From Thermoproteus sp. (lineage in GTDB: Archaea; Thermoproteota; Thermoprotei; Thermoproteales; Thermoproteaceae), in contig JBMFIG010000001.1 of assembly GCA_049976425.1 (NCBI GenBank), positions 160,001 through 224,000 of the forward strand: 64,000 bases of DNA, read 5' to 3'. Within the stretch, counting starts at the first letter, position 1; each line of letters begins with the position of its first letter. A program made the position numbers and the translations under genes. The notes beneath the pieces are model-generated. The model had not been told where the DNA came from. It saw nothing but the letters and a program-made list of their open reading frames with translations, and ran no database searches. This document shows positions 1-64,000 of this stretch, piece after piece.

Positions 1-461
1 ACCGCGACGGCCTCGTCTAGCGATATGCCGTATCTGGAAAGCGCTTTGGCGGCCACCTCGGCCTTGTTGGTGTTGGTCACGCCCACAGCTATTCCGGCGA
101 CGAGATCCCCGTCGTAGATTATGTCGTTGACGTAGAACTCGGCGAAGCAGTGCGCGAGCCTCCTAGTGTAGCCCACGCCGGCGGAGACCGCGATGGCCAC
201 GGCAGATCCGCGGCGCAAGACGTTGCACAGCTGGTCGAAGCCCTCCCGGGGCTTGAAGAGGGCCTCGACTATATATCTCGGCACGCCCCGCCACAGAGCC
301 ACATCCGCCACGGCCCAGTCGACGTAGTCTATGTAGCCCCTCTCGTATAGGGCTCTGTTCATATCGGCGTCTATGCCGAGTATGTCGTGTATCCTCTTCC
401 AAGCCGACCTGAAGTTAGTCAAGACGCCGTCAACGTCGAGGACGACCGCCCTGTACCTCAT
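1..461 (-). CDS. HAD-superfamily hydrolase (phosphoserine phosphatase-like), truncated by window edge
   Basis: Manual translation MRYRAVVLDVDGVLTNFRSAW contains HAD motif I (DxDG); ATG overlaps the ferredoxin TGA (ATGA). Not in the ORF track because it runs off the window. Confidence 0.8.
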   Translation of the reverse strand, partial: MRYRAVVLDVDGVLTNFRSAWKRIHDILGIDADMNRALYERGYIDYVDWAVADVALWRGVPRYIVEALFKPREGFDQLCNVLRRGSAVAIAVSAGVGYTRRLAHCFAEFYVNDIIYDGDLVAGIAVGVTNTNKAEVAAKALSRYGISLDEAVA

Positions 462-691
462 TCTTTATAGACCTTGATGGCGCCCGAAGGGCAGTTCTTC
501 TCGGCTTCCTTGACGGCATCGTAGAGGGAGTCGGGCACGATTCCCTCGTCGACCTTTCCGTTGAGCCTGAACTGTTCGGCGATGCCCGGCTTCCCCTCAG
601 GCAACATGGGGATGAAAACGGTCGGTGCGTAGAATAGGCAGAAGTGGGCGACGACGCACTTCTGCCGATCTATCCTCACCTTGACGACCAT
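458..691 (-). CDS. Ferredoxin, single-cluster, probably [3Fe-4S]
   Basis: 77 aa with CVVAHFC and CPSGAI; the second Cys of CxxCxxC is replaced by Ala. Confidence 0.85.
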   Translation of the reverse strand: MVVKVRIDRQKCVVAHFCLFYAPTVFIPMLPEGKPGIAEQFRLNGKVDEGIVPDSLYDAVKEAEKNCPSGAIKVYKE

Positions 692-716
692 GGCTAGGCG
701 ATATTCCCAATATATA

Positions 717-1178
717 TCATCTGCGGAGCCCCAAACTGCGCAACAAGGCCTCCTCGACGTCGTCCACCTCCTCTACATGTGCTAGGCGGCACACGCGCCC
801 GCCGCACATCTCGACGCCCTCGTAGGCCAGAAGAGCCCTCTTGAGCTCGACCCCGTAAGAATACCCTCCGAGGGAGCCGTCGGCCCTCACCACCCTATGG
901 CAGGGCAGGACGACGGGGTAGGGGTTCCGGGCCAACAAAAGCCCGGCGGCCCGAGGGCCCAGCCCTACGGCGGCGCCGAACTCCTTATAGGACGTCGCGG
1001 ATCCGCGCCTAACGCCCAGGAGGCGGATCAAGGGGTTCGACACATCCAGTTTCACGTACTTTACGAACTCCTCGAGCTCCAGATAGCTTGGGCAGTTGCC
1101 CAACAGCTCTATCCGCGATCCTCTGAGCCTAAGCGCCACCGGCCCGTATCTGGCGCATATTATTTTACTGCCGGACAT
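717..1178 (-). CDS. ogt: Methylated-DNA-protein-cysteine methyltransferase
   Basis: Active-site PCHRVV motif and GGY..G...K..LL..EG tail. Confidence 0.9.
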   Translation of the reverse strand: MSGSKIICARYGPVALRLRGSRIELLGNCPSYLELEEFVKYVKLDVSNPLIRLLGVRRGSATSYKEFGAAVGLGPRAAGLLLARNPYPVVLPCHRVVRADGSLGGYSYGVELKRALLAYEGVEMCGGRVCRLAHVEEVDDVEEALLRSLGLRR

Positions 1179-1183
1179 CTTCG

Positions 1184-1450
1184 GTGGTCCGCGTGTTGTT
1201 GGAGGGCGTGTTGACGTATCTAGCTGGCAGGAGGGAGCTCGAGGTGGAGGCCTCGACTGTGGGGGAGCTGATAGAGAGGTTGAGGGATTTCCCGAAGCTG
1301 TACGAGAGGATTAAGGGCAGGAGGGACAAGCTGTCGCCAGACATATACATAGCGGTTAACGATGTGGATATAAGGTTGTTATCGGGCCTAGACACCCCGC
1401 TGAAGGAAGGCGACGTTGTGCTTATCCTCGCGTATATACACGGCGGCTAG
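1184..1450 (+). CDS. MoaD/ThiS/SAMP ubiquitin-like protein
   Basis: 88 aa, LDTPLKEGDVV motif, C-terminal Gly-Gly. Confidence 0.9.
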   Translation: MVRVLLEGVLTYLAGRRELEVEASTVGELIERLRDFPKLYERIKGRRDKLSPDIYIAVNDVDIRLLSGLDTPLKEGDVVLILAYIHGG

Positions 1451-1968
1451 CCTCTACGTCTTACCTTCAAGGCCTCCCTCGCCGCCTCCTCTTCCCTCAG
1501 CTCGGGCGGCTCCTCGGGCAGATGTGCGAACACCTCCCGACCTGCGATCCTCTGAGGCGTCACTATCACTTCCTGTCTGTAATAAACAACGCCCTCCGGC
1601 ACCTCTATCTTGGAGAACAGCGCTTGGAGCAACAAGGTGCCGCCGAAGAACGTGATGGTGAGGAAGCCGGTCAAGACCACGCCCCAGAGCGTGGCGTTCT
1701 CTATAAATCCCTGGATCGGTCCGACGGGGAACACGAAGCTCTGGGCCAGAACCTCGCGGAGGGCCCATAGGGCGAAGAAGACGAACCAGAGGAAGAGCCC
1801 GGCGAGGCCCCACCTCACGAAGAAGTCGCCGAACCAGCGCCGGGCGGGCCGTCTAGGCCTTCCGGAAGCTATCAGCGCTAGGACGGCGGCAATCAAGACC
1901 ATCAAGAGCCAGGATAGTAGGATAGACCCCTTCACGCTCTGGATAAAGGCCGCCAGCTGGCTCAACAC
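1447..1968 (-). CDS. Hypothetical membrane protein (about 3 TM)
   Basis: Hydrophobic segments followed by a charged tail; fills the gap between neighbours. Confidence 0.65.
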   Translation of the reverse strand: MLSQLAAFIQSVKGSILLSWLLMVLIAAVLALIASGRPRRPARRWFGDFFVRWGLAGLFLWFVFFALWALREVLAQSFVFPVGPIQGFIENATLWGVVLTGFLTITFFGGTLLLQALFSKIEVPEGVVYYRQEVIVTPQRIAGREVFAHLPEEPPELREEEAAREALKVRRRG

Positions 1969-2083
1969 AACGACTACCCCTGTCCATAATATAAAGGTAT
2001 TTTACGGATATGAGCGACGCCGCCACGTATACTCGCGGTGTTTTTGTGGACGACGCCATAAAAACGCCCGGGGGTCCTATGCC

Positions 2084-2623
2084 ATGATATTGACCGGGGA
2101 GGAGATAAAGAGGCTCATATCTCTCGGCAGGTTGTCCATAGAGCCGCTTCGGAGCGACGCAATACGCGAGAACGGGCTCGACCTACGTATAGGCAAGGAA
2201 TACGCGATATATGCCTACGAGGGGGCCGCCATAAGGCCGTGCGATCTGGCCGAGGGGGAGGCGAGGCGCCACTTCAGGGTGGTCAAGGAGGCCGAGGAGA
2301 TAGCGATTCCGCCGAGGAACTTCGTCCTCCTCACCACAGAGGAGTACGTCAAGATGCCCAACGACGTGGTGGGCCTAGCCAACCTCCGCTCGACGCTGGC
2401 CCGCTACGGCTTAGTGATACCCCCAACTGTCGTCGACGCGGGTTTTGAGGGGAACATAACCATTGAGGTGGTGAACGAGTCCCCGAACACCATAGTCCTC
2501 AAGCCGGGCCTCCGCTTCCTCCACCTTATTCTGGTGAAGGCCGAGGGCGCCGCCAAGTACCTCGGCACGTATCTGGGGCAGAGGGGGGTGACGCCGCCTA
2601 AAGGCCTTAAGGCGGAGTGCTAG
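2084..2623 (+). CDS. dcd: dCTP deaminase
   Basis: From MILTGEEIK; motifs RSTLARYG and VDAGFEGNITIE. The ORF-track extension to 1610 overlaps the opposite-strand gene and is spurious. Confidence 0.92.
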   Translation: MILTGEEIKRLISLGRLSIEPLRSDAIRENGLDLRIGKEYAIYAYEGAAIRPCDLAEGEARRHFRVVKEAEEIAIPPRNFVLLTTEEYVKMPNDVVGLANLRSTLARYGLVIPPTVVDAGFEGNITIEVVNESPNTIVLKPGLRFLHLILVKAEGAAKYLGTYLGQRGVTPPKGLKAEC

Positions 2624-3600
2624 AGCACCCGCGCCTCCCCCTCCTCTACCAGCACGTCGTCCTCTATCCTTATCCCGAAGTGGCCCGGCACGTAGACGCC
2701 CGGCTCGACTGTGAAGACGTTGCCGCTCCTTAAGGCATACCCCTCGCCAGGTGCTATGTTCGGGGCCTCGTGGAACTCGAGGCCGAGGCCGTGCCCCGTC
2801 CTGTGGATGAAATAGCGCTCCAGCCCCCTACGCCTCAAGACCGACCTCGCCGCCTCGTCGACGTCGCCTGCCCGGACGCCTGGCCGAGCCGCCGCTATCG
2901 CGGCCGCCTGCGCCTCCGAGACGGCCGTATAGAGCTCCCTAAAGCCGGCGGGCTCGCCTCTGAACGCGAAAGTCCGCGTTATATCGCCGTAGTACCCCTC
3001 GTAGGCCGCCGTCACGTCGATTATCACCACGTCGCCTTCCCTCAGCCTCCTCTCGGTAGGGCCTTGGTGGGGAAGCGCCGTGTTTTCGCCGAATTGGACC
3101 AGGATGGGGCCCGGCTTCAGCCCCCGCTCCACGAGCCTTAGATATATATCGGCGGCCGCCTTCCGCTCAGAGATGCCGGGCGAAAGCTCGGCGTAGGCCT
3201 CCGCTATGACCTCCTTTATCTCCTTGACGGCTCTCGATATCCTCTCGACCTCGTCGGGGCGCTTGACGGCTCTGAGGCCGTTTATATAGTCGTCGGCAAT
3301 CCTATACGTCGCGGCCCCGCCGAGAGCCCGCCTTATGATCTCCCAAGCCCTCAACGTGGTGCCTCCGTCGACCTCGACGTCGCCGCCTCCGCACTCCTTC
3401 ACGGCCCTCCTCAAGGCCTCCGCCGGATCTTCACCATCGGAGTACGTGTAGGCCGGGCCGGGCACTCTCCCCTCCTCGAGCTTAGGCACCACGAACACCT
3501 TCTTGTATCCGCAGACCAGCAGTGCGGCGAACCTCTCGTACGCCTCGAGCTCGACGTCCGAGAAGTACTTGATGTTTACAGGCGTCGTCAAGATCAACAT
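2620..3600 (-). CDS. Xaa-Pro aminopeptidase/prolidase (M24B)
   Basis: Motifs YYGDITRT, HRTGHGLGLEFHE, TVEPGVY, GIRIEDD. Confidence 0.92.
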   Translation of the reverse strand: MLILTTPVNIKYFSDVELEAYERFAALLVCGYKKVFVVPKLEEGRVPGPAYTYSDGEDPAEALRRAVKECGGGDVEVDGGTTLRAWEIIRRALGGAATYRIADDYINGLRAVKRPDEVERISRAVKEIKEVIAEAYAELSPGISERKAAADIYLRLVERGLKPGPILVQFGENTALPHQGPTERRLREGDVVIIDVTAAYEGYYGDITRTFAFRGEPAGFRELYTAVSEAQAAAIAAARPGVRAGDVDEAARSVLRRRGLERYFIHRTGHGLGLEFHEAPNIAPGEGYALRSGNVFTVEPGVYVPGHFGIRIEDDVLVEEGEARVL

Positions 3601-3609
3601 ATAGGGATA

Positions 3610-3987
3610 TCAGCTTAGGTATATATCGACTTCTTGCAAGACGCCGCGCTCGAGGCGCCAGGCCTTGAGCTCCATGGTGCCGGCGCGGCCTATGATCCAC
3701 ACCACGGGCCACATCTTCATATACTTTAGGTCGAGGGGGCTGGGCACCGGCGCGCCTGGATGCGTGTGGAATATGGCCACAAGCTCCAAGCCGAGCCGCT
3801 CGGCGTCGGCGATAGCCCCGTACACGCGCTCGGGATCCAGCTTGAACTCCACAGGGCTTTTGGCCACGTTCTCCACCCAAGTCCACCGGCTCGCCGAATC
3901 GCCGGTCCCGAACAGTAGGGCGGCGCACTCCTCCCGTGGGCTACACCTCTCCCTGGCCTCTTCCACGAACCTCCTAGGCACGCGCAT
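3610..3987 (-). CDS. JAMM/MPN+ metalloprotease (desampylase-like)
   Basis: E...HTHP....PSPLD JAMM signature. Confidence 0.88.
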   Translation of the reverse strand: MRVPRRFVEEARERCSPREECAALLFGTGDSASRWTWVENVAKSPVEFKLDPERVYGAIADAERLGLELVAIFHTHPGAPVPSPLDLKYMKMWPVVWIIGRAGTMELKAWRLERGVLQEVDIYLS

Positions 3988-4243
3988 AGAGCCTCTTCCT
4001 CGCCTCCACTATGACGTCGACTATCCTTATCGAGGCGGGGCACACCAGCTCGCACGCCCTACATCTAAGACAGGTGGCCAAGCTCTCCACCACATACCTC
4101 GACGAGATCCCGCCGTCCAGAACGGCTCGCGCCATCTGGAGCCTCCCGCGGGGCCCCATATGCCTCATCCTCACGGCGTTGTAGGTGGGGCATACCGCCT
4201 CGCAGAAGCCGCACCGCGCGCACCGGTCGATCTCCGATATCAC
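3974..4243 (-). CDS. Small 2x[4Fe-4S] subunit (GlcF/HdrC-like)
   Basis: CARCGFCEAVCP and CLRCRACELVCP; GTG start overlaps the upstream TGA. Confidence 0.85.
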   Translation of the reverse strand: MISEIDRCARCGFCEAVCPTYNAVRMRHMGPRGRLQMARAVLDGGISSRYVVESLATCLRCRACELVCPASIRIVDVIVEARKRLYARA

Positions 4244-5157
4244 GATATCACCTCGGCGAGGTCCAGTATCTTGAGCCCCGACGCCGCCCGTGAGAGGTTG
4301 ACGTAGCAGATGGGGCATACCGTGATCACGGTGTCGGAGAGCTTGGAGAGCTGTCTGATCCTTATCTTGGCGACCTCGCCAGCTACGTCGGGCCTGACCG
4401 ACTCTATAGGCCCTCCGCAACATCCCGAATAGGCCTTGCCGGTCACGTACGGATCCTCCACGTGGACGACGCCTACGGAGTCCAGCAAGCGCCTGTACAC
4501 GTCGTATCTATCCAGATACCGAGCGTATAGGCAGGAGTCGTGTACGACAGCCTTGACAACGGAGGCCTTGGACGGCTTCACGAGGTCCATATAGCTCACC
4601 ACCTTGAGGTCGAACCCATCTACGTATTTGGGGTATACCCTCTCCAGTACGTAATGGGTGTGGGGATCTACGGTGATGACCTCCTCCACGCCTCTCTCCT
4701 TGAAGTACCTATACACCTCCCTGGCGTAGGACGCGAAATCCTCCTCGAATCCTAGCTCGTAGAGCAGGGCGCCTGAATACGGCTCGTCTCTCAAAACGCC
4801 GAACTGTACGCCGGCTTTGCTCAACATAGTTGCGATGTTCCTCAATATGCCGTCGGCCCGCCTAGCATCCTCGTCCGAGGGCTTGAGAAGAAATCCGCCG
4901 AACGCTCTGGCCCCAACGGCCGCCAGCTTAGCCCTCACGCCTCCGGAGCTGGCGCCGACCTTCTGCAACATGTCGACGGCCTTGGCTATAAGCGGCGCGA
5001 GCTGGTACATGCAGGAGCTGTACAGCACGCGGCGGCCTCCCTCGGGCAGGCCGGAGGTCCACCGGCTACAGATAGATCTATCCGCCGGCAAGGGGAATCT
5101 GTTGCGTTTTAGGTTATCCACTACGAGATCTCGCAGGGCGCGTATCCAATCCTCCAT
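4240..5157 (-). CDS. CCG-domain Fe-S oxidoreductase subunit (GlcF/HdrD-like)
   Basis: HDSC, CCGG and CPIC motifs; start MEDWIRAL. Confidence 0.85.
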   Translation of the reverse strand: MEDWIRALRDLVVDNLKRNRFPLPADRSICSRWTSGLPEGGRRVLYSSCMYQLAPLIAKAVDMLQKVGASSGGVRAKLAAVGARAFGGFLLKPSDEDARRADGILRNIATMLSKAGVQFGVLRDEPYSGALLYELGFEEDFASYAREVYRYFKERGVEEVITVDPHTHYVLERVYPKYVDGFDLKVVSYMDLVKPSKASVVKAVVHDSCLYARYLDRYDVYRRLLDSVGVVHVEDPYVTGKAYSGCCGGPIESVRPDVAGEVAKIRIRQLSKLSDTVITVCPICYVNLSRAASGLKILDLAEVIS

Positions 5158-5525
5158 TATTCTAGGGGCGTGAACAAGGTCTTGACGGCCTTTTCGGAAA
5201 GGCCCATCAAGAACTCGCCCACCCTCTTCCCATCGCCGTAGACGACGAACACCGAGAGGCACCTGTCGCCTATATGCATATGCGAGTAGTTGGCTATGAG
5301 GTCCTTATACTCCTCCATGATCTCGCTGACGATCTCCATGCCCTCTGCCAGCGAGAGGATTGCGCCGAGGCATCTATGGCCGCCTCTCAGATGTTGCGAG
5401 TAGGTCTGGACGAAGTTGGACACGGCTTGTGCGACCACGGCGCTGCGGGTCACGCCGAGCTCTTGAGAGATTCTGTCGACCTCTTGCGCTAGGTCGTCCG
5501 GCAAAGAGACGCCGAACCGCTTCAT
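5157..5525 (-). CDS. NikR-like ribbon-helix-helix regulator
   Basis: MKRFGVSLP RHH N-terminus; HMH..C metal-binding C-terminal domain. Confidence 0.8.
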   Translation of the reverse strand: MKRFGVSLPDDLAQEVDRISQELGVTRSAVVAQAVSNFVQTYSQHLRGGHRCLGAILSLAEGMEIVSEIMEEYKDLIANYSHMHIGDRCLSVFVVYGDGKRVGEFLMGLSEKAVKTLFTPLE

Positions 5526-5567
5526 GCGAATAGGTGACTAGATATATATTTAGTTTGTGGTCGGCCC

Positions 5568-6023
5568 ATGGACTGTATAGGTGTCGTCGACACGACGTTT
5601 GCGAGGGTCGACATGGCGTCGGAGGCCATAGACGAGATCAAGAACCTCGCCCCAGACGTCGAGGTGAGGAGGGTCACGGTGCCCGGAATCAAGAACACCA
5701 TATGGGGCGCCAAGAAGCTCGCGCGGGAGGGCTGTACGGCTCTGCTCGTTTTGGGCTGGGTAGGGCCCTCCCTCACCGACAAGCTCAGCTACCTGGCCAT
5801 GTCGATTGGGCTTATCGAGCTCCAGATACATATGGACGTCCTCATACTCGACGTGACCGTGCACGAGGACGAGGCCTCCGACGAGCGGGAGCTCAAGACG
5901 ATCGCCGTAGATAGGGCGCGGAAGCATGCAAGGAACCTCGTGGCGTTGATGAGGGGGGATCTATCCAAGTTCGCGGGGATGGGCCTAAGACAGGGGCGGC
6001 CGGACGTAGGTCCTATAATTTAG
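5568..6023 (+). CDS. ribC: Archaeal riboflavin synthase
   Basis: GVVDTTFARVDM, TVPGIK, VHEDE and GLRQG motifs. Confidence 0.9.
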   Translation: MDCIGVVDTTFARVDMASEAIDEIKNLAPDVEVRRVTVPGIKNTIWGAKKLAREGCTALLVLGWVGPSLTDKLSYLAMSIGLIELQIHMDVLILDVTVHEDEASDERELKTIAVDRARKHARNLVALMRGDLSKFAGMGLRQGRPDVGPII

Positions 6024-6243
6024 AAAAAGGAAGCTAAAATTATTATTATTATGGCATCATTTATGTTCAAATAGACAAGGCGAATTCCTCATTAGAAAAT
6101 AAATAAAAACCTTTTGGATTTATATAATATCTATATTTTACTGATATCCATAGAAAGCCATATATAGACATAAGATGACAGTGCCAACGGGCGGTTGCTA
6201 GAACCCCGGCGTACCCCCCAAGTATGCCGCCGCCCGTATTTCT

Positions 6244-6963
6244 CTATCTGAACAACAAGCCCAAGGTAGCCGCCATGATTCCCGTGAGGTATATGCCGTC
6301 CCACACGCCGGCCCCTCCAATTGAGGCGAGCGGAGGCATTTGGGCGAGGATCTTCCTAATGTTGTAGACGTCGGCTCCCAGCAGAGTGCCGTAGACGCCT
6401 ATTATGTAGGCCACCGCGGGCGTCAGTCGGCCAGCCCACAGAGAAAACAGAAATGCTATAATCGGCGGCAGGAAACCCGGAGTGACCACCCCCACGCCGG
6501 GCACGACCCTGCTCACGAAATAGACGGCGACAGATGTAGCTAGGGTAGCTAGGGCCGTTCCCAGCATGTACAGCGCAGGCAATTTGGCGAATATATAGGT
6601 CGATAGAATTAGCGGTATTAGGGCGCCGCCTATATTCACGGCGAGTCTGGCTATCTGTTCCTGCACGGCTATTTGGGGCACAGGTATAGGTATGCCGAAG
6701 ACGTACATAACACCGAATGCGGGATAGTAGACCCTCCTCCTAGCTGTATATATCACTACGTGGAAGGGGCTCAGCAGAAGGCTGAGGAACGTGGAGGCCG
6801 CGGCCACCGCCACCGACTCTGCGAGGCCGACCCCTATAGTACGTAGCACTGTCGCCAGCCCGGCTAGATACGAAGGCATCAATAACAACGCGAGGACGGC
6901 GTATATAGCGCCGACTATGCCAGTAAAGGGCGGCGAGAAGACGACGCGTCCGCCGCCCCTTAT
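6244..6963 (-). CDS. DUF1614-like membrane protein
   Basis: AVNIGGALIP, GTLLGAD and SIGGAGVWDGI motifs; start uncertain (ATA at 6963 proposed, see findings). Confidence 0.75.
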   Translation of the reverse strand: MRGGGRVVFSPPFTGIVGAIYAVLALLLMPSYLAGLATVLRTIGVGLAESVAVAAASTFLSLLLSPFHVVIYTARRRVYYPAFGVMYVFGIPIPVPQIAVQEQIARLAVNIGGALIPLILSTYIFAKLPALYMLGTALATLATSVAVYFVSRVVPGVGVVTPGFLPPIIAFLFSLWAGRLTPAVAYIIGVYGTLLGADVYNIRKILAQMPPLASIGGAGVWDGIYLTGIMAATLGLLFR

Positions 6964-7862
6964 GTTCTTTGCCGAATGTACTTCGAATAGGCCGCCTCCG
7001 CGATATCCGCGGCTAGCGCCGTTATTAACATGGCCTCGTGCATTATCGGCGCGACGCCCTCGCACGTTGAGAGCGCCAGGAGTCTTTTAAAAACTGACTC
7101 CCTCTCCAGTATAGTCTTCAGAGCCCCTTCATGCCGGTTTTCCAAGAACGACTTGGCGGCCTCCTCGGCGTATTTCTGCAGAGTCTCGAACTCGTTGACG
7201 AGCTCCTTGTGGCAACCGACCTTGTTATGCCTCAGATAGTTGGTGGCCCGATCAAGGGCGTCGCCCATGTGCTCCAAGTTCTTGACGACTATGACGTAGT
7301 CGACAAAGCCCTGCGGGTTCTGGTATATGTTCTTCTTTATGATCCTCAGAGACAGGAAATAGAGGCGGTCCAGCTGGTCGTCCATGCGTAGTAGCTCCTT
7401 CGCGTCTTCCTCGTTATGTCCCTTGATGAAGTCGAGGAATAGATGGAACATGGCCATGACGGTCGTGTACATGCTCCTGACCACCTCGTCTACATTTACA
7501 TCCTCCTTGGTCACTATCCTCAGCTTAAGCTTGCCCTCGGACTCCAACGCCACGACGCCGGGCAGTCTGCCCTCGACCCTACCCACTAGGGCTGATATGT
7601 TGCCGGACTCGATATCGATCTCGTCTACGCCTTCGATATAATATGCAATGACGTCCCTCAACGCCTTTTCCGGATCCTCTTCCTTTAGCGTGGCTGTGAC
7701 GGCTACGCCCTCGGCTGTCGCGGGAAGTATCAGGATCTTATTGGCCTCCGTAAGTATTTTGATGGGAGAACCCACCCTCAATTGATTAGACTCGACCCAT
7801 TCCCTCGGAAGAGTTATCCCATACGACCTCTCACCTATCCTTATCAACTTTCTAATCTCCAT
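6960..7862 (-). CDS. phoU: Phosphate uptake regulator PhoU with N-terminal AbrB-like domain
   Basis: RKLIRIGERSYGITLPREW AbrB domain; DDQLDRLYF and LEHMGD PhoU motifs. Confidence 0.85.
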   Translation of the reverse strand: MEIRKLIRIGERSYGITLPREWVESNQLRVGSPIKILTEANKILILPATAEGVAVTATLKEEDPEKALRDVIAYYIEGVDEIDIESGNISALVGRVEGRLPGVVALESEGKLKLRIVTKEDVNVDEVVRSMYTTVMAMFHLFLDFIKGHNEEDAKELLRMDDQLDRLYFLSLRIIKKNIYQNPQGFVDYVIVVKNLEHMGDALDRATNYLRHNKVGCHKELVNEFETLQKYAEEAAKSFLENRHEGALKTILERESVFKRLLALSTCEGVAPIMHEAMLITALAADIAEAAYSKYIRQRT

Positions 7863-7989
7863 AAGTATCAGATATTTTCAGTTTAATAAACATTACCTAG
7901 GTTTAAACCGTACACTCCATGTAGATACGCCGCGGATTATCCAGATATGACGATTCGCAATGCTCTTCCATTTAATGGAGAGCCCGCAC

Positions 7990-8664
7990 ATGGCAATGTT
8001 CCACATCCAGAGGAGCATACCCTTCCCGCCTATCCGGCTCGACAGACTCGTTAAGTACCTACAAGCAGTGGTCCAGCGCGGCTCCATCTCTCTTGAAGAG
8101 TTAAAGAAGGAGGGGTTGGACTTCGGCAAGGGGAGAGGCGACATAACGCGGTTTCTCGAGAGGTTGGGGCTGGTCACCGTCTCCGGCAAGAACGTCGCGC
8201 CGACAAAGTTAGCCTACGAAGTGCTCTCGATATACCGCTCCATAGGCCCCGCGGTCTTCCACCCGCTCTTCAACTCTGCGCTTCCGCAGTACAGGCTCTT
8301 CGCCGAGCTGATCGAGAGCATGCGCACAGCGACGCCTGAGGAGCTCCACGGCGCCTTGAATAAGAGGCTGTCAGAGATCACCCCGTCGGGCTGGATCAAC
8401 AACGTGGCCTTTAAGTCGCTCCTAGCCATCGCAGTAGATATAGGCGTCGTCAAGAAGGAGGGCAGATACGTAGTTTATATGGGAGACCCAGTCGCGCGGG
8501 CCTTCGCCAGCAACGGCCCGGTCATAGGAGGCGCCGCCTATGTGGAAGACGTGCCCGAGTGGCTGAGGGAGTGCTCCAAACAGCAGAGGCCTCTAGGCAT
8601 AGCACAACTAGATCCTGAATGCGCCTCGCGTGTTCTGGAGAGGCACATCTCTAGTTTGAAATAA
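7990..8664 (+). CDS. Hypothetical protein, probable tandem winged-helix DNA-binding protein
   Basis: Two helix-wing-like segments (ITRFLERLGLVTVSGKNVAPT; LLAIAVDIGVVKKEGRYVVY). Confidence 0.6.
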   Translation: MAMFHIQRSIPFPPIRLDRLVKYLQAVVQRGSISLEELKKEGLDFGKGRGDITRFLERLGLVTVSGKNVAPTKLAYEVLSIYRSIGPAVFHPLFNSALPQYRLFAELIESMRTATPEELHGALNKRLSEITPSGWINNVAFKSLLAIAVDIGVVKKEGRYVVYMGDPVARAFASNGPVIGGAAYVEDVPEWLRECSKQQRPLGIAQLDPECASRVLERHISSLK

Positions 8665-8683
8665 ATAGGACGAGTCTATCTTT

Positions 8684-8983
8684 ATGGCTAAGCGGCGGCA
8701 ACAAAGCGAAAAAAGGGGAGGTAGCCTCCTCGATTTCCTAGGAGGCGGCGAATCTGCCGAGAGGCGTGAGGCGCCGGCCCAGCCAGAAGGCGTCGACAAC
8801 GACGTGTACAGCTATATAGCCAGCAGAGGGATAGTGCCTAAGGAGGAGCTGTTCGAGTGGGGGAAGGCCAGGGGATACACGACGGCAGATATCATGAGGG
8901 CCGTGGATAGGCTGACTAGATCGGGGAAGATAAGGCGCCGTCTAGACGACGAGGGGAGGCTCGTCTATTCTACGTCCCAATAG
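8684..8983 (+). CDS. Small winged-helix protein with N-terminal PIP-box-like motif
   Basis: Low-complexity N-terminus containing SLLDFL; C-terminal wH-like segment IMRAVDRLTRSGKIRRRLDDEGRLVY. Confidence 0.6.
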   Translation: MAKRRQQSEKRGGSLLDFLGGGESAERREAPAQPEGVDNDVYSYIASRGIVPKEELFEWGKARGYTTADIMRAVDRLTRSGKIRRRLDDEGRLVYSTSQ

Positions 8984-9015
8984 AAAACTATATATTTAGA
9001 TATTGAGGCTCTGTC

Positions 9016-9324
9016 GTGGAAGTCTGCGAGATACTGGGGAGATACCTTGCTAAGCTGGTGGAGGGGGCCAAGGGCAACGTAGTCAGCTTCACCGTGGGTG
9101 ACGTCTCGCGGTGGTCCGAGGAGAAGTTCAGAACCACGCGGTCCGTCACCTTGAGGGCCGCAGCTATATGCGAGGCGTTGCTGGCTCAAGGGCTTCTGGA
9201 GAAGATCGGCAAGAAGTATATCTTACGGCGCGGCTCGCCGTTGTGGGAAGCCGCCGCTAGGAACGACATCGAGAGCATATGCGATATAGTTAGACGTACT
9301 ATTATTGTGGCCGAAAGAACTTAA
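9016..9324 (+). CDS. Small putative DNA-binding (winged-helix-like) protein
   Basis: 102 aa; ICEALLAQGLLEKIGKKYIL helix-wing pattern; own TATA-like element upstream. Confidence 0.55.
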   Translation: MEVCEILGRYLAKLVEGAKGNVVSFTVGDVSRWSEEKFRTTRSVTLRAAAICEALLAQGLLEKIGKKYILRRGSPLWEAAARNDIESICDIVRRTIIVAERT

Positions 9325-9347
9325 TTAATCCCTCCTTTTAGTACCAC

Positions 9348-9578
9348 GTGAGGCAACACGTAGGCATACTGCTGACGGCAATCGCGGTACTAATACTTTT
9401 AGTTTTGCATACATTAATATATAATATTATTGCACTTATAGTCTATATTATTGGTATTATAATTATATTAATACCGCAAAAAGAGCGACGTGTTGAGGAG
9501 AGGCCTTTAGCCGTTCCTCAGCCTAGGCCCACGCCTGAGGAGCTCAAGAAAAGGCCTACACAACCTCCCGAGCTGTAA
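9348..9578 (+). CDS. Small membrane protein (2 TM plus Pro-rich charged tail)
   Basis: Long hydrophobic N-terminal half, tail PQPRPTPEELKKRPTQPPEL; TAATG coupling to the next gene. Confidence 0.65.
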   Translation: MRQHVGILLTAIAVLILLVLHTLIYNIIALIVYIIGIIIILIPQKERRVEERPLAVPQPRPTPEELKKRPTQPPEL

Positions 9579-10342
9579 TGAAGACGCTGGCGTTTATATC
9601 AGGCCTTAAAGGCGGCACCGGCAAGACTACCCTCGCGGTCAACACAGCCGTCGTGCTCGCGTATGCGCTGAGGAACAAGGCGAAGTATCCTGTGTTGTTG
9701 ATAGACGCGACGCCGGGGATCGGCACGGCCGCGATGCTGTTGGCCGGCTCGTATAGCCTACAGAATCTGATTAGCCTCTCGGAATATTTCGAGGGGCGGA
9801 TATCGAACCCCCTCCAAGCGTTCTATTTGAGGAGGTGGCAGGTCCAACAAGGCGAGTTTAACGTCGTTTTTTCATTCTTCAACAAGCCCGTCGCGGTCTC
9901 TAGGAGGTTGCTTGAGGCGTTGGTGAAACAGGTAGGGGATATGCTCGGCCCGCTGGTAGCCATATTCGACTCGCCGCCCGCCGGCTACGATTGGAGCATC
10001 GCCGGCCTTCTAGACTTTGTGGTTCCCGTGGTTACTCCGGACATGTCCTCTATAATCTCGACGGCCGGGATCTCGAAGATCGTTGGCGGGAGGATGTTGA
10101 GGCCGATCATAAATATGTATGTAAAAGAGCACGACGTGGCCGGCGTGTACGGGCGGAATTGGCCGGATATCGTGAGGGAGATGTTCGGAGAGGAGCCGCA
10201 TATAATACCTTCAGATCCCCTCTTCGAGGCCTCCAGACAAGCGTTGGAGATAGAGTCGCTCAAGTTAAGGCCCGAGGAGTCGCAGGGCCTGACGGCTCTG
10301 CTGTCCTATATCCGCTACCTCGTCTCGCAACTCTCTATCTGA
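9578..10342 (+). CDS. MinD/ParA-family ATPase
   Basis: Deviant Walker A KGGTGKTT, VLLID, FDSPP, IINM. Confidence 0.85.
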   Translation: MKTLAFISGLKGGTGKTTLAVNTAVVLAYALRNKAKYPVLLIDATPGIGTAAMLLAGSYSLQNLISLSEYFEGRISNPLQAFYLRRWQVQQGEFNVVFSFFNKPVAVSRRLLEALVKQVGDMLGPLVAIFDSPPAGYDWSIAGLLDFVVPVVTPDMSSIISTAGISKIVGGRMLRPIINMYVKEHDVAGVYGRNWPDIVREMFGEEPHIIPSDPLFEASRQALEIESLKLRPEESQGLTALLSYIRYLVSQLSI

Positions 10343-11067
10343 TGTGTAATCACGCCGATCATTTTGAGGTCGCGGACTATATAGGCGCGGCACGGCACTG
10401 CCTCGTGGTACTCTCTCTTTACGTAGCGGCCCTCTCTATCCACCAGGATCGACCCGTAGTCTGCCATTAACGCACCTACAAAGTCCTCGTAGAAGTCGTC
10501 GCCTACGTGGACATACACGTCGGGTATTATGTCGCCCACAAGCACCGTCAGCGCCATCTCGAATATGCGCGGGCTCGGCTTGACCGACCCCACATCGTCG
10601 GCATATATCTGGACGTCTAACAGCCCCGCTATGTCGAGCTTGGAGAGGAGCTCTCTGGTGGCTCTGGACCTCCAGAGAAGGATGTTGGATATGACGCCTA
10701 CCTTATATCCATCGTCCCTCACAGCCCTCAGCGCCTCCACCGCATCCTGGAACGGCTTCACGTCAAGGCTACTGACAGCCTCGTCTATCTCGTTCTGGAC
10801 CTCGTAAACGTCGAAGTCCGCGGCGATGCCGCGCTCCTTCAACTTCCTCTTGATCCTGTAGAGGTTGTAGGTGGGAGGGATAAACTCCTGTCTCTCCCTA
10901 CGGGCGAGCTTCAAAGCACGCCGCTCATCCTGCACGAAGGAGTAGATCGAGCTCCACTGGACCCTGCCGCCCAACGCCTTTGTCAACACGTCGGCGACAA
11001 CCTTTATAGCAGGCTCTACGGGCAGTATCGTGCCCCATACGTCGAAGGTAATAGCCTTGACGCTCAT
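10315..11067 (-). CDS. HAD-superfamily hydrolase
   Basis: FDVWGT, ISN, KPSPRIF and HVGDD motifs. Confidence 0.85.
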   Translation of the reverse strand: MSVKAITFDVWGTILPVEPAIKVVADVLTKALGGRVQWSSIYSFVQDERRALKLARRERQEFIPPTYNLYRIKRKLKERGIAADFDVYEVQNEIDEAVSSLDVKPFQDAVEALRAVRDDGYKVGVISNILLWRSRATRELLSKLDIAGLLDVQIYADDVGSVKPSPRIFEMALTVLVGDIIPDVYVHVGDDFYEDFVGALMADYGSILVDREGRYVKREYHEAVPCRAYIVRDLKMIGVITHQIESCETR

Positions 11068-13513
11068 ATCAGTACTCTCCCTACTCACTATTAATATTTA
11101 CGCAGAGCTCCAGCTCCCTTTGCCCACAGAGCCGCAACCCAACTTTACCATAACGCCGGCCTTGGTTAACATGAACACTTATACAAATCTTACAATAATA
11201 TTTAAAAATCAAATAAATATAAATAATACTAAAATTAATATATCTAATGCATTAATAATTTTTGAAAAAGTATATAAAAATATAGTAAATATAGGAATCT
11301 ATCCAACCGGAGACAATGTGGTTGTATCAATAAATGGTACTGAAAAAATATTAGATGTAGCAAATATTTGTAATATAAATTATATTAACTCATATAATTA
11401 TAGTCAATCTATATTTATAAATGTTTCATCAACTTGTTCTAATCTCAACGAGTACATTAACGGTATGCGTGTCCCAATAAATTCGGTTTATCGCCCTCCT
11501 TATTCGGGTATCTACTATGTTATATTAACAAATGGATCCTATTATGTTAATATAACATATATTGTATCTCCAAAAATCTCGACAAATATAACATATTACG
11601 GGCAGTGGCTTAACATATCCCTAAATCCGCCGCTCTACGGATCCGCCGTGGCGTCCATAGGCGGCTTCAACATCTCAACTACGTCTATGATATCGATACC
11701 GCCGTTTGCTCTGGCCGCTGGTAATTATACACTTACCTTAAGCCAAAACGGAGTACTGCTGTTAAACACAACAATAGAGATCCTTAAAGCGATACCTAAA
11801 ATAACTATAAAAATAAATAATACTGTTATATATGGAATTACTACTAAATATAGTATAAATTCATATATATTTAATAATTATTATAGATGTAATGTTAGTA
11901 TATTCATTAACGGATCCCTCGTAGCGTCTGGCACGACCCCGATGTCTCTAGATCTGCCTCTTCTGGACGTGGGCACGTACAACTTGACCGTCATAGCTCA
12001 TGCCAGCGCCAATACGACCCAGTCAAGTGCTGTTAGGCTGTTCAGAGTATTGCCGGCACCCGTAAACCTCAGAGTGTATGTGAACGGCTCGCCGCTAGGT
12101 CAAGTAGTGCTGGCCTCATACGGCCAGATCCTTCTCTTCAACGCCACGGCAAGCTCCACGTTGCAACCTACTGGCAGAATCGTCATATTGGTTGATGGAA
12201 AAAGCTTCGGTGCTGTCGTCGACACGTTGATGCTGGGGGCCGGTCTACATAACGTCACGGTGGCTTTCTTGCCGTCTAGCGCCAACTTCAGAGAGGCTAA
12301 GGCGAGCGCAACGATAGCAGTGGCGAAATCAATGCCGGAGCTCGTGGTTCCGAAACGCATATCGGCGACATACGGCGAGATGCCCAACGTCACGTTGGGC
12401 CTATACGTCTACGGTAGACCTATCTCGGGTCTTCTAAACGTCACGGTGGGCAACTACACGAGGCTCGTGCGCGTCTTCGGCAATACGACTTTACGACTTC
12501 CTCTGTTGCCTGCAGGTTCGTATGTCGTATATGTTTCATTCCCGGGCAATGAGGATCTATACCCGACAAGTGCATCGTTTTTGTTGCTAATAAAGAGCGC
12601 AACCGTCGTCTTGTCCATAGAGGCGCCTCAAAGGGCTGTCTACGGCGCGTCTGTGCCGATATCGGTGTCGGCGGCCCCGCAGGTGCCTGGGCAGATCTCT
12701 ATCTACGTAAACGGCACGTTGATCTACAGCGGCCCGAGCCCCCGCGTACAGACCACGTGGCGCCCGCCTAGGAGCGGCGTCTTTAACGTAACGGCTTATT
12801 TCCAGAGCGCCTCCAAGAACTACTCCAATACGGCATCCGCGATAATAATATATGTAGAGAAAGCGAAATGTACTATAAATATATTAATAAATTCATCCAC
12901 CTTATATGTTTTAAGAAAATATGAAATCTTAATAAATTCATCGGTGATACCGGAGATATATCTAGATGGGGAGTATCTAGGTACCGCGCAAGTCCTGCCT
13001 CTATCTTTCAACTCCACTGGCGTACACACGATATTTGCCATATTCAAGGGCGATGTTCGGTACTCCCAGTGCAACTCCTCGTTGACAGTCGACGTAATGA
13101 AGAACCCAGCATATGTAGCGATCGAGATACCGCGGAAGCTCGCTGTCCCTAACTCTCCTATAGATATATACATACATATTCTCACTAAATCATATATAAT
13201 TAATGGTATAATTTATATATATATCACTAGTATAAATAAAGGAAATAACTATACTTTAACTAAATACGTAAACAGCTCGCAGGAGGTGCTCAAGGTATCT
13301 TTGCCGGCTCCCGGCTCATACGAGGTCGAGGTGTACTACAGCGGCAATCCCTATGTTGCTGGAAACTACTCCAACGTCGTCGCGGTGACCGTCGTGGAGA
13401 GCCTCTTCGGCGTTCCCCTAATGATGGTTCTGGGATATGGCGTAGCCGCGGTATCGGCCTACGTTGCTGTGTTGGCGATAAAGTTAAAGAGGAGGAAATA
13501 CGGCACTTCATGA
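11030..13513 (+). CDS. Large surface glycoprotein with Ig-like repeats
   Basis: N-terminal signal-like segment, repeated beta-rich units (GxYxxxxxFxGxxxY), many N-x-S/T sequons, C-terminal TM plus basic tail. Confidence 0.75.
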   Translation: MPHTSKVIALTLISVLSLLTINIYAELQLPLPTEPQPNFTITPALVNMNTYTNLTIIFKNQININNTKINISNALIIFEKVYKNIVNIGIYPTGDNVVVSINGTEKILDVANICNINYINSYNYSQSIFINVSSTCSNLNEYINGMRVPINSVYRPPYSGIYYVILTNGSYYVNITYIVSPKISTNITYYGQWLNISLNPPLYGSAVASIGGFNISTTSMISIPPFALAAGNYTLTLSQNGVLLLNTTIEILKAIPKITIKINNTVIYGITTKYSINSYIFNNYYRCNVSIFINGSLVASGTTPMSLDLPLLDVGTYNLTVIAHASANTTQSSAVRLFRVLPAPVNLRVYVNGSPLGQVVLASYGQILLFNATASSTLQPTGRIVILVDGKSFGAVVDTLMLGAGLHNVTVAFLPSSANFREAKASATIAVAKSMPELVVPKRISATYGEMPNVTLGLYVYGRPISGLLNVTVGNYTRLVRVFGNTTLRLPLLPAGSYVVYVSFPGNEDLYPTSASFLLLIKSATVVLSIEAPQRAVYGASVPISVSAAPQVPGQISIYVNGTLIYSGPSPRVQTTWRPPRSGVFNVTAYFQSASKNYSNTASAIIIYVEKAKCTINILINSSTLYVLRKYEILINSSVIPEIYLDGEYLGTAQVLPLSFNSTGVHTIFAIFKGDVRYSQCNSSLTVDVMKNPAYVAIEIPRKLAVPNSPIDIYIHILTKSYIINGIIYIYITSINKGNNYTLTKYVNSSQEVLKVSLPAPGSYEVEVYYSGNPYVAGNYSNVVAVTVVESLFGVPLMMVLGYGVAAVSAYVAVLAIKLKRRKYGTS

Positions 13514-13902
13514 TATCGGCTCCGCCAGCCGTGTTGATTCTGCCTCTGCCTAACAGGGACCAGGTAATTTCCACGGTCTCTATGGTTGTGTCGCGGCTGA
13601 GGAAGATGGGAGTCGCCGTGGAGCTTAGGAAGGCGGACGGCCCGGTGTTTATAGAATGTAAGGTGTCGGCGGATGGGCTGTTGCAGAGGCTCGATATATA
13701 CCTCGCCGCCAGCGGCGAGGACTTCGCCACGGTGACGCCTGTGCAGGAGCGGATAGTGGGGAATTTCATCGAGAGGACGGCCTACGCCCATATCGCTCAA
13801 GGCGTGGCGGTGCAGATAAACTACGAGGTTAAGGACAGCGTGTCGTTGAAGAACGTGGTCGTATATGCGATAGGATCGGCGTATAAGGACTTAAAGCTCT
13901 GA
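13510..13902 (+). CDS. Hypothetical protein
   Basis: 130 aa ORF coupled by ATGA overlap to the surface protein gene. Confidence 0.65.
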   Translation: MISAPPAVLILPLPNRDQVISTVSMVVSRLRKMGVAVELRKADGPVFIECKVSADGLLQRLDIYLAASGEDFATVTPVQERIVGNFIERTAYAHIAQGVAVQINYEVKDSVSLKNVVVYAIGSAYKDLKL

Positions 13903-13941
13903 ACGCGCATAACACTTATATATATTTCGGAAACCCCTTAT

Positions 13942-14268
13942 GTGAGCCTTATCAGCATAGACGACTTTAAGAAGATAGAGCTGAAGGTCGGCAAGGTTCT
14001 TGAGGCGCAGAGGATTGAAGGCTCGAGGAAGCTCATAAGGCTTGTGGTGGATCTGGGATCCGAGAAGAGGCAGATAGTGGCAGGCCTGGCCGAGCACTAT
14101 GCGCCGGAGGCGTTGGTGGGGAAGTACGTAGTCGTCGTGGCGAACCTCCAGCCGAGGAAGTTGATGGGCTACGAGAGCCAGGGCATGTTGCTGGCTACCT
14201 GCGACAAGCCAACCCTGCTTACCTTACTGGAGCCATCAGATGAACATATAGGGGAACATGTCTGTTGA
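13942..14268 (+). CDS. tRNA-binding OB-fold protein (Trbp111 / free-standing MetRS C-terminal domain)
   Basis: IDDFKKIELKVGKV, RQIVAG and NLQPRKLMGYESQGMLL motifs. Confidence 0.9.
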   Translation: MSLISIDDFKKIELKVGKVLEAQRIEGSRKLIRLVVDLGSEKRQIVAGLAEHYAPEALVGKYVVVVANLQPRKLMGYESQGMLLATCDKPTLLTLLEPSDEHIGEHVC

Positions 14269-14962
14269 GTTGCCCAGACATATAGCGGTGATACCTGACG
14301 GGAATAGGAGATACGCCAGGAAGTACGGCCTGTCGCTCGTAGAGGCATATAGACACGGCGTCGAGAAGGTCCGCAAATTCGCGACGTGGGTCCTCGAGTA
14401 TAGGGATATACGACACATGACGTTCTTTGCGCTATCCACGGAGAACCTGCAGAGGAGCAAGGCGGAGCTGGAGGTCTTGTTCAAGATCTTCAAGAACGAG
14501 ATCAGGAGAACCCAGGAGGATCCCATAATACACGAGAACAAGGTCAGGGTGCGGTTCATCGGCGACCGTTCGTTGTTGCCCCAAGACCTCGTCAAGGAGA
14601 TGGAGAGGCTGGAGGACGTCACGTCGTCCTACGGCGACTACGACTTAACGCTGGCGTTAGGCTACGGCGGGAGGGCCGAGATAGTTAGATGCGTCAAGAG
14701 GATAGTGGGCGGGGAGGTGAGGCTTGAGACCATCGACGAGAATTCCCTGTTCCGATGTCTCGATACCTCATATCTCAAATACCCCGAGCCCGACGTGTTG
14801 ATAAGGACAGGCGGCGAGAAGCGCCTGAGCAACTTCCTGCTGTACCAGACGGCGTACAGCGAGCTGTTTTTCCTCGACAAGTACTGGCCCGAGATCGAGA
14901 GGGAGGATCTCCGGGTGGTCTTGGAGGAATACGCGACGCGGCAGAGGAGGTTCGGCAGATAG
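14258..14962 (+). CDS. uppS: cis-prenyltransferase (polyprenyl diphosphate synthase)
   Basis: HIAVIPDGNRR, STEN and IRTGGEKRLSNFL motifs. Confidence 0.93.
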   Translation: MSVELPRHIAVIPDGNRRYARKYGLSLVEAYRHGVEKVRKFATWVLEYRDIRHMTFFALSTENLQRSKAELEVLFKIFKNEIRRTQEDPIIHENKVRVRFIGDRSLLPQDLVKEMERLEDVTSSYGDYDLTLALGYGGRAEIVRCVKRIVGGEVRLETIDENSLFRCLDTSYLKYPEPDVLIRTGGEKRLSNFLLYQTAYSELFFLDKYWPEIEREDLRVVLEEYATRQRRFGR

Positions 14963-15031
14963 CCGGCATCCCGGCAGGTCGGCCGTGGGCTATACCTCTT
15001 AAAGCCTTAATAAAGCCGAGATAGTCGAGCT

Positions 15032-16738
15032 ATGGCTAAATTCGTCATCGGCAGCGCTTGGCCCTACGTCCAGTCGGTGCCGCACCTCGGCAACATGATA
15101 GGGTCGGTGCTGTCCGCCGACGTGTATGCGCGCTACCTCAGACTGCGGGGCCACGAGGTGGTCTTCGTCTCGGGCTCCGACATGCACGGCACGCCGATAG
15201 AGGTCGAGGCGATACAGCTGGGGGTGGATCCGCAGGACTACGCCATGAGGATGCACGGGATAGTTGCCGAGCTGTTTAGGCGGTGGGACATCTCCTTCGA
15301 CCTATACACGCATACCCACAGCGACACCCATATAGAGTTTACAAAGGAGTTCTTTAAGAAGATCTATGAAAACGGATATGTATTTACACAGGAGGACGAG
15401 TTGCCCTACTGCCCCAACGACAAGATATTCCTGCCGGATAGGTTCGTTATAGGGAAATGCCCCTACTGCGGATACGAGAGGGCTAGGGGGGATCAGTGCG
15501 AGAGGTGCGGGAGGCTTCTGGAGCCCCGCCTCCTCATAGAACCCAGATGTGCGGTCTGCGGCGCCAAGCCGGAGTGGCGCAGGACCAAACACTGGTATCT
15601 GGATCTGAAGAAGCTGGAGGACGCCGTGAGGAGGTATGTCGAGGGGAACGCGGAGTTGCCCCAGAACGCGCGGGAGATGGCCCTGGGCATACTTAGAGAG
15701 GGGCTGAGGCCGAGGGCAATAACGAGGGACAACAAGTGGGGGATCCCCGCCCCGTTTCCCGGCGCCGAGGGCAAGACTATCTATGTGTGGTTCGAGGCGG
15801 TCTTGGGCTACATCTCGGCGGTCAAGGAGTACTTCGAGAAGAGGGGCGAGCCGGATAGGTGGAAGGAGTTCTGGCTGGATCCGTCCACTAAGGCGGTGTT
15901 CTTCGTGGGCAAGGACAACATACCCTTCCACGTCATAATACTGCCCGCGCTCATAATAGCGAACGGCGGGGGCTACACAACGAGGCTCACGACGTCGTCG
16001 ACGGAATATCTGAACTACGAAGGCGATAAATTCTCCAAGAGCCGTAGATGGGGCGTATGGATAGACGAGGCGCTCAAGCTCATGCCGGTGGACTACTGGC
16101 GCTTCGTCTTGGTCTATATGAGGCCCGAGAATAGGGACGTCGACTTCACGTGGCAGACCGCCGTGGAGGTGGTGAACAAGGTTCTGAACGACGACGTGGG
16201 CAACTTCGCGCACAGAGTCCTCTCGTTCATAAAGACCAGGTTCGGCGGAGTTCTGCCGGGGCCCGGCCCCTCGACGCCTCCCGACGCCGAGTTCGTCGAG
16301 GCTGTGTCAAAATACGTCAAGTCGGCTGAGGCCCACTACGATAGGATAGAGCTCAAGGAGGCCTTGATGGACGCCGTCGAGATAGCCAGAGAGGGCAACA
16401 AGTACCTCAACCTGCGCGCGCCGTGGCAGTTGGTCAAGGAGAGGCCCGAGGAGGCGGGGACGGTCATGTACAACTCGTACAAGGCCTTGATGGCGCTGGC
16501 AGCTCTGCTATACCCGGTGATACCCTTGTCGGCCGAGAAGCTCTGGTCTATGATGGGCCTCCAGCCGCCTGTGAGGTGGCCAGACGCCGATCCCATGCCG
16601 GGCATCAAGCTGGGCGAGGTCGAGCCGTTGTTTAAGAAGATAGACAAGAATGAGCTGGACGCGATGCTGGCCGAGCTGAAGCGGCTGAGGGAAGAGCGCT
16701 GGAGCAGGAAATACCCCTGGGATCAAGTGGTCCTATAG
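15032..16738 (+). CDS. metG: Methionine-tRNA ligase
   Basis: PHLGN (HIGH), zinc knuckles, YVWFEA, KFSKS (KMSKS). Confidence 0.96.
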
Positions 16739-17973
16739 ACGCCTTTGGCCCAGAGGTACACCGGCTCGGCACGCTCGATCTCGACCTCCAGGAACGAGCC
16801 CAGAGGCCCTTCGCCGCGGCCCACCACGACCTGTCTATAGTCAGGCGCCCTCCCCACCACAAGCCCGTGGTCGACCTCGTCGACTAAGACCTTCAGCCGT
16901 CTGCCGACCAGTCTGGAGTTCCTCGCGTGCGCTATCTTCAACGCGAGCTCCGAGGCGATCTTGCTACGCTCCTTCTTCACCGCGTCCGGTATCTGCCCCG
17001 GCATCACCGAGGCCTCTGTGAACGGCCTCCTGCTGTAGCGCGCCACGTGCACCTTGTCGAACTCCAGCTCCTCCATGAGCCTCAAGGTAGCCCTAAAGTC
17101 CTCCTCTGTCTCCCCAGGGAACCCCACTATCACGTCTGTGGCTATGAACACGTCGTCGTTGAGCTCTCTCTTGATCTTAAGAATAAGGCCTCGGTACTCG
17201 TCGGCGGTGTACCTCCTCCCCATCTTGCGCAACACCTCGTCGCTACCCGACTGGACCGGCAGATGGAAATACCTATAGACCCTCTCGTCTCTCTTGACTA
17301 TGTCCAAAATAGCGTCGGCAAACTTCCCGAACACCCACGGCTCCGACATGCCTATCCTTATCCTATAGTCCCCCTCGACCTCGGACAAGATCCTCTCCAG
17401 GAGATCGGGGAGGTTCCAGCCCCTCCGCCATCTGGCGTCGAAGCCGTAGGTTATGACGTCCTGCCCCGTCAAGTAGATCTCCTTGGCGCCCTTGGCGACG
17501 GCCTTCTTCACGTACTCCACGACTAGATCAGGCGGGGCGCTCCTCACGTAGCCGGCACCGCCTCTAGTGTACTTGGTTATGCAGAAAGTGCAGTTGCCGA
17601 GGCACCCCACCTGTAGGGGTACTGTGTAGATTAAGCCTTCGTCGGGCTCCGGCAGGACCGACATGCTCCGCCCCTCGCCGCCTTCTACCTGCTCCGGGTA
17701 CAACAACTCGGCGTTCTTGGCGACCTGCCGTATGGTGTAGGGCCGCGCCTTGGCAAGACATCCGGCAACCACAAGCCTCTTGGACTCAGAGGCGAGCTGG
17801 CCCAGCCTCCTCAACTGCCTCACCTCGCCGTCCTCCCTAACCGCGCACGTGTAGACCAAGACGAGGTCGGCATCGCGCGGGCTCTCGGCTACGGCGCCGC
17901 CCAGCCTCTGCAGTAGTATTTGGGCATCCGCCTTGGCCAGCCAACAGCCGTAGGTCTCGACGTAGATCCGCAC
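16723..17973 (-). CDS. tRNA methylthiotransferase, radical SAM (archaeal MtaB/MiaB-like)
   Basis: ETYGC N-terminal domain, [21 protein letters not shown]-terminal TRAM-like region. Confidence 0.9.
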
Positions 17974-17991
17974 GCGGTCTATAGGAACTGG

Positions 17992-18291
17992 CTATTTATG
18001 TCGATCGCAAGGCTCGTACTTAACAAACCTGTAATATAGGGTATCGCGCTCGAAATCCCTAACCTCGTCCAGCACCAGCAGACAGCCGCACGGCGGCTCG
18101 ATATATATACGCCGTACCTTACTGCGGGCGTCCTCCTTAACGACCTTCGTGGTGACGCCGCCCGAATCGATAGTGAAGACTGTAAGCGAGCCCTTGGAGG
18201 CCACGCGCCCCCATTGGGAAAGCCTCGCCACTATCTCCTCGCTTATAGGCGCCTCGAACACGAACGTCTTAGTCTTAACTACACGTTGCAT
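17992..18291 (-). CDS. Hypothetical protein
   Basis: 99 aa from MQRVVKTK, with a TATA-like element upstream. Confidence 0.6.
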   Translation of the reverse strand: MQRVVKTKTFVFEAPISEEIVARLSQWGRVASKGSLTVFTIDSGGVTTKVVKEDARSKVRRIYIEPPCGCLLVLDEVRDFERDTLYYRFVKYEPCDRHK

Positions 18292-18322
18292 AGCATGACT
18301 ACGGTATACAATTAAATTTTTC

Positions 18323-18748
18323 CTATCCACGAAAGCTATAGAGCAGAGACAAGACTTCGAAGACCTCAGTTACTAAGTCGTCAGGCATATCGCCTGTCAT
18401 GGCCTCGGGGGACGGGTGGACGTACGACGAGACTTTTAGATAAGTCCTCAAAACCCGCCTCTTGTACGGCCCCGGCAACCCGCTCCTCTCGAGCATAGAC
18501 ATGTTGAAGGACACGCCTCTACGCCCCCGCCTCTTAAGCACGTCGAGCCTAGCCTCGGGAGGGAAGCGCCTCATATAGCGCATCTGGATCCCTATCTCGA
18601 TAAGGAGCTTGAGACAACACGCCAGGGTCAGCCTGTCCCCGGATCTCCTACACGAGTCCAGAACCTTCAAGGCAAATGCCTTGACCGACCGCTCGTATTC
18701 CGACTGCTCTTCAATGGCCTCGACAGCCCTCCTCACGTCGTCCCACAC
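18323..18748 (-). CDS. Hypothetical helical protein (possible HEPN-like)
   Basis: GTG start; YLKVSSYVHP motif. The longer ORF-track version overlaps folP. Confidence 0.55.
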   Translation of the reverse strand: MWDDVRRAVEAIEEQSEYERSVKAFALKVLDSCRRSGDRLTLACCLKLLIEIGIQMRYMRRFPPEARLDVLKRRGRRGVSFNMSMLERSGLPGPYKRRVLRTYLKVSSYVHPSPEAMTGDMPDDLVTEVFEVLSLLYSFRG

Positions 18749-18778
18749 GCTTTTAATAGTCGGATTTCCCGCCTTTAT

Positions 18779-19669
18779 ATGCCCCACGCCTTCTTGGGCA
18801 AGTTGCCCGTGGGCTCCGGCCATCCGGTGAGGATTATGGGGGTTGTAAACGCCTCGCCCGAGTCCTTCTACGCAAGCTCGATCGCCGCCACGCCCGAGAA
18901 GGCCGTGGAGCTGGCAACCAGCTGGAGGGGCTTCGTGGACGTGATAGACGTGGGAGGCATGTCCACTGCGCCTTATAAGGATACGTGGGTGCCTGCAGAG
19001 GAGGAGCTGAGGCGCATCGTTCCGGTGACCAAGGCTCTCTCCCAAAACGTTGATGTGCCCATCAGCGTAGACACCTATAGGCCCAGAGTGGCCGAGGAGG
19101 CGCTCAAGGCAGGTGCCTCTATTGTAAACGACGTGACCGGCCTTAAGCTTTACCCTGAGATGTGTGGGGTGGTCAGAGATTACGGGGCATCGCTGATCTT
19201 GATGGCCCGGGAGAAGGAGCCGAGGCCCGGGGCCGACCCCGTGGATAGGCTCATCTCGGCGTTGCGGGAGAGCCTCGACGCCGCCCTTAAGTGCGGGGTT
19301 GATCCGGAGAAGATCGTCGTGGATCCCGGCATAGGGTTCCCTGTCCTACCTCCGGGAGATCTGCCGTATGTGGTTGCCGGCGAGTACAGACACGGCGATT
19401 CCCAGTGGCCTTGGTGGAGGTGGGATCTCTACATACTGAAAAACCTAGGGAGGTTCAAGGAGCTGGGTAGGCCTGTGTTGGTGGGGGCGTCCAGGAAGTC
19501 CTTCATAAGGAGGCTCGTCGGCGCGCGGACTCCCGACGAGGTCCTGCCGGGCTCGGTAGCCGCCGAGGCGCTGGCGGTACTACACGGCGCCGATATCGTG
19601 AGGACCCACAACCCTAAGGAGACCTGGCAAGCCGTCAGACTGGCGGAGGCGTTGAGAAACCTTAAATAA
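18779..19669 (+). CDS. folP: Dihydropteroate synthase
   Basis: IMGVVNASPESF, ISVDT, DPGIGF, SRKSF and IVRTH motifs. Confidence 0.9.
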   Translation: MPHAFLGKLPVGSGHPVRIMGVVNASPESFYASSIAATPEKAVELATSWRGFVDVIDVGGMSTAPYKDTWVPAEEELRRIVPVTKALSQNVDVPISVDTYRPRVAEEALKAGASIVNDVTGLKLYPEMCGVVRDYGASLILMAREKEPRPGADPVDRLISALRESLDAALKCGVDPEKIVVDPGIGFPVLPPGDLPYVVAGEYRHGDSQWPWWRWDLYILKNLGRFKELGRPVLVGASRKSFIRRLVGARTPDEVLPGSVAAEALAVLHGADIVRTHNPKETWQAVRLAEALRNLK

Positions 19670-19689
19670 ACAAATCAATATCGAAAAAC

Positions 19690-20541
19690 ATGAGAATTGC
19701 GATATCGAGAACAGGCAATAGGGTGGATGGACCCGGCGAGGGCGAGGAGATAGCCATATACGAGGTCGAGGACGGCCGATACAAGCTTGTCGAGGTCGTC
19801 GAAAACCCGGCGAAGTACGCCAAGATGGCGCAAGGCGCCGCGGCGTTGGCCGAAGCCCGCCGCCGAGGCGCGCAAGCGCTTATAGTCTCCGAGATAGGGC
19901 CTAGAGGCTTCGAGATAGCGAGAGCTTGGGGGCTAAAGGTGTACGTCTACGAGGGACTAGTCGAGGAGGCGTTGGCCAGATTCGTCGAAGGCGAATTGAA
20001 GGAGGCGGAGGGCCCTACGCACCACGAACATCACCACCACGGCGGCCACTGGCGCGGAGTGTCAGAGGACGAATACGCCCTACTGCTTAAATACACCCCT
20101 AGGGGCGGCATCGCCGCGGATCTGGGATGCGGCGCAGGTAGGCTGTGCGAGGTGTTGAAGGACTTCGCCTCGCGGGTCTACTGCGTGGATATAGACGAGG
20201 AGGCCCTCAAGGAGGTCGAGAAGATAGGTGCGCCCAACCTCTCGATACTTAGGGAGGACGTGCTCCACACATCGATACCCGGCAACTCCGTCGACGTGGT
20301 GGTCATGTCGAACGTGTTCCACGACCTCGCCGACAAGAAGGCGGCCGCGGCAGAGGTGGCCCGTATATTGAAGCAAGGAGGTCACATCATCTTGATAGAG
20401 CACAAGCCGGGCTCCCCGTTCGGGCCCCCCAGCTTTCTGAAAATGAGCCCAGACGACGTCAGAAAATATTTCAAGGGCTTCAAGGAAGTGGAGTACCAAG
20501 ACCTCGGCCACAACTACGCCTTAGTGTTCCAGAAGGCCTAA
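19690..20541 (+). CDS. NifX/NifB-like domain, His-rich linker and class I SAM methyltransferase fusion
   Basis: VVENP and IVSEIGPRG in the N-domain; HHEHHHHGGH; DLGCGAG; VFHD. Confidence 0.8.
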   Translation: MRIAISRTGNRVDGPGEGEEIAIYEVEDGRYKLVEVVENPAKYAKMAQGAAALAEARRRGAQALIVSEIGPRGFEIARAWGLKVYVYEGLVEEALARFVEGELKEAEGPTHHEHHHHGGHWRGVSEDEYALLLKYTPRGGIAADLGCGAGRLCEVLKDFASRVYCVDIDEEALKEVEKIGAPNLSILREDVLHTSIPGNSVDVVVMSNVFHDLADKKAAAAEVARILKQGGHIILIEHKPGSPFGPPSFLKMSPDDVRKYFKGFKEVEYQDLGHNYALVFQKA

Positions 20542-21140
20542 TAGCCCGCCTCGGCCAGGAAGCCCCTCAGAAGCTCCAAGAACTCCCTAGGCTTGTCCAG
20601 ATAGGCCGGATGTCCAGCTCCAGGCAGTACGGCGACCCTCGCCGACGGCAGAATCCTCTTCAGAAGAGGCGCGTATATTGAGGGAGGCGATATCTCGTCC
20701 TTCTCGCCCCATATGGCGGCGATCCGCGCATCCGACTTCGCGAGGCCGCTCTGCAGCCCCTTGTCGTCGAGGCCTACGGGCCCGACGAGCACCGCTAGAG
20801 CCGTCCCGTAGCCCAAGGCGACGTACCACATGAGCACTTCGCCTGACATCGAGGGGCCAACTATAGGCGGTTCGCCCAGCGAGAAGGCGTCCAGGATCTT
20901 CCTCAGGAATCGGGCGTAGCCCTTCGCGTCGGATCTAAACTTGGAGCTCTTGGACTTGGCCCCGTACGGCATATCGATCGCGTATACTGTGTAATTCTCG
21001 GCGAGGCTCTGGGCTATGCCGGAGGAGTACCAATTATCTGCGTTGAACGAATAGCCGTGTAGGAGGACTACGGGCTTCCCGTCGCCGCTCCTTATGTAGC
21101 GGATCCTAAGCCCTTCAAGGGACAGAGTCCCCTCCTCCAT
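20538..21140 (-). CDS. Alpha/beta hydrolase
   Basis: LLHG, GPSMSG nucleophile elbow, WGEKD, GHPAY. Confidence 0.88.
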   Translation of the reverse strand: MEEGTLSLEGLRIRYIRSGDGKPVVLLHGYSFNADNWYSSGIAQSLAENYTVYAIDMPYGAKSKSSKFRSDAKGYARFLRKILDAFSLGEPPIVGPSMSGEVLMWYVALGYGTALAVLVGPVGLDDKGLQSGLAKSDARIAAIWGEKDEISPPSIYAPLLKRILPSARVAVLPGAGHPAYLDKPREFLELLRGFLAEAGY

Positions 21141-21663
21141 GGCCGCCCACCTTCATCCTCATGAGGGAGAAGTTGTCCCTCTCGGTTATGACGGAGAGCC
21201 CCGTCCTAGTGGGGAACATCTCTATCCACACGATCTTGTCCGGCCTCGTCAAGTCGACCTTTCTGTCTATCCCCTTGGCCACATAGTCTATGACCGCCAG
21301 CCTGTCGTACTTGACGCCTCTCTTCTTCAGCTCTATCTTGAAGGTCTCGTTAGGCCCTATATGCTTCGCCGCGAGCTCCGAGGCGGCCCTCGCCACCTCG
21401 TCCAGATCGCTCTTGACGACCACCATTATCGGCGTCGCCCTCAAGACGAATCTGGGCACGTAGTATCCCGACGACACCAAATCGGCGAGCGCTCTCGTGA
21501 ACTCGAGAGGATCGCCCTCGACCTCAGCCGTGAGGAGCCCGTCGAAGCCGGTGAACCACACGTCCTTCACCCGCCGTGCTAATATATCGCCAATCTTGTA
21601 GAGCTCCTCCATGCACATCCTCTCTTGCCTCCAGCCAGTCGCCACGACCAAGTTGAAAGACAT
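21115..21663 (-). CDS. THUMP-domain RNA-binding protein
   Basis: ETFKIELKKRG and KVDLTRPDKIVWIE. Confidence 0.85.
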   Translation of the reverse strand: MSFNLVVATGWRQERMCMEELYKIGDILARRVKDVWFTGFDGLLTAEVEGDPLEFTRALADLVSSGYYVPRFVLRATPIMVVVKSDLDEVARAASELAAKHIGPNETFKIELKKRGVKYDRLAVIDYVAKGIDRKVDLTRPDKIVWIEMFPTRTGLSVITERDNFSLMRMKVGGHGGGDSVP

Positions 21664-21708
21664 CGACAGAACTTACGTGTACTAAATAAAGCTGTCCCCC
21701 GCCGCGTT

Positions 21709-22176
21709 TCAGGATCGCGCCAAGGCGCCCGGGAACACCAAGTCGTCCGAGGTGATCTCTATCAAGCCGAATAGGACGGCCCACGCTATCACCCTTCTCG
21801 TAGGCACATCGCCGCAGTAGCCCAACCCGCAGAGCATCTCGGTGACCTCGCCCAACGGCAACGGCGTCTTCCTCCTCAAGGACGCGAGGATATCGGCGAA
21901 GGGAGTAAGCGAGGCGAGCCTTCTGGCGATCTCGGCCTTAACGCTATCGAGATCTAAGACGGCCCTACGGCCCAGCTCTGTCAACTCCACATCGCCGGCC
22001 TTTACGGCCACTAGCCCTAGGGATTCGGCCGCGCCCACGGCCAAGCTTATCTCGTCGAAGTCTATCTCGACCTCCTCATCAATTCTGTAGATATCTGTCT
22101 TGCCGCCCAACGAGTGTACCACTCTCAGAAGTCCGAGGACTTGGTCGACGGCAGCCGGCTGAAACGACCTATTCAT
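21709..22176 (-). CDS. Stand-alone AAA-associated (tandem winged-helix) domain protein
   Basis: Resembles the C-terminal domain of NitT/TauT ABC ATPases (VLGLL, AAESLGLV, GDVELTELG). Confidence 0.6.
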   Translation of the reverse strand: MNRSFQPAAVDQVLGLLRVVHSLGGKTDIYRIDEEVEIDFDEISLAVGAAESLGLVAVKAGDVELTELGRRAVLDLDSVKAEIARRLASLTPFADILASLRRKTPLPLGEVTEMLCGLGYCGDVPTRRVIAWAVLFGLIEITSDDLVFPGALARS

Positions 22177-22891
22177 CCCTCAAGAGGAGATCCAAGGACT
22201 TCCTCTCCAACGAGCTTAGTTGCGACATCAAGGCCTTACAGCCGGCATCGTTGCGGGCGCGGCACAGCCTATACATGTTGAGCGCCGCCGCGTCGCCCGG
22301 CTCCTCGCGACGCGCCAGTTTCTTTAAAGCCTCGACTCTCTTCGATACACAGTCGTTGTCGGCCTCCTCGATGACCTCCACAGACTCGCCTCTACGTAGC
22401 TGTAGCTTGACAGTGCAGGTCTCCGCTATGTAGGAGACCTCGACTTTATCGGCTAGTTTGATGGCGTCCCGTCCCCGCTCTACCTGAGAGGCGAAGAACA
22501 GTAGCTTCATCGCCAACTTCGCCGCGTTTTGGGAGGGCCACGTGAGGAGCGCCAGCGCAATCCTCTTGATCTCGTTAAGATCGCTGTCTGTCAACTCCTC
22601 GGGCCTCTTGCTCAAGAGCTCCTCCACCTTGTCTAGGTCTTCAGACGTCGGTATCTTCGGCTGGGACAGAGATTTCAGCGCGACCACCTCCTCCGACGAT
22701 ATGACGCCGCGTGCGGCCAGCATATCGGTTAAATTATCGACAAGCGTGTAGGTGTGGGCCCTTATCCAGACCAAGTTCGCGAGTATTGGGTATACGAGCG
22801 ACTGTAAAGTCCTCAGAGACTTGTATAGGTAGACTGCGATCCAGACCTCGAGAACCCCGAGCGCTGCGAGAACTATGTAAATCACATCCAC
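22169..22891 (-). CDS. Hypothetical protein with N-terminal membrane anchor
   Basis: N-terminal TM then a helical soluble domain; overlaps the downstream gene. Confidence 0.65.
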   Translation of the reverse strand: MDVIYIVLAALGVLEVWIAVYLYKSLRTLQSLVYPILANLVWIRAHTYTLVDNLTDMLAARGVISSEEVVALKSLSQPKIPTSEDLDKVEELLSKRPEELTDSDLNEIKRIALALLTWPSQNAAKLAMKLLFFASQVERGRDAIKLADKVEVSYIAETCTVKLQLRRGESVEVIEEADNDCVSKRVEALKKLARREEPGDAAALNMYRLCRARNDAGCKALMSQLSSLERKSLDLLLRDE

Positions 22892-22935
22892 ACGACAACG
22901 AAGTTCTAGTTATAAAAGTTCCCCCCTCTACAATC

Positions 22936-23631
22936 CTAGAGATCGGGGGCCTCTCGATCCCAGTCACTGCAGAGATCTATATCGCCATCGTATATCACGT
23001 AGCTGTCGGCGTAACGGAACCTATGGACTTCTACGGCCCCGCCTGATTTGATAAACATAGCGAATTCGCGGGAGAACGAGGGGTCGGTGGCCCAGTTTGG
23101 CATGAAGCACTCTGCGTCCGGCCTCATGACGAGCACGACGACCTTGGCCCTATAGCCGGCGCCCATTAACGACCTCAGTAGCTTCAAGTGCTCGGCCCCT
23201 CTCTTCGTCGGGGCGTCGGGGAACAAGGCCCTGCCGTCGACGACCAGCGTACATCCCTTAACCTCGATATACATATCGCCTAGAAGGAAGTCGAGCCTGT
23301 GGTTGCCTACTTTCACCTCCCTCTTAGCCCCGCCGAGGAACAAGGAAGCCACATCGCTGTGTATCCTGCTATCGGCGACGACCCAGACGCCGTTAGGCGC
23401 CTCCACCGCTGTTATGGAGCAGTCGGTCTTCGCCCCGCGCGTGGGCCTCACAACGGCTCTAGCGCCCCTACGCACGAGCTCCGGCAGACGCCCAGGGTCG
23501 TGGAGGTGGCAGTGCTTGACGGCGCCCCCGTCCAGAACTCTGACGAGGAACCTATTGGGCCTGTCGAGTATCTCGACGAGCCTTAGAGGGCCTTCGAATC
23601 TGTAGACAATGTCCCCAACCGCGGGGGCCAT
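22936..23631 (-). CDS. sfsA: SfsA family DNA/RNA nuclease
   Basis: RPNRF, HDPGRL, RLDF, EVKGCTL and FPDAPTKRG..HL motifs. Confidence 0.9.
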   Translation of the reverse strand: MAPAVGDIVYRFEGPLRLVEILDRPNRFLVRVLDGGAVKHCHLHDPGRLPELVRRGARAVVRPTRGAKTDCSITAVEAPNGVWVVADSRIHSDVASLFLGGAKREVKVGNHRLDFLLGDMYIEVKGCTLVVDGRALFPDAPTKRGAEHLKLLRSLMGAGYRAKVVVLVMRPDAECFMPNWATDPSFSREFAMFIKSGGAVEVHRFRYADSYVIYDGDIDLCSDWDREAPDL

Positions 23632-23670
23632 AGCTACATAAATCTTATATAGTCTTAGCCCTCCCGCCCT

Positions 23671-24048
23671 ATGCCCAACGTCGAGGTTAAGGAAGTCCAA
23701 GAGGTGAGAGGATTCAGCACAATCAAGTCTGTCCCGAACAGATCCGCGCTGGCGCAAGACTTGAAGCCCGGCGTCATACTGATATTCCACGGCAAGGAGG
23801 GCGCGAATATGGTCGTCGAGGTCTTCACCCCGGATCCCAACGGCGATAAGACGCTAGGCGCTGGGAAGATGGCGGTTTACAAGTTCACGGGCTCCTCGGA
23901 CAAGGTGGACAACGCGTACGCGGCGATATTGTTCTGGGCCTTGAGCAACGGCGTCTCGCCGGGCTCTCCCACGAGGGAGGTCTACCTCAAGGTCGACAGA
24001 AACCAGACCCCGCCGGAGGTTGAGGTGGAGGTACAAGTACCTATCTAG
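23671..24048 (+). CDS. GyrI-like small-molecule-binding protein
   Basis: AVYKFTG, AYAAIL.W, PTREVY and EVQVPI pattern. Confidence 0.65.
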   Translation: MPNVEVKEVQEVRGFSTIKSVPNRSALAQDLKPGVILIFHGKEGANMVVEVFTPDPNGDKTLGAGKMAVYKFTGSSDKVDNAYAAILFWALSNGVSPGSPTREVYLKVDRNQTPPEVEVEVQVPI

Positions 24049-24643
24049 GCCTCAGAGACGCCCCTATATTTTTCAGCAGAGAGGCCAGGAAGTAGAGCCC
24101 TCTACGGGCGTCTTCGTCCAGCATCAAGGCATTCAAGGTCTCCAGGAAGCCCGGAGCCTGCGCCCTACGGCTTTCGGCCAGCGCGGCGTCCAGCGCGTGG
24201 GCGATCCTCACGGAGGCCAGTCCGTCTAGTATCTTCGGCGTCTCGTTGAGCAGATAGAAGGTGCCGGTGGTCAGATACGCCCTCGCGGCCTCGCCCAAGG
24301 CCTCGGGCTCCGCCAAGCTGGCGGCGGCGTTTAGGAGGCCCGACCTCTCTAGGCCTTCCAGGAAGGAGAGCGCCTTGGCTAAAGCGTCGGCGTTCTTGGC
24401 CAACGCCTCGAGGACAGCCGAGATCCTGTCCAGGTTCATGAGCAATGCGACGACGCCTGTGTTCAGGAGGCTCTTGGCTACGTCGCCTAGGACCTCGCCG
24501 TCTAGCAGATCCTTTAGGGTGTCCAGAAGCCCCAGCTCGTCGGCTTTGACCAATATTTCAGAGAATTTGGCCAGAGCCCGCGCCGACTCCGGGCTCAACG
24601 CCTTGGAGAGGCTCTCCGCAACGGCCAGATCTGCCTCAGACAT
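24041..24643 (-). CDS. DUF1641-like protein, SQR-associated
   Basis: Helical protein with C-terminal DEDARRGLYFLASLLKNIG; overlaps the SQR 3' end. Confidence 0.7.
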   Translation of the reverse strand: MSEADLAVAESLSKALSPESARALAKFSEILVKADELGLLDTLKDLLDGEVLGDVAKSLLNTGVVALLMNLDRISAVLEALAKNADALAKALSFLEGLERSGLLNAAASLAEPEALGEAARAYLTTGTFYLLNETPKILDGLASVRIAHALDAALAESRRAQAPGFLETLNALMLDEDARRGLYFLASLLKNIGASLRPR

Positions 24644-25818
24644 AGATCTTCGAAAGCTTCGCCGGCTCCGTCGCCTCGAAGTAGGCCTCGAATACGGGGT
24701 TCCAGAGCTCCGGGTACCTAACCATATCCCAGTAGGCCGCCGCGAACGCGATCTTGGCCAGGTGCGAGAAACGCGACGGCGGTAGCTTAACGACGGGGTT
24801 GTTGTAGTCGCTGATGACGAAGGTCCCCAGACCGTAGCCGAGATCGAATGGACAGTTTGTGCGCCCGTTGTTGCGGGCGTCCTCGCCCTGGAGCCTTCTG
24901 GCCACTACGCCTGCTTGCAAGTGCGCGGTGACTCCCGTCTTGGCAACTGGCACCGCCGACGCATCGCCTATGACAAAGGCGTCGTCGAAGCCCTTTATGT
25001 TGTTGGTGAACTTGTCGGCTTGTATGAATCTGTCGGTGGTGAGGACGTCCTCGGGCGAGATCTTCATGTCGGTGCCCACGTGGGGAGGTACCACGACCAA
25101 CGCGTCGTATTTGAGCTCCTCTCCCTCCATCGACACCGCGACTTTCCTATCCTCCTCTATCCTGTCGAGCGTGAAGAACGTGATGTACTCGACGCCGCGC
25201 TCCTTCAGGAGAGGCTCCACCACCTCGTTCATAGGCTCCGCGGGGTACGGGCGCGGGTAGGGCACCGCGAACACCACCTTGACCCTATCTCTGAGGCCAC
25301 GCGATCTGAAGAACTCCTCGGCAAGGAAGACCCCCTCGAGCGGCGACGGCGGGCACCTATAGGGATCTCCGCCGACAACTATCGCGAACGTGCCCTGTTT
25401 GAGCGAGTTCACGGTCTTCCAGACCCTCTCCGCGTTTTCTATAGTCGAGTGGTAGTCGCCGTACTTCTCCACGGCCTTCTCGTGGCCGCCTATCAGCCCG
25501 TACGTGGGCCGCGAGCCTGTAGCCACGACCAGATAGTCGTAATCCAGGGTCTTTCCATTCTCGAGGACGACCTTCCTGTTGTTGAGATCGACGGACTGGG
25601 CGCCCGACTGGATGAAGTTGACGCCCGGCTTGAGGAGCGATTATCTCCCGCTTCATGGGCCTTTTGGATCCCCTAAAGGCAACGTATAACAGCCAGGGCC
25701 AATAGTAGTGGTAGGGGCTCCTGTCGACTACAGTCACCTCGAAATCCTCCAGAGGGAGGTTGTTGGCCAGTATCGCGCCGCCGGACCCTCCGCCTATAAT
25801 TACAACGCGTCTTTTCAT
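24636..25818 (-). pseudogene. sqr: Sulfide:quinone oxidoreductase, frameshifted near 25641 (pseudogene or sequencing error)
   Basis: The N-terminal GGGSGG motif is in one frame; the rest (YDYLVVATG, CPPSP, IGDA, TNCPF) is in another. Junction reads GAG ATA A TCG CTC. Confidence 0.85.
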
Positions 25819-26054
25819 TTCTTCGCCGTGACTTTAATCACGGCGATGTAGGTCCCTCCCTCCTCTCTGAACTCCAAGAGCTGGTTGCCGGTCCGTTTAA
25901 TCCAAGCCTCTACGTCGGGCTTGAAGCCGGGGTCCGTGGCCATGACCTCTATAACATCGCCGTTTTTGGCGTTCCTATACGCCTTGACGAGCTCGGTGAT
26001 GGGCCCCGGACAAGCTATCCCCCTCGCGTCCACCTTTATTCTGTTCTCGGCCAT
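25815..26054 (-). CDS. tusA: TusA family sulfurtransferase
   Basis: DARGIACPGP, ATDPG and W...G motifs. Confidence 0.9.
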   Translation of the reverse strand: MAENRIKVDARGIACPGPITELVKAYRNAKNGDVIEVMATDPGFKPDVEAWIKRTGNQLLEFREEGGTYIAVIKVTAKK

Positions 26055-26084
26055 GCCGCCCTTGACATCACTTTTTATATGACT

Positions 26085-26107
26085 TATTACATGAAAAACA
26101 TGTAATA
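26085..26107. promoter_or_regulatory. Perfect inverted repeat TATTACATG-N5-CATGTAATA between divergent tusA and dsrE-like genes
   Basis: Seen directly; lies between two TATA-like elements. Confidence 0.7.
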
Positions 26108-26138
26108 GCACATATATAGACTTAGGGAGACGGCAACC

Positions 26139-26546
26139 ATGCCGGAGAAGATATCGATGATTGTGTTCTCGGGGACCGACGACAAGCTGATACCCGTCGG
26201 CGTCATATCGCAAGCCGCGGCGGCTCTGGGATACGAGGTACATGTGTTCTTCACGGGATGGGCCATGTTCAAGTTGCTGAAGGAGCCGGCGCCCGAGATA
26301 TGGCCTAAGGAGTTCGAGGCCATGGTGCCGAGGCTCAAGGAAGGCATGGCGAGGATAAAGGCGCCGACTTGGAAAGACATGCTCAAGCAGGCGAAGCAGA
26401 TGGGGGCTAAGGTCTACGTGTGCTCCATGATGGCTGAAGCCGCCGGCCTAAAGAAGGAGCACTTCGACCCGACCTTGGTAGACGACGTGGTGGGCGTCAC
26501 TACGTTCCTCGAAAATGCCAAAGGAGGCCAAGTACTGTTTATATAA
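26139..26546 (+). CDS. DsrE/DsrF-like (DsrE2) sulfur carrier
   Basis: VFFTGW, VYVCSM and VGVTTFL motifs. Confidence 0.85.
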   Translation: MPEKISMIVFSGTDDKLIPVGVISQAAAALGYEVHVFFTGWAMFKLLKEPAPEIWPKEFEAMVPRLKEGMARIKAPTWKDMLKQAKQMGAKVYVCSMMAEAAGLKKEHFDPTLVDDVVGVTTFLENAKGGQVLFI

Positions 26547-26572
26547 TTAGATTTACAATTTTTCTTTTTAAA

Positions 26573-27619
26573 TTACGGACCGCCCACTATACCTGCCACT
26601 TTCGGATATGGACGGGCTTCCCAGACGGCTCTCAGCCCGCAGAGATATCTCGTCAGTCTCTCTACGCCGATCCCGAACCCAGCAGTCTGCAGAGGATAGA
26701 GCTCCTTGGCCATCTGGAGGAACCACTGGTACTTAGCGGGGTCCTCGCCCGATTCCCTAATCCTCGCGACGAGCCTTTCGGGCTCGTACTCTCGTTCCGC
26801 ACCGCTTATGGCCTCCCCGAATCCTTCGGGGTACAGCATGTCGAAGTCTCTCAGTATGCCGCGCCTCTCGGGGTCCTCTCTGTCGTAGAAGCCCCTGGCG
26901 CCTCTCGGGTAATCGTAGACGAAGAACGGCGAATCGTGGTGGGCCGACATGACCTTCTCGCATTCCCACATGAGCTCCTCCTTGGGCGGGTTCCTACAGC
27001 CGAGCTTGTTCACGAACTCCACGGCCTCCCTGTGTTGATACCGCTTGAACGGCCTCTGGAATTCGCGGAGCTGTCTCCCCAACGCCTCCAGCTCCTTCCC
27101 GTGCACGTCCTTTATGTACTTAACGACATAGGTGACCAGCTCCTCGGCCACATCCATGGCGTCAATGTACGATGCCTTGTACATCTCTATATCGACTTGG
27201 TAGAACTCGACCAAGTGCCTCCCCGTGTATATGCTGTCGTTGGGCTCCAGCCTTATGTTGGGGCTGACGAAATATATCTTGCCCAGAGACGCCGCCATGT
27301 ACTGCTTGTAGAGTATAGCGGACGACATGACCTTGTACTCGGCTCCGTAGAAGTCTATCGTGGCTTGTTTGGCCCCTCTTATACCCGGATCGGTCACTGG
27401 GCCCACGATCGGCGAAAGGACCTCGACGAAGCCCTTGGAGTCGAGGAATTCCCTTATCGCCCTCAATGCAGAGGCCTGGACCTTAAACACGAGCTTGTAC
27501 TTGTCGGTGACGGCCCATCGCCACGAATACTTTACCCACTCCTCCAGCTGTTTCCTGTACCGTTCCTTATCAGCCACCATCTTCTCGAACTCAAGGACAG
27601 CCGGGTGAAGGTAGGGCAT
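26573..27619 (-). CDS. asnA: Archaeal asparagine synthetase A (AspRS/AsnRS-like catalytic core)
   Basis: Class II aaRS motifs (RHLVEFYQVD, EAISGAERE, GFGIGVERL) with no anticodon-binding domain; VTDPG motif. Confidence 0.88.
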   Translation of the reverse strand: MPYLHPAVLEFEKMVADKERYRKQLEEWVKYSWRWAVTDKYKLVFKVQASALRAIREFLDSKGFVEVLSPIVGPVTDPGIRGAKQATIDFYGAEYKVMSSAILYKQYMAASLGKIYFVSPNIRLEPNDSIYTGRHLVEFYQVDIEMYKASYIDAMDVAEELVTYVVKYIKDVHGKELEALGRQLREFQRPFKRYQHREAVEFVNKLGCRNPPKEELMWECEKVMSAHHDSPFFVYDYPRGARGFYDREDPERRGILRDFDMLYPEGFGEAISGAEREYEPERLVARIRESGEDPAKYQWFLQMAKELYPLQTAGFGIGVERLTRYLCGLRAVWEARPYPKVAGIVGGP

Positions 27620-27919
27620 GGCCGACGTTACGACGTCTCATTTAAAACATTACGAGAAAATATACATAAATTCGCCGATGATGGTGAAGCCTATATCTGG
27701 ATCGCTCCGGAATACGCGATACATATGACCAATTTATCCGTATATGCTCGGTAAATATTATTATCGACTTCAGTTTTACTATGGACGGTCGATAGACGGA
27801 AGAAGACGTATAAATTTCCTTAAATCACGGGATAGGCAACTTTGCATATTCAGTTAGAAGCCGATATAGGCCATATATTTTTCCGATGGTTTATTTAATA
27901 TCGTCCAATACGTCGACTG

Positions 27920-29272
27920 GTGTTGCCGGCTAGATTAGTGGTCATGTTGAAGGGCTTGACGTTTCTATTTAGGGGATACAGGGACTTCCTCGAGGGGTAT
28001 CCCATAGGCGAGATCTCCTTCAGGGCATTAAAGGGCAAAGATGCTGTATATCCCTTCGGCTTGATAGCGTCGTACGGCTCGGCGGTTTTAGGCTCCGGTA
28101 TCTACGATAAGGGTTGCCCCCGTTTCAAGACGCTCGACTCCGTCGTGTTGATGCCGCCGGCCTTCACGCCTAAGAGGCTCGAGAAGGTGGCCGAGCTTCT
28201 AAGGGAACCGAGCTTCATGGACGTCAAAACAGACGCCGACTTGGGAGGCTTCCGCTCTTCGTTGCCGGTGGTCGTGGGCTCCATGGGGTCCACCCACATA
28301 GCCAGCAAGACCGCTCTCGAGATAGCTCGAGCCGCCGCCAAGTTCGGCGTCGTTTACGGGATAGGCGAAAACGTGGCGACGGTTAGGGGATACTCGGAAA
28401 GGCTCACTAAGGGACATCCGTCGTTCAAGGAGAGGTTGCTCGCCTACTTGACCAACGTAGATAAGGCCGGCGGCGTGATCATCCAACAGAGCGTGGAGGA
28501 TGCATACGACGAGCTGTGGAACAAGGTCTACAGCGATAAGGACGTCGAGCCGTATCTGGAGGAGGGAAAGATCGGCTTCGAGATAAAGATAGGCCAGGGG
28601 GCCAAGCCGGGGCTAGGCGGCGTGATAAAGATACCGAGGAGCCAGGCGGAGAGGCTCAGAGCCAAATATAAATTCGACGAGGCCGAGCTGAGGAAGAAAT
28701 ATATAACTAGGTACTCCGTCCCCGGCACCTTCACCGCCGAGATCCTAGCCGGCACCATACGGTTTATGAAAACCGCGTATCCTAGGGCGAAGATATGGAT
28801 AAAGCTGGGGCCGTTTAGGGACGCGCTCGACGTGATCAGGATAGCCGCAGAGGAGGGAGCCGACGCCGTCGTGATAGACGGCAAGGAGGGCGGGACGGGC
28901 ATGGCCCCCACGGCGGCTATGAAGGATCTCGGCTATCCGACCCTGGTGGGGCTTAAGGCCATCAAGAAGGCGCGGGAGGAGGGCCACAAGATATCGTTGT
29001 TGATAGCCGGCAGGCTCTACGACGGAGGCCACGTGGTGAAGAGCCTCGCGCTGGGGGCCTCCGGGGTGTACATGGCGAGGCCCTTCCTCATAGCCGCGCT
29101 AGCCCGCGGCGAGAAGGGCGTGGGGAACTACCTGGAGTCCCTCAAGGTTGAGGTGCAGATGTTGGTGTCGGCTTTGGGCAAATACGACGTGCTCGACGTA
29201 GGTCCGGAAGACGTAGCCGCCCTGGATAAGGACGTCGCCGAGATGCTAGGCATACCGTATGTATACAGATAG
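27920..29272 (+). CDS. Glutamate synthase FMN-binding domain protein (paralog lacking the Cys cluster)
   Basis: EIKIGQGAKPGLGG and IDGKEGGTG motifs; no CxxCxxC seen. Confidence 0.85.
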   Translation: MLPARLVVMLKGLTFLFRGYRDFLEGYPIGEISFRALKGKDAVYPFGLIASYGSAVLGSGIYDKGCPRFKTLDSVVLMPPAFTPKRLEKVAELLREPSFMDVKTDADLGGFRSSLPVVVGSMGSTHIASKTALEIARAAAKFGVVYGIGENVATVRGYSERLTKGHPSFKERLLAYLTNVDKAGGVIIQQSVEDAYDELWNKVYSDKDVEPYLEEGKIGFEIKIGQGAKPGLGGVIKIPRSQAERLRAKYKFDEAELRKKYITRYSVPGTFTAEILAGTIRFMKTAYPRAKIWIKLGPFRDALDVIRIAAEEGADAVVIDGKEGGTGMAPTAAMKDLGYPTLVGLKAIKKAREEGHKISLLIAGRLYDGGHVVKSLALGASGVYMARPFLIAALARGEKGVGNYLESLKVEVQMLVSALGKYDVLDVGPEDVAALDKDVAEMLGIPYVYR

Positions 29273-29357
29273 CGACGTCAGACTTGCTAGGGCAGATCTG
29301 CGTAGCCGCACGCCTCGATACACACCGGCCTACTCTCCCGGAGATTGCGCGGCCGGC

Positions 29358-29651
29358 CTAGCCTAGCTTTTCCAGATTGTCTATAGCCTCGGCGTAGCCG
29401 CTACGCCTCAGCTCGTCTAGATCTCTCTTGTCGTACTTATGCACAACATCGCCTTTCTTCGGGTCGAAGTCCCAGACGGCGACCACGACGTAGTCGCCCG
29501 GTTTTAGCCAGAGCCTTTTCCTATATCGTCCGGGTATCCTCGTCACCCTCGTCTCGCCGTCTTGGCAGATAACCTTGACTCTGTTATCGCCAAGGAGCTC
29601 CAACACCTTGCACAGGATCTCCCCTTCGCCGGGCACTCTAAACTCCGACAC
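29358..29651 (-). CDS. eif1a: Translation initiation factor aIF-1A
   Basis: LLGDNR, RIPGR and KGDVVHKY motifs. Confidence 0.93.
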   Translation of the reverse strand: MSEFRVPGEGEILCKVLELLGDNRVKVICQDGETRVTRIPGRYRKRLWLKPGDYVVVAVWDFDPKKGDVVHKYDKRDLDELRRSGYAEAIDNLEKLG

Positions 29652-29678
29652 GACAAGGCCTAAGTGGCTTGCTTATAT

Positions 29679-30119
29679 CTATTGTTGTCTCGACGCCAGA
29701 CAAGACCCCAGCATCTTCACCATGGACACGATGTAGCCGAGCCCTCTCTGAACGTCGGGGTCTTGAAGGGCTTGGAGGAGGCCGTAGATGCCTATCGGCC
29801 TCGACGCGCCGGCGCCCGACATGGCTTTGGAAATACAGGCGATGCCCTCGGTGTTCGAGGCCGCTACAGATGCCGCCGACGCCAGCTCCATGAGCTTCGC
29901 GAACTTCTCGGCGAAGTCTCTGCTGGTTATTAAATCGGCTGAGAGGGCCTTAGCCGCCGCGATGCCGGCCGCCAGAAGCTCGAGCACGCCGGAGTTCCTC
30001 AACTCGGATAGGAAGATCACCAGGTCCTTGACGGCGTCTATATTCTCGAGGAGGACTGCCAGCGCCTCTTGTTTCTGCGGATCGGCGAGGGCCTTGAATA
30101 TCCGCTCCTCGGAGCTCAT
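29679..30119 (-). CDS. DUF1641-like protein
   Basis: C-terminal IGIYGLLQALQDPDVQRGLG. Confidence 0.8.
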   Translation of the reverse strand: MSSEERIFKALADPQKQEALAVLLENIDAVKDLVIFLSELRNSGVLELLAAGIAAAKALSADLITSRDFAEKFAKLMELASAASVAASNTEGIACISKAMSGAGASRPIGIYGLLQALQDPDVQRGLGYIVSMVKMLGSCLASRQQ

Positions 30120-30180
30120 GGCATGGCGGGGAGGGCCACTATTTAAGTCCTCCCTACGGTTGGCGGCGAAATCGACGACG

Positions 30181-30516
30181 CTAGGAGCAACCCCCGGGTC
30201 TAGGGACTCCCGCCACTCTGCATAAGCCCTCGGCGGGGCCCGAAGGAAAGAGCCTATACAGATCCTCGAAGGTCATCCCGAGATCTCTGAGTAGTCTGCT
30301 CACCGGCGGGCACTCGCCGTGTTTCTCCCAGTAGGACCTGACGTATTCGACCGCGCGCCAGTGCTCCGCGGTCAGGCTTATGCCTTCTAGATTCTCGGCG
30401 ATCCATCTAGCCACCTCCCTATCCCAATTGGAGGGGTCCTCCAGATAGCAGTCCTCGTCAAGCTTCACGTCCTTGTCGGCGATCTTATACGTCCCTGGGC
30501 ACCGCACGTCGGTCAT
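30181..30516 (-). CDS. dsrC: DsrC/TusE family sulfur carrier
   Basis: LTAEHW and LFPSGP motifs; C-terminal CRVAGVPRPGGC retains both conserved Cys. Confidence 0.88.
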   Translation of the reverse strand: MTDVRCPGTYKIADKDVKLDEDCYLEDPSNWDREVARWIAENLEGISLTAEHWRAVEYVRSYWEKHGECPPVSRLLRDLGMTFEDLYRLFPSGPAEGLCRVAGVPRPGGCS

Positions 30517-31076
30517 ATGTAGTCCCTCGCCGCTATGTCCTGTCCGCATTTCTGTAGGCACTCCTCACCTATTAATCCTATCAATGCCTCAAAGGCCCTC
30601 TTGAAGAACTTGTTGAGGACGGCCCTATTCCTCGCGTTGAGCTCCCCCGCCAGGTATCTCGTATATAGGACGTAGGCGGACATAACGGCGTCGTTGACCG
30701 GCGTGCCGGGCCTATAGTTCTTGAGAAATATATCGGCGAGCTCCAGAACCTCCTCGTCGGAGAAGTCCTTGAGATTCCACCGGTCGCGGAGCTTGTCGGC
30801 CGCCATCCGCGGGCTCAACGCCTCGTACGCCATCAGAGCCAAGATGCCCTTAGGCAATACGTAGTACAGTTTCCTGCCGTTTCCCGGCTCGCAGAAGTAC
30901 GCCACCAGCTCCTCCCGCTCGAAGCTCTCCAGCTTCTTGTAGACGTAGGAGAAGTGCATCTTGTTGTCTATGGCGACTTTATACGCCGTAGTGGGCTCGC
31001 TCGTGATTATGCCAAGCAATATCCTCAGCTCCTTCTCGTCCAACTTCACGTCCAGCCTTTCCAGGAGGGCGTTCAT
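30513..31076 (-). CDS. Winged-helix transcriptional regulator
   Basis: TAYKVA...FSYVYKKLESF HTH, followed by RKLYY..PKG wing. Confidence 0.7.
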   Translation of the reverse strand: MNALLERLDVKLDEKELRILLGIITSEPTTAYKVAIDNKMHFSYVYKKLESFEREELVAYFCEPGNGRKLYYVLPKGILALMAYEALSPRMAADKLRDRWNLKDFSDEEVLELADIFLKNYRPGTPVNDAVMSAYVLYTRYLAGELNARNRAVLNKFFKRAFEALIGLIGEECLQKCGQDIAARDYI

Positions 31077-31501
31077 GCCTCCCTCGACAGGAAGTCGGCG
31101 AGCGCCTCGTACGACCTCCTGTACCTATCCACATCTATGTCGACGATCCAAGAACAACAGAGGCGGATGCCGGACCACTCGGCCATGTAGACCCTCTCGT
31201 CGTATATCCCCATCACCACGTATTTCCTCTCGTCCTCGTAGAGCTCCACGTAGGGAGGCTTCAAGGTCTTGAAGACGCTTTGTTGGATAGTCTGGGGGTG
31301 CGCGAAGGTCCTCAAGGCGTCCGCCAGGCCGCCTATATCTAGGCATCTGTATCCGCCCTCCAGCTCCAACACGGCGACGGATCCGCTGAGGAACAGCCCG
31401 TTGGCCAGCTCGAGATCTAGGGAATTCGGCGAGCAGACATAGCCTCTAGAGCCTACGAGTGCCTGGAGCCTGTCCAGCACGTGCTGGATGGACACAAACA
31501 C
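31073..31501 (-). CDS. Hypothetical protein
   Basis: First gene of a translationally coupled three-gene unit ending in dsrC. Confidence 0.6.
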   Translation of the reverse strand: MFVSIQHVLDRLQALVGSRGYVCSPNSLDLELANGLFLSGSVAVLELEGGYRCLDIGGLADALRTFAHPQTIQQSVFKTLKPPYVELYEDERKYVVMGIYDERVYMAEWSGIRLCCSWIVDIDVDRYRRSYEALADFLSREA

Positions 31502-31545
31502 TTGCTCGACCTCGCACCTCTTTTAAAAGCGTCGCCCGGCGATCG

Positions 31546-33996
31546 TCAGGCAGGTGATGGCGGCGTCCTCCCCGACCTCCGCCTTCTGAGATATACGGCC
31601 GCGCCCACTATCACTATAAGCAAGGCGGCGGCGAGCGGCCCCACCTCCAGCAGATTTATCGAGGACCTAACGGATATGGGTATCTGGATCGTCTCCACGA
31701 CGGGCGCCAGGGCCCCCGTCTCGTTCCACTCGAGCACAAGGGTAGCGTAGTAGACCCCGTCGGGGACGTTGCTGGACACGTCTATTAGGTACGTCGTGGT
31801 GACGCTTTGGCCCGGATATATATCGCCGAGGAACCTCATGCTGGATTCTAGGAGATTGGCCGTAGGCGTCGCAGAGCTCGGCGTGTGTATCTGGAAGACC
31901 TGGTTGGGAGTCCACTGCAACGTGACCATCTTGGCCGGGACGGGACCCTTGTTGACCACGGTTATGGTCACCACGGCGGTAGATCCAGGCTGTGCGTTGG
32001 ACACGTTGTAGTACACCTTAAGTTCCGCCTTCGGCAACACGGTCAGCGGAGCGGCGGAAGAGGCCTCGCCGCCTATCCAGCTAACAGAGACCTTCGCCGT
32101 CCACTGGCCGGGCCCCAAGGCGCTCGCGTTTATCAGGAAAGGTATCTGTATTGGCTGTCCAGGCGGCAACACGCCCACATTCACGGTGGAGTTCCCCACG
32201 ACGGGGACGCCCGAGATAGATATAGAGGCCCCGCGCGCCGGGACGAGCCCGGTGTTGACGACGGACACGACGGCCTTGATATAGGGCACCAGACCGCCGG
32301 CGATCACGACGGGCGGCTCCATGGCCACGCCTTGTATGATCACGGTGGCCGGCTCGACGTGTATGTACGAGACGTATACAGACCCGTCGACGGACACGTA
32401 TACGGGATAGTCGCCAGGCGTGGCGTTCCCCGGCACCTTCAAGACGCTTGTGAGAGTCACGGGGTTGCCCGACGGCAGGACGGGGAGGTAGTACGACGCG
32501 CCCTCCAGTACCGCGAGGGGCGTCGAGATGTTTACAGAGACTCCGCGCATCTGCGCATCGCTTGTGATGACGATGTTGAGGGCGACCACGGCGCCGGGAT
32601 ATGCGGTCGGCGGATTCGCGGCGATGGCGATCCCGAAATTCGGCCGCCGCACGTCGACGTGGTATTCGTAGGTGTAGCCGCCTGCAGAGACGGTTAGGGG
32701 ATATAAGCCCGGGGCCGCGTCCTTGGGCACCTCCACCAATGCGGTCAAAGTGACGGGCGATCCCGGCGCCATGCCCGGCAGGTTGTAGACGCCGCCCTCC
32801 AGCACCTCGAGCTTGTCGGAGTTTATATATACGGTGAGGGGACCTACCGGCTGGTTTGTCGCCAGCGTCACTGTGAGCTGGACAATGGAGCCGGGATAGG
32901 CCCAAGGCGGGTTCTGGACGACGTTTATAGCTAAGTTGGGGGCCGGCACGTACAAACTCGCGTTCTCGACGGTGCATATATTCGTGTAGTAGCAGATCTC
33001 GAACGAGGCCGTTATGGTGCCGTATCTGTTAATTATAGCCTCAACTGGTATCTGTATCGAGGTCAGTAGCGGTAGCTTTATGGGGCGCGATATGAACGAG
33101 ATATCGCTTGTGTTGAGCGGCGTCACGGTCACGTTGGTCGGCTGTGCCAGCCCGCCTGCTGAGATAGAGACGAGCAGAGTCGTCGGGAGGCCCGGCACGA
33201 TGGAGCCCTGCGGTATCAAGCCTACGTTGAAGCTGACCGGCTGGGCTACGGCAACCGTGAAGTTCTTGGAGAAGGAGACAGTGGCATTGTTGGCCGTATC
33301 TAAATACGTCACGTTGAGGACGGCGGTATAGCTCCCGGGCTGGAGGCCCCTCTCGACGACGGCAGGTATGACGCAGGTCGAGTTCGACTCCGGCGGCACA
33401 TAGGCGGAGCAGGTCAAAGAGGCGTTGGAGAACTGCGTGAAGGGCCCTCCGACCAACCTAGCAGAGGCCTTGACGACGTCCACGGTGGGGTTTATGAAAA
33501 GTATTGGTATCTCGACCACCTGGCCGGGCGCCAGAAGGCCCCTCACTATGGGCACCACCAGCGCGTCGTAGCTGAGCGGCGAGACTTGCACGTAGTAGGT
33601 GGAGCTCTCGAACTGGAAGTTGTTGATCGGGTTCACCAGGCCCACGGTCACTCCATAGTTGCCCGGCGCCGTCCCGAACGGCACCTTGACCACCGCCGTG
33701 AGCGTCACGGGAGTCCCGGGCGCAAGGCCCGCTAGGTGGTAGGAGCCGCCTGTCAATACGGAAAGGCTAGGCGACGTGATGTAGACGTCGAGAGGCCCCA
33801 CGACTGCGGTAGACGTGAGCACTACGGTGAGCTGCACGACAGTTCCTGGATAGGCCACTGGAGGATTCTGCAAGACGGTTATGCCTATATAGGGCGGTTG
33901 TGTCGGCGGTTGCGGCGTCTTGGAGGGGACTATCTGGGAGTGGGCAAGATAGGCCAAGGCCAGGAAGGCCGCTAGAAGTATTACAAGCCTTTTCAT
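31546..33996 (-). CDS. COG1361-like S-layer domain surface protein with internal repeats
   Basis: Signal peptide, three clear NPP.AYPG...PG.Y repeats, C-terminal TM plus RRRR. Confidence 0.8.
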   Translation of the reverse strand: MKRLVILLAAFLALAYLAHSQIVPSKTPQPPTQPPYIGITVLQNPPVAYPGTVVQLTVVLTSTAVVGPLDVYITSPSLSVLTGGSYHLAGLAPGTPVTLTAVVKVPFGTAPGNYGVTVGLVNPINNFQFESSTYYVQVSPLSYDALVVPIVRGLLAPGQVVEIPILFINPTVDVVKASARLVGGPFTQFSNASLTCSAYVPPESNSTCVIPAVVERGLQPGSYTAVLNVTYLDTANNATVSFSKNFTVAVAQPVSFNVGLIPQGSIVPGLPTTLLVSISAGGLAQPTNVTVTPLNTSDISFISRPIKLPLLTSIQIPVEAIINRYGTITASFEICYYTNICTVENASLYVPAPNLAINVVQNPPWAYPGSIVQLTVTLATNQPVGPLTVYINSDKLEVLEGGVYNLPGMAPGSPVTLTALVEVPKDAAPGLYPLTVSAGGYTYEYHVDVRRPNFGIAIAANPPTAYPGAVVALNIVITSDAQMRGVSVNISTPLAVLEGASYYLPVLPSGNPVTLTSVLKVPGNATPGDYPVYVSVDGSVYVSYIHVEPATVIIQGVAMEPPVVIAGGLVPYIKAVVSVVNTGLVPARGASISISGVPVVGNSTVNVGVLPPGQPIQIPFLINASALGPGQWTAKVSVSWIGGEASSAAPLTVLPKAELKVYYNVSNAQPGSTAVVTITVVNKGPVPAKMVTLQWTPNQVFQIHTPSSATPTANLLESSMRFLGDIYPGQSVTTTYLIDVSSNVPDGVYYATLVLEWNETGALAPVVETIQIPISVRSSINLLEVGPLAAALLIVIVGAAVYLRRRRSGRTPPSPA

Positions 33997-34028
33997 GGCC
34001 CTCCAGATATATCGGTATATATAAGCTT

Positions 34029-34499
34029 TTATCTGCTCAGCCTCCGCGAGACCTTGTCGGAGAAGTCGGAGAGAACCTTGGCCAGCTCCTCGAGCCTCGC
34101 CCTATCCGCGCTGTCGAGCTCGTCGAAGATCTCGGACAAGAACCTTATCTCCTCCACGATGGAGGCCAGTATATCGACCTTCTCCTCGTCTTGCCGGCGC
34201 AGATACGAGAGGAGTTGGTTGAACGCCGGATCCTTCATATAGTTCTCCAACATGCGCCTCCCCTCGTCGGTCATCCTGTATATCTTCTTCCTCTTCCTGC
34301 CGACGTACTGCTCCTCTGAGCGTATGTAGCCCTCCTCCTCCAAATACCGGAGTAGCGGATAGATGGTGCCCGGCGACGGCCTTATCTTTCCGCCGAACGA
34401 GCCCTCGATGGCCTTAATTATCTCGTAGCCGCTTAGAGGGCCCGAAGATAATAGGTAGAGGACGATCGCCTTATAGTAGCCGCGCCATTTCGGATACAT
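34029..34499 (-). CDS. PadR family transcriptional regulator
   Basis: SGYEI, PSPGTIYP.L and RKKIY.MT..G motifs. Confidence 0.9.
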   Translation of the reverse strand: MYPKWRGYYKAIVLYLLSSGPLSGYEIIKAIEGSFGGKIRPSPGTIYPLLRYLEEEGYIRSEEQYVGRKRKKIYRMTDEGRRMLENYMKDPAFNQLLSYLRRQDEEKVDILASIVEEIRFLSEIFDELDSADRARLEELAKVLSDFSDKVSRRLSR

Positions 34500-34511
34500 C
34501 GTTTTACAAAG

Positions 34512-34527
34512 TTTATTCCGGAATAAA
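34512..34527. promoter_or_regulatory. Perfect 16-bp palindrome TTTATTCCGGAATAAA upstream of padR
   Basis: Seen directly, 12 bp upstream of the padR start codon. Confidence 0.65.
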
Positions 34528-34603
34528 AACGTTTAGCTCTAGCCGGCTAAATAGACGTTATATATATAGGCGAATGCTTTTATATAGGCTATATCGATAG
34601 GCC

Positions 34604-36268
34604 ATGTGCGGAATCCTCGGCCTTTACTCGCTCGACGGCGGCGAGATCCCGGCCAGCCTAGCTATTAGAGGCCTCGGCGTTATGAGGGAGCGCGGCACGC
34701 CACACGGAGCGGGCCTGGCCCTATACAGGCCCTCGGAGAGGCCTAGAGTAAAGGCGTTTGTCCGCGCCCCGATCGGCCCGAAATATATAAAGATCTCCGA
34801 TAATTTATATGATGTTGAGCTCGATGAATATATGGAAGTTGATGGATATATATATCTAAATAGTAAGTGGATCGACGTCTATAAAGTGGTCGGGTGGCCC
34901 GAGGACGTGGACAAGCTCTACGGCGTCGGCAATTTATCTAGCAGGGCGTGGATCGGCCACACCAGATACCCCACGAACAGTCCGGGGCGGTTGCCCTACT
35001 ATTCCCATCCCTTCACGGCAGGCGATGTGGCCATAGTCCACAACGGCGACTTGAGTAGCTATGGCGCCAACGTCAACTTCATAAAGTATAGGGCCCACGC
35101 CAAGTTCACCGGAAACGACAGCGAAGCCATAGCATACCTCCTGTCGTTTCTGGCTAAGGAGCTCGGCGTCGAGGAGGCCGTGAAGGAGCTGATGTACGGC
35201 AGACGCTATAGGTGGGCCCGGCTCGACGGGCCCTACGCCGTGGCCTTCATAGTAGGAGGTCCGAGGCCCATATTCGGCGCCTTCGTCGACACGCAACATT
35301 TCCGCCCGCTATACGTCGGCATTTCCGGCTCCCTGCTACTCGTGGCTTCCGAGGCGGCGGCGATAAAGGCGGTGGCGCCGAGGGCCAACGTGTGGGCCAT
35401 GAGAGGCGGCGAGTACATAATCGCGGAGGGCGATGAGGTGTACGGAAATTACAGGAAGAGATACGTCTATCCCGAATTACCTCCCGAGCCGCCAGACGCC
35501 ATAGACGCGAGCCTCTACGACGCCGTGTCCCTCGCGCGCGTCGTCAGGGAAGAGCTCGCCGGGCGGGGACAGGTGGACGTGGTCAACGTCAACGGCCATA
35601 GATATCTGGGCAACGGGATGTCCTCGGGCTATTTGAGGCTCTGGGGCGTGGTGGGGAACGCCTCTGCCAACGTGATGTCGGGGGGCCGGCTCGACGTGTA
35701 CGGCGATGTGCAGGACGACTTCGGCGACGCGATGAACGGAGGGACGGCGGTAATCTACGGCAATGCGGGGGATGCTCTGGGCCAGGCCAAGAGGGGCGGC
35801 GAGATATACGTATACGGCGACGCGGGGACCAGGGCGGCTATCCAGCATAGGGGAGGAGTGCTAATCATCGGCGGCTCCGCCGGCAAATATCTGGGCGAAT
35901 ACATGGGCGGCGGCACAGTGGTCGTCCTGCGCGCGACCAACGACGAGGAGGTAGGCGACATGATAGCTAGAGGCATGGTGGGCGGCGAGCTCTATATAAG
36001 AGGCGAGGTTCCGAGGGAATACGTGGAGGGCATGGACAGGAGATCGGTGGAGAGGTACGCCAGATCGTTGCTCCTCGACGGGATCATAGACGGAGACAAG
36101 TACGCCCGGCTGGTCGAGGAGTCCGGAGGCCTCTCGGTGGAGCAGAGGGAGCTCTCGGAGGAGGAGATAGCGAAGTTGGCCCCCTACATAGCTAGGTTCA
36201 ATTCACTATTCAATAAAAATATCAAACTCAGTAGAGAGGTTTTTACAATTATAAAGCCTAAAGCTTAA
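34604..36268 (+). CDS. Glutamate synthase amidotransferase domain fused to GXGXG domain
   Basis: N-terminal Cys (MCG), HTRYPT and HNGD motifs; C-terminal GXGXG repeats (YLGEYMGGG). Confidence 0.88.
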   Translation: MCGILGLYSLDGGEIPASLAIRGLGVMRERGTPHGAGLALYRPSERPRVKAFVRAPIGPKYIKISDNLYDVELDEYMEVDGYIYLNSKWIDVYKVVGWPEDVDKLYGVGNLSSRAWIGHTRYPTNSPGRLPYYSHPFTAGDVAIVHNGDLSSYGANVNFIKYRAHAKFTGNDSEAIAYLLSFLAKELGVEEAVKELMYGRRYRWARLDGPYAVAFIVGGPRPIFGAFVDTQHFRPLYVGISGSLLLVASEAAAIKAVAPRANVWAMRGGEYIIAEGDEVYGNYRKRYVYPELPPEPPDAIDASLYDAVSLARVVREELAGRGQVDVVNVNGHRYLGNGMSSGYLRLWGVVGNASANVMSGGRLDVYGDVQDDFGDAMNGGTAVIYGNAGDALGQAKRGGEIYVYGDAGTRAAIQHRGGVLIIGGSAGKYLGEYMGGGTVVVLRATNDEEVGDMIARGMVGGELYIRGEVPREYVEGMDRRSVERYARSLLLDGIIDGDKYARLVEESGGLSVEQRELSEEEIAKLAPYIARFNSLFNKNIKLSREVFTIIKPKA

Positions 36269-37706
36269 ACCTTACAGCGGCTCTGTCTATCGCCTCGAAT
36301 ATGGTTGGGTGTGCGTGGGCCAGTAGCGCTAGGTCCTTCACCCTCGCGTTGACCGCCACGGCGAGCGCGATCTCGTTTATGACCAACGAGGCCGCCTCGC
36401 CCACGACCTCCCCGCCGATTATCCTCTGGGAATCCCTTTCTATTATCAGCTTGACGTACCCCTCCCGGGCCTTGTAGATCTGGGCGTGGGCGTCGTCCTC
36501 GAGCGGGTACCTCACCGTGGTGTAGGGTATTCCCTTGGCCTTGGCCGCCTCCTCGTTTAGGCCTACCATGGCCGCCTCGGGCTCGCTGAACAAGGTTATC
36601 GGTATCGTGTTGAAGTTCACCTCGTATATGGGATGCCCGTGGAGGATGCTCCACGCAGCTATAGTGGACTCCTTGACCGCCGCGTGGAACAACATGTACT
36701 GCCCGGTGACGTCGCCGGCCGCGTAGACGTTGGGCTTCTTAGTCCTCATGGTAGAGTCGACTACAACCCTGCCGCGCTCGACTATGCCCAAGACGTCTAA
36801 GCCGTCGACGAACGGCTTTCTGCCCACCGCCATTATGACCTCCTCGCCCTTGACATACCCCTTCCCGTTTTGGGACTCGAACTCGACCACCTTCTCTCCG
36901 CCGTCTTGCCTAATGGCGGTGACCTTGGAGTTTGTCAGCACATCGACTCCGAGCTTCTTCAAGCTGTTCTCTACGTGCGAGACCACCTCGCCGCTCCATC
37001 CGCTTAAGATGCGCGGCAATATCTCCACTATGGTCGCCTTGACGCCCATGCGCGCCAGCATGAAGGCGACCTCAACGCCGATATACCCGCCGCCTACAAT
37101 CACCGCGCTCTTCGGGAGTTTCCTGTACTTCGTCTTGTACCCGAACAGCTCCATGCTACCTATGGCGAGCTCGGCGCCAGGTATGGGCAACTTGATAGGG
37201 ACGGAGCCCGTCGCTACGTGTAGCCATTTCGCCTCGACTTCCTTGGTCCAGCCGTCGCCGCGGATCTTCACCCTATGTTCGTCCACAACCGTGGCTATGC
37301 CTTTGACAAGCTCGAGGCCCGGGTGTTCCTTGACCTCCCTTATATGCTGTATATAGCGCACTTCTTGGACCCAGTCCTTGTGGTCTATCAAGTTTTCCCA
37401 AGCCAGCCTGACCTTCTCCACGTCGTTGTTGCCCACCGACAGGAGTATCTCCCTAAGCGTGTGGAGTAGGTGTATTCCAGCTCTAACGGATTTGCTGGGT
37501 ATACACCCCTCGTAGAGGCAGGAGCCGCCGAGGTTCCCCTTGTCGTCGATCATCAAGACGTTCAGGCCGCCTTTGCTCAGCTCGAAGGCGCCGTGGTAGC
37601 CGCCTCCGCCTGCGCCTATTATAACCACGTCGTATCTATCGCGTTTGGGTTCCCGCAGAAACTCGGGATCCGTAGGCGGGAATGTGGGGTATTTTCCGAG
37701 CTCCAT
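36258..37706 (-). CDS. Dihydrolipoamide dehydrogenase-like pyridine nucleotide-disulfide oxidoreductase
   Basis: GAGGGG, GGSCLYEGCIPSK, GGGYIG and HPT motifs. Confidence 0.88.
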   Translation of the reverse strand: MELGKYPTFPPTDPEFLREPKRDRYDVVIIGAGGGGYHGAFELSKGGLNVLMIDDKGNLGGSCLYEGCIPSKSVRAGIHLLHTLREILLSVGNNDVEKVRLAWENLIDHKDWVQEVRYIQHIREVKEHPGLELVKGIATVVDEHRVKIRGDGWTKEVEAKWLHVATGSVPIKLPIPGAELAIGSMELFGYKTKYRKLPKSAVIVGGGYIGVEVAFMLARMGVKATIVEILPRILSGWSGEVVSHVENSLKKLGVDVLTNSKVTAIRQDGGEKVVEFESQNGKGYVKGEEVIMAVGRKPFVDGLDVLGIVERGRVVVDSTMRTKKPNVYAAGDVTGQYMLFHAAVKESTIAAWSILHGHPIYEVNFNTIPITLFSEPEAAMVGLNEEAAKAKGIPYTTVRYPLEDDAHAQIYKAREGYVKLIIERDSQRIIGGEVVGEAASLVINEIALAVAVNARVKDLALLAHAHPTIFEAIDRAAVRFKL

Positions 37707-37968
37707 CACTGTCAAAATATTGACGTTATTTCAAAATGTTTTTTCAGCAATAGGCGAAATAAATGAAAGACATAAAGTGTAGAGAAAATCTCAATTAATT
37801 TTATGAAAATATAAATAATACCAAATAATAAATATAAAAATAATTTAAACTATAACGCTTATCATGTATATGAATATAAATGTATATTTGTAAAGAGAGT
37901 TTGAGCGTCGACTTGCAATAGCCGGGATGCCAATATAATGCTTATATACTCAATAGGGATGCTATATA

Positions 37969-40023
37969 GTGCGTGGCGTGAATATATACTTGCGTCCCGC
38001 CGTCCATAGGATCCCGGAGTTCTGGGGACCCGACCGCGTGGAGTACGTACGCCGCTCTGCCGTAGAGGGAATGCCGCCATATGCCTTGGAGGAGTCGCCG
38101 AGTAAGATAGGGAGGTTGCTCGATAGGATGGTCTTCAAGGATTTGAGGCCTCGGGAAGTCAACGATTTGCTCAAACACGCCGACAGGCTAGACGTGGACG
38201 TCGGCGTTGATTTCTTCGGCACGAGGCTGTCGGCGCCGATATATCTCGGCGATATGTCATTCGGGGCGCTCAGCGGGAACCCCAACATAGCCATAGCCAA
38301 GGCGGCCACCGAGGAGGGGGTGGTGGCCGGCATAGGCGAGGGCGGGCTCCATCCCGAGGTGGCGAAGTACAGGAACATAGTCGTCCAGTGGGCGTCGGCG
38401 CGTTTCGGTATGGACATGGATCTGTTGAGGGCGGGGCTGGCCGTCAACATAAAGATAGGCCAGGGCGCTAAGCCCGGCATCGGAGGACACCTCCCCGGGA
38501 GGAAGGTCACCAAGATAATAGCCGAGCTCCGGAAGATCCCAGAGGGGAGCGACGCCCTATCGCCGGCGCCGCACCACGACATATATTCCATAGAGGATCT
38601 AGCCCAGCGGGTCAAGGCGTTGAGGGACTTGACGGGCAAGCCTGTGTTGGTCAAGGTGGCCGCGGTGAACAAGATCATGTACGTGGCGGTCGGGGTGGCG
38701 AGGTCCACCGCAGAGGGCATAATAATAGACGGGGCGGGGGCAGGCACCGGCGCGACCCCCATATCGGTGAGGAACCACCTCGGGATACCCATAGACTACG
38801 CCGTGCCTGTCGTGGATAGGTGGCTGAAGGACAACGGGGTTAGGGACGGCTTCCTCGTCGTGGCCGGCGGGATGCTCTACAGCGCCTCCGACATAGCGAA
38901 GCTGATAGCGCTGGGCGCCGACATGGCCAATATAGGGACCGCCGCGTTGTTGTCCTTCGGCTGCATAATGTGCCATTCCTGCCACACCGGAGGATGCCCT
39001 ACGTCTCTAACGAACATGATCGGCGCGCGGCCCGACCTGGACATCGAGTGGGCCTCCGCGGCTCTGCGCAGGTACCTCTCCGCGCTTAGGCTAGGCTTGA
39101 AGGCCATACTCTACTCGCTCGGCATGGACAGCTTGAGGGAGCTGGTGGGGCGGAGAGATCTCCTCGGGCTGTATTACGTCGACGAGCTGGTGGCGAACAC
39201 CGTCGGGGTCGACCTAATCGCCGAGGGCGAGGTGGCCTACTACCAAGACTACGTGCCGCAGTTGTCCAGGGAGGTGTACGAGGAGGGCAAAGCGCCTATC
39301 ACGGGCATGGGCGGCATAGTGCCCGGCTACACGTACCCCGCGAGGAGGCCCCTGGACCTCTTGAGGATAGAGGCGGCGCAGGTGACGCACCCGTCCGTGG
39401 ATCCGTATAGGGAAGAGGTAGACGTGCGCGTGCCGCTGGCGGGCGTCGAGCTCGACACGCCGGTGGTGGTGCCGGCCTTGGAGCGGGCGGCCGTCATGGC
39501 CGGGTACGGACTCGGCGCGCTTGTCGACGGGGACGGCTGTCCGGAGCCCCAGTACTGCCTCTCCCGCCTGCCGCACCGCAGAGTCGCGCCGTCGAGGGAG
39601 CTCGAGCCGGAGGATGGCATCATCGTTATCGACGAGGCTTTAGGAGGCGACGCGTGGCTTGAGGAGGCCGTGGCCGCGCTGGACGAGAAGGCGAGGCGTG
39701 CGGGCATAAGGGAGAGGATGGTGGTGATCGCGGCGGGCCGTCTATTCAGCGGCTCAGATGTCTATAAGCTCGCGGCGTTGGGCGCGGATCTGGTGGAGCC
39801 CCGCGAGCCCTTCGAGCTTCTGGCGAGGCGGTCCGCGCCTGACTACGCCACCAAGAGGCGTTGGTACGAGAACACGATAATGGCGCTCACCAAGGAGCTC
39901 AAGCTGGCCATGGGGGCCGGCGGAGTGACCAGCTACTTCCACATGGTAGGGAATAGAGATTTGTTGAGGTCCTTAGACGGCCGGGTAGCTACAAAGCTAA
40001 ACGTCCCCGTAGCGGGTAGCTAG
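37969..40023 (+). CDS. Glutamate synthase FMN/Fe-S domain protein with a degenerate second barrel
   Basis: MSFGALS, KIGQGAKPGIGGHL, SPAPHHDIYSIEDL and CIMCHSCHTGGC motifs. Confidence 0.9.
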   Translation: MRGVNIYLRPAVHRIPEFWGPDRVEYVRRSAVEGMPPYALEESPSKIGRLLDRMVFKDLRPREVNDLLKHADRLDVDVGVDFFGTRLSAPIYLGDMSFGALSGNPNIAIAKAATEEGVVAGIGEGGLHPEVAKYRNIVVQWASARFGMDMDLLRAGLAVNIKIGQGAKPGIGGHLPGRKVTKIIAELRKIPEGSDALSPAPHHDIYSIEDLAQRVKALRDLTGKPVLVKVAAVNKIMYVAVGVARSTAEGIIIDGAGAGTGATPISVRNHLGIPIDYAVPVVDRWLKDNGVRDGFLVVAGGMLYSASDIAKLIALGADMANIGTAALLSFGCIMCHSCHTGGCPTSLTNMIGARPDLDIEWASAALRRYLSALRLGLKAILYSLGMDSLRELVGRRDLLGLYYVDELVANTVGVDLIAEGEVAYYQDYVPQLSREVYEEGKAPITGMGGIVPGYTYPARRPLDLLRIEAAQVTHPSVDPYREEVDVRVPLAGVELDTPVVVPALERAAVMAGYGLGALVDGDGCPEPQYCLSRLPHRRVAPSRELEPEDGIIVIDEALGGDAWLEEAVAALDEKARRAGIRERMVVIAAGRLFSGSDVYKLAALGADLVEPREPFELLARRSAPDYATKRRWYENTIMALTKELKLAMGAGGVTSYFHMVGNRDLLRSLDGRVATKLNVPVAGS

Positions 40024-40140
40024 TCCCTCCGAGATTATCGGTACCAAATACATTGTACTACGGGTACTTTGAATATAACGAACTATATAGGCCAAGATAG
40101 TCACGTAGATCTACGAGTAAAGTTTATATACCGAGTGGGC

Positions 40141-41451
40141 ATGTCGCCTATGCCGGAAGGGCTAAGTGTCTGGAGAACGTTGAAGGGCGCCGGGGTTAAG
40201 TACGTCAAGTTCGTCATAGTCGACATATTCGGCAGGCCGAAGCTCGAGATTCTGCCAATAGACGCGGCGCGCGACGCCTTCGTCGACGGCATAGCGTACG
40301 ACGGCTCCTCCATACCGGCGTATACGACCGTCAACAAGAGCGACTTCGTGGCCGAGGTCGACGCCGATGCCGTCTACATAGAGACGTGGAACGGAGGCAA
40401 GACCGCATTGGCGTTCACGAGCACGTTGGACGGAGACAAGCCGCATCCGATGGACCCGCGCAACGCCCTTAAGCAGACGGTAGAATACCTCAAGTCTAGG
40501 GGATACGAGGCCAAGATGGGCGCCGAGGTCGAGTTCTTCCTTGTGAGGGGCAACCCGCCGTCCCTTGTCGACAGCGGGGCCTATTTCGAGGGCTATCCGT
40601 TGAAGGAGACAATGCCTGTCATGGAAGAGATAATAGAGCACTTCTATCTGTCGGGCATAGGGCTGACCAAGACGCACCACGAGGTGGCGCCTAGCCAGTT
40701 CGAGGTGAACATACCGGCAGGCGACCCGGTCCAGGTGGCCGACCAGATACTCGTGTACAAGATACTCGCCAAATCGGTCGCGCAGAAGTACGGCCTCATC
40801 GCCACGTTTATGCCAAAGCCGTTCTGGGGCGTCAACGGCTCCGGCATGCACATACACGTGAGCTTCTGGCGCGACGGCGTCAACCTCTTCGCGTCGTATA
40901 AGGAGCCCACGCCGGAGCTCAAGTCGGCGATAGCCGGCGTGCTCAACAACGCGTTGCCCAACAGCGTCTTCGTGGCCCCGGTCGTGAACAGCTACAAGCG
41001 CCTCGTGCCGCACCACGAGGCCCCTACCCGCGTCGTCTGGGGGCTCGGCAACCGCTCGGCGATGGTCAGAGTGCCGTACTACGGGAAGAAGATAAACAGG
41101 TTCGAGTACCGCCACCCCGATCCATCCGCAAACCCCTACCTCGGCTTCTCAGCGATACTGCTAGCCGCCTTCGAGGGCCTCGACAAGAAGCTCGAGCCGC
41201 CGAGCCCAGTCGAGGACATCGCGTACGACCTAGAGGGCGTCAAGGAGACCCCCAAGCACCTCGGCGAGGCGGTCAAGCTGGCGTCGGAGGGCGTCGCGGC
41301 CAAGACACTGCCGCAACAGCTAGTCAAGGCGTACCTCGCGCTCAAGGAGAAGGAGTGGAGCGACTATCTGGCAAGCGTTTCCGAGGGGTGGGACAAGACT
41401 TGGAACGTGATAACCCGGTGGGAGTACGACCAGTACCTAGAAACCGCTTGA
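40141..41451 (+). CDS. glnA: Glutamine synthetase type I
   Basis: DGSS, HHEV and FMPKP..GVNGSGMH motifs; RFEYR.PD...NPYL. Confidence 0.96.
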   Translation: MSPMPEGLSVWRTLKGAGVKYVKFVIVDIFGRPKLEILPIDAARDAFVDGIAYDGSSIPAYTTVNKSDFVAEVDADAVYIETWNGGKTALAFTSTLDGDKPHPMDPRNALKQTVEYLKSRGYEAKMGAEVEFFLVRGNPPSLVDSGAYFEGYPLKETMPVMEEIIEHFYLSGIGLTKTHHEVAPSQFEVNIPAGDPVQVADQILVYKILAKSVAQKYGLIATFMPKPFWGVNGSGMHIHVSFWRDGVNLFASYKEPTPELKSAIAGVLNNALPNSVFVAPVVNSYKRLVPHHEAPTRVVWGLGNRSAMVRVPYYGKKINRFEYRHPDPSANPYLGFSAILLAAFEGLDKKLEPPSPVEDIAYDLEGVKETPKHLGEAVKLASEGVAAKTLPQQLVKAYLALKEKEWSDYLASVSEGWDKTWNVITRWEYDQYLETA

Positions 41452-42158
41452 TGTGTAGAATACTACTGCTTTTTGGGGATCCTCGGCCAGATCTTTTCAG
41501 ATCTTTCGTCGAGATCTCGAGAAGGGACAGGACGGCGGGCTTAAGCCACGGATCTGGCTGGGGCGTCCTCTACGCCAGGGAGGGGGAGTACGGGCTATAT
41601 AAGTCCACTAGACCCATATGGGAATCATATATAGATCCGCCTAGTGGATATAAACTATATTTATTTCATTCCCGTCTGGCCTCCGTCGGCGGGGTGTCGC
41701 CGGCCAATACCCACCCCATAGTCTACGGAAACTTCGCCATAGCCCACAACGGCACTATAATGAAAGACAAGTTCTCGGAGGAGTTGAGGCAGAGGGGTAT
41801 AGACGTAAGGATCGGAGGCGCGACGGACAGCGAGCTGTTCCTCAAGGCCTTCGTGGACATGGGCGGGGACCTAGACGCTCTGAGGGAAGTTTCTGAGATA
41901 GCTATACATTTCCTAGATCCCGAGGAGCCCATGATGAACATAGCTCTAGTAAACCTGGAGAAGCCCGAGGCGTATTTCTTGACGTATAGGTTGCGGGAGG
42001 ATCCGCATTTTGTGCCGGTGGTGCTGGATGGTCCGCAGGTGGTCGTGGCGTCCGAGCCGTTGGACGGCGGGGCGTGGAGGCCTTTAGGAAACGGCGTGTT
42101 GGCGATCGCGTCGGGCGGGGCTGTTGAGGAAGTAAAGTTTTTGATAGAGAGAGGTTAG
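41451..42158 (+). CDS. Class II glutamine amidotransferase (YafJ/EgtC-like)
   Basis: MCR start, HSRLAS, NTHP, HNG, TDSE, VASEPL. Confidence 0.85.
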   Translation: MCRILLLFGDPRPDLFRSFVEISRRDRTAGLSHGSGWGVLYAREGEYGLYKSTRPIWESYIDPPSGYKLYLFHSRLASVGGVSPANTHPIVYGNFAIAHNGTIMKDKFSEELRQRGIDVRIGGATDSELFLKAFVDMGGDLDALREVSEIAIHFLDPEEPMMNIALVNLEKPEAYFLTYRLREDPHFVPVVLDGPQVVVASEPLDGGAWRPLGNGVLAIASGGAVEEVKFLIERG

Positions 42159-42165
42159 CGGAAAC

Positions 42166-43020
42166 GTGATAGAGTATGTAAGGAGGGCTCTGGCTATCGA
42201 CTGCGAGGCCGTCTCCAGATACCTCGTGGAGAGGTTGCGGGAATACTTCGAGGAGAGCGGCGCCGCTGGAGGCGTCTTGGGCCTCAGCGGGGGCATAGAC
42301 TCGTCGGTGGTGGCGGTCCTCTTGGCCAGGGCCACGGACAACTTCTTCTTCCTCTTGATGCCCTCCTCCTCGACCCCGCCTAGGGATATGGAAGACGCCA
42401 TGAAGATAATCAAGCTGACTAGGGCCGAGGGGAAATACGCCGTGGTGCCCATAGACGAACACGTCAAGGCCCTAGCCGACGCCGTCGGCGTCGCCGATAA
42501 GAAGATAGTGGGCAATATAAAGGCGAGGGTCAGGATGGTTCTGCTCTACGCATATGCCCAGAAGCTCGGCTACCTCGTGGTCGGCACCGGCGACAAGAGC
42601 GAGTTGATGTTGGGCTACTTCACGAAGTACGGCGACGGCGGCGTCGACATACTCCCCATAGGGGATCTATACAAGACGCAAGTGAGGCAGTTGGGCAGAT
42701 GCCTAGGCGTGCCCGAGGAGATAGTGGCCAAGCCGCCCTCGCCCGCCCTCTGGGAGGGGCAGACGGCCGAGGGGGAGCTCGGAATCGACTACGAGACGAT
42801 AGACTCCGTCCTGTACCTGCGCTACGAGGAGATGAGGACGCGGGAGGAGATAGCGGCCATGTTAGGCATCGACGTCTCGGTCGTCGACAAGATAGACTCC
42901 TTGGTGAGGAGGAGCCAGCACAAGAGGTTGCCGCCGGAGATCTTCAGGTTGAGCGGGAGGGCCATCGGATCCGACTGGAGATATCCCAGGAGGTACTGGA
43001 ACGTGAGGCCATGGGTTTGA
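42166..43020 (+). CDS. nadE: NAD+ synthetase (synthetase subunit)
   Basis: SGGIDS, NIKARVRM, GYFTKYGDG and YKTQV motifs. Confidence 0.95.
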   Translation: MIEYVRRALAIDCEAVSRYLVERLREYFEESGAAGGVLGLSGGIDSSVVAVLLARATDNFFFLLMPSSSTPPRDMEDAMKIIKLTRAEGKYAVVPIDEHVKALADAVGVADKKIVGNIKARVRMVLLYAYAQKLGYLVVGTGDKSELMLGYFTKYGDGGVDILPIGDLYKTQVRQLGRCLGVPEEIVAKPPSPALWEGQTAEGELGIDYETIDSVLYLRYEEMRTREEIAAMLGIDVSVVDKIDSLVRRSQHKRLPPEIFRLSGRAIGSDWRYPRRYWNVRPWV

Positions 43021-43826
43021 GAATAGAGCTGGCCCAGATAAGGCCGTTTCTAGGCGACGTCGAGCGCAATCTCCTAAAACACAAAGAGATCGTCGAGACG
43101 AGCGATAGCGACTGCGTTGTGTTCCCGGAGCTCTCGTTGACGGGCTACGTGCTCAAGGACCTCGCCTTCGAGCTCTTCCGGCACAGCGAGAAGGCCGTGG
43201 AGAAGCTGGCCGACGCGGCCGGGGGCAAGTGCGTGGTAGCCGGCGCCATAAAGGAGGTGAGGCCCGGCGTCTTGAGGAACTCGGCCGCCGTTATAATAAA
43301 CGGGGAGATCAACTACGTCTACAAGTTTTATCTCCCCACCTACGGACTTTTCGAGGAGAGGAGGTACTTCCAACGCGGCGATCCTCTGAAGGACCTCAAA
43401 GTGTTCCAACACGCAGGCGTGAAGTTCGGGGTTATCATATGCGAGGACGCCTGGCATCCGGAGCCGGCCGAGGCGTTGGCGTTGATGGGGGCCGACTTGA
43501 TACTGGTCCCCGCGGCGTCGCCCATGCGCAGGCTCGGCAAGGACTTGGCAATACAAGACAGCTGGGAGGCGTTGCTGAAGGCGCACGCCTTGATGAACAC
43601 GGTGTGGATGGCCTTCGTCAATACGGTCGGGAGCCAGGAGGAGGAGTTCTTCTGGGGCGGATCCATGGTCGTGTCGCCTCTCGGCGAGGTGAAGCTGAGG
43701 CTCAAGATCTTCGAGGAGGACAGAGCCGTCTACGCCCTCGATATGGACGAGCTGAGGAGGGCGAGGTTCTTCAGCAGCTTCAGAGACCACATATCGTCGT
43801 TTCACAAAATCCTGGCAGAGCTCTGA
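43011..43826 (+). CDS. Carbon-nitrogen hydrolase, probable glutaminase subunit of NAD synthetase
   Basis: E-K-C triad (FPELS, YKFYLP, ICEDAW); overlaps nadE. Confidence 0.85.
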   Translation: MGLRIELAQIRPFLGDVERNLLKHKEIVETSDSDCVVFPELSLTGYVLKDLAFELFRHSEKAVEKLADAAGGKCVVAGAIKEVRPGVLRNSAAVIINGEINYVYKFYLPTYGLFEERRYFQRGDPLKDLKVFQHAGVKFGVIICEDAWHPEPAEALALMGADLILVPAASPMRRLGKDLAIQDSWEALLKAHALMNTVWMAFVNTVGSQEEEFFWGGSMVVSPLGEVKLRLKIFEEDRAVYALDMDELRRARFFSSFRDHISSFHKILAEL

Positions 43827-43835
43827 CCGGGCATC

Positions 43836-43857
43836 CAATAATCAAACAATAATCAAA
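43836..43857. repeat. Tandem 11-bp direct repeat CAATAATCAAA x2
   Basis: Seen directly in intergenic DNA. Confidence 0.7.
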
Positions 43858-43925
43858 TATCGCAAGCTGGCCTTTACGCGTATCAAGTATAAGAAGAAAT
43901 ATTTTTTAAACAGCACGAGAGGCAC

Positions 43926-44390
43926 ATGGGTGCGGTTTACCCATTATTGATCCTGCTGGGTGCGGCCATGATATTGGGAGGCGCGGCGGCTGTTTTCGTG
44001 AACTACAACGCCTTGGCGATTTCGCTGGCAGGCGTCTGCGTCCTGGTTGCGGGCCTACTTTATAGAGCCCGCGATGCTTCCGGGCGGTTGTGGGCCACCG
44101 CGTTGATCTCGGCCGCGGCGACGGGCGCCGCCGCGGCGTCCTTTGCGGCCATCGCCGTATGGGCCGAAGTGTTGAGCTGGATTACGTACAAGGCGGTGAT
44201 CGCCTCTCTAGCTGTCTGCGCGCTCGCGGCGTTGCCCGGCTACGTGGCTGTTGCAGTCGAACTATTGGGGAAGAGAGGCGCAATCGCGAAGACGGCCGCC
44301 GTTCTGCTTATGGCAGTGGCGGCTCTAGCCTTTCTGATAGCCCTCGCGGCTATATCGACGTTTTTCCCGGTGGTCGCAGAGCCCGCTTAG
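43926..44390 (+). CDS. Hypothetical Ala-rich membrane protein
   Basis: Mostly hydrophobic 154 aa ORF with a TATA-like element upstream. Confidence 0.65.
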   Translation: MGAVYPLLILLGAAMILGGAAAVFVNYNALAISLAGVCVLVAGLLYRARDASGRLWATALISAAATGAAAASFAAIAVWAEVLSWITYKAVIASLAVCALAALPGYVAVAVELLGKRGAIAKTAAVLLMAVAALAFLIALAAISTFFPVVAEPA

Positions 44391-44513
44391 CTAAAAGCCT
44401 ATAAGTGCGGAGATCTACGCGGGCTGGCGGCCGGCGCCGGACTTGGAGGCCCCGGCCTCTCATCGACGAGGGGGTCCGGGATGCGGCTTTATATAACCTG
44501 CGGTTTTTCCACC

Positions 44514-45662
44514 ATGACGAGGATCGCGCGGTACTATCGCGAATACGGCGTGAGGCTTGTGAAGGGCTACATGCAGTATGTCTGGGACGACGGGGGGAGG
44601 CGGTATCTCGACTGCAACACCAACCACGGCGTGGCGTTCCTCGGCCACTCGAACCCCTACATAGTCGAGGCCGTAAAGAAGCAGGTGGAGGAGGTGTGGG
44701 CCGTCCCCCTAAACTTCGCGACGCCGGCGAGGGAGAGGTTCGTTGAGGCCTTCTCCCGGCTCCTTCCGGCGAAATTCGGCGTGGTGTTTCTCCAGAATAC
44801 GGGCACGGAGGCGGTCGAGACGGCGGTCAAGATAGCGAAGAAGATCACGAGGAGGCACACCATAGTGGCCTTCACTAACAGCTTCCACGGGAGGACCATG
44901 GGCTCCCTCTCGATTACGTGGAACGAGGCATATCGCAAGGCGTTCGAGCCGCTTTACCCCCACGTGAGGTTCGGCAAGTTCAACGTGGTTTCTGAGGTGG
45001 AGAAGGTGGTGGGCGAAGACGCTTGTTGCGTCGTCGTAGAGCCTATACAGGGCGAGGGCGGCGTCAATCCGGCGACTCCGGACTTCTTGAAGGCGCTCCG
45101 CGACGAGGCCTCCCGGAAGGGGGCCCTGCTGATATTCGACGAGGTCCAGACGGGCTTCGGCAGGACCGGGGCCGTGTGGGCTTTCCAGAAGTACGGGGTC
45201 GAGCCCGACCTCTTCACGGCGGGCAAGGCGCTGGGCGGCGGCCTCCCCATAGGCGTTGTGGTGGCCAGAGAGGACTACGGGGACGTGTTCGAGCCGGGGG
45301 AGCACGGCTCCACCTTCGCGGGGAACGCCGTCGTGATGGCGGCGGCCGCCGCGGCGTCGGAGCTGTTGCTGAGGGACGACGTGCCCTCCAAGGCCGAGTC
45401 GGCGGGCAGGGATCTTGCCAAGGCCCTCTCGGAGCACGGCTCTAGGCTGGGGCTGAGAGTCAAGGGGATGGGCCTCATGTTGGGCCTAGAGCTCAGGGTG
45501 AAGGCCGACCAGTTCATCCAGCCTCTGATGGCGCGGGGGGTGTTGGCCCTCACCGCCGGCATGAATGTGCTGAGGTTCCTCCCGCCCTACATGATCACGA
45601 AGGAGGACGTAGAGCTCGTGAGGTCGGCCGTCTCCGACGTGTTGAGAAACGCCGGGCACTGA
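44514..45662 (+). CDS. lysJ: Class III aminotransferase, [LysW]-aminoadipate semialdehyde/acetylornithine type
   Basis: FHGRT, EPIQGEGG, DEVQTGFGRTG, GK and HGSTF motifs. Confidence 0.85.
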   Translation: MTRIARYYREYGVRLVKGYMQYVWDDGGRRYLDCNTNHGVAFLGHSNPYIVEAVKKQVEEVWAVPLNFATPARERFVEAFSRLLPAKFGVVFLQNTGTEAVETAVKIAKKITRRHTIVAFTNSFHGRTMGSLSITWNEAYRKAFEPLYPHVRFGKFNVVSEVEKVVGEDACCVVVEPIQGEGGVNPATPDFLKALRDEASRKGALLIFDEVQTGFGRTGAVWAFQKYGVEPDLFTAGKALGGGLPIGVVVAREDYGDVFEPGEHGSTFAGNAVVMAAAAAASELLLRDDVPSKAESAGRDLAKALSEHGSRLGLRVKGMGLMLGLELRVKADQFIQPLMARGVLALTAGMNVLRFLPPYMITKEDVELVRSAVSDVLRNAGH

Positions 45663-45687
45663 TATATATCAGCCCCCGTTCCGGTCC

Positions 45688-46665
45688 ATGAAAGTAGTGG
45701 CCGTCGGCTGTAGGGGATGGGGCCAGATACACTTGAGGGCTCTGTCCCAGCTCGGCGTCGATCTGGAGATCATGGAGAGGAACGAGGAGGCCGCCAGGAC
45801 GTGCGTGGAGAGATACGGGGCGAGGAAGGTACACGCCACGTATTCGTCCGTGCTCTCCTCAAATGCAGACGTGGTGGATCTAGTGGTCCCGCATAATCTA
45901 CATAGGGATATGGCCGTGGAGGCCCTCAAGGCAGGCAAACACGTCCTCGTCGAGAAGCCGATGGCTAGGACCGAGGCGGAGGCTCTCGACATGATAAACG
46001 CGGCGAGGTCCGCCCGCAGGAAGTTGATGGTCACCGACCAGTTCCACTTCGACCCGGCGGTCAAGGCAGTCGTAGAGATGATAAGGGACGGCCGCCTCGG
46101 CAAGGTCCACACCATAATAGTGAGGTCGCAGGTATTGGGAAGGCCTAAGGAGTGGCGGACTAGGCTGGAGGAGATGGGCGGCGGCGCTCTGATAGACGGC
46201 GGGGTCCACTTCGTGAATACTCTTCTGAACTTCGGCGGGGACTACGAGGAGGTCAAGGCCTATGTATACAGAGCGTTTGTGCCCATGGAGGGCGACGACA
46301 CGGCCATGGCGATCTTCAAGTTCAAGTCGGGGGCCTACGGCCTCTTCTACTACAGCTGGGCCTACCCCAACCCGCCGCTCTTGCCCTCTTACGAGGTCAT
46401 AGGCGATGCCGGCTCGGTGGTCGAGGACTTGGAGACCAAGCGGAGGACGTGGGCGCCGCCTAGATACAGGGTGTACGGGGACCCCGTCCTCAACGGCAGG
46501 AGGGTGGAGGTGCCCGATGTCGACGTCTTCGTGGAGATGTTCAAGGGCTTCTTCAAGGCGGTGGAGGAGGACTCGGAGGTGCCCTACCCGCCTGAGCTCT
46601 CCCTTAGAGATCTAAGGGGAGTGCTAGACATCTACAGAGCCGCCGGCGTCCCTTGGCTCAAGTAG
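45688..46665 (+). CDS. Gfo/Idh/MocA family oxidoreductase
   Basis: GKHVLVEKP and GGGALIDGGVH motifs. Confidence 0.9.
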   Translation: MKVVAVGCRGWGQIHLRALSQLGVDLEIMERNEEAARTCVERYGARKVHATYSSVLSSNADVVDLVVPHNLHRDMAVEALKAGKHVLVEKPMARTEAEALDMINAARSARRKLMVTDQFHFDPAVKAVVEMIRDGRLGKVHTIIVRSQVLGRPKEWRTRLEEMGGGALIDGGVHFVNTLLNFGGDYEEVKAYVYRAFVPMEGDDTAMAIFKFKSGAYGLFYYSWAYPNPPLLPSYEVIGDAGSVVEDLETKRRTWAPPRYRVYGDPVLNGRRVEVPDVDVFVEMFKGFFKAVEEDSEVPYPPELSLRDLRGVLDIYRAAGVPWLK

Positions 46666-47163
46666 GCTTAGCAGAGCCTCCCTGAACCGTCCGTCTTTTC
46701 TGAAGAGGTAGGTGTAGGTTCTGTTGGCCTCACCGCCGAGGTACACTACGTCGCCCCTCACCTCTATCGGCGCGCATAGGACGTCGCGGGGCCCCTCGGA
46801 CAGTCTTGCGAGGACGCGTTCGTAGAGATCCGCCAGAATTCTCGTAGCTGTCAGGTCGGTCAAATAGTCGGCGATCTCCGAGAGGTAGCGCCCGGAGCTG
46901 TAGAGGGGGATTAAGGCTAAGTAGAGCCTGCCGCGCCTCCTCAAAGGCGCCCCCGCCAATATTCTTCTGGCCTCCTCGTACCCCTCGCGCAATAGCTCCA
47001 CGACGGTCCTATAAGGCAGAGGCTCGACGCACGGCCCGCCAGGTTGCGCGGCCGCGCTCCGACTCACGACGAGGAGAACCCGCTCGTGTTTCGCCGATAT
47101 CTTGTCCGCGAAATATCCGTCGACCAGCGCCTCGCCGATATCGTAGAAGGGTACGGCCGTCAC
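46624..47163 (-). CDS. Hypothetical protein
   Basis: Coupled by a 4-nt overlap to the MFS gene. Confidence 0.6.
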   Translation of the reverse strand: MTAVPFYDIGEALVDGYFADKISAKHERVLLVVSRSAAAQPGGPCVEPLPYRTVVELLREGYEEARRILAGAPLRRRGRLYLALIPLYSSGRYLSEIADYLTDLTATRILADLYERVLARLSEGPRDVLCAPIEVRGDVVYLGGEANRTYTYLFRKDGRFREALLSLLEPRDAGGSVDV

Positions 47164-48806
47164 TCCACGAACACCTCCCTGCCTCTTAGGGCTGAGAGGA
47201 GCGCGGCGGCGAAAGCGAACGCCGCGGCGAGGTGGTAGGCGTAGTGGAACCCGTCAGCGAGCGCGGGCGCCACGGCGCCGGCGAAGAACTGCGGCTCGGT
47301 TATCGCCGAGTAGACGGCTTGGCTGAGCTGTACGTGGTTGAGGGAGACCAACGTGGCCATCGGGTTGTAGCCGAGAAACGCGGCGAAGAACGCCACTATC
47401 GGCGGCGTGGAGAGCAGAAGCCGCGCAGAGTCGGGCGGAACGCCGGCGTTGACCAACGCGTTGTATATGCTGGGCCCCAACGACGCGGCGGAGCCCGCCA
47501 CTATCAACGTTATGAAGACGGCGAAGCTCAAGAGCGTGCCTACGTTCTGCAACATGGCCCTGACGCCGGAGGCCGCCGACCTCGTGGACGAGGGCACCGC
47601 GCTCAGTATCGAGACGAGGTTGGGGCTCATGAAGAGGCCGGTGCCGGCGCCTATGAGCGCTATTATGAACGCGAAGAGCGCGTAGTGGAAGGAGAGGGGC
47701 AATGCCGACAGCATCTCGAAGCCTAGGCCCATCAACGCGGCCCCCGCGGTGGCGACGGCCCTAGCGCCGAACTTGTTGACGAGTTTGCCGCCGATTGGGG
47801 CGAACACGGCGCTGGCCAAGCTACTCGGTATTAGGTAGATCCCGGCCCATAGAGGCGTCAGCTCGTAGGGCATGCCGCCCATGGGGAGGTAGACAGCCTG
47901 GAGGAAGATGGACAGCACGAAGACGTTGGCTCCCTGGGCCAGGAAGAGCAGGAAGGCGCTGAACACGCCGAAAGAGAACTGTTTGTTCGAGAAGAGATCG
48001 AGGCGTAACATGGGCGCCCGGGATCTCCGCTCGAGGGGTATCAACGCGGCTGAGAGCGCCGCCCCGCCCGCCAGCAGAGCCCAGACGTAGGGGGCGCTCC
48101 AGCCCAACATATGGCCGTCGTAGGGCACGGTCGAGAGGGCGAGCCCCATGAGGAATAAGAAAAGCGCGGCGGCCAGGACGGCGGCGCCTGCCCAGTCGAC
48201 CACAACTCTGCCCGCGCCCGGCGACACGCGGTACACGACCTTGTAGGACCACCACGTGTTGAGGACGCCGAAGGGCACGTTCGCGAGGAAGACAAGCCTC
48301 CAGTCGATCACGGCGAGCGCGCCGCCGGCTAGAAGCCCGACGAGGGAGCCGGCCGAGAAGGAGATGCCCACGATCCCTTGGGCTATTCCCCTCTCGCTGG
48401 GCGGAAAGACGTCGGCGATTATGGCGGCGCTGTTGCTGAACATCAAGGCGCCGCCGACACCTTGTACGGCCCTATATATGATCATCTGGAGGGCGGCCGC
48501 GGCGCCCGTGCCCGGGGTCAAGCCGAGCAGTAGCGACGCCGCGGTGAACACGGCGGCGCCTAAGGTGAATGCCCTCCCCTTGCCGTACATATCGGACAAG
48601 CGGCCAGCTATGGCCACCAAGACGGCGATGGTGAAGGGGTAGGCCAATATCAGCCATAACATTGACATAAACCCCAGCGGCGAGAACGGGTCTATTCCTA
48701 TTCCTCTAAAGATCGCCGGGAGCGCTATGACTAGAGCCGATACGTTCATGCTGGCCATGAAGGAGCCCAGGACGCTGTTGAACAGTATGGCCCGTCTGTG
48801 GTCCAC
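47160..48806 (-). CDS. MFS transporter, 14-TMS drug:H+ antiporter-like
   Basis: GRLSDMYGK, RAVQGVGG and WRLVFLANVP motifs. Confidence 0.88.
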   Translation of the reverse strand: MDHRRAILFNSVLGSFMASMNVSALVIALPAIFRGIGIDPFSPLGFMSMLWLILAYPFTIAVLVAIAGRLSDMYGKGRAFTLGAAVFTAASLLLGLTPGTGAAAALQMIIYRAVQGVGGALMFSNSAAIIADVFPPSERGIAQGIVGISFSAGSLVGLLAGGALAVIDWRLVFLANVPFGVLNTWWSYKVVYRVSPGAGRVVVDWAGAAVLAAALFLFLMGLALSTVPYDGHMLGWSAPYVWALLAGGAALSAALIPLERRSRAPMLRLDLFSNKQFSFGVFSAFLLFLAQGANVFVLSIFLQAVYLPMGGMPYELTPLWAGIYLIPSSLASAVFAPIGGKLVNKFGARAVATAGAALMGLGFEMLSALPLSFHYALFAFIIALIGAGTGLFMSPNLVSILSAVPSSTRSAASGVRAMLQNVGTLLSFAVFITLIVAGSAASLGPSIYNALVNAGVPPDSARLLLSTPPIVAFFAAFLGYNPMATLVSLNHVQLSQAVYSAITEPQFFAGAVAPALADGFHYAYHLAAAFAFAAALLSALRGREVFVE

Positions 48807-48898
48807 GGATGCCGAGACGTCGGACCTATAAAAACTTTAAGACAAACCGCCGTCGTCTTCGCGCAGAGCCCCTATTCAAACTTAAATGGTTAGGCCGG

Positions 48899-51445
48899 TT
48901 GCGCACTCCCGTGGCCGAGGTCGAGTCGGATTTAACGCATGAGTTGAGGCCCGGCGCCGAGCGCGTGGTGTTAACGGAGAAGGAGCTGTCTGTGATGAGG
49001 GACGGCGAGATTCTGTATAGGGTGGACCTAGGCCGGATCAAGAGGGCCTATGTGGAGGATGGGATAGGCCTGGCGAAGCTCGTCATCGAGTTGGACGACG
49101 GGTCGTCGGTCGAGGCGGCCTACTTCACTAAGAGGAAGCTGGTACAGTTCAGGGCCTTGGCCAAGGCAATAAACCTGAGGAGAGCCGAGGCGGCTCTTGT
49201 CGAGGATCAGGCCGGCGGGCCCGTGCGGCGCGGCTCCGGCCGGACGCTCTTGTGGCTGTTCTCCCACATGGCGCCGTACAAGTACAGGCTGGCCCTCGGC
49301 GTGGCCCTCTCGCTGGCGATCACCGCGTTGAACTTGGTGCCGCCCTACATGCTCAAGGTGCTTATAGACCAAGTACTGCTCTCGCCCAGCCGCAACGAGG
49401 GGCTGTTCGTGAGGCTGACCTTGTTGTTGGTGGCCGCATATGCGTCGGTGTCGTTGCTGTCCATGGCCCAGAACTACGTCCTCAACACGGTCGGGCAGAG
49501 GGTGGTCAACGACCTCAGAGGCAAGCTGTACGCCAAGGTACTGCGCCTGAGCCCCTCCGTGGTCGACAAGATCTCGACCGGCAGGATACTGTCCAGGCTG
49601 ACCACCGACGCGGGCAACGCGCAGTGGCTCATGGTGTGGGGCCTTCCGACCCTTCTCGTGAACACGCTTACGCTGATAGGCATAGGGGTGATACTGTTCT
49701 CCATGGACCCCCGCCTGGCCGTCTACGTCCTGGTCCCGGTGCCCCTCATAGTGTACCTGCTCGTACACTATAGACGCGTGTCCAGGCTTCTCTACCACAG
49801 AAACTGGCGGAGGAGCGCCGATATGACTTCGGCCGCCTCGGACGTGATCCCGAACTACGCGATAGTCAAGGCGTACTCCAGAGAGGGCTACGAGACCTCC
49901 AGGTTCTGGCGTATACTGGACAGGCTCTACGAGTCGCAACGCGATGTGGCCGCCATGAACTCGCTACACTGGCCGCCGATAGGCTTTCTCACCTCCCTAG
50001 CGACTGTGATGATCTGGTGGTTCGGAGGCAACCAAGTCATAGCCGGCAACATAGAGCTCGGCGTCCTCACTGCGTTCGTGTCCTACATGGCTCAGTTCTA
50101 CGGGCCCATAAACAACCTCAGCAACATAATACCGTTCATCCAGCAGGCGATAACCTCGGGCGAGAGGCTTAGGGAGATCATGGAGGCCGAGGAGGAGCCC
50201 CGGGGCGGCGATAAGAAGCCGTCCCTAAGAGGGCCCATAGAGTTTAAAGGGGTCTGGTTCGGCTACGAGCCGCTAACCCCCGTCCTGAAGAACATAAATC
50301 TGAGGATAGAGAGGGGCCAGAAAGTCGCCTTGGTCGGGAGAAGCGGCTCGGGCAAGACGTCTATTGCCAAACTGTTGCTCAAGATGTACCAGCCCGCCGA
50401 GGGCTCAATATACATAAACGGCGTGGATATAAGGGAGATAGACACGTCGTATCTACGGCGCAGGATAGCCTACGTATCCCAGGAAGTGTTGCTCTTCGAC
50501 GACACTGTGGCCAACAACGTGGCCTACGGCGCCGACGGGAAGATAGGCCCCTACGACATACTTAAGGCTTGTTGGCTGGCGAAGGTCCACGACGACATAA
50601 TGAAGATGCCGCTCGCCTACGACACCCCCTTAGGCGAGAGGGGGTCCTACCTATCGGGCGGCCAGAGGCAGAGGATCTCGTTGGCCAGAGCCCTCGTGAA
50701 GGACCCCGACATATTCATATTCGACGAAGCTACCTCGAACCTAGACGCCTTAACCGAGAAGGAGGTCTTCTCCACCATACTAGACGTAGTCGGCGACAGG
50801 ACGGCCATCTTCATAACGCACTCGCCGGTGGAGGCGCTGGCGGCCGACAAGGTGGTGGTCATGCGCGACGGGGAGATCGTCGAGCAGGGCGCGCCGGCAG
50901 AGCTCTTGATTAAGGGCGGCGAGTTCAGCAGAATGTTCAGCGAATACGCTGAGGCGGCGGCCTCCATGTGGTCTAGGAGACAAGAGACGGCTCCGCCTCC
51001 TATTTTGAAATCGCCCAAGATAGCGCCGGGATCTAGGCGTAGCTACGTCAAGCTAGACGGCGTGGCCGGCGAGTGTAGGCCCACGTTGCCGTTCCCCGTG
51101 AGCCACAGACATTTCGTGTTGTTGGACTGCGGCGGGCGCCAATACGTAATAGAGGACTACACAACGTTGGACGAGGGATCGAGGACGGCGTTGGAGAGGG
51201 CGATAGGCGCCAACGTCTTAGTGCCTCGCATAACGTCGATAAGGTCGGTGGACATAAAGGGGGACGAGCTCGTGTGGGATGTGGAGACCGAGATAGGCCG
51301 CCGCATCATCTCGACAAGAGGCAGGAGGAACGTCATGGCGATGGACGGCTCCGTGGTGTTGATAGACGTGTACGAGAACGCCTACGTGATAGAGGTCGAC
51401 AAGCTCGACGCGCGGAGCAGATATTGGCTGGACAAGGTGGTTTAA
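48899..51445 (+). CDS. ABC exporter (TMD plus NBD) with extra N-terminal domain and C-terminal DUF1854-like domain
   Basis: GRSGSGKT, LSGGQRQR and DEATS motifs; C-terminal VPRITSI and WDVETEIG. Start codon uncertain. Confidence 0.85.
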   Translation: MRTPVAEVESDLTHELRPGAERVVLTEKELSVMRDGEILYRVDLGRIKRAYVEDGIGLAKLVIELDDGSSVEAAYFTKRKLVQFRALAKAINLRRAEAALVEDQAGGPVRRGSGRTLLWLFSHMAPYKYRLALGVALSLAITALNLVPPYMLKVLIDQVLLSPSRNEGLFVRLTLLLVAAYASVSLLSMAQNYVLNTVGQRVVNDLRGKLYAKVLRLSPSVVDKISTGRILSRLTTDAGNAQWLMVWGLPTLLVNTLTLIGIGVILFSMDPRLAVYVLVPVPLIVYLLVHYRRVSRLLYHRNWRRSADMTSAASDVIPNYAIVKAYSREGYETSRFWRILDRLYESQRDVAAMNSLHWPPIGFLTSLATVMIWWFGGNQVIAGNIELGVLTAFVSYMAQFYGPINNLSNIIPFIQQAITSGERLREIMEAEEEPRGGDKKPSLRGPIEFKGVWFGYEPLTPVLKNINLRIERGQKVALVGRSGSGKTSIAKLLLKMYQPAEGSIYINGVDIREIDTSYLRRRIAYVSQEVLLFDDTVANNVAYGADGKIGPYDILKACWLAKVHDDIMKMPLAYDTPLGERGSYLSGGQRQRISLARALVKDPDIFIFDEATSNLDALTEKEVFSTILDVVGDRTAIFITHSPVEALAADKVVVMRDGEIVEQGAPAELLIKGGEFSRMFSEYAEAAASMWSRRQETAPPPILKSPKIAPGSRRSYVKLDGVAGECRPTLPFPVSHRHFVLLDCGGRQYVIEDYTTLDEGSRTALERAIGANVLVPRITSIRSVDIKGDELVWDVETEIGRRIISTRGRRNVMAMDGSVVLIDVYENAYVIEVDKLDARSRYWLDKVV

Positions 51446-51474
51446 GATTTTAAGCAAGCGCCCTAAACGCCGTC

Positions 51475-52890
51475 GTGGTAGTTTTGGTGAGGTACAGCGA
51501 GGTGGCGATCAAGCGAGGGTCTACCCGGAGGGAGATGGAGAAGTTGCTCGTCAGAGCTATTAGGGAGGCCGCCGCCGGGTGCGGCGAGGTTAAGTTCAGG
51601 CTGGAGCCGGGGAGGATATTCGTCTACGGAGACGACGGATGTGTGGCGAAGGCCGCGGCGCGGGTGTTCGGGGTCAAGTCGACGAGCCCGGCGGCCGAGT
51701 ATATATTTACAGACCTGGCAGATCTCGCGTCTAAGGTCGCGGCCCGCTGGAGGGATATAGTGGCCGGGAGGAAGTTCGCCGTGAGGGCGCATAGGGCCGG
51801 GACGCACCCCTTCACGTCGAGAGACGTCGCGGCTAAGGTGGGGGAGATCTTGGCGGCCGCCGGCGGCTCCGTCGACTTGGAGCGGCCGGAGGTGGAGATA
51901 TTCGTTGAGGTTAGGGGAGATCGGGTCTACACATACAACGAGATCTACGAAGGCCCCGGCGGACTCCCTCTGGGATCTGAGGGCAAGGTCCTGGCGCTCG
52001 TGTCGGGAGGAATAGACTCCCCTGTGGCCGCCTGGTATATGATGCGTAGAGGGGCCTACGTCGACGTGCTCTACTGCAACCTCGGCGGTGTCTTGACTGA
52101 GGCAGCCGCCTTGAGGGTGATAGACAAGCTGTTGGAGTGGTCGTACGGCTACGACGCCAAGGTGTTGGTGGCTGACTGCGCCCCCGTGGCCGACGCCATA
52201 CGCAGATATGTGGACCACCATTTATGGTCCATAGCGTTTAAACGGGCGTTGTACAAGCTCGCCGAGAGGGCCGCAGGGCTCGTCAAGGCCGAGGCCCTGG
52301 TCACAGGCGAATCCCTCGGCCAAGTGTCGTCCCAGACTCTCCAGGCGCTTTCGGCAGTGGAGATGGGGATAGACCTGCCGGTGTTTAGGCCCCTGATAGG
52401 GCTGGACAAGGAGGAGATAGCCAAGATGGCGCAGAGGATAGGCACATACGACCTATCCGTGTCCGTCCCGGAGTACTGCGGAATATTTTCGAGGGAGCCC
52501 AGGAGGTGGGCCTCCAAGGGGGAGATAGAGGCGATAGACCTCTACCTGGCCGACACTGTCGAGGAGGTCTCGAGGAATATAAGAATAGTAAGGAGATCGG
52601 AGCTTAAGTCTGCGATAGCCGGTCTGGCCCCCAGCGTAGAGGGCCTGGTCGTGGATAGGGTGCCCGAGGGCGCCGTCGTGGTGGATCTCAGAGACCAGGA
52701 GGCGTACCTTAAATGGCACATACCAGGCGCCGTCCGCGTCGAGCTCGACAGAGTCTTCGACTTCGTCGAGAGGATGGGCAGAGACAAGACCTACGTCTTC
52801 TACTGCTACCAAGGGGCTCTGAGCGCAGATGTGGCCGAACGTCTAAGGAGATCGGGCTATAGGGCGTACAGCTTGAGGCTCAAGCGATAA
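51475..52890 (+). CDS. thiI: tRNA 4-thiouridine synthase with rhodanese domain
   Basis: RYSEVAIK, THUMP region, SGGIDS, GESLGQVSSQT; C-terminal HIPGA and YC. Confidence 0.92.
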   Translation: MVVLVRYSEVAIKRGSTRREMEKLLVRAIREAAAGCGEVKFRLEPGRIFVYGDDGCVAKAAARVFGVKSTSPAAEYIFTDLADLASKVAARWRDIVAGRKFAVRAHRAGTHPFTSRDVAAKVGEILAAAGGSVDLERPEVEIFVEVRGDRVYTYNEIYEGPGGLPLGSEGKVLALVSGGIDSPVAAWYMMRRGAYVDVLYCNLGGVLTEAAALRVIDKLLEWSYGYDAKVLVADCAPVADAIRRYVDHHLWSIAFKRALYKLAERAAGLVKAEALVTGESLGQVSSQTLQALSAVEMGIDLPVFRPLIGLDKEEIAKMAQRIGTYDLSVSVPEYCGIFSREPRRWASKGEIEAIDLYLADTVEEVSRNIRIVRRSELKSAIAGLAPSVEGLVVDRVPEGAVVVDLRDQEAYLKWHIPGAVRVELDRVFDFVERMGRDKTYVFYCYQGALSADVAERLRRSGYRAYSLRLKR

Positions 52891-52997
52891 CGCGTTTTCT
52901 AATAACTTAGTCAATATAAACCGTTAAAATACATTATTACATATAGAAATGCAATACGGCTTATATAATAGTGTTTAGTTATTCACATGCCGCTGTT

Positions 52998-53621
52998 ATG
53001 GACCCGCTAGATCTGTGGCTGGACGTATTGGGCACGACCCTATTGGCCACCGCCTATTGGCTTTATCTCAATTTCGCCTCCAAGGCTTCCTTAGCCGTCA
53101 AGCTGGCCTTTAACAAGGCATTTGGGTACTTCTACATAGCCCTGGGCGTGTACGCCTTGGCGAGCGGTCTGTGGGCCACGGCCACCTGGCCGTTGCCTAG
53201 CTCCTACAACTTGATATTTTCTGACGCCTGGCCGATCTTCGGCGTGGCGCTGATACTCCTTGGCCTCACGAGCAGTAGGATAGGCGTGGAGGCCCTCGGC
53301 GAGGACGGCCTCTACTATCTGAGAGGGGCGCTCGTGGGCATTGCCGCGCTGTCCCTAGCGCCGTTCGTCTACTCATTCGATATATGGAAGTATGGGCTGA
53401 CCAACGAGCCGCCTCTTGCCGGTCTGCTCTTCTTCGCCGTGGGCCTCGCCGGGCTGTTAAGCCCGCTCCTCACGTTCAAGAAGGCGGCGAGGGGCGTCGC
53501 CTACCTGCTCATGTTGCTATTGGTTATAGGCGGTCTGATATCCTTATTCATAGGCGTCTCGGCCATATTCGCGCACACAGCGATCTGGAAAGCCTGGGCT
53601 CCTTGGTACGGCGCCCACTAA
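52998..53621 (+). CDS. DUF981-like membrane protein
   Basis: TWPLPSSYNLIFSD motif and multiple TM segments. Confidence 0.75.
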   Translation: MDPLDLWLDVLGTTLLATAYWLYLNFASKASLAVKLAFNKAFGYFYIALGVYALASGLWATATWPLPSSYNLIFSDAWPIFGVALILLGLTSSRIGVEALGEDGLYYLRGALVGIAALSLAPFVYSFDIWKYGLTNEPPLAGLLFFAVGLAGLLSPLLTFKKAARGVAYLLMLLLVIGGLISLFIGVSAIFAHTAIWKAWAPWYGAH

Positions 53622-53662
53622 AAACCCCTAATTTTTAAGAGGCTCCCTAGTCCTCGTTTTTC

Positions 53663-54616
53663 ATGACCCTCTTCATAACAGAGGGTGAGGTCGACCAGTT
53701 GTTGAGCTTCAGGGAGGCGATAGAGGCTGTCGAGGAAGGGTTCAGGCTTTTGGCGGAGGGCCAGGCGGTCAATTTGCCGAGGCGTAGGGCTATCGTGAAA
53801 GGCGCCGTCCTCCACGTCTTGCAGGGCGTGGTGTTGGGGAAGTACGGGGTGGCTGGGTTGAAGACCTACCTAAGCACTAGGGAGGGCGCTAGGTTCGTGG
53901 TCTTGCTCTTCGACGTAGCCGGCGGCGATCTGCTGGCTATAATCAAGGCGGATAGGCTCGGCCAGAAGAGGACCGGGGCGGCCTCCGCTGTGGCCACTAG
54001 GCACATGGCGGCCCGTTTCCAGGGAACGCTCGGCATAGTGGGTTCGGGCAGACAGGCGAGGGCCCAGTTCGAGGCGCTCGTCGAGGTCTTCAAGCCGTCC
54101 CTCGTAAAGATATTCGGCAGGAGCAGAGAGAGGGCCAGAGCCTTTGTAGAGTTCGTGAGGGGCAGGGGCTACGACGCGGCGCTGGCCGACGACTACAGAT
54201 CGGTGAGCGACGTGGACGTGTTGGTCACGGCGACGAACTCGGCAGAGCCCTTCATAAGGGGGGAGTACTTACGGCCCGGAGTCCACGTAAACGCCATAGG
54301 GAGCAACTGGGCGAATAGAGCGGAGCTGGCGCCGGACGCCGTGGCGAAGGCCGACGTAATAGCCGTGGACGACCCGGCCCAGGCGCGGGAGGAGGCGGGG
54401 GATCTGATCATGGCGGGGGCCCTCGATAGGGCTGTGCCTCTAGCCGATATAGTGGCCGGAAAGGCGCGCGGGCGGCCCGACGAGAGCTCCATAACTCTGT
54501 TCAAGTCGTTGGGCATAGCCGTGGAGGATCTTGTCGTCGCCAAGGTGGTATACGACAAGGCGGTCAAGGAGCGGCTTGGACGGGAGCTAGAGTTCTCCGG
54601 GCGCTGGCCTCTCTGA
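53663..54616 (+). CDS. Ornithine cyclodeaminase/mu-crystallin family protein (alanine dehydrogenase-like)
   Basis: RTGAAS, GSGRQA, HVNAIG and FKSLGIAVED motifs. Confidence 0.88.
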   Translation: MTLFITEGEVDQLLSFREAIEAVEEGFRLLAEGQAVNLPRRRAIVKGAVLHVLQGVVLGKYGVAGLKTYLSTREGARFVVLLFDVAGGDLLAIIKADRLGQKRTGAASAVATRHMAARFQGTLGIVGSGRQARAQFEALVEVFKPSLVKIFGRSRERARAFVEFVRGRGYDAALADDYRSVSDVDVLVTATNSAEPFIRGEYLRPGVHVNAIGSNWANRAELAPDAVAKADVIAVDDPAQAREEAGDLIMAGALDRAVPLADIVAGKARGRPDESSITLFKSLGIAVEDLVVAKVVYDKAVKERLGRELEFSGRWPL

Positions 54617-55532
54617 TCGAGAAGATCCTGCTTATAGCCACTGTGTTTTGGCCGAGCAGACATATGCCCCAGAAGGCGTTGACAAGCGCGGTGTACATGG
54701 TGAGCGATGCCGTAAGAGCCCCTACCAGGGATCCCACGCTGAGCCGCCCCTCGTTGACGTAGTTGACGCCTATAAGCGCTGTTATTAGAGGAACGGCGTA
54801 GCCCACGGCGAACGAGGAAGACCAGTACTCTCTATCTAGGTGGATGTTTCTACTAATCCCTCTGATCCACCTATCCATGGCGGATGTGAAGGCGTCCGCG
54901 CCGGCCCTCCCGGCGAGGTATTCCGAGGCCGCATGGATGCTCTCGCTGTAGGCCCTCCTCTCGAGGCCTCTGGCCTCCTCGACGTTCTTGACGTAGTGCT
55001 CCAACAACGCCACGTAGAAGGGGAGCCCGATCAGCCCCACGAGGCCTAGAATCGGGCTCATCTCGAATATGGTCACCTCGGCGACGGCGGCTGTGAAGAG
55101 GTTCGGCACCATGGAGTTTATTATGCCGCCTACGTTCCACATGACGAAGTCGACGTCGTTCACCAGTTTACCTATATCGTCTCCGTTGTCGCGCGCCGCG
55201 CCTCCAGCCACGCCCTTGACCAGGCGCATTTTTATGAGGCGGATCGATTGGGCGATGCCGATCCAAAACGGCCGGAACAGCCACTCGGTTATTGCATATA
55301 TTAGGCCTGCAAGGGCCAGGAGCCACAAGCCCTGGCTCATCGACCCCACGGACCTGTTAAACAGCCCGTTGGTTATCTCCTGGAGCGAGAACGGGATAAA
55401 CATGCCGCTGGCCACCGCGCGGAGAATATAGGCAGCCGTAGCCCCGCCGATGCCGAGGTTGAAATATCTGTTGTTGAGGAACTCTTGGTAAAACTTCCAG
55501 TGTAGCCTGGCGCTTTTGGCTATTTGGCGCAT
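54564..55532 (-). CDS. Stand-alone ABC exporter transmembrane domain (no NBD)
   Basis: About six TM segments; GDDIGKLVNDVD and GRLSVGSLVG patterns; no Walker motifs. Confidence 0.7.
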   Translation of the reverse strand: MRQIAKSARLHWKFYQEFLNNRYFNLGIGGATAAYILRAVASGMFIPFSLQEITNGLFNRSVGSMSQGLWLLALAGLIYAITEWLFRPFWIGIAQSIRLIKMRLVKGVAGGAARDNGDDIGKLVNDVDFVMWNVGGIINSMVPNLFTAAVAEVTIFEMSPILGLVGLIGLPFYVALLEHYVKNVEEARGLERRAYSESIHAASEYLAGRAGADAFTSAMDRWIRGISRNIHLDREYWSSSFAVGYAVPLITALIGVNYVNEGRLSVGSLVGALTASLTMYTALVNAFWGICLLGQNTVAISRIFSIREASARRTLAPVQAAP

Positions 55533-55559
55533 ACCGCCTTACCCATACCTATTTAAAAC

Positions 55560-56792
55560 CTATTCGACGTCCAGCACGTCGAGCTCCACCACCTCGAGCG
55601 AGGCCCCAAGCGTCTCGGCGACGCTCGGTTGCGTCCGCCCGCCGTCGCCGTTTATGAACTCCTTGACGTATAAACCGCCTTGGCACCTCACGAATATCTC
55701 GATGACCCTATCGGCGATTTGGTACGCTTCGATATTGTATACCATCCTCCGCCTCCTGGCGCGCGGGTTTAACCTCTTTATCCGCCTCGGAGTCCGCTGG
55801 ACCACCACGGCGCCTTCGAGGGCCTTAAGCCTGGCCAGATCCTCGGCCGAGATGGGCTTGTCGGACAACGCCACCGCTCTGTAGAGCTTTATGCTGGTCT
55901 TCGACTTGGCCTTCATCTCCCTTACGTCGTTTCTAGTGCCCGGCTTAAGCGGCGATAGTATAACCCATTCAGTAGTGAGCCCGGAGAGATCCCCCCTATA
56001 CTTCGACGGCTCCTTGATCTCGACGACGGCAGGCCTCCCGTTGCCCAACATCCTAACGTCGGAGTCTTCGCGGCCCGCCGCGTGTAGGACCAACGCAGAG
56101 CCCCCGAACCTGGCCCGCACGGGGTCGAGCACCTCCTCGATGGTCCTCGAGGCGCCCGGCACGAGCCTTCCCTGCGACACGACGCGGCTCAGCTTGAGGT
56201 AGCGCCCAAGCAACAGGAGGGGATTTCTGGTGACTTTGACCGTGCCGTCGATTAAATTCACGGTGGCCACTACGTCGGGCCTCTCCTTGTTGGCCGGCCT
56301 CTTCAGAAGCTCCCCGACGGCTCTCCCTATCCTCCTGTTTATTTCGTGTTTTATAGACTCTCCCGTTTCTATGCCGAACTTAGCAACGATTTCCCGCTCC
56401 CGCTCTAACATATCCCTCGGCACCACGGACCCCACCTGGAACGTCCCGAAGTCTATCTCGGCCAACGCCTTCGCCACGCTCTCCGCGTACTTCTCCACGT
56501 CCTTGAGCAGGCCGCCGCAGATATAGCAACGGGCCTCCTCGACGCTTATGCCGTTCGAGGCGAGGAACCTCCTAGTGGGCGCGTGGACTCTCCCGAGCGC
56601 CTTGAGATCCTCGGTGACATCTACGCCGTTTCTGTAGTCGTACACCAGCCTCATGTGGAGCAGAGTCTTTATAGCGCGGCCCCTCTCGGCGTTCTCCATG
56701 CCGTAGCCCATCGAGGCGAATAGCCTGCCCAGACACGAATCGCACAGCGGATACTGGCGCAGAATTTCCCTAGCCCTCTCGACGGGATCCAC
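55560..56792 (-). CDS. pus10: tRNA pseudouridine 54/55 synthase
   Basis: LCDSCLGR, CYIC, AGRED.DVRMLG.GRP and GGLYVKE motifs. Confidence 0.93.
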   Translation of the reverse strand: MDPVERAREILRQYPLCDSCLGRLFASMGYGMENAERGRAIKTLLHMRLVYDYRNGVDVTEDLKALGRVHAPTRRFLASNGISVEEARCYICGGLLKDVEKYAESVAKALAEIDFGTFQVGSVVPRDMLEREREIVAKFGIETGESIKHEINRRIGRAVGELLKRPANKERPDVVATVNLIDGTVKVTRNPLLLLGRYLKLSRVVSQGRLVPGASRTIEEVLDPVRARFGGSALVLHAAGREDSDVRMLGNGRPAVVEIKEPSKYRGDLSGLTTEWVILSPLKPGTRNDVREMKAKSKTSIKLYRAVALSDKPISAEDLARLKALEGAVVVQRTPRRIKRLNPRARRRRMVYNIEAYQIADRVIEIFVRCQGGLYVKEFINGDGGRTQPSVAETLGASLEVVELDVLDVE

Positions 56793-56841
56793 CGCGCACT
56801 CTGCGGAGGGGGTTATAAATTTAGGATCGACCGGGAAGAGG

Positions 56842-57312
56842 TCAACGGACTACCTCCTGGCGATCCGCCTCTATGTTGAACACCGCGAACTGGTGGTGAG
56901 GCGGCATGTCGCCCAGCCCAGCGCCGCAGTCCACCTCGACGTCTGCAGGCTCCAGATAGGCGACGTACGTGAAGTCCCTCGGCGGCTTGCAGACGCCGCG
57001 CCTGCCGTCCACGACAGGCCTCCGTATGAGATCCGCCAAGCTGGCGCGTTCAATCAGCTTGACGCCGGGATGTCTGGCGCCCCGCAACGCCCTCCTCAAG
57101 AGGCCGGTGGAGGACTCCTCGTCGGGGAACAACGACCTCACGGAGTTGCCGAGGACCCTAATCGCGCGGGCCGCGTCGATGAAATACGCCACGAACTCGG
57201 CGTCCTCCCTTATCCCGTTCGATATCAATAGGGCGGCCACAAGCGCCTTGCCGTGGACGTAAGGCTGTTCGGCGAACGCCCTTGTCGATGTGACCAGGAC
57301 GAACCTCCTCAT
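56842..57312 (-). CDS. TrmY-like SPOUT methyltransferase (divergent, short)
   Basis: MRRFVL, ALLISNGIRED and LFPDEES N-terminal motifs; adjacent to pus10. Confidence 0.6.
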   Translation of the reverse strand: MRRFVLVTSTRAFAEQPYVHGKALVAALLISNGIREDAEFVAYFIDAARAIRVLGNSVRSLFPDEESSTGLLRRALRGARHPGVKLIERASLADLIRRPVVDGRRGVCKPPRDFTYVAYLEPADVEVDCGAGLGDMPPHHQFAVFNIEADRQEVVR

Positions 57313-58622
57313 TGGAGGCGGACGCCCCTGGCGCCCAGCCTGTACTGGCGCCGCAACACCTTGGACATCCTCTTCATCGACTCGTAGACCTTCAACATGT
57401 CCTTCACGTCCTTGGGCGTCACGCCGGCGCCTATGGCTATACGCCTGATCCTGGAAGCGTTGAGTATGCTCGGGTCCCTCAACTCCTCCTCGGTCATGGA
57501 GCTCAAGATGGCGCGCCACCTCCTTAAATTCTTCTGGGAGAGCTCTATCTGCTCATCGCTTATCTTGGAGGCGAGCGTGCCGGGGAGGAGCTCGAGGACC
57601 TTGCTCAGAGGCCCGAGCTTCAACAAGGCGTCTATCTGCTTCTTGAAGGTGAGCAAGTCGAGCCGCCCGCTCTCAAGCTCCTCCAAGACCTCCTCCTCTT
57701 CGAACACCGCCTTGACGCGCTCCACCAAGGTCTCCAGATCGCCCATGCCCAACACCCTCGCCACGAACTTCCTGGGGCTGAAGGGCTCCATCTCGTCGAC
57801 GCCCTCGCCGACTCCGATGAACTTGACCCTAGCCCCTGTCTTGGCCACGGCCGCCAAGGCGCCTCCGCCTCTGGCGGTGCTGTCCATCTTGGTTATGGCG
57901 ACGCTGTGTATGGGCACGTACTTCATGAAGGCCTCCGCCTGCGCCGCGGCCTGGCGGCCGACGGTGGCGTCCACCACCAACATCACCTCGTCGGGCTTTA
58001 TGGCGTCGTAGATGGCCTTGACCTCCTCCAGCAACGACTGCTCGTTCCTGTGTCGGCCGGCCGTGTCCACGAGGACTAGATCCACGCCCTTCATCTGCTC
58101 TAGGCCGCGTCTGGCTATGCCCACCGCATCGTTGCCGTCCTTCTCGCCGTAGAAGCGGGCGCCCACTCTCTCCGCCAGTTGCTTTAGCTGGTCGTATGCA
58201 GCCGGCCTAATGGTGTCGGTCTCAATTACGCCGACCTTCAAGCCGCGTTTTATATAGAAAAGCGCTATCTTCGCCGCAGTGGTGGTCTTCCCGCTACCCT
58301 CTACCCCCAGCAACATGATCACGTACGGCCTCTTGGGGAGCTTTAGATCAGGCTCGGCCTCCCCGCCCAGGAGCTTGACCAGCTCTTGATATATGACATA
58401 GATCACGAAGTCCTTGACGGGTATGCCGGGCGGCGGCCTCTCCTCCTTTATGCGCCTAACTGCCGCGTCCGTGAACGCCTTGACCATATCCAGAGGCACG
58501 TCGGCCTTCAACAGAGATCTCTGGAGCTCTCGCGAGATCTCCTGGAGCGTCTGCTCGTCGATGTACTCGACGCCCCTTATCTTCTCGACAAGCTTCGAGA
58601 AGAGCTCGGTCAACGGCCTCAC
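57309..58622 (-). CDS. srp54: Signal recognition particle 54 kDa protein
   Basis: GSGKTTT, DTAGRH, TKMD..ARGGGAL and SRIRRIA.G motifs. Confidence 0.96.
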   Translation of the reverse strand: MRPLTELFSKLVEKIRGVEYIDEQTLQEISRELQRSLLKADVPLDMVKAFTDAAVRRIKEERPPPGIPVKDFVIYVIYQELVKLLGGEAEPDLKLPKRPYVIMLLGVEGSGKTTTAAKIALFYIKRGLKVGVIETDTIRPAAYDQLKQLAERVGARFYGEKDGNDAVGIARRGLEQMKGVDLVLVDTAGRHRNEQSLLEEVKAIYDAIKPDEVMLVVDATVGRQAAAQAEAFMKYVPIHSVAITKMDSTARGGGALAAVAKTGARVKFIGVGEGVDEMEPFSPRKFVARVLGMGDLETLVERVKAVFEEEEVLEELESGRLDLLTFKKQIDALLKLGPLSKVLELLPGTLASKISDEQIELSQKNLRRWRAILSSMTEEELRDPSILNASRIRRIAIGAGVTPKDVKDMLKVYESMKRMSKVLRRQYRLGARGVRLQ

Positions 58623-58658
58623 GGCTCGGTCAGGCGCCGGTATATATATTTATTACGA

Positions 58659-59420
58659 CTAGACGCGGCCCAGCAAGATCAACGTGGCGTAGGCGAGCAA
58701 CAGCGCCGACGTTATAGACGCCAGCGCCTTTATGAAGTCGACGATCCTTATGATCCTCATCCTCCTCGAGGCGGCCGAGCCGAGCAAGGTGCTGTAGGTC
58801 AAGAGGGTGAACGACATGGGGACGTTAAAGGCAGTGCCCACGGCGGCCAGGACGGCGGCAGACACGCTGGCCGCGACGGCTCCGCTGAACGAGAACGCGT
58901 AGAGCTTGACTATCCACCTGGAGAATCTGAGGCCTAGATAGTTGCCGAGCAGTATAGCCGCAACCACGTAGATGTTCTTGTCGACGAATGCTATGTTGTT
59001 TACGCCGAACATGAAGGACACGGCGGCTAGAACGACGTATCCCAACGCGAGGGAGGGCCTCACGAGCTTGGCCACGAGGTAGCCCACGGCGAACGCGAGC
59101 GCGGGCGTGCCGAACCACAGCAGCAATGACGTAGCTGTTAGGCCTCTGAGCGAGTATAGAAATACGGAGATCGGCAGGGAGATCTTCGCGGCCGTGAACG
59201 CGACGTAGAACAGAAGCGCCGCGAGGTATTCGGGCACGCTAAACTTAAGCGGCGACATGGGCGACAGGAACGTGCCCGCTATCTCGGATACCACTGCCAA
59301 TATCAACGCGCGATCCGGCTGGACGCCGCCCCACGCAGACGGGCCGAGGACCACCAAGGCGTTGTTGTAGACTAGGGCGAAGGCGAGCAACGAGGTCAGC
59401 AACTCGTCTAGCGCGGACAC
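58659..59420 (-). CDS. Divergent PiT-family phosphate/anion transporter-like membrane protein
   Basis: Degenerate repeated signatures (YNNA, GVNNIA) and P.S motifs. Confidence 0.55.
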   Translation of the reverse strand: MSALDELLTSLLAFALVYNNALVVLGPSAWGGVQPDRALILAVVSEIAGTFLSPMSPLKFSVPEYLAALLFYVAFTAAKISLPISVFLYSLRGLTATSLLLWFGTPALAFAVGYLVAKLVRPSLALGYVVLAAVSFMFGVNNIAFVDKNIYVVAAILLGNYLGLRFSRWIVKLYAFSFSGAVAASVSAAVLAAVGTAFNVPMSFTLLTYSTLLGSAASRRMRIIRIVDFIKALASITSALLLAYATLILLGRV

Positions 59421-59467
59421 CGGCCCTCGTCGTCCAATTGTTTTAAAGATTTCCTGAGGAGGGTTAT

Positions 59468-60142
59468 ATGGATCTCCCCAAGACTAAGGAGGAGCTGGCC
59501 CGGCTGATAGACCACACCATACTCAACCCGGCGGCTACCCCAAGAGACGTCGAGAGGTACTGCAGAGAGGTCTTGGAGCACGGCTTCTGGGGCGTGATGG
59601 TCAACCCGTCGTATGTCGCGTACGCCAAGAGCGTGATCGGGAACAGGGCTAAGGTCATGTCTGTCGTCGGCTTTCCATTCGGCGCCACTAAGCCTGCGTT
59701 GAAGGCGGCGGAGGCCGAAGCCGCCATGAACGACGGGGCCGACGAGGTGGACATGGTCATGAACATAGGCGCGTTTAAGGCGGGCCTCTACGAGGTCGTG
59801 GAGAGAGAGATAAGGGCTGTCGCCTCGATTGTGCACGACTACGGCGGCATCCTAAAGGTGATACTGGAGACCGGCTACCTAACGCCGGAGGAGATAGCCA
59901 AGGCGTCGTCGATAGCCGTGGAGGCCGGCGCCGACTTCGTCAAGACGAGCACGGGATACGGCCCCCGCGGGGCGACCGTAGAGGACGTCGAGATAATGAG
60001 GAGGACTGTCGGCGATAGGGCCGGCGTCAAGGCGGCGGGCGGCATCAGGACGGCGGAGCAAGCGTTGGCGATGATAAGGGCAGGCGCCAACAGGATAGGG
60101 TCCAGCCACGGAGTAGACATAATCAACACGTTCGTGCCCTAG
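59468..60142 (+). CDS. deoC: Deoxyribose-phosphate aldolase
   Basis: IDHT.L, VGFP.G, KVILE, FVKTSTG and KAAGGIR motifs. Confidence 0.95.
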   Translation: MDLPKTKEELARLIDHTILNPAATPRDVERYCREVLEHGFWGVMVNPSYVAYAKSVIGNRAKVMSVVGFPFGATKPALKAAEAEAAMNDGADEVDMVMNIGAFKAGLYEVVEREIRAVASIVHDYGGILKVILETGYLTPEEIAKASSIAVEAGADFVKTSTGYGPRGATVEDVEIMRRTVGDRAGVKAAGGIRTAEQALAMIRAGANRIGSSHGVDIINTFVP

Positions 60143-61095
60143 GCCGATTCTCCGCGTTCCAGGACGGAGACGTAGGCAGGCCTGTCGTCGTACAGCTTGG
60201 CGGTCCTCAAGGCCTTCGCCTCCGCGAGGTTCTGCGACTTCCGCCTAAGCGCGTCGGGGTCCTTGACCAGCTCCTGCCCTATGGGCGTCGGCCTTCCCCC
60301 GGCCATGTTGACGAAGGTGAAGTAGCCGCCGGCTACGCGCCTCTCCCCCCTCAGCCCCTTGGCCACCACCTCGAAGGCCACCTCGAGGCTCGTGTGGCCG
60401 ACGTAATCGACGTCGCTTCTGACAGCGATTATGTCGCCTACGTAGATCGGCCTCTTGAAATTTATCGAGTTCAAGCTCGCCGTCACGTAGATCCCCGGTC
60501 TATAGTTGAATGCCGATATCGCCGCTATTTGGTCCAGATAGTAGAGGAGCCTGCCGCCGTACATGAGATCGCCGTATACTGCGTCTTCCGGCATCACCTG
60601 GATGTGGGTCACTGCGGGGAGATCGCCGACGGCCGGCTCGCGCCTCAGCTCAAGCTCCACGGACTCCCTCCATCTGGAGAAATAGCCCCAGAGGGCCCTC
60701 TCCCAGTCCTTGGAGGCCTCCAGCGCCCTCCCGACGGGCGACGGCTTGTCGTCGGCCCCAATCTTCACGAATATCATCCTGGCTATGGTGGCCAGCGAGG
60801 GCCCCTCAGCCCTCTTCACGTAGGCCTCAACCAATGCCGTCATGCTGGATCTCCTAACGTGGACGATCCAGGCTTTGAACTTGACCACATCGCCTACCTT
60901 GACGGGGGAGACGAAGTGCATGCGGTCCAGGTAGCCCAAGACGACGTTGGACTCGGAGAAGTCCATGGCGGCTATAGTCCCGGCGTCTACCAGCCACTGG
61001 AGCATATAGCCTCCGTATAACGTCCCTATGGGGTTCACGTTGTGCGGGGTGACCAATCTGACCACCTCCACCTCGGTGTCGGAGATCGAGGTCAT
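60139..61095 (-). CDS. Double hotdog acyl-CoA thioesterase
   Basis: Two repeats, N..GTLYGG and YGDLMYGG. Confidence 0.85.
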   Translation of the reverse strand: MTSISDTEVEVVRLVTPHNVNPIGTLYGGYMLQWLVDAGTIAAMDFSESNVVLGYLDRMHFVSPVKVGDVVKFKAWIVHVRRSSMTALVEAYVKRAEGPSLATIARMIFVKIGADDKPSPVGRALEASKDWERALWGYFSRWRESVELELRREPAVGDLPAVTHIQVMPEDAVYGDLMYGGRLLYYLDQIAAISAFNYRPGIYVTASLNSINFKRPIYVGDIIAVRSDVDYVGHTSLEVAFEVVAKGLRGERRVAGGYFTFVNMAGGRPTPIGQELVKDPDALRRKSQNLAEAKALRTAKLYDDRPAYVSVLERGESA

Positions 61096-62174
61096 GCGAA
61101 CCCCTGGCCGGGCTCCAACACAGTGCCGGCGCCTACCCGGACGCCTCTGCCTATCAACGCGCCGAGCTTGTAAAGCTCGCGGCCTCTCACCTCTATGGGG
61201 CTCAGCCTATCTCTGCCCTCCCTCAACACCGATTTAGTCAAGACGTTGGGCTCCAGCACCGCGTCCTCCCCCACAACGCTGTAGGAGACGAAGGAGCCTC
61301 TGCCAACCGTGGCCCGCGGCCCCACGAGGCTGTGCGTTATCTCGGCCCCGCTCCCCACGACGGCGCCCTCCTCTATATCGGCGAAGTTCCTGATCAAGGC
61401 GTGGGTGCCCACGAAGGCCCGCCTGCCTATGTACGCCGGCCCCTTCACCACGGCGTAGTGATCTATCTCGGCCCCGCCGTCCACCACCACGGGCCCTTCG
61501 ATGACGGCGGTTGGGCTCACCTTGGCGTCCGCCGCTATGTATGTGGCGTTGGGCATGACGAGCTCCAAGGCCTCGATTAGATCCACCGGCTCCTCGACTC
61601 TGAACCACCTCCCTCCCCACACGGCGACGGCAATTCTAGCCTCCCTGGCGGCCTCGGCAAGCGCCTGGGGGAACCTCGCGCCTTCGAAGAGCCTGGCCAG
61701 ACGGCACGGGATCAGCAGAGCGCCTCCGTAGGCCAGTTGCCCCTCGCCGCCGATCCCGGCCAGCAATCCCCCCGACATGGCTACGGACAGACCGCCTCGG
61801 GCTCTCGAGGGCACCGCCAGAACCGCGCCGTCGGCCCCCGCGGCGGCGGCCGCCTCGACTAAGGCCCTCAACGCATCCTTCTCGGTTATCACGGAGCCCG
61901 ACGCCACAAGCAACTTGTCGTTGGCGGTGCACAGCTGGGCCGCAACCCTCACGACGTCCTCAGCCGAGTTACCGTCGACGTGGAGGACCTCGTGCCTCCC
62001 CTCCTCTACTGATTTAGAGGCGACGTAGACCTTGCCGAAGGTATCAGACAGGATATCGGCCGTGTATCGGTATAGGGGCCTCCCGCCCAGCTTAACCTCG
62101 GCTATGTAGCCGCCTGTGATGCTCTTGAAGAGTTCGCTGTACTCGTTCGCGGCCACTACCGGGACTATCATCAC
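61092..62174 (-). CDS. GlmU-like nucleotidyltransferase / left-handed beta-helix protein (degenerate N-domain)
   Basis: Hexapeptide repeats; no GxGTRL motif seen; coupled to glmS. Confidence 0.75.
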   Translation of the reverse strand: MMIVPVVAANEYSELFKSITGGYIAEVKLGGRPLYRYTADILSDTFGKVYVASKSVEEGRHEVLHVDGNSAEDVVRVAAQLCTANDKLLVASGSVITEKDALRALVEAAAAAGADGAVLAVPSRARGGLSVAMSGGLLAGIGGEGQLAYGGALLIPCRLARLFEGARFPQALAEAAREARIAVAVWGGRWFRVEEPVDLIEALELVMPNATYIAADAKVSPTAVIEGPVVVDGGAEIDHYAVVKGPAYIGRRAFVGTHALIRNFADIEEGAVVGSGAEITHSLVGPRATVGRGSFVSYSVVGEDAVLEPNVLTKSVLREGRDRLSPIEVRGRELYKLGALIGRGVRVGAGTVLEPGQGFA

Positions 62175-63976
62175 TCCACGGTGACCGTCTTGGCTAAATT
62201 ACGCGGCTTGTCTGGATCTCTGCCCAGCTCCACGGCTGTGTAGTACGCCAACAGCTGTAGCGGTATCACGAACGAGGCGGCGTTCAGTAACGGATCCAGG
62301 TGGGGCACCTCGAACACGTATTTGAGCTTCCTCGCCACGTCGTCGCCGCGCGGCGCGACGCCGACTATCAAAGCGTCCCTCGCCTGCATCTCCGCCACGT
62401 TGTTTAGGAGCTTGTCCTTAAGCGAGGGGTCGGAGAAGACGAACACTACGGGGAACTTGCTCTCGACCAGCGCTATTGGCCCGTGCTTGGACTCGCCGGC
62501 GGGATAAGCCTCGGCGTGTATGTACGCTATCTCCTTCATCTTCAAGGCCCCCTCGAGCGCGACCGGCATGCCGAGCCCTCTGCTTAGGTAGTACGCGCTT
62601 TGGCTGTTCTTCAGCCTCTCGGCGAGCGCCTTGGCGGACCCCTCGTTGAGCTCTATGGCCTTCCTCGCGACGTCGGGAAGCCTCTTCAAGCCCTCCACGC
62701 GGGGCTCCACGTCCATACCCAACGATCTGCCGATCTGGGCGTGGAGCGCGGCCAGGAGGGCCACCTGCGTGGTGAACGTCTTGGTGGCGGCCACCCCTAT
62801 CTCGGGTCCCGCCCTGGTGTAGAGCACAGCGTCGCTTTCCCTCGCCAACGTGCTCGCCACCACGTTGGTCACCGCCACCACCTTGACCCCTCTCTCCCTC
62901 ATGGACCGGGCGGCCTTTATTGTATCTATGGTCTCGCCCGACTGCGACACGGCTATGGCAACGTCGTCGACGTCGAAAAGCCCCTCGTACGTTGCGTACT
63001 CAGAGGAGATTATCGGAAGAGCCGCGATCTTGTACTCCGCAAGGCCCAGTTGGAAGACGAGCCCGGCGTAGTACGACGTCCCCGCGCCCACGACGTACAC
63101 CCTCTTGGCGTTCAGCAACATCTCGGCGACTTCCGACAGACGCCGTTGTTCGAGGCCGGCCACGGTGGAGGCTAGGGCCTCCGGCTGTTCGTGTATCTCC
63201 TTCAACATGAAATGCCGGTAGCCGCCTCTGAGCGCCTGGTCGGCGCTCCAAGGTATCAGGTGTACCCTATCCCCCACCTCCACCCTCACCCCGTCGTGCT
63301 CCACGACTACCTCGGCCGGGGTGATATAGCCGTACTCGCCGTCCTTCAGCGGGAGGACCTTCTTGGTGTGCTCAAGCACGGTCGGTATATCGCTGGCGAC
63401 TACGTTGAAGCCCTCGCCGAGGCCCACGATCAACGGCGAGAGGTTGCGGGCGAAGAAGATCTTGTCCGGCTCCTTGGAGTCCACGACGGCGAGGGCATAG
63501 GCCCCCCGCAACCGCGACAAGGCCTTCTTGAAGGCCTCCCAAGGGGTCATGCCTGCCTTCTCGTACTCCTCCATGAGGTGCGCGAAGACCTCTGTGTCGG
63601 TCTCGCTCCTGAACGCATGGCCCCTCGCGACTAGCTCGGCCTTCAGCTCCTCGTAGTTCTCGATTATGCCGTTGTGCACCACGGCGATAGAGCCGGTGCA
63701 ATCCACGTGCGGATGGGCGTTGATCTGGTTGGGCTTCCCGTGGGTAGCCCACCTAGTGTGAGCCACGCCGGTCCTCCCCCTTATCTGGTCGAAGCCCAGC
63801 CTGGCGGAGACCTCGGCCACCTTCCCTGCGTCCTTCCTGACGACGACGCCGCGAGGCGTCACCACAGCGATCCCGGCCGAGTCGTAACCCCTATACTCGA
63901 GCCTTTCCAAGGCTCTGCGTAGCAAGGCGCCGAGGGACACCTCGGCGTTGGTGGTTATGCCGAAGATGCCGCACAC
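62171..63976 (-). CDS. glmS: Glutamine-fructose-6-phosphate aminotransferase
   Basis: CGI, EYRGYDSAG, HTRWATHG, SQSGET and PRNLAKTVTVE motifs. Confidence 0.96.
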   Translation of the reverse strand: MCGIFGITTNAEVSLGALLRRALERLEYRGYDSAGIAVVTPRGVVVRKDAGKVAEVSARLGFDQIRGRTGVAHTRWATHGKPNQINAHPHVDCTGSIAVVHNGIIENYEELKAELVARGHAFRSETDTEVFAHLMEEYEKAGMTPWEAFKKALSRLRGAYALAVVDSKEPDKIFFARNLSPLIVGLGEGFNVVASDIPTVLEHTKKVLPLKDGEYGYITPAEVVVEHDGVRVEVGDRVHLIPWSADQALRGGYRHFMLKEIHEQPEALASTVAGLEQRRLSEVAEMLLNAKRVYVVGAGTSYYAGLVFQLGLAEYKIAALPIISSEYATYEGLFDVDDVAIAVSQSGETIDTIKAARSMRERGVKVVAVTNVVASTLARESDAVLYTRAGPEIGVAATKTFTTQVALLAALHAQIGRSLGMDVEPRVEGLKRLPDVARKAIELNEGSAKALAERLKNSQSAYYLSRGLGMPVALEGALKMKEIAYIHAEAYPAGESKHGPIALVESKFPVVFVFSDPSLKDKLLNNVAEMQARDALIVGVAPRGDDVARKLKYVFEVPHLDPLLNAASFVIPLQLLAYYTAVELGRDPDKPRNLAKTVTVE

Positions 63977-64000
63977 ACTAGCGTCGGGGCGGCGAGTATA

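Follow-up and report, generated by a model that had tools for sequence, protein, structure and literature searches.

Archaeal pilus ATPases of the FleN/FlhG type (arCOG00589, arCOG05608), which have the MinD fold, are often encoded away from the pili and together with unrelated membrane proteins, as described in the sections of Makarova, Koonin, and Albers 2016 that deal with them (PMC4858521). In bacterial Tad pili, the ParA/MinD-type ATPase CpaE/TadZ is held at the membrane around the pilus motor, according to the account of these pili in PMC13170226, and MinD of H. volcanii is presented in the relevant part of PMC7617429 as positioning the archaellum and not as acting in division. The window analysed here, 64,000 nt of a Thermoproteus sp. 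contig (JBMFIG010000001.1, positions 160,001 to 224,000), contains five ORFs in a row, all on the + strand, the last two of which, genes 4 and 5, encode a membrane protein and a MinD-like ATPase. Our proposal is that these two products act as a landmark at the membrane, a tethered ATPase that hydrolyses ATP slowly and most likely serves pilus machines, and we give this explanation as a whole a probability of roughly 0.48.

The ATPase and its probable membrane partner

Gene 5 (9578..10342, + strand, 254 aa; arCOG05644) was assigned to the MinD-like ATPases from its motifs, trees, and arCOG label. It matches Pfam CbiA above the cut-off and has the features of the MinD/ParA (SIMIBI) class, i.e., a deviant Walker A, present in the KGGTGKT form named in the first-pass annotation, and a Walker B D-x-P; K11, K16, D43, and D131 are invariant in 36/36 rows, with the signature Lys and Walker A/B intact. 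SegAB of Sulfolobales and ParAB share the deviant Walker A with the signature Lys, but the partner of gene 5 is a membrane protein (53/53 genomes) and not a DNA-binding one, with a wH gene adjoining in 27/53; as the same annotation had it, no ParB or SegB family match was found among the five genes. The best PDB matches are of the E. coli/H. volcanii MinD type (41 bits for MinD, 20 for Mrp), and the top one is Aquifex MinD mutated at the Asp that gene 5 is missing, ahead of the wild type; TIGR01968 and TIGR01969, whose cut-offs exceed 200, gave 13.5 and 18.3 bits. Gene 5 differs from MinD in lacking the membrane helix and the catalytic Asp, in having an integral membrane protein as its partner, and in having no FtsZ/MinC client; in its family the chain stops after the last core helix, and E. 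coli MinD continues for ~20 residues more.

The switch-I D-x-D is absent in 36/36 gene 5 rows, whereas it is kept in 14/14 ParA/SegA rows. Since the water-activating Asp is gone, gene 5 would, judging from its motifs, bind ATP and probably dimerise, but hydrolyse slowly or not at all, and slow hydrolysis would favour a fixed membrane landmark or scaffold over an oscillator or a ParA that pulls DNA. In 22/36 rows, an Asp lies two positions later and is aligned by MAFFT to MinD D40, and hydrolysis may thus survive outside Thermoproteus and Pyrobaculum.

The trees relied on comprised 35 and 28 rows. Gene 5 grouped with archaeal MinD-like ATPases in the mixture-model tree (99/97, nearest group 89/85), in which the SegA/ParA rows formed a separate clade (97/93), and did so at 81/89 in a tree with Mrp included; the SegA rows are those that we take to be such from their size, range, and SegB-like downstream gene. 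AU tests rejected the grouping of gene 5 with SegA/ParA (p 0.0018 and 0.0013), with MinD (p 6e-5), and in a joint clade with CpaE (p 2e-4). Because the ATPase does not fall with SegA/ParA and its relatives are often pilus-linked, chromosome segregation or division, the first choice in the initial annotation, becomes the second reading. A row labelled arCOG00589 belongs to the same clade as gene 5 and likewise has no D-x-D, but gene 5 differs from the FleN/FlhG type in having its own arCOG, a dedicated two-helix partner, and no adjoining pilus ATPase. Membership in arCOG05608 was rejected, as those proteins (232-261 aa) are encoded at other loci and branch elsewhere in a 71-row tree computed in quick mode with three mis-trimmed rows. 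Many distant profile matches of gene 5 resemble CpaE/TadZ, being ~400 aa long with an N-terminal extension and in some cases receiver-scored; gene 5 itself has neither a receiver domain (the ATPase begins at residue 1) nor an amphipathic helix, and most CpaE-like rows retain the D-x-D that its family lacks. A metabolic ATPase of the Mrp/ApbC or CobQ type, suggested by database records named 'CobQ' and 'BcsQ' and by an AU test that did not reject gene 5 together with Mrp (p 0.27, with one long-branched row), is extremely unlikely: CxxC occurs in 0/36 rows, in keeping with the first-pass separation of the ATPase from these families, this genome has another Mrp with CxxC, the PDB scores favour MinD over Mrp, and there is no CobQ glutaminase domain in the 254 aa.

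Gene 4 (9348..9578, + strand, 76 aa; arCOG07482) is a predicted ATPase tether, as judged from hydropathy, its tail motif, and the modelled interface. It had rightly been called a membrane protein, but it has two hydrophobic helices instead of one, i.e., a hairpin at about residues 4-43, followed by a linker and a polar tail conserved at 63-74 as P-x-[DE]-[ILV]-[KR]-x-R-x4-P; hydropathy and motif agree in 31/31 rows. In 53/53 ATPase-bearing genomes it is the gene immediately before gene 5, overlapping it in 34, with a gap of up to 4 nt in 6 and of 55-115 nt in 13, and in the window the two are coupled by the reported TAATG at 9576-9580. The proposed partnership is thus upheld by gene order and also by the complex model, whose score of 0.86 (best of 3 controls, 0.01) passes a mark reached by 116/157 solved pairs vs 2/215 mismatched pairs, and was obtained, unlike the calibration set, with custom alignments and a ligand. 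At least 98% of contacts agreed between runs, and the partner pLDDT was at least 67.

The modelled interface on the gene 4 side consists of tail residues 59-76, where P63, R69, and P74, identical across all 31 rows, contact N22, Y29, Q221, A222, E224, L228, and K229 of gene 5, each of them shared by at least 90% of 36 rows and part of a family-specific patch. The tail is placed over the family-specific motif at 218-231, aligned with MinD 218-229, which is presumably near the MinE site; in the modelled dimer each tail sits on one subunit, with no bridging. Gene 4 probably holds the ATPase at the membrane: the hairpin would grip it through the P-x-E-L-K-x-R-x4-P tail, and the tether would take the place of the amphipathic helix used by MinD and CpaE, a replacement suggested by the observed co-conservation, the missing helix, and the predicted interface.

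Genes 1 to 3 and the extent of the unit

All five ORFs are real genes, since each has orthologues in other genomes, and the five co-oriented genes of the first-pass annotation were recovered. The five-gene module was not, as it fails the refuting test set in that annotation itself, co-conservation across the order: the block is restricted to Thermoproteus (9/9 genomes) and found in 0/18 Pyrobaculum, where genes 1-2 lie at other locations in 18/18. Gene 1 occurs in 61/62 genomes of the order, gene 2 in 58/62, and genes 4 and 5 in 53/62 each; the ranges differ, with gene 2 reaching the Thermofilales side, gene 1 spanning all nine genera, the gene 4-gene 5 pair seven, and gene 3 two. It is highly probable that the locus represents a tethered pair, not a five-gene unit, and in Thermoproteus it would be a junction of two separately inherited units, one being genes 1-2 and the other genes 3-5. 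A five-gene segregation/division complex, put together in trans where its genes are scattered, would fit the near-universal presence of genes 1, 2, 4, and 5 in the order and their adjacency in 9/9 Thermoproteus, but the differing genus ranges, the separate promoter of gene 3, and the neighbours of genes 1 and 2 elsewhere, which suggest other partners, make it very unlikely.

A BRE/TATA-like promoter, GAAAAC TATATATT (8983..8996, + strand), lies 27 nt upstream of the gene 3 start, and a TATA-like box is found at -36..-18 of gene 3 in 25/27 loci, compared with 2/22 for gene 4, 0/27 for gene 5, and 0/9 for gene 2 in Thermoproteus. A strict TATA pattern (gene 1, 1/26; gene 2, 11/26) was set aside, as TATAAG/TTTAAG is visible before some gene 1 copies, and the sigma-70 promoter scan is unsuited to archaea. 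Because of the promoter before gene 3, genes 3-5 are probably a separate and probably leaderless transcript, their co-transcription being read from promoter motifs.

The wH-like character ascribed to genes 1-3 stands, by AlphaFold2 for genes 1 and 3 and by a profile match for gene 2. No match above the cut-off was found for genes 1-4 in Pfam or NCBIfam, the ESM Atlas yielded mainly unnamed clusters besides wH and FokI-domain leads, tblastn against plasmids gave zero matches, and a literature search for arCOG05644, arCOG07482, and PAE1613 found no paper. Gene 3 (9016..9324, + strand, 102 aa) encodes a small, basic protein with a single wH (pLDDT 91), which belongs to a paralogous family and has generic wH matches (best Z 7.1) and no Foldseek match at E 0.001. 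Strong matches occur in 27/62 genomes; close orthologues are confined to Thermoproteus and Pyrobaculum, with two paralogues in this genome and weaker ones in other genera. It heads the predicted transcript of the pair in 27/27 loci of the two genera, and no close orthologue adjoins the pair in 26/53 genomes. Gene 3 would have joined the pair later as a passenger and probably regulates their common transcript.

Gene 1 (7996..8664, + strand) encodes a tandem wH followed by a small C-terminal domain (AlphaFold2 pLDDT 93). Its longest ORF starts at 7960, with a further start at 7990; 7996 is probably the true start, given the starts of orthologues and an ESM Atlas record beginning at residue 3. 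As a single-copy marker of the order, it is present in 43/43 order genomes vs 0/43 other genomes of the class, and no relatives were found outside the order. The predicted structure suggests a BrxA/SspB-like overall layout, matching BrxA 7zge (VIA; Z 10.3, rmsd 3.3, 166 aligned) and SspB 6juf (VIA; Z 8.2, rmsd 4.2, 179 aligned) over the whole length, as a bipartite HTH/wH fold of the FokI/BpuJI/SspB type might; single wH domains score equally (Z 10.5), and Foldseek returned nothing at E 0.001. In 2/2 genomes of one genus (g4), it precedes the gene for a 1245-aa AAA+ protein, an arrangement resembling BrxA-BrxC as outlined in PMC12839542. However, gene 1 has no sequence match to the PADLOC or NCBIfam BREX models and is a single-copy core gene outside any defence island, and its scanned neighbours included no BrxB, BrxC, PglX, or PglZ genes, only the AAA+ gene of that genus.

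Gene 2 (8684..8983, + strand, 99 aa) consists, according to alignments, of a basic N-terminus, a short L/I-x-x-F-L motif, a variable linker, and a C-terminal wH, the last assigned from a sequence-profile match to the DDRGK1 wH (E 6e-6). The SLLDFL noted earlier is present, but a canonical PIP box (Q-x-x-L/I-x-x-F-F) was rejected, with Gln in 0/36 rows, leaving a non-canonical one conceivable. Rpa2 is described in the pertinent part of PMC11686378 as OB-helix-linker-wH, with a wH that binds primase and PolD. Gene 2 may be a detached RPA32-type wH, because in 7/9 Thermofilales-side genomes with both genes it starts 35-97 nt downstream of an RPA2-like OB gene, whose profile matches yeast Rfa2 at 3e-9; the possible replisome link raised by the first-pass annotation may therefore exist. 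In contrast to Rpa2/RPA32, gene 2 is a separate polypeptide, carries an N-terminal motif of its own, and has no RPA wH sequence match, its best profile matches being DDRGK1 and Sul7s. The OB gene was not found in 43/43 Thermoproteales searched, and no OB-gene 2 fusion was found, which is weak evidence. Genes 1 and 2 are predicted to be separate core DNA-transaction proteins.

The proposed client of the pair

The likeliest client would be a type IV pilus/secretion machine, served in trans as by FleN/TadZ-type ATPases. This analogy, which we hold tentatively and at slightly less than even odds, is drawn from the pilus-linked relatives and the neighbouring TadC: a pilus/secretion ATPase lies within ~5 kb of 11/19 loci of archaeal MinD-like relatives, and an orphan TadC gene adjoins 15/40 gene 5-family loci, in two orientations. 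Adjacency to TadC is confined to two genera, with the genes converging in 13/15 loci, and in Caldivirga the two are unlinked; that TadC had no tblastn match in this genome, and a secretion ATPase was found near gene 5-family loci in 0/43 stretches. Some of the pilus-linked relatives have HerA-type neighbours and may belong to integrated conjugative elements. In their arCOG assignments, Makarova et al. 2016 give a pilus role to arCOG05608 and arCOG00589 and leave arCOG05644 and arCOG07482 unmarked (PMC4858521). That seven genera strictly retain the pair as a single copy would be more typical of a core process than of an accessory pilus gene.

The pair could instead mark the poles or mid-cell as a polarity or division landmark, positioning the crenactin/arcadin apparatus or anchoring the chromosome through a wH adaptor, which would be gene 3 in Thermoproteus and Pyrobaculum. 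Gene 5 is single-copy in 53/62 genomes, arCOG05644 is annotated as Soj, category D, no Soj/SegA-type ATPase was found at E up to 1e-12 in 24/24 order genomes searched, and gene 3 is on the predicted transcript of the pair in 27/27 loci. MinE/ParB activator peptides carry an Arg, as the gene 4 tail does invariantly, but the modelled tail leaves the dimer unbridged. The order also has neither FtsZ nor ESCRT, according to the statements on it in PMC7617429 and PMC5840170. Such a landmark is nevertheless unlikely, given that the 9 genomes of two genera, two with a completeness of at least 93%, yielded no such pair, that the SegA/ParA and MinD groupings are rejected, and that 26/53 pair genomes have no close gene 3 orthologue; moreover, ParA/MinD cycling needs the catalytic switch-I Asp, which is missing. 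Similarly, FleN is among the top PDB matches of gene 5 (E 2e-7), and in two genera the transcript begins with a basic wH gene, which has weaker paralogues in others. This would suit a FleN-like switch that couples envelope state to expression through a transcription factor, gene 3 or a paralogue, which the ATPase at the membrane would sequester or gate; as gene 3 is missing beside the pair in those same 26/53 genomes, we consider the switch quite improbable.

Implications for Thermoproteales

How Thermoproteales position anything in the cell is treated as an open question in the passages of PMC7617429 concerned with them. A joint proposal, speculative and fairly improbable as a whole, would combine a pilus-type MinD and an integral membrane tether, acquired instead of the membrane helix, into a fixed polarity landmark that places division or a crenactin/arcadin scaffold, without FtsZ, ESCRT, or SegA; gene 2 would be a free recruiting wH kept after RPA loss, and the core chromosome genes would include those for the BrxA-like protein and a BrxC-like AAA+ ATPase. 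Two hypothetical proteins found order-wide can be given tentative identities, gene 2 as a possible orphan wH of the RPA32 type, in a lineage from which RPA was lost, and gene 1 as a BrxA-like protein of the core set. Genes 4 and 5 define a unit of two proteins, for which the interface is predicted to lie between P63/R69/P74 of gene 4 and residues 218-231 of the ATPase, and would show that a MinD-type ATPase can reach the membrane by means other than the amphipathic helix.

Two units behind a five-gene block

The first-pass annotation joined five co-oriented genes into one candidate chromosome-segregation/division module, and a re-reading of the sequence confirms all five ORFs as well as their motifs and the TAATG junction. 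Genes 1 (7996-8664, +), 2 (8684-8983, +), 3 (9016-9324, +), 4 (9348-9578, +; 76 aa) and 5 (9578-10342, +; 254 aa, a MinD-like ATPase) are contiguous in 9/9 Thermoproteus genomes, with a 316-nt gap in one, but in all 18 Pyrobaculum genomes genes 1-2 are paired at a site apart from the triple 3-4-5, and four complete genomes from other genera have genes 1 and 2 widely separated. Of 27 gene 3 loci, 25 have a TATA-like box ahead of the gene (in the window at 8989, 27 nt from its start); such boxes were seen before gene 4 in 2/22, gene 5 in 0/27 and gene 2 in 0/9 Thermoproteus loci. Because of this synteny outside Thermoproteus and the box before gene 3, the block is a genus-level juxtaposition of two units, and a five-gene segregation module is not supported.

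Among 62 Thermoproteales genomes, gene 1 was found in 61, and it was not found in 43 other genomes of the class searched. Gene 2 was found in 58 of the 62. Of 17 other genomes of the class, 14 match it (11 over full length), and it gave a partial match in one of 251 genomes from the rest of the phylum. Strong gene 3 matches occur in 27 of the 62, all Thermoproteus or Pyrobaculum, and four further genomes hold weak paralogue matches only. True gene 5 orthologues (E <= 2e-26) are present in 53, counting one frameshift-split copy and two truncated at contig ends; the nine genomes of genera g4 and g7 gave weak P-loop matches or none. Gene 4 lies directly 5' of gene 5 in 53/53 genomes: the two overlap in 34, are no more than 4 nt apart in 6 and are separated by 55-115 nt in 13.

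Two neighbours also recur. A PhoU/AbrB-type regulator (6960-7862, -), divergent to gene 1, is found in all six Thermoproteus stretches compared, and an 827-aa Ig-like repeat protein (11030-13513, +) with hydrophobic segments at both its N- and C-terminal ends, possibly an adhesin or surface protein, is encoded two genes 3' of the ATPase in each of the 15 fetched loci from Thermoproteus and Pyrobaculum.

The ATPase and its predicted tether

A tethered MinD-like pair of genes 4 and 5 is well supported. Gene 4 stands as the membrane protein first described, with two hydrophobic helices, and its tail motif is present in 31/31 rows. The predicted link between tail and ATPase comes from a modelled complex of ATPases, ATP and gene 4 tails, two of each, which scored 0.86 against 0.01 for the best control; runs agreed in at least 98% of contacts with partner pLDDT of at least 67. 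The score mark is passed by 116/157 solved and 2/215 mismatched pairs, a calibration that applies only roughly here. In the model, tail residues 59-76 touch ATPase residues 22-30, 87-91, 184-190, 214-231 and 242-249 of one subunit, and three invariant tail residues face a conserved patch specific to the gene 5 family; two independent lines therefore agree, supporting predicted binding of the tail to the ATPase. This patch aligns with the MinE-binding region of MinD, so some memory effect in the model is possible; we know of no solved complex of the pair.

In a 36-row family alignment K11, K16, D43 and D131 of gene 5 are invariant, and the second Asp of the switch-I D-x-D pair is replaced by G, T, S or N in every row. 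D-x-D occurs in 0 of 24 other clade rows (one unreadable), 12/15 MinD/CpaE-like rows and 14/14 ParA/SegA rows. An Asp lies two places further on in 22/36 rows, none from Thermoproteus or Pyrobaculum; it is paired with E. coli D40 by MAFFT but not by HMMER. D40 of MinD has a role in ATPase cycling. The C-terminal helix of MinD and a CxxC motif are both missing from the aligned family. PDB matches run from MinD (the top one mutated at the D-x-D Asp) through FleN to Soj, and among 1.8 billion representatives nine matches fall below 1e-30, followed by a gap in scores.

The family groups with archaeal MinD-like ATPases of the same class at 99/97 (mixture model, 28 rows) and 81/89 (35 rows, Mrp included). 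AU tests reject its union with MinD (p 6e-5), CpaE-like proteins (p 2e-4), ParA/SegA (p 0.0013) and SegA (p 0.0018); union with Mrp, a single long row, is left unrejected (p 0.27). SegA rows were assigned by their size, their range and a SegB-like gene downstream. The source genome also encodes a shortened 180-aa MinD-like ATPase (G000:C13:29892-30434, -) with Arg for the signature Lys, adjoining a phosphohydrolase as arCOG00589 does elsewhere.

The winged-helix genes

The small proteins are winged-helix (wH) proteins, as annotated: predicted folds contain a pair of wH domains and one further small domain in gene 1 (pLDDT 93) and one generic wH in gene 3 (pLDDT 91), and gene 2's C-terminal end matches a wH profile (E 6e-6). 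Gene 1 aligns along its length with BrxA (Z 10.3, rmsd 3.3, 166 aligned), a score on a par with those of single wH domains, and with SspB (Z 8.2, rmsd 4.2, 179 aligned); it precedes the gene of a 1245-aa AAA+ protein in both g4 genomes. The 946-aa orthologue of that AAA+ protein in the source genome has matches in 58/62 genomes of the order; that gene 1 and this protein form a domesticated BrxA/BrxC-like pair is no more than a lead. This protein, matched in 37/37 high-quality genomes of the order and giving no match in PDB or NCBIfam, carries a C-terminal wH; its operon (G000:C13:31172-35284) also encodes a 166-aa protein and includes a NurA-like gene. Gene 3, for which autoregulation is a guess, has paralogues at G000:C2:38889-39254 and G000:C1:231340-231702, the latter within an AT-rich stretch where HerA-like and helicase-like genes also lie.

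Among the nine Thermofilales-side genomes that have both gene 2 and an OB-fold gene, seven place gene 2 35-97 nt 3' of the OB gene; in the other two the OB gene is 0.75 kb off on the opposite strand or unlinked, and two further genomes carry gene 2 with no OB match. The OB profile (6 rows) matches yeast Rfa2 at 3e-9, and also Stn1. The OB gene occurs in 18/18 genomes of family f14 and was not found in 43 Thermoproteales genomes searched, which fits the OB-fold SSB loss described for the order (PMC8998557). That gene 2 is the wH half surviving from a split RPA2 is plausible, if tentative; searches found neither a direct RPA2 match of gene 2 nor a fused OB-wH form, and the PIP Gln is missing from its SLLDFL motif in 36/36 rows. 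At the Thermofilales-side loci L213-L215 and L217-L220 the gene directly upstream of gene 2's orthologue is an RPA2/Stn1-like OB gene lacking a wH of its own, possibly a split RPA32. The LLDFL stretch (8726-8743) resembles N-termini of E. coli MinE and SegB-like genes (L228:1280-1546; L231-L245), likenesses too short to serve as evidence. In genus g8 (L155-L157) the neighbour abutting gene 2 is a 361-aa SMC_N/AAA_21-type ATPase encoded on the other strand.

Possible client of the pair

Twenty of the weaker gene 5 matches, fetched for inspection, comprised 19 MinD-like ATPases and one ParA. A scan around the 19, covering 33/55 long and 5 short neighbours, placed a Pfam T2SSE ATPase within ~5 kb of 10, with one more by BLAST; g4 and g7 are without the pair, and a sister ATPase in them lies in a locus of this kind. 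An orphan TadC adjoins the family locus in 15/40 loci (4/4 g8, 11/12 Vulcanisaeta), 13 convergent and 2 tandem. In Table S4 of PMC4858521 an orthologous pair appears only as TadC neighbours, under arCOG05644 (Soj/ParA, category D) for the ATPase and arCOG07482 (uncharacterised, 2 TM) for the membrane protein. The orphan TadC is unlinked in Caldivirga and has no match in the source genome, whose six T2SSE-type ATPases lie away from gene 5; no secretion ATPase was found near the family ATPase in 43 stretches examined.

Owing to the ATPase ancestry and the TadC link, we favour a pilus or secretion machine as client, at a probability of about 0.45. CpaE, described as a ring around the pilus motor (PMC13170226), and H. 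volcanii MinD (PMC7617429) offer precedents. A role in division or polarity is the less likely reading, to which the strict single-copy retention of the pair and the lack of a Soj/SegA-type ATPase in 24/24 genomes of the order searched lend weight. The open-access papers searched, with few of their supplements, gave no description of this pair or of a split RPA2 in these lineages; arCOG-based remarks on the pair by Makarova and Koonin could exist.

We propose a mechanism that combines the observed co-inheritance, motifs and missing helix with the predicted tail-ATPase interface. The gene 4 hairpin protein, translationally coupled to gene 5, would hold a MinD-type dimer at the membrane, ATP-bound and slowly cycling, and the membrane-held dimer may serve as a landmark.
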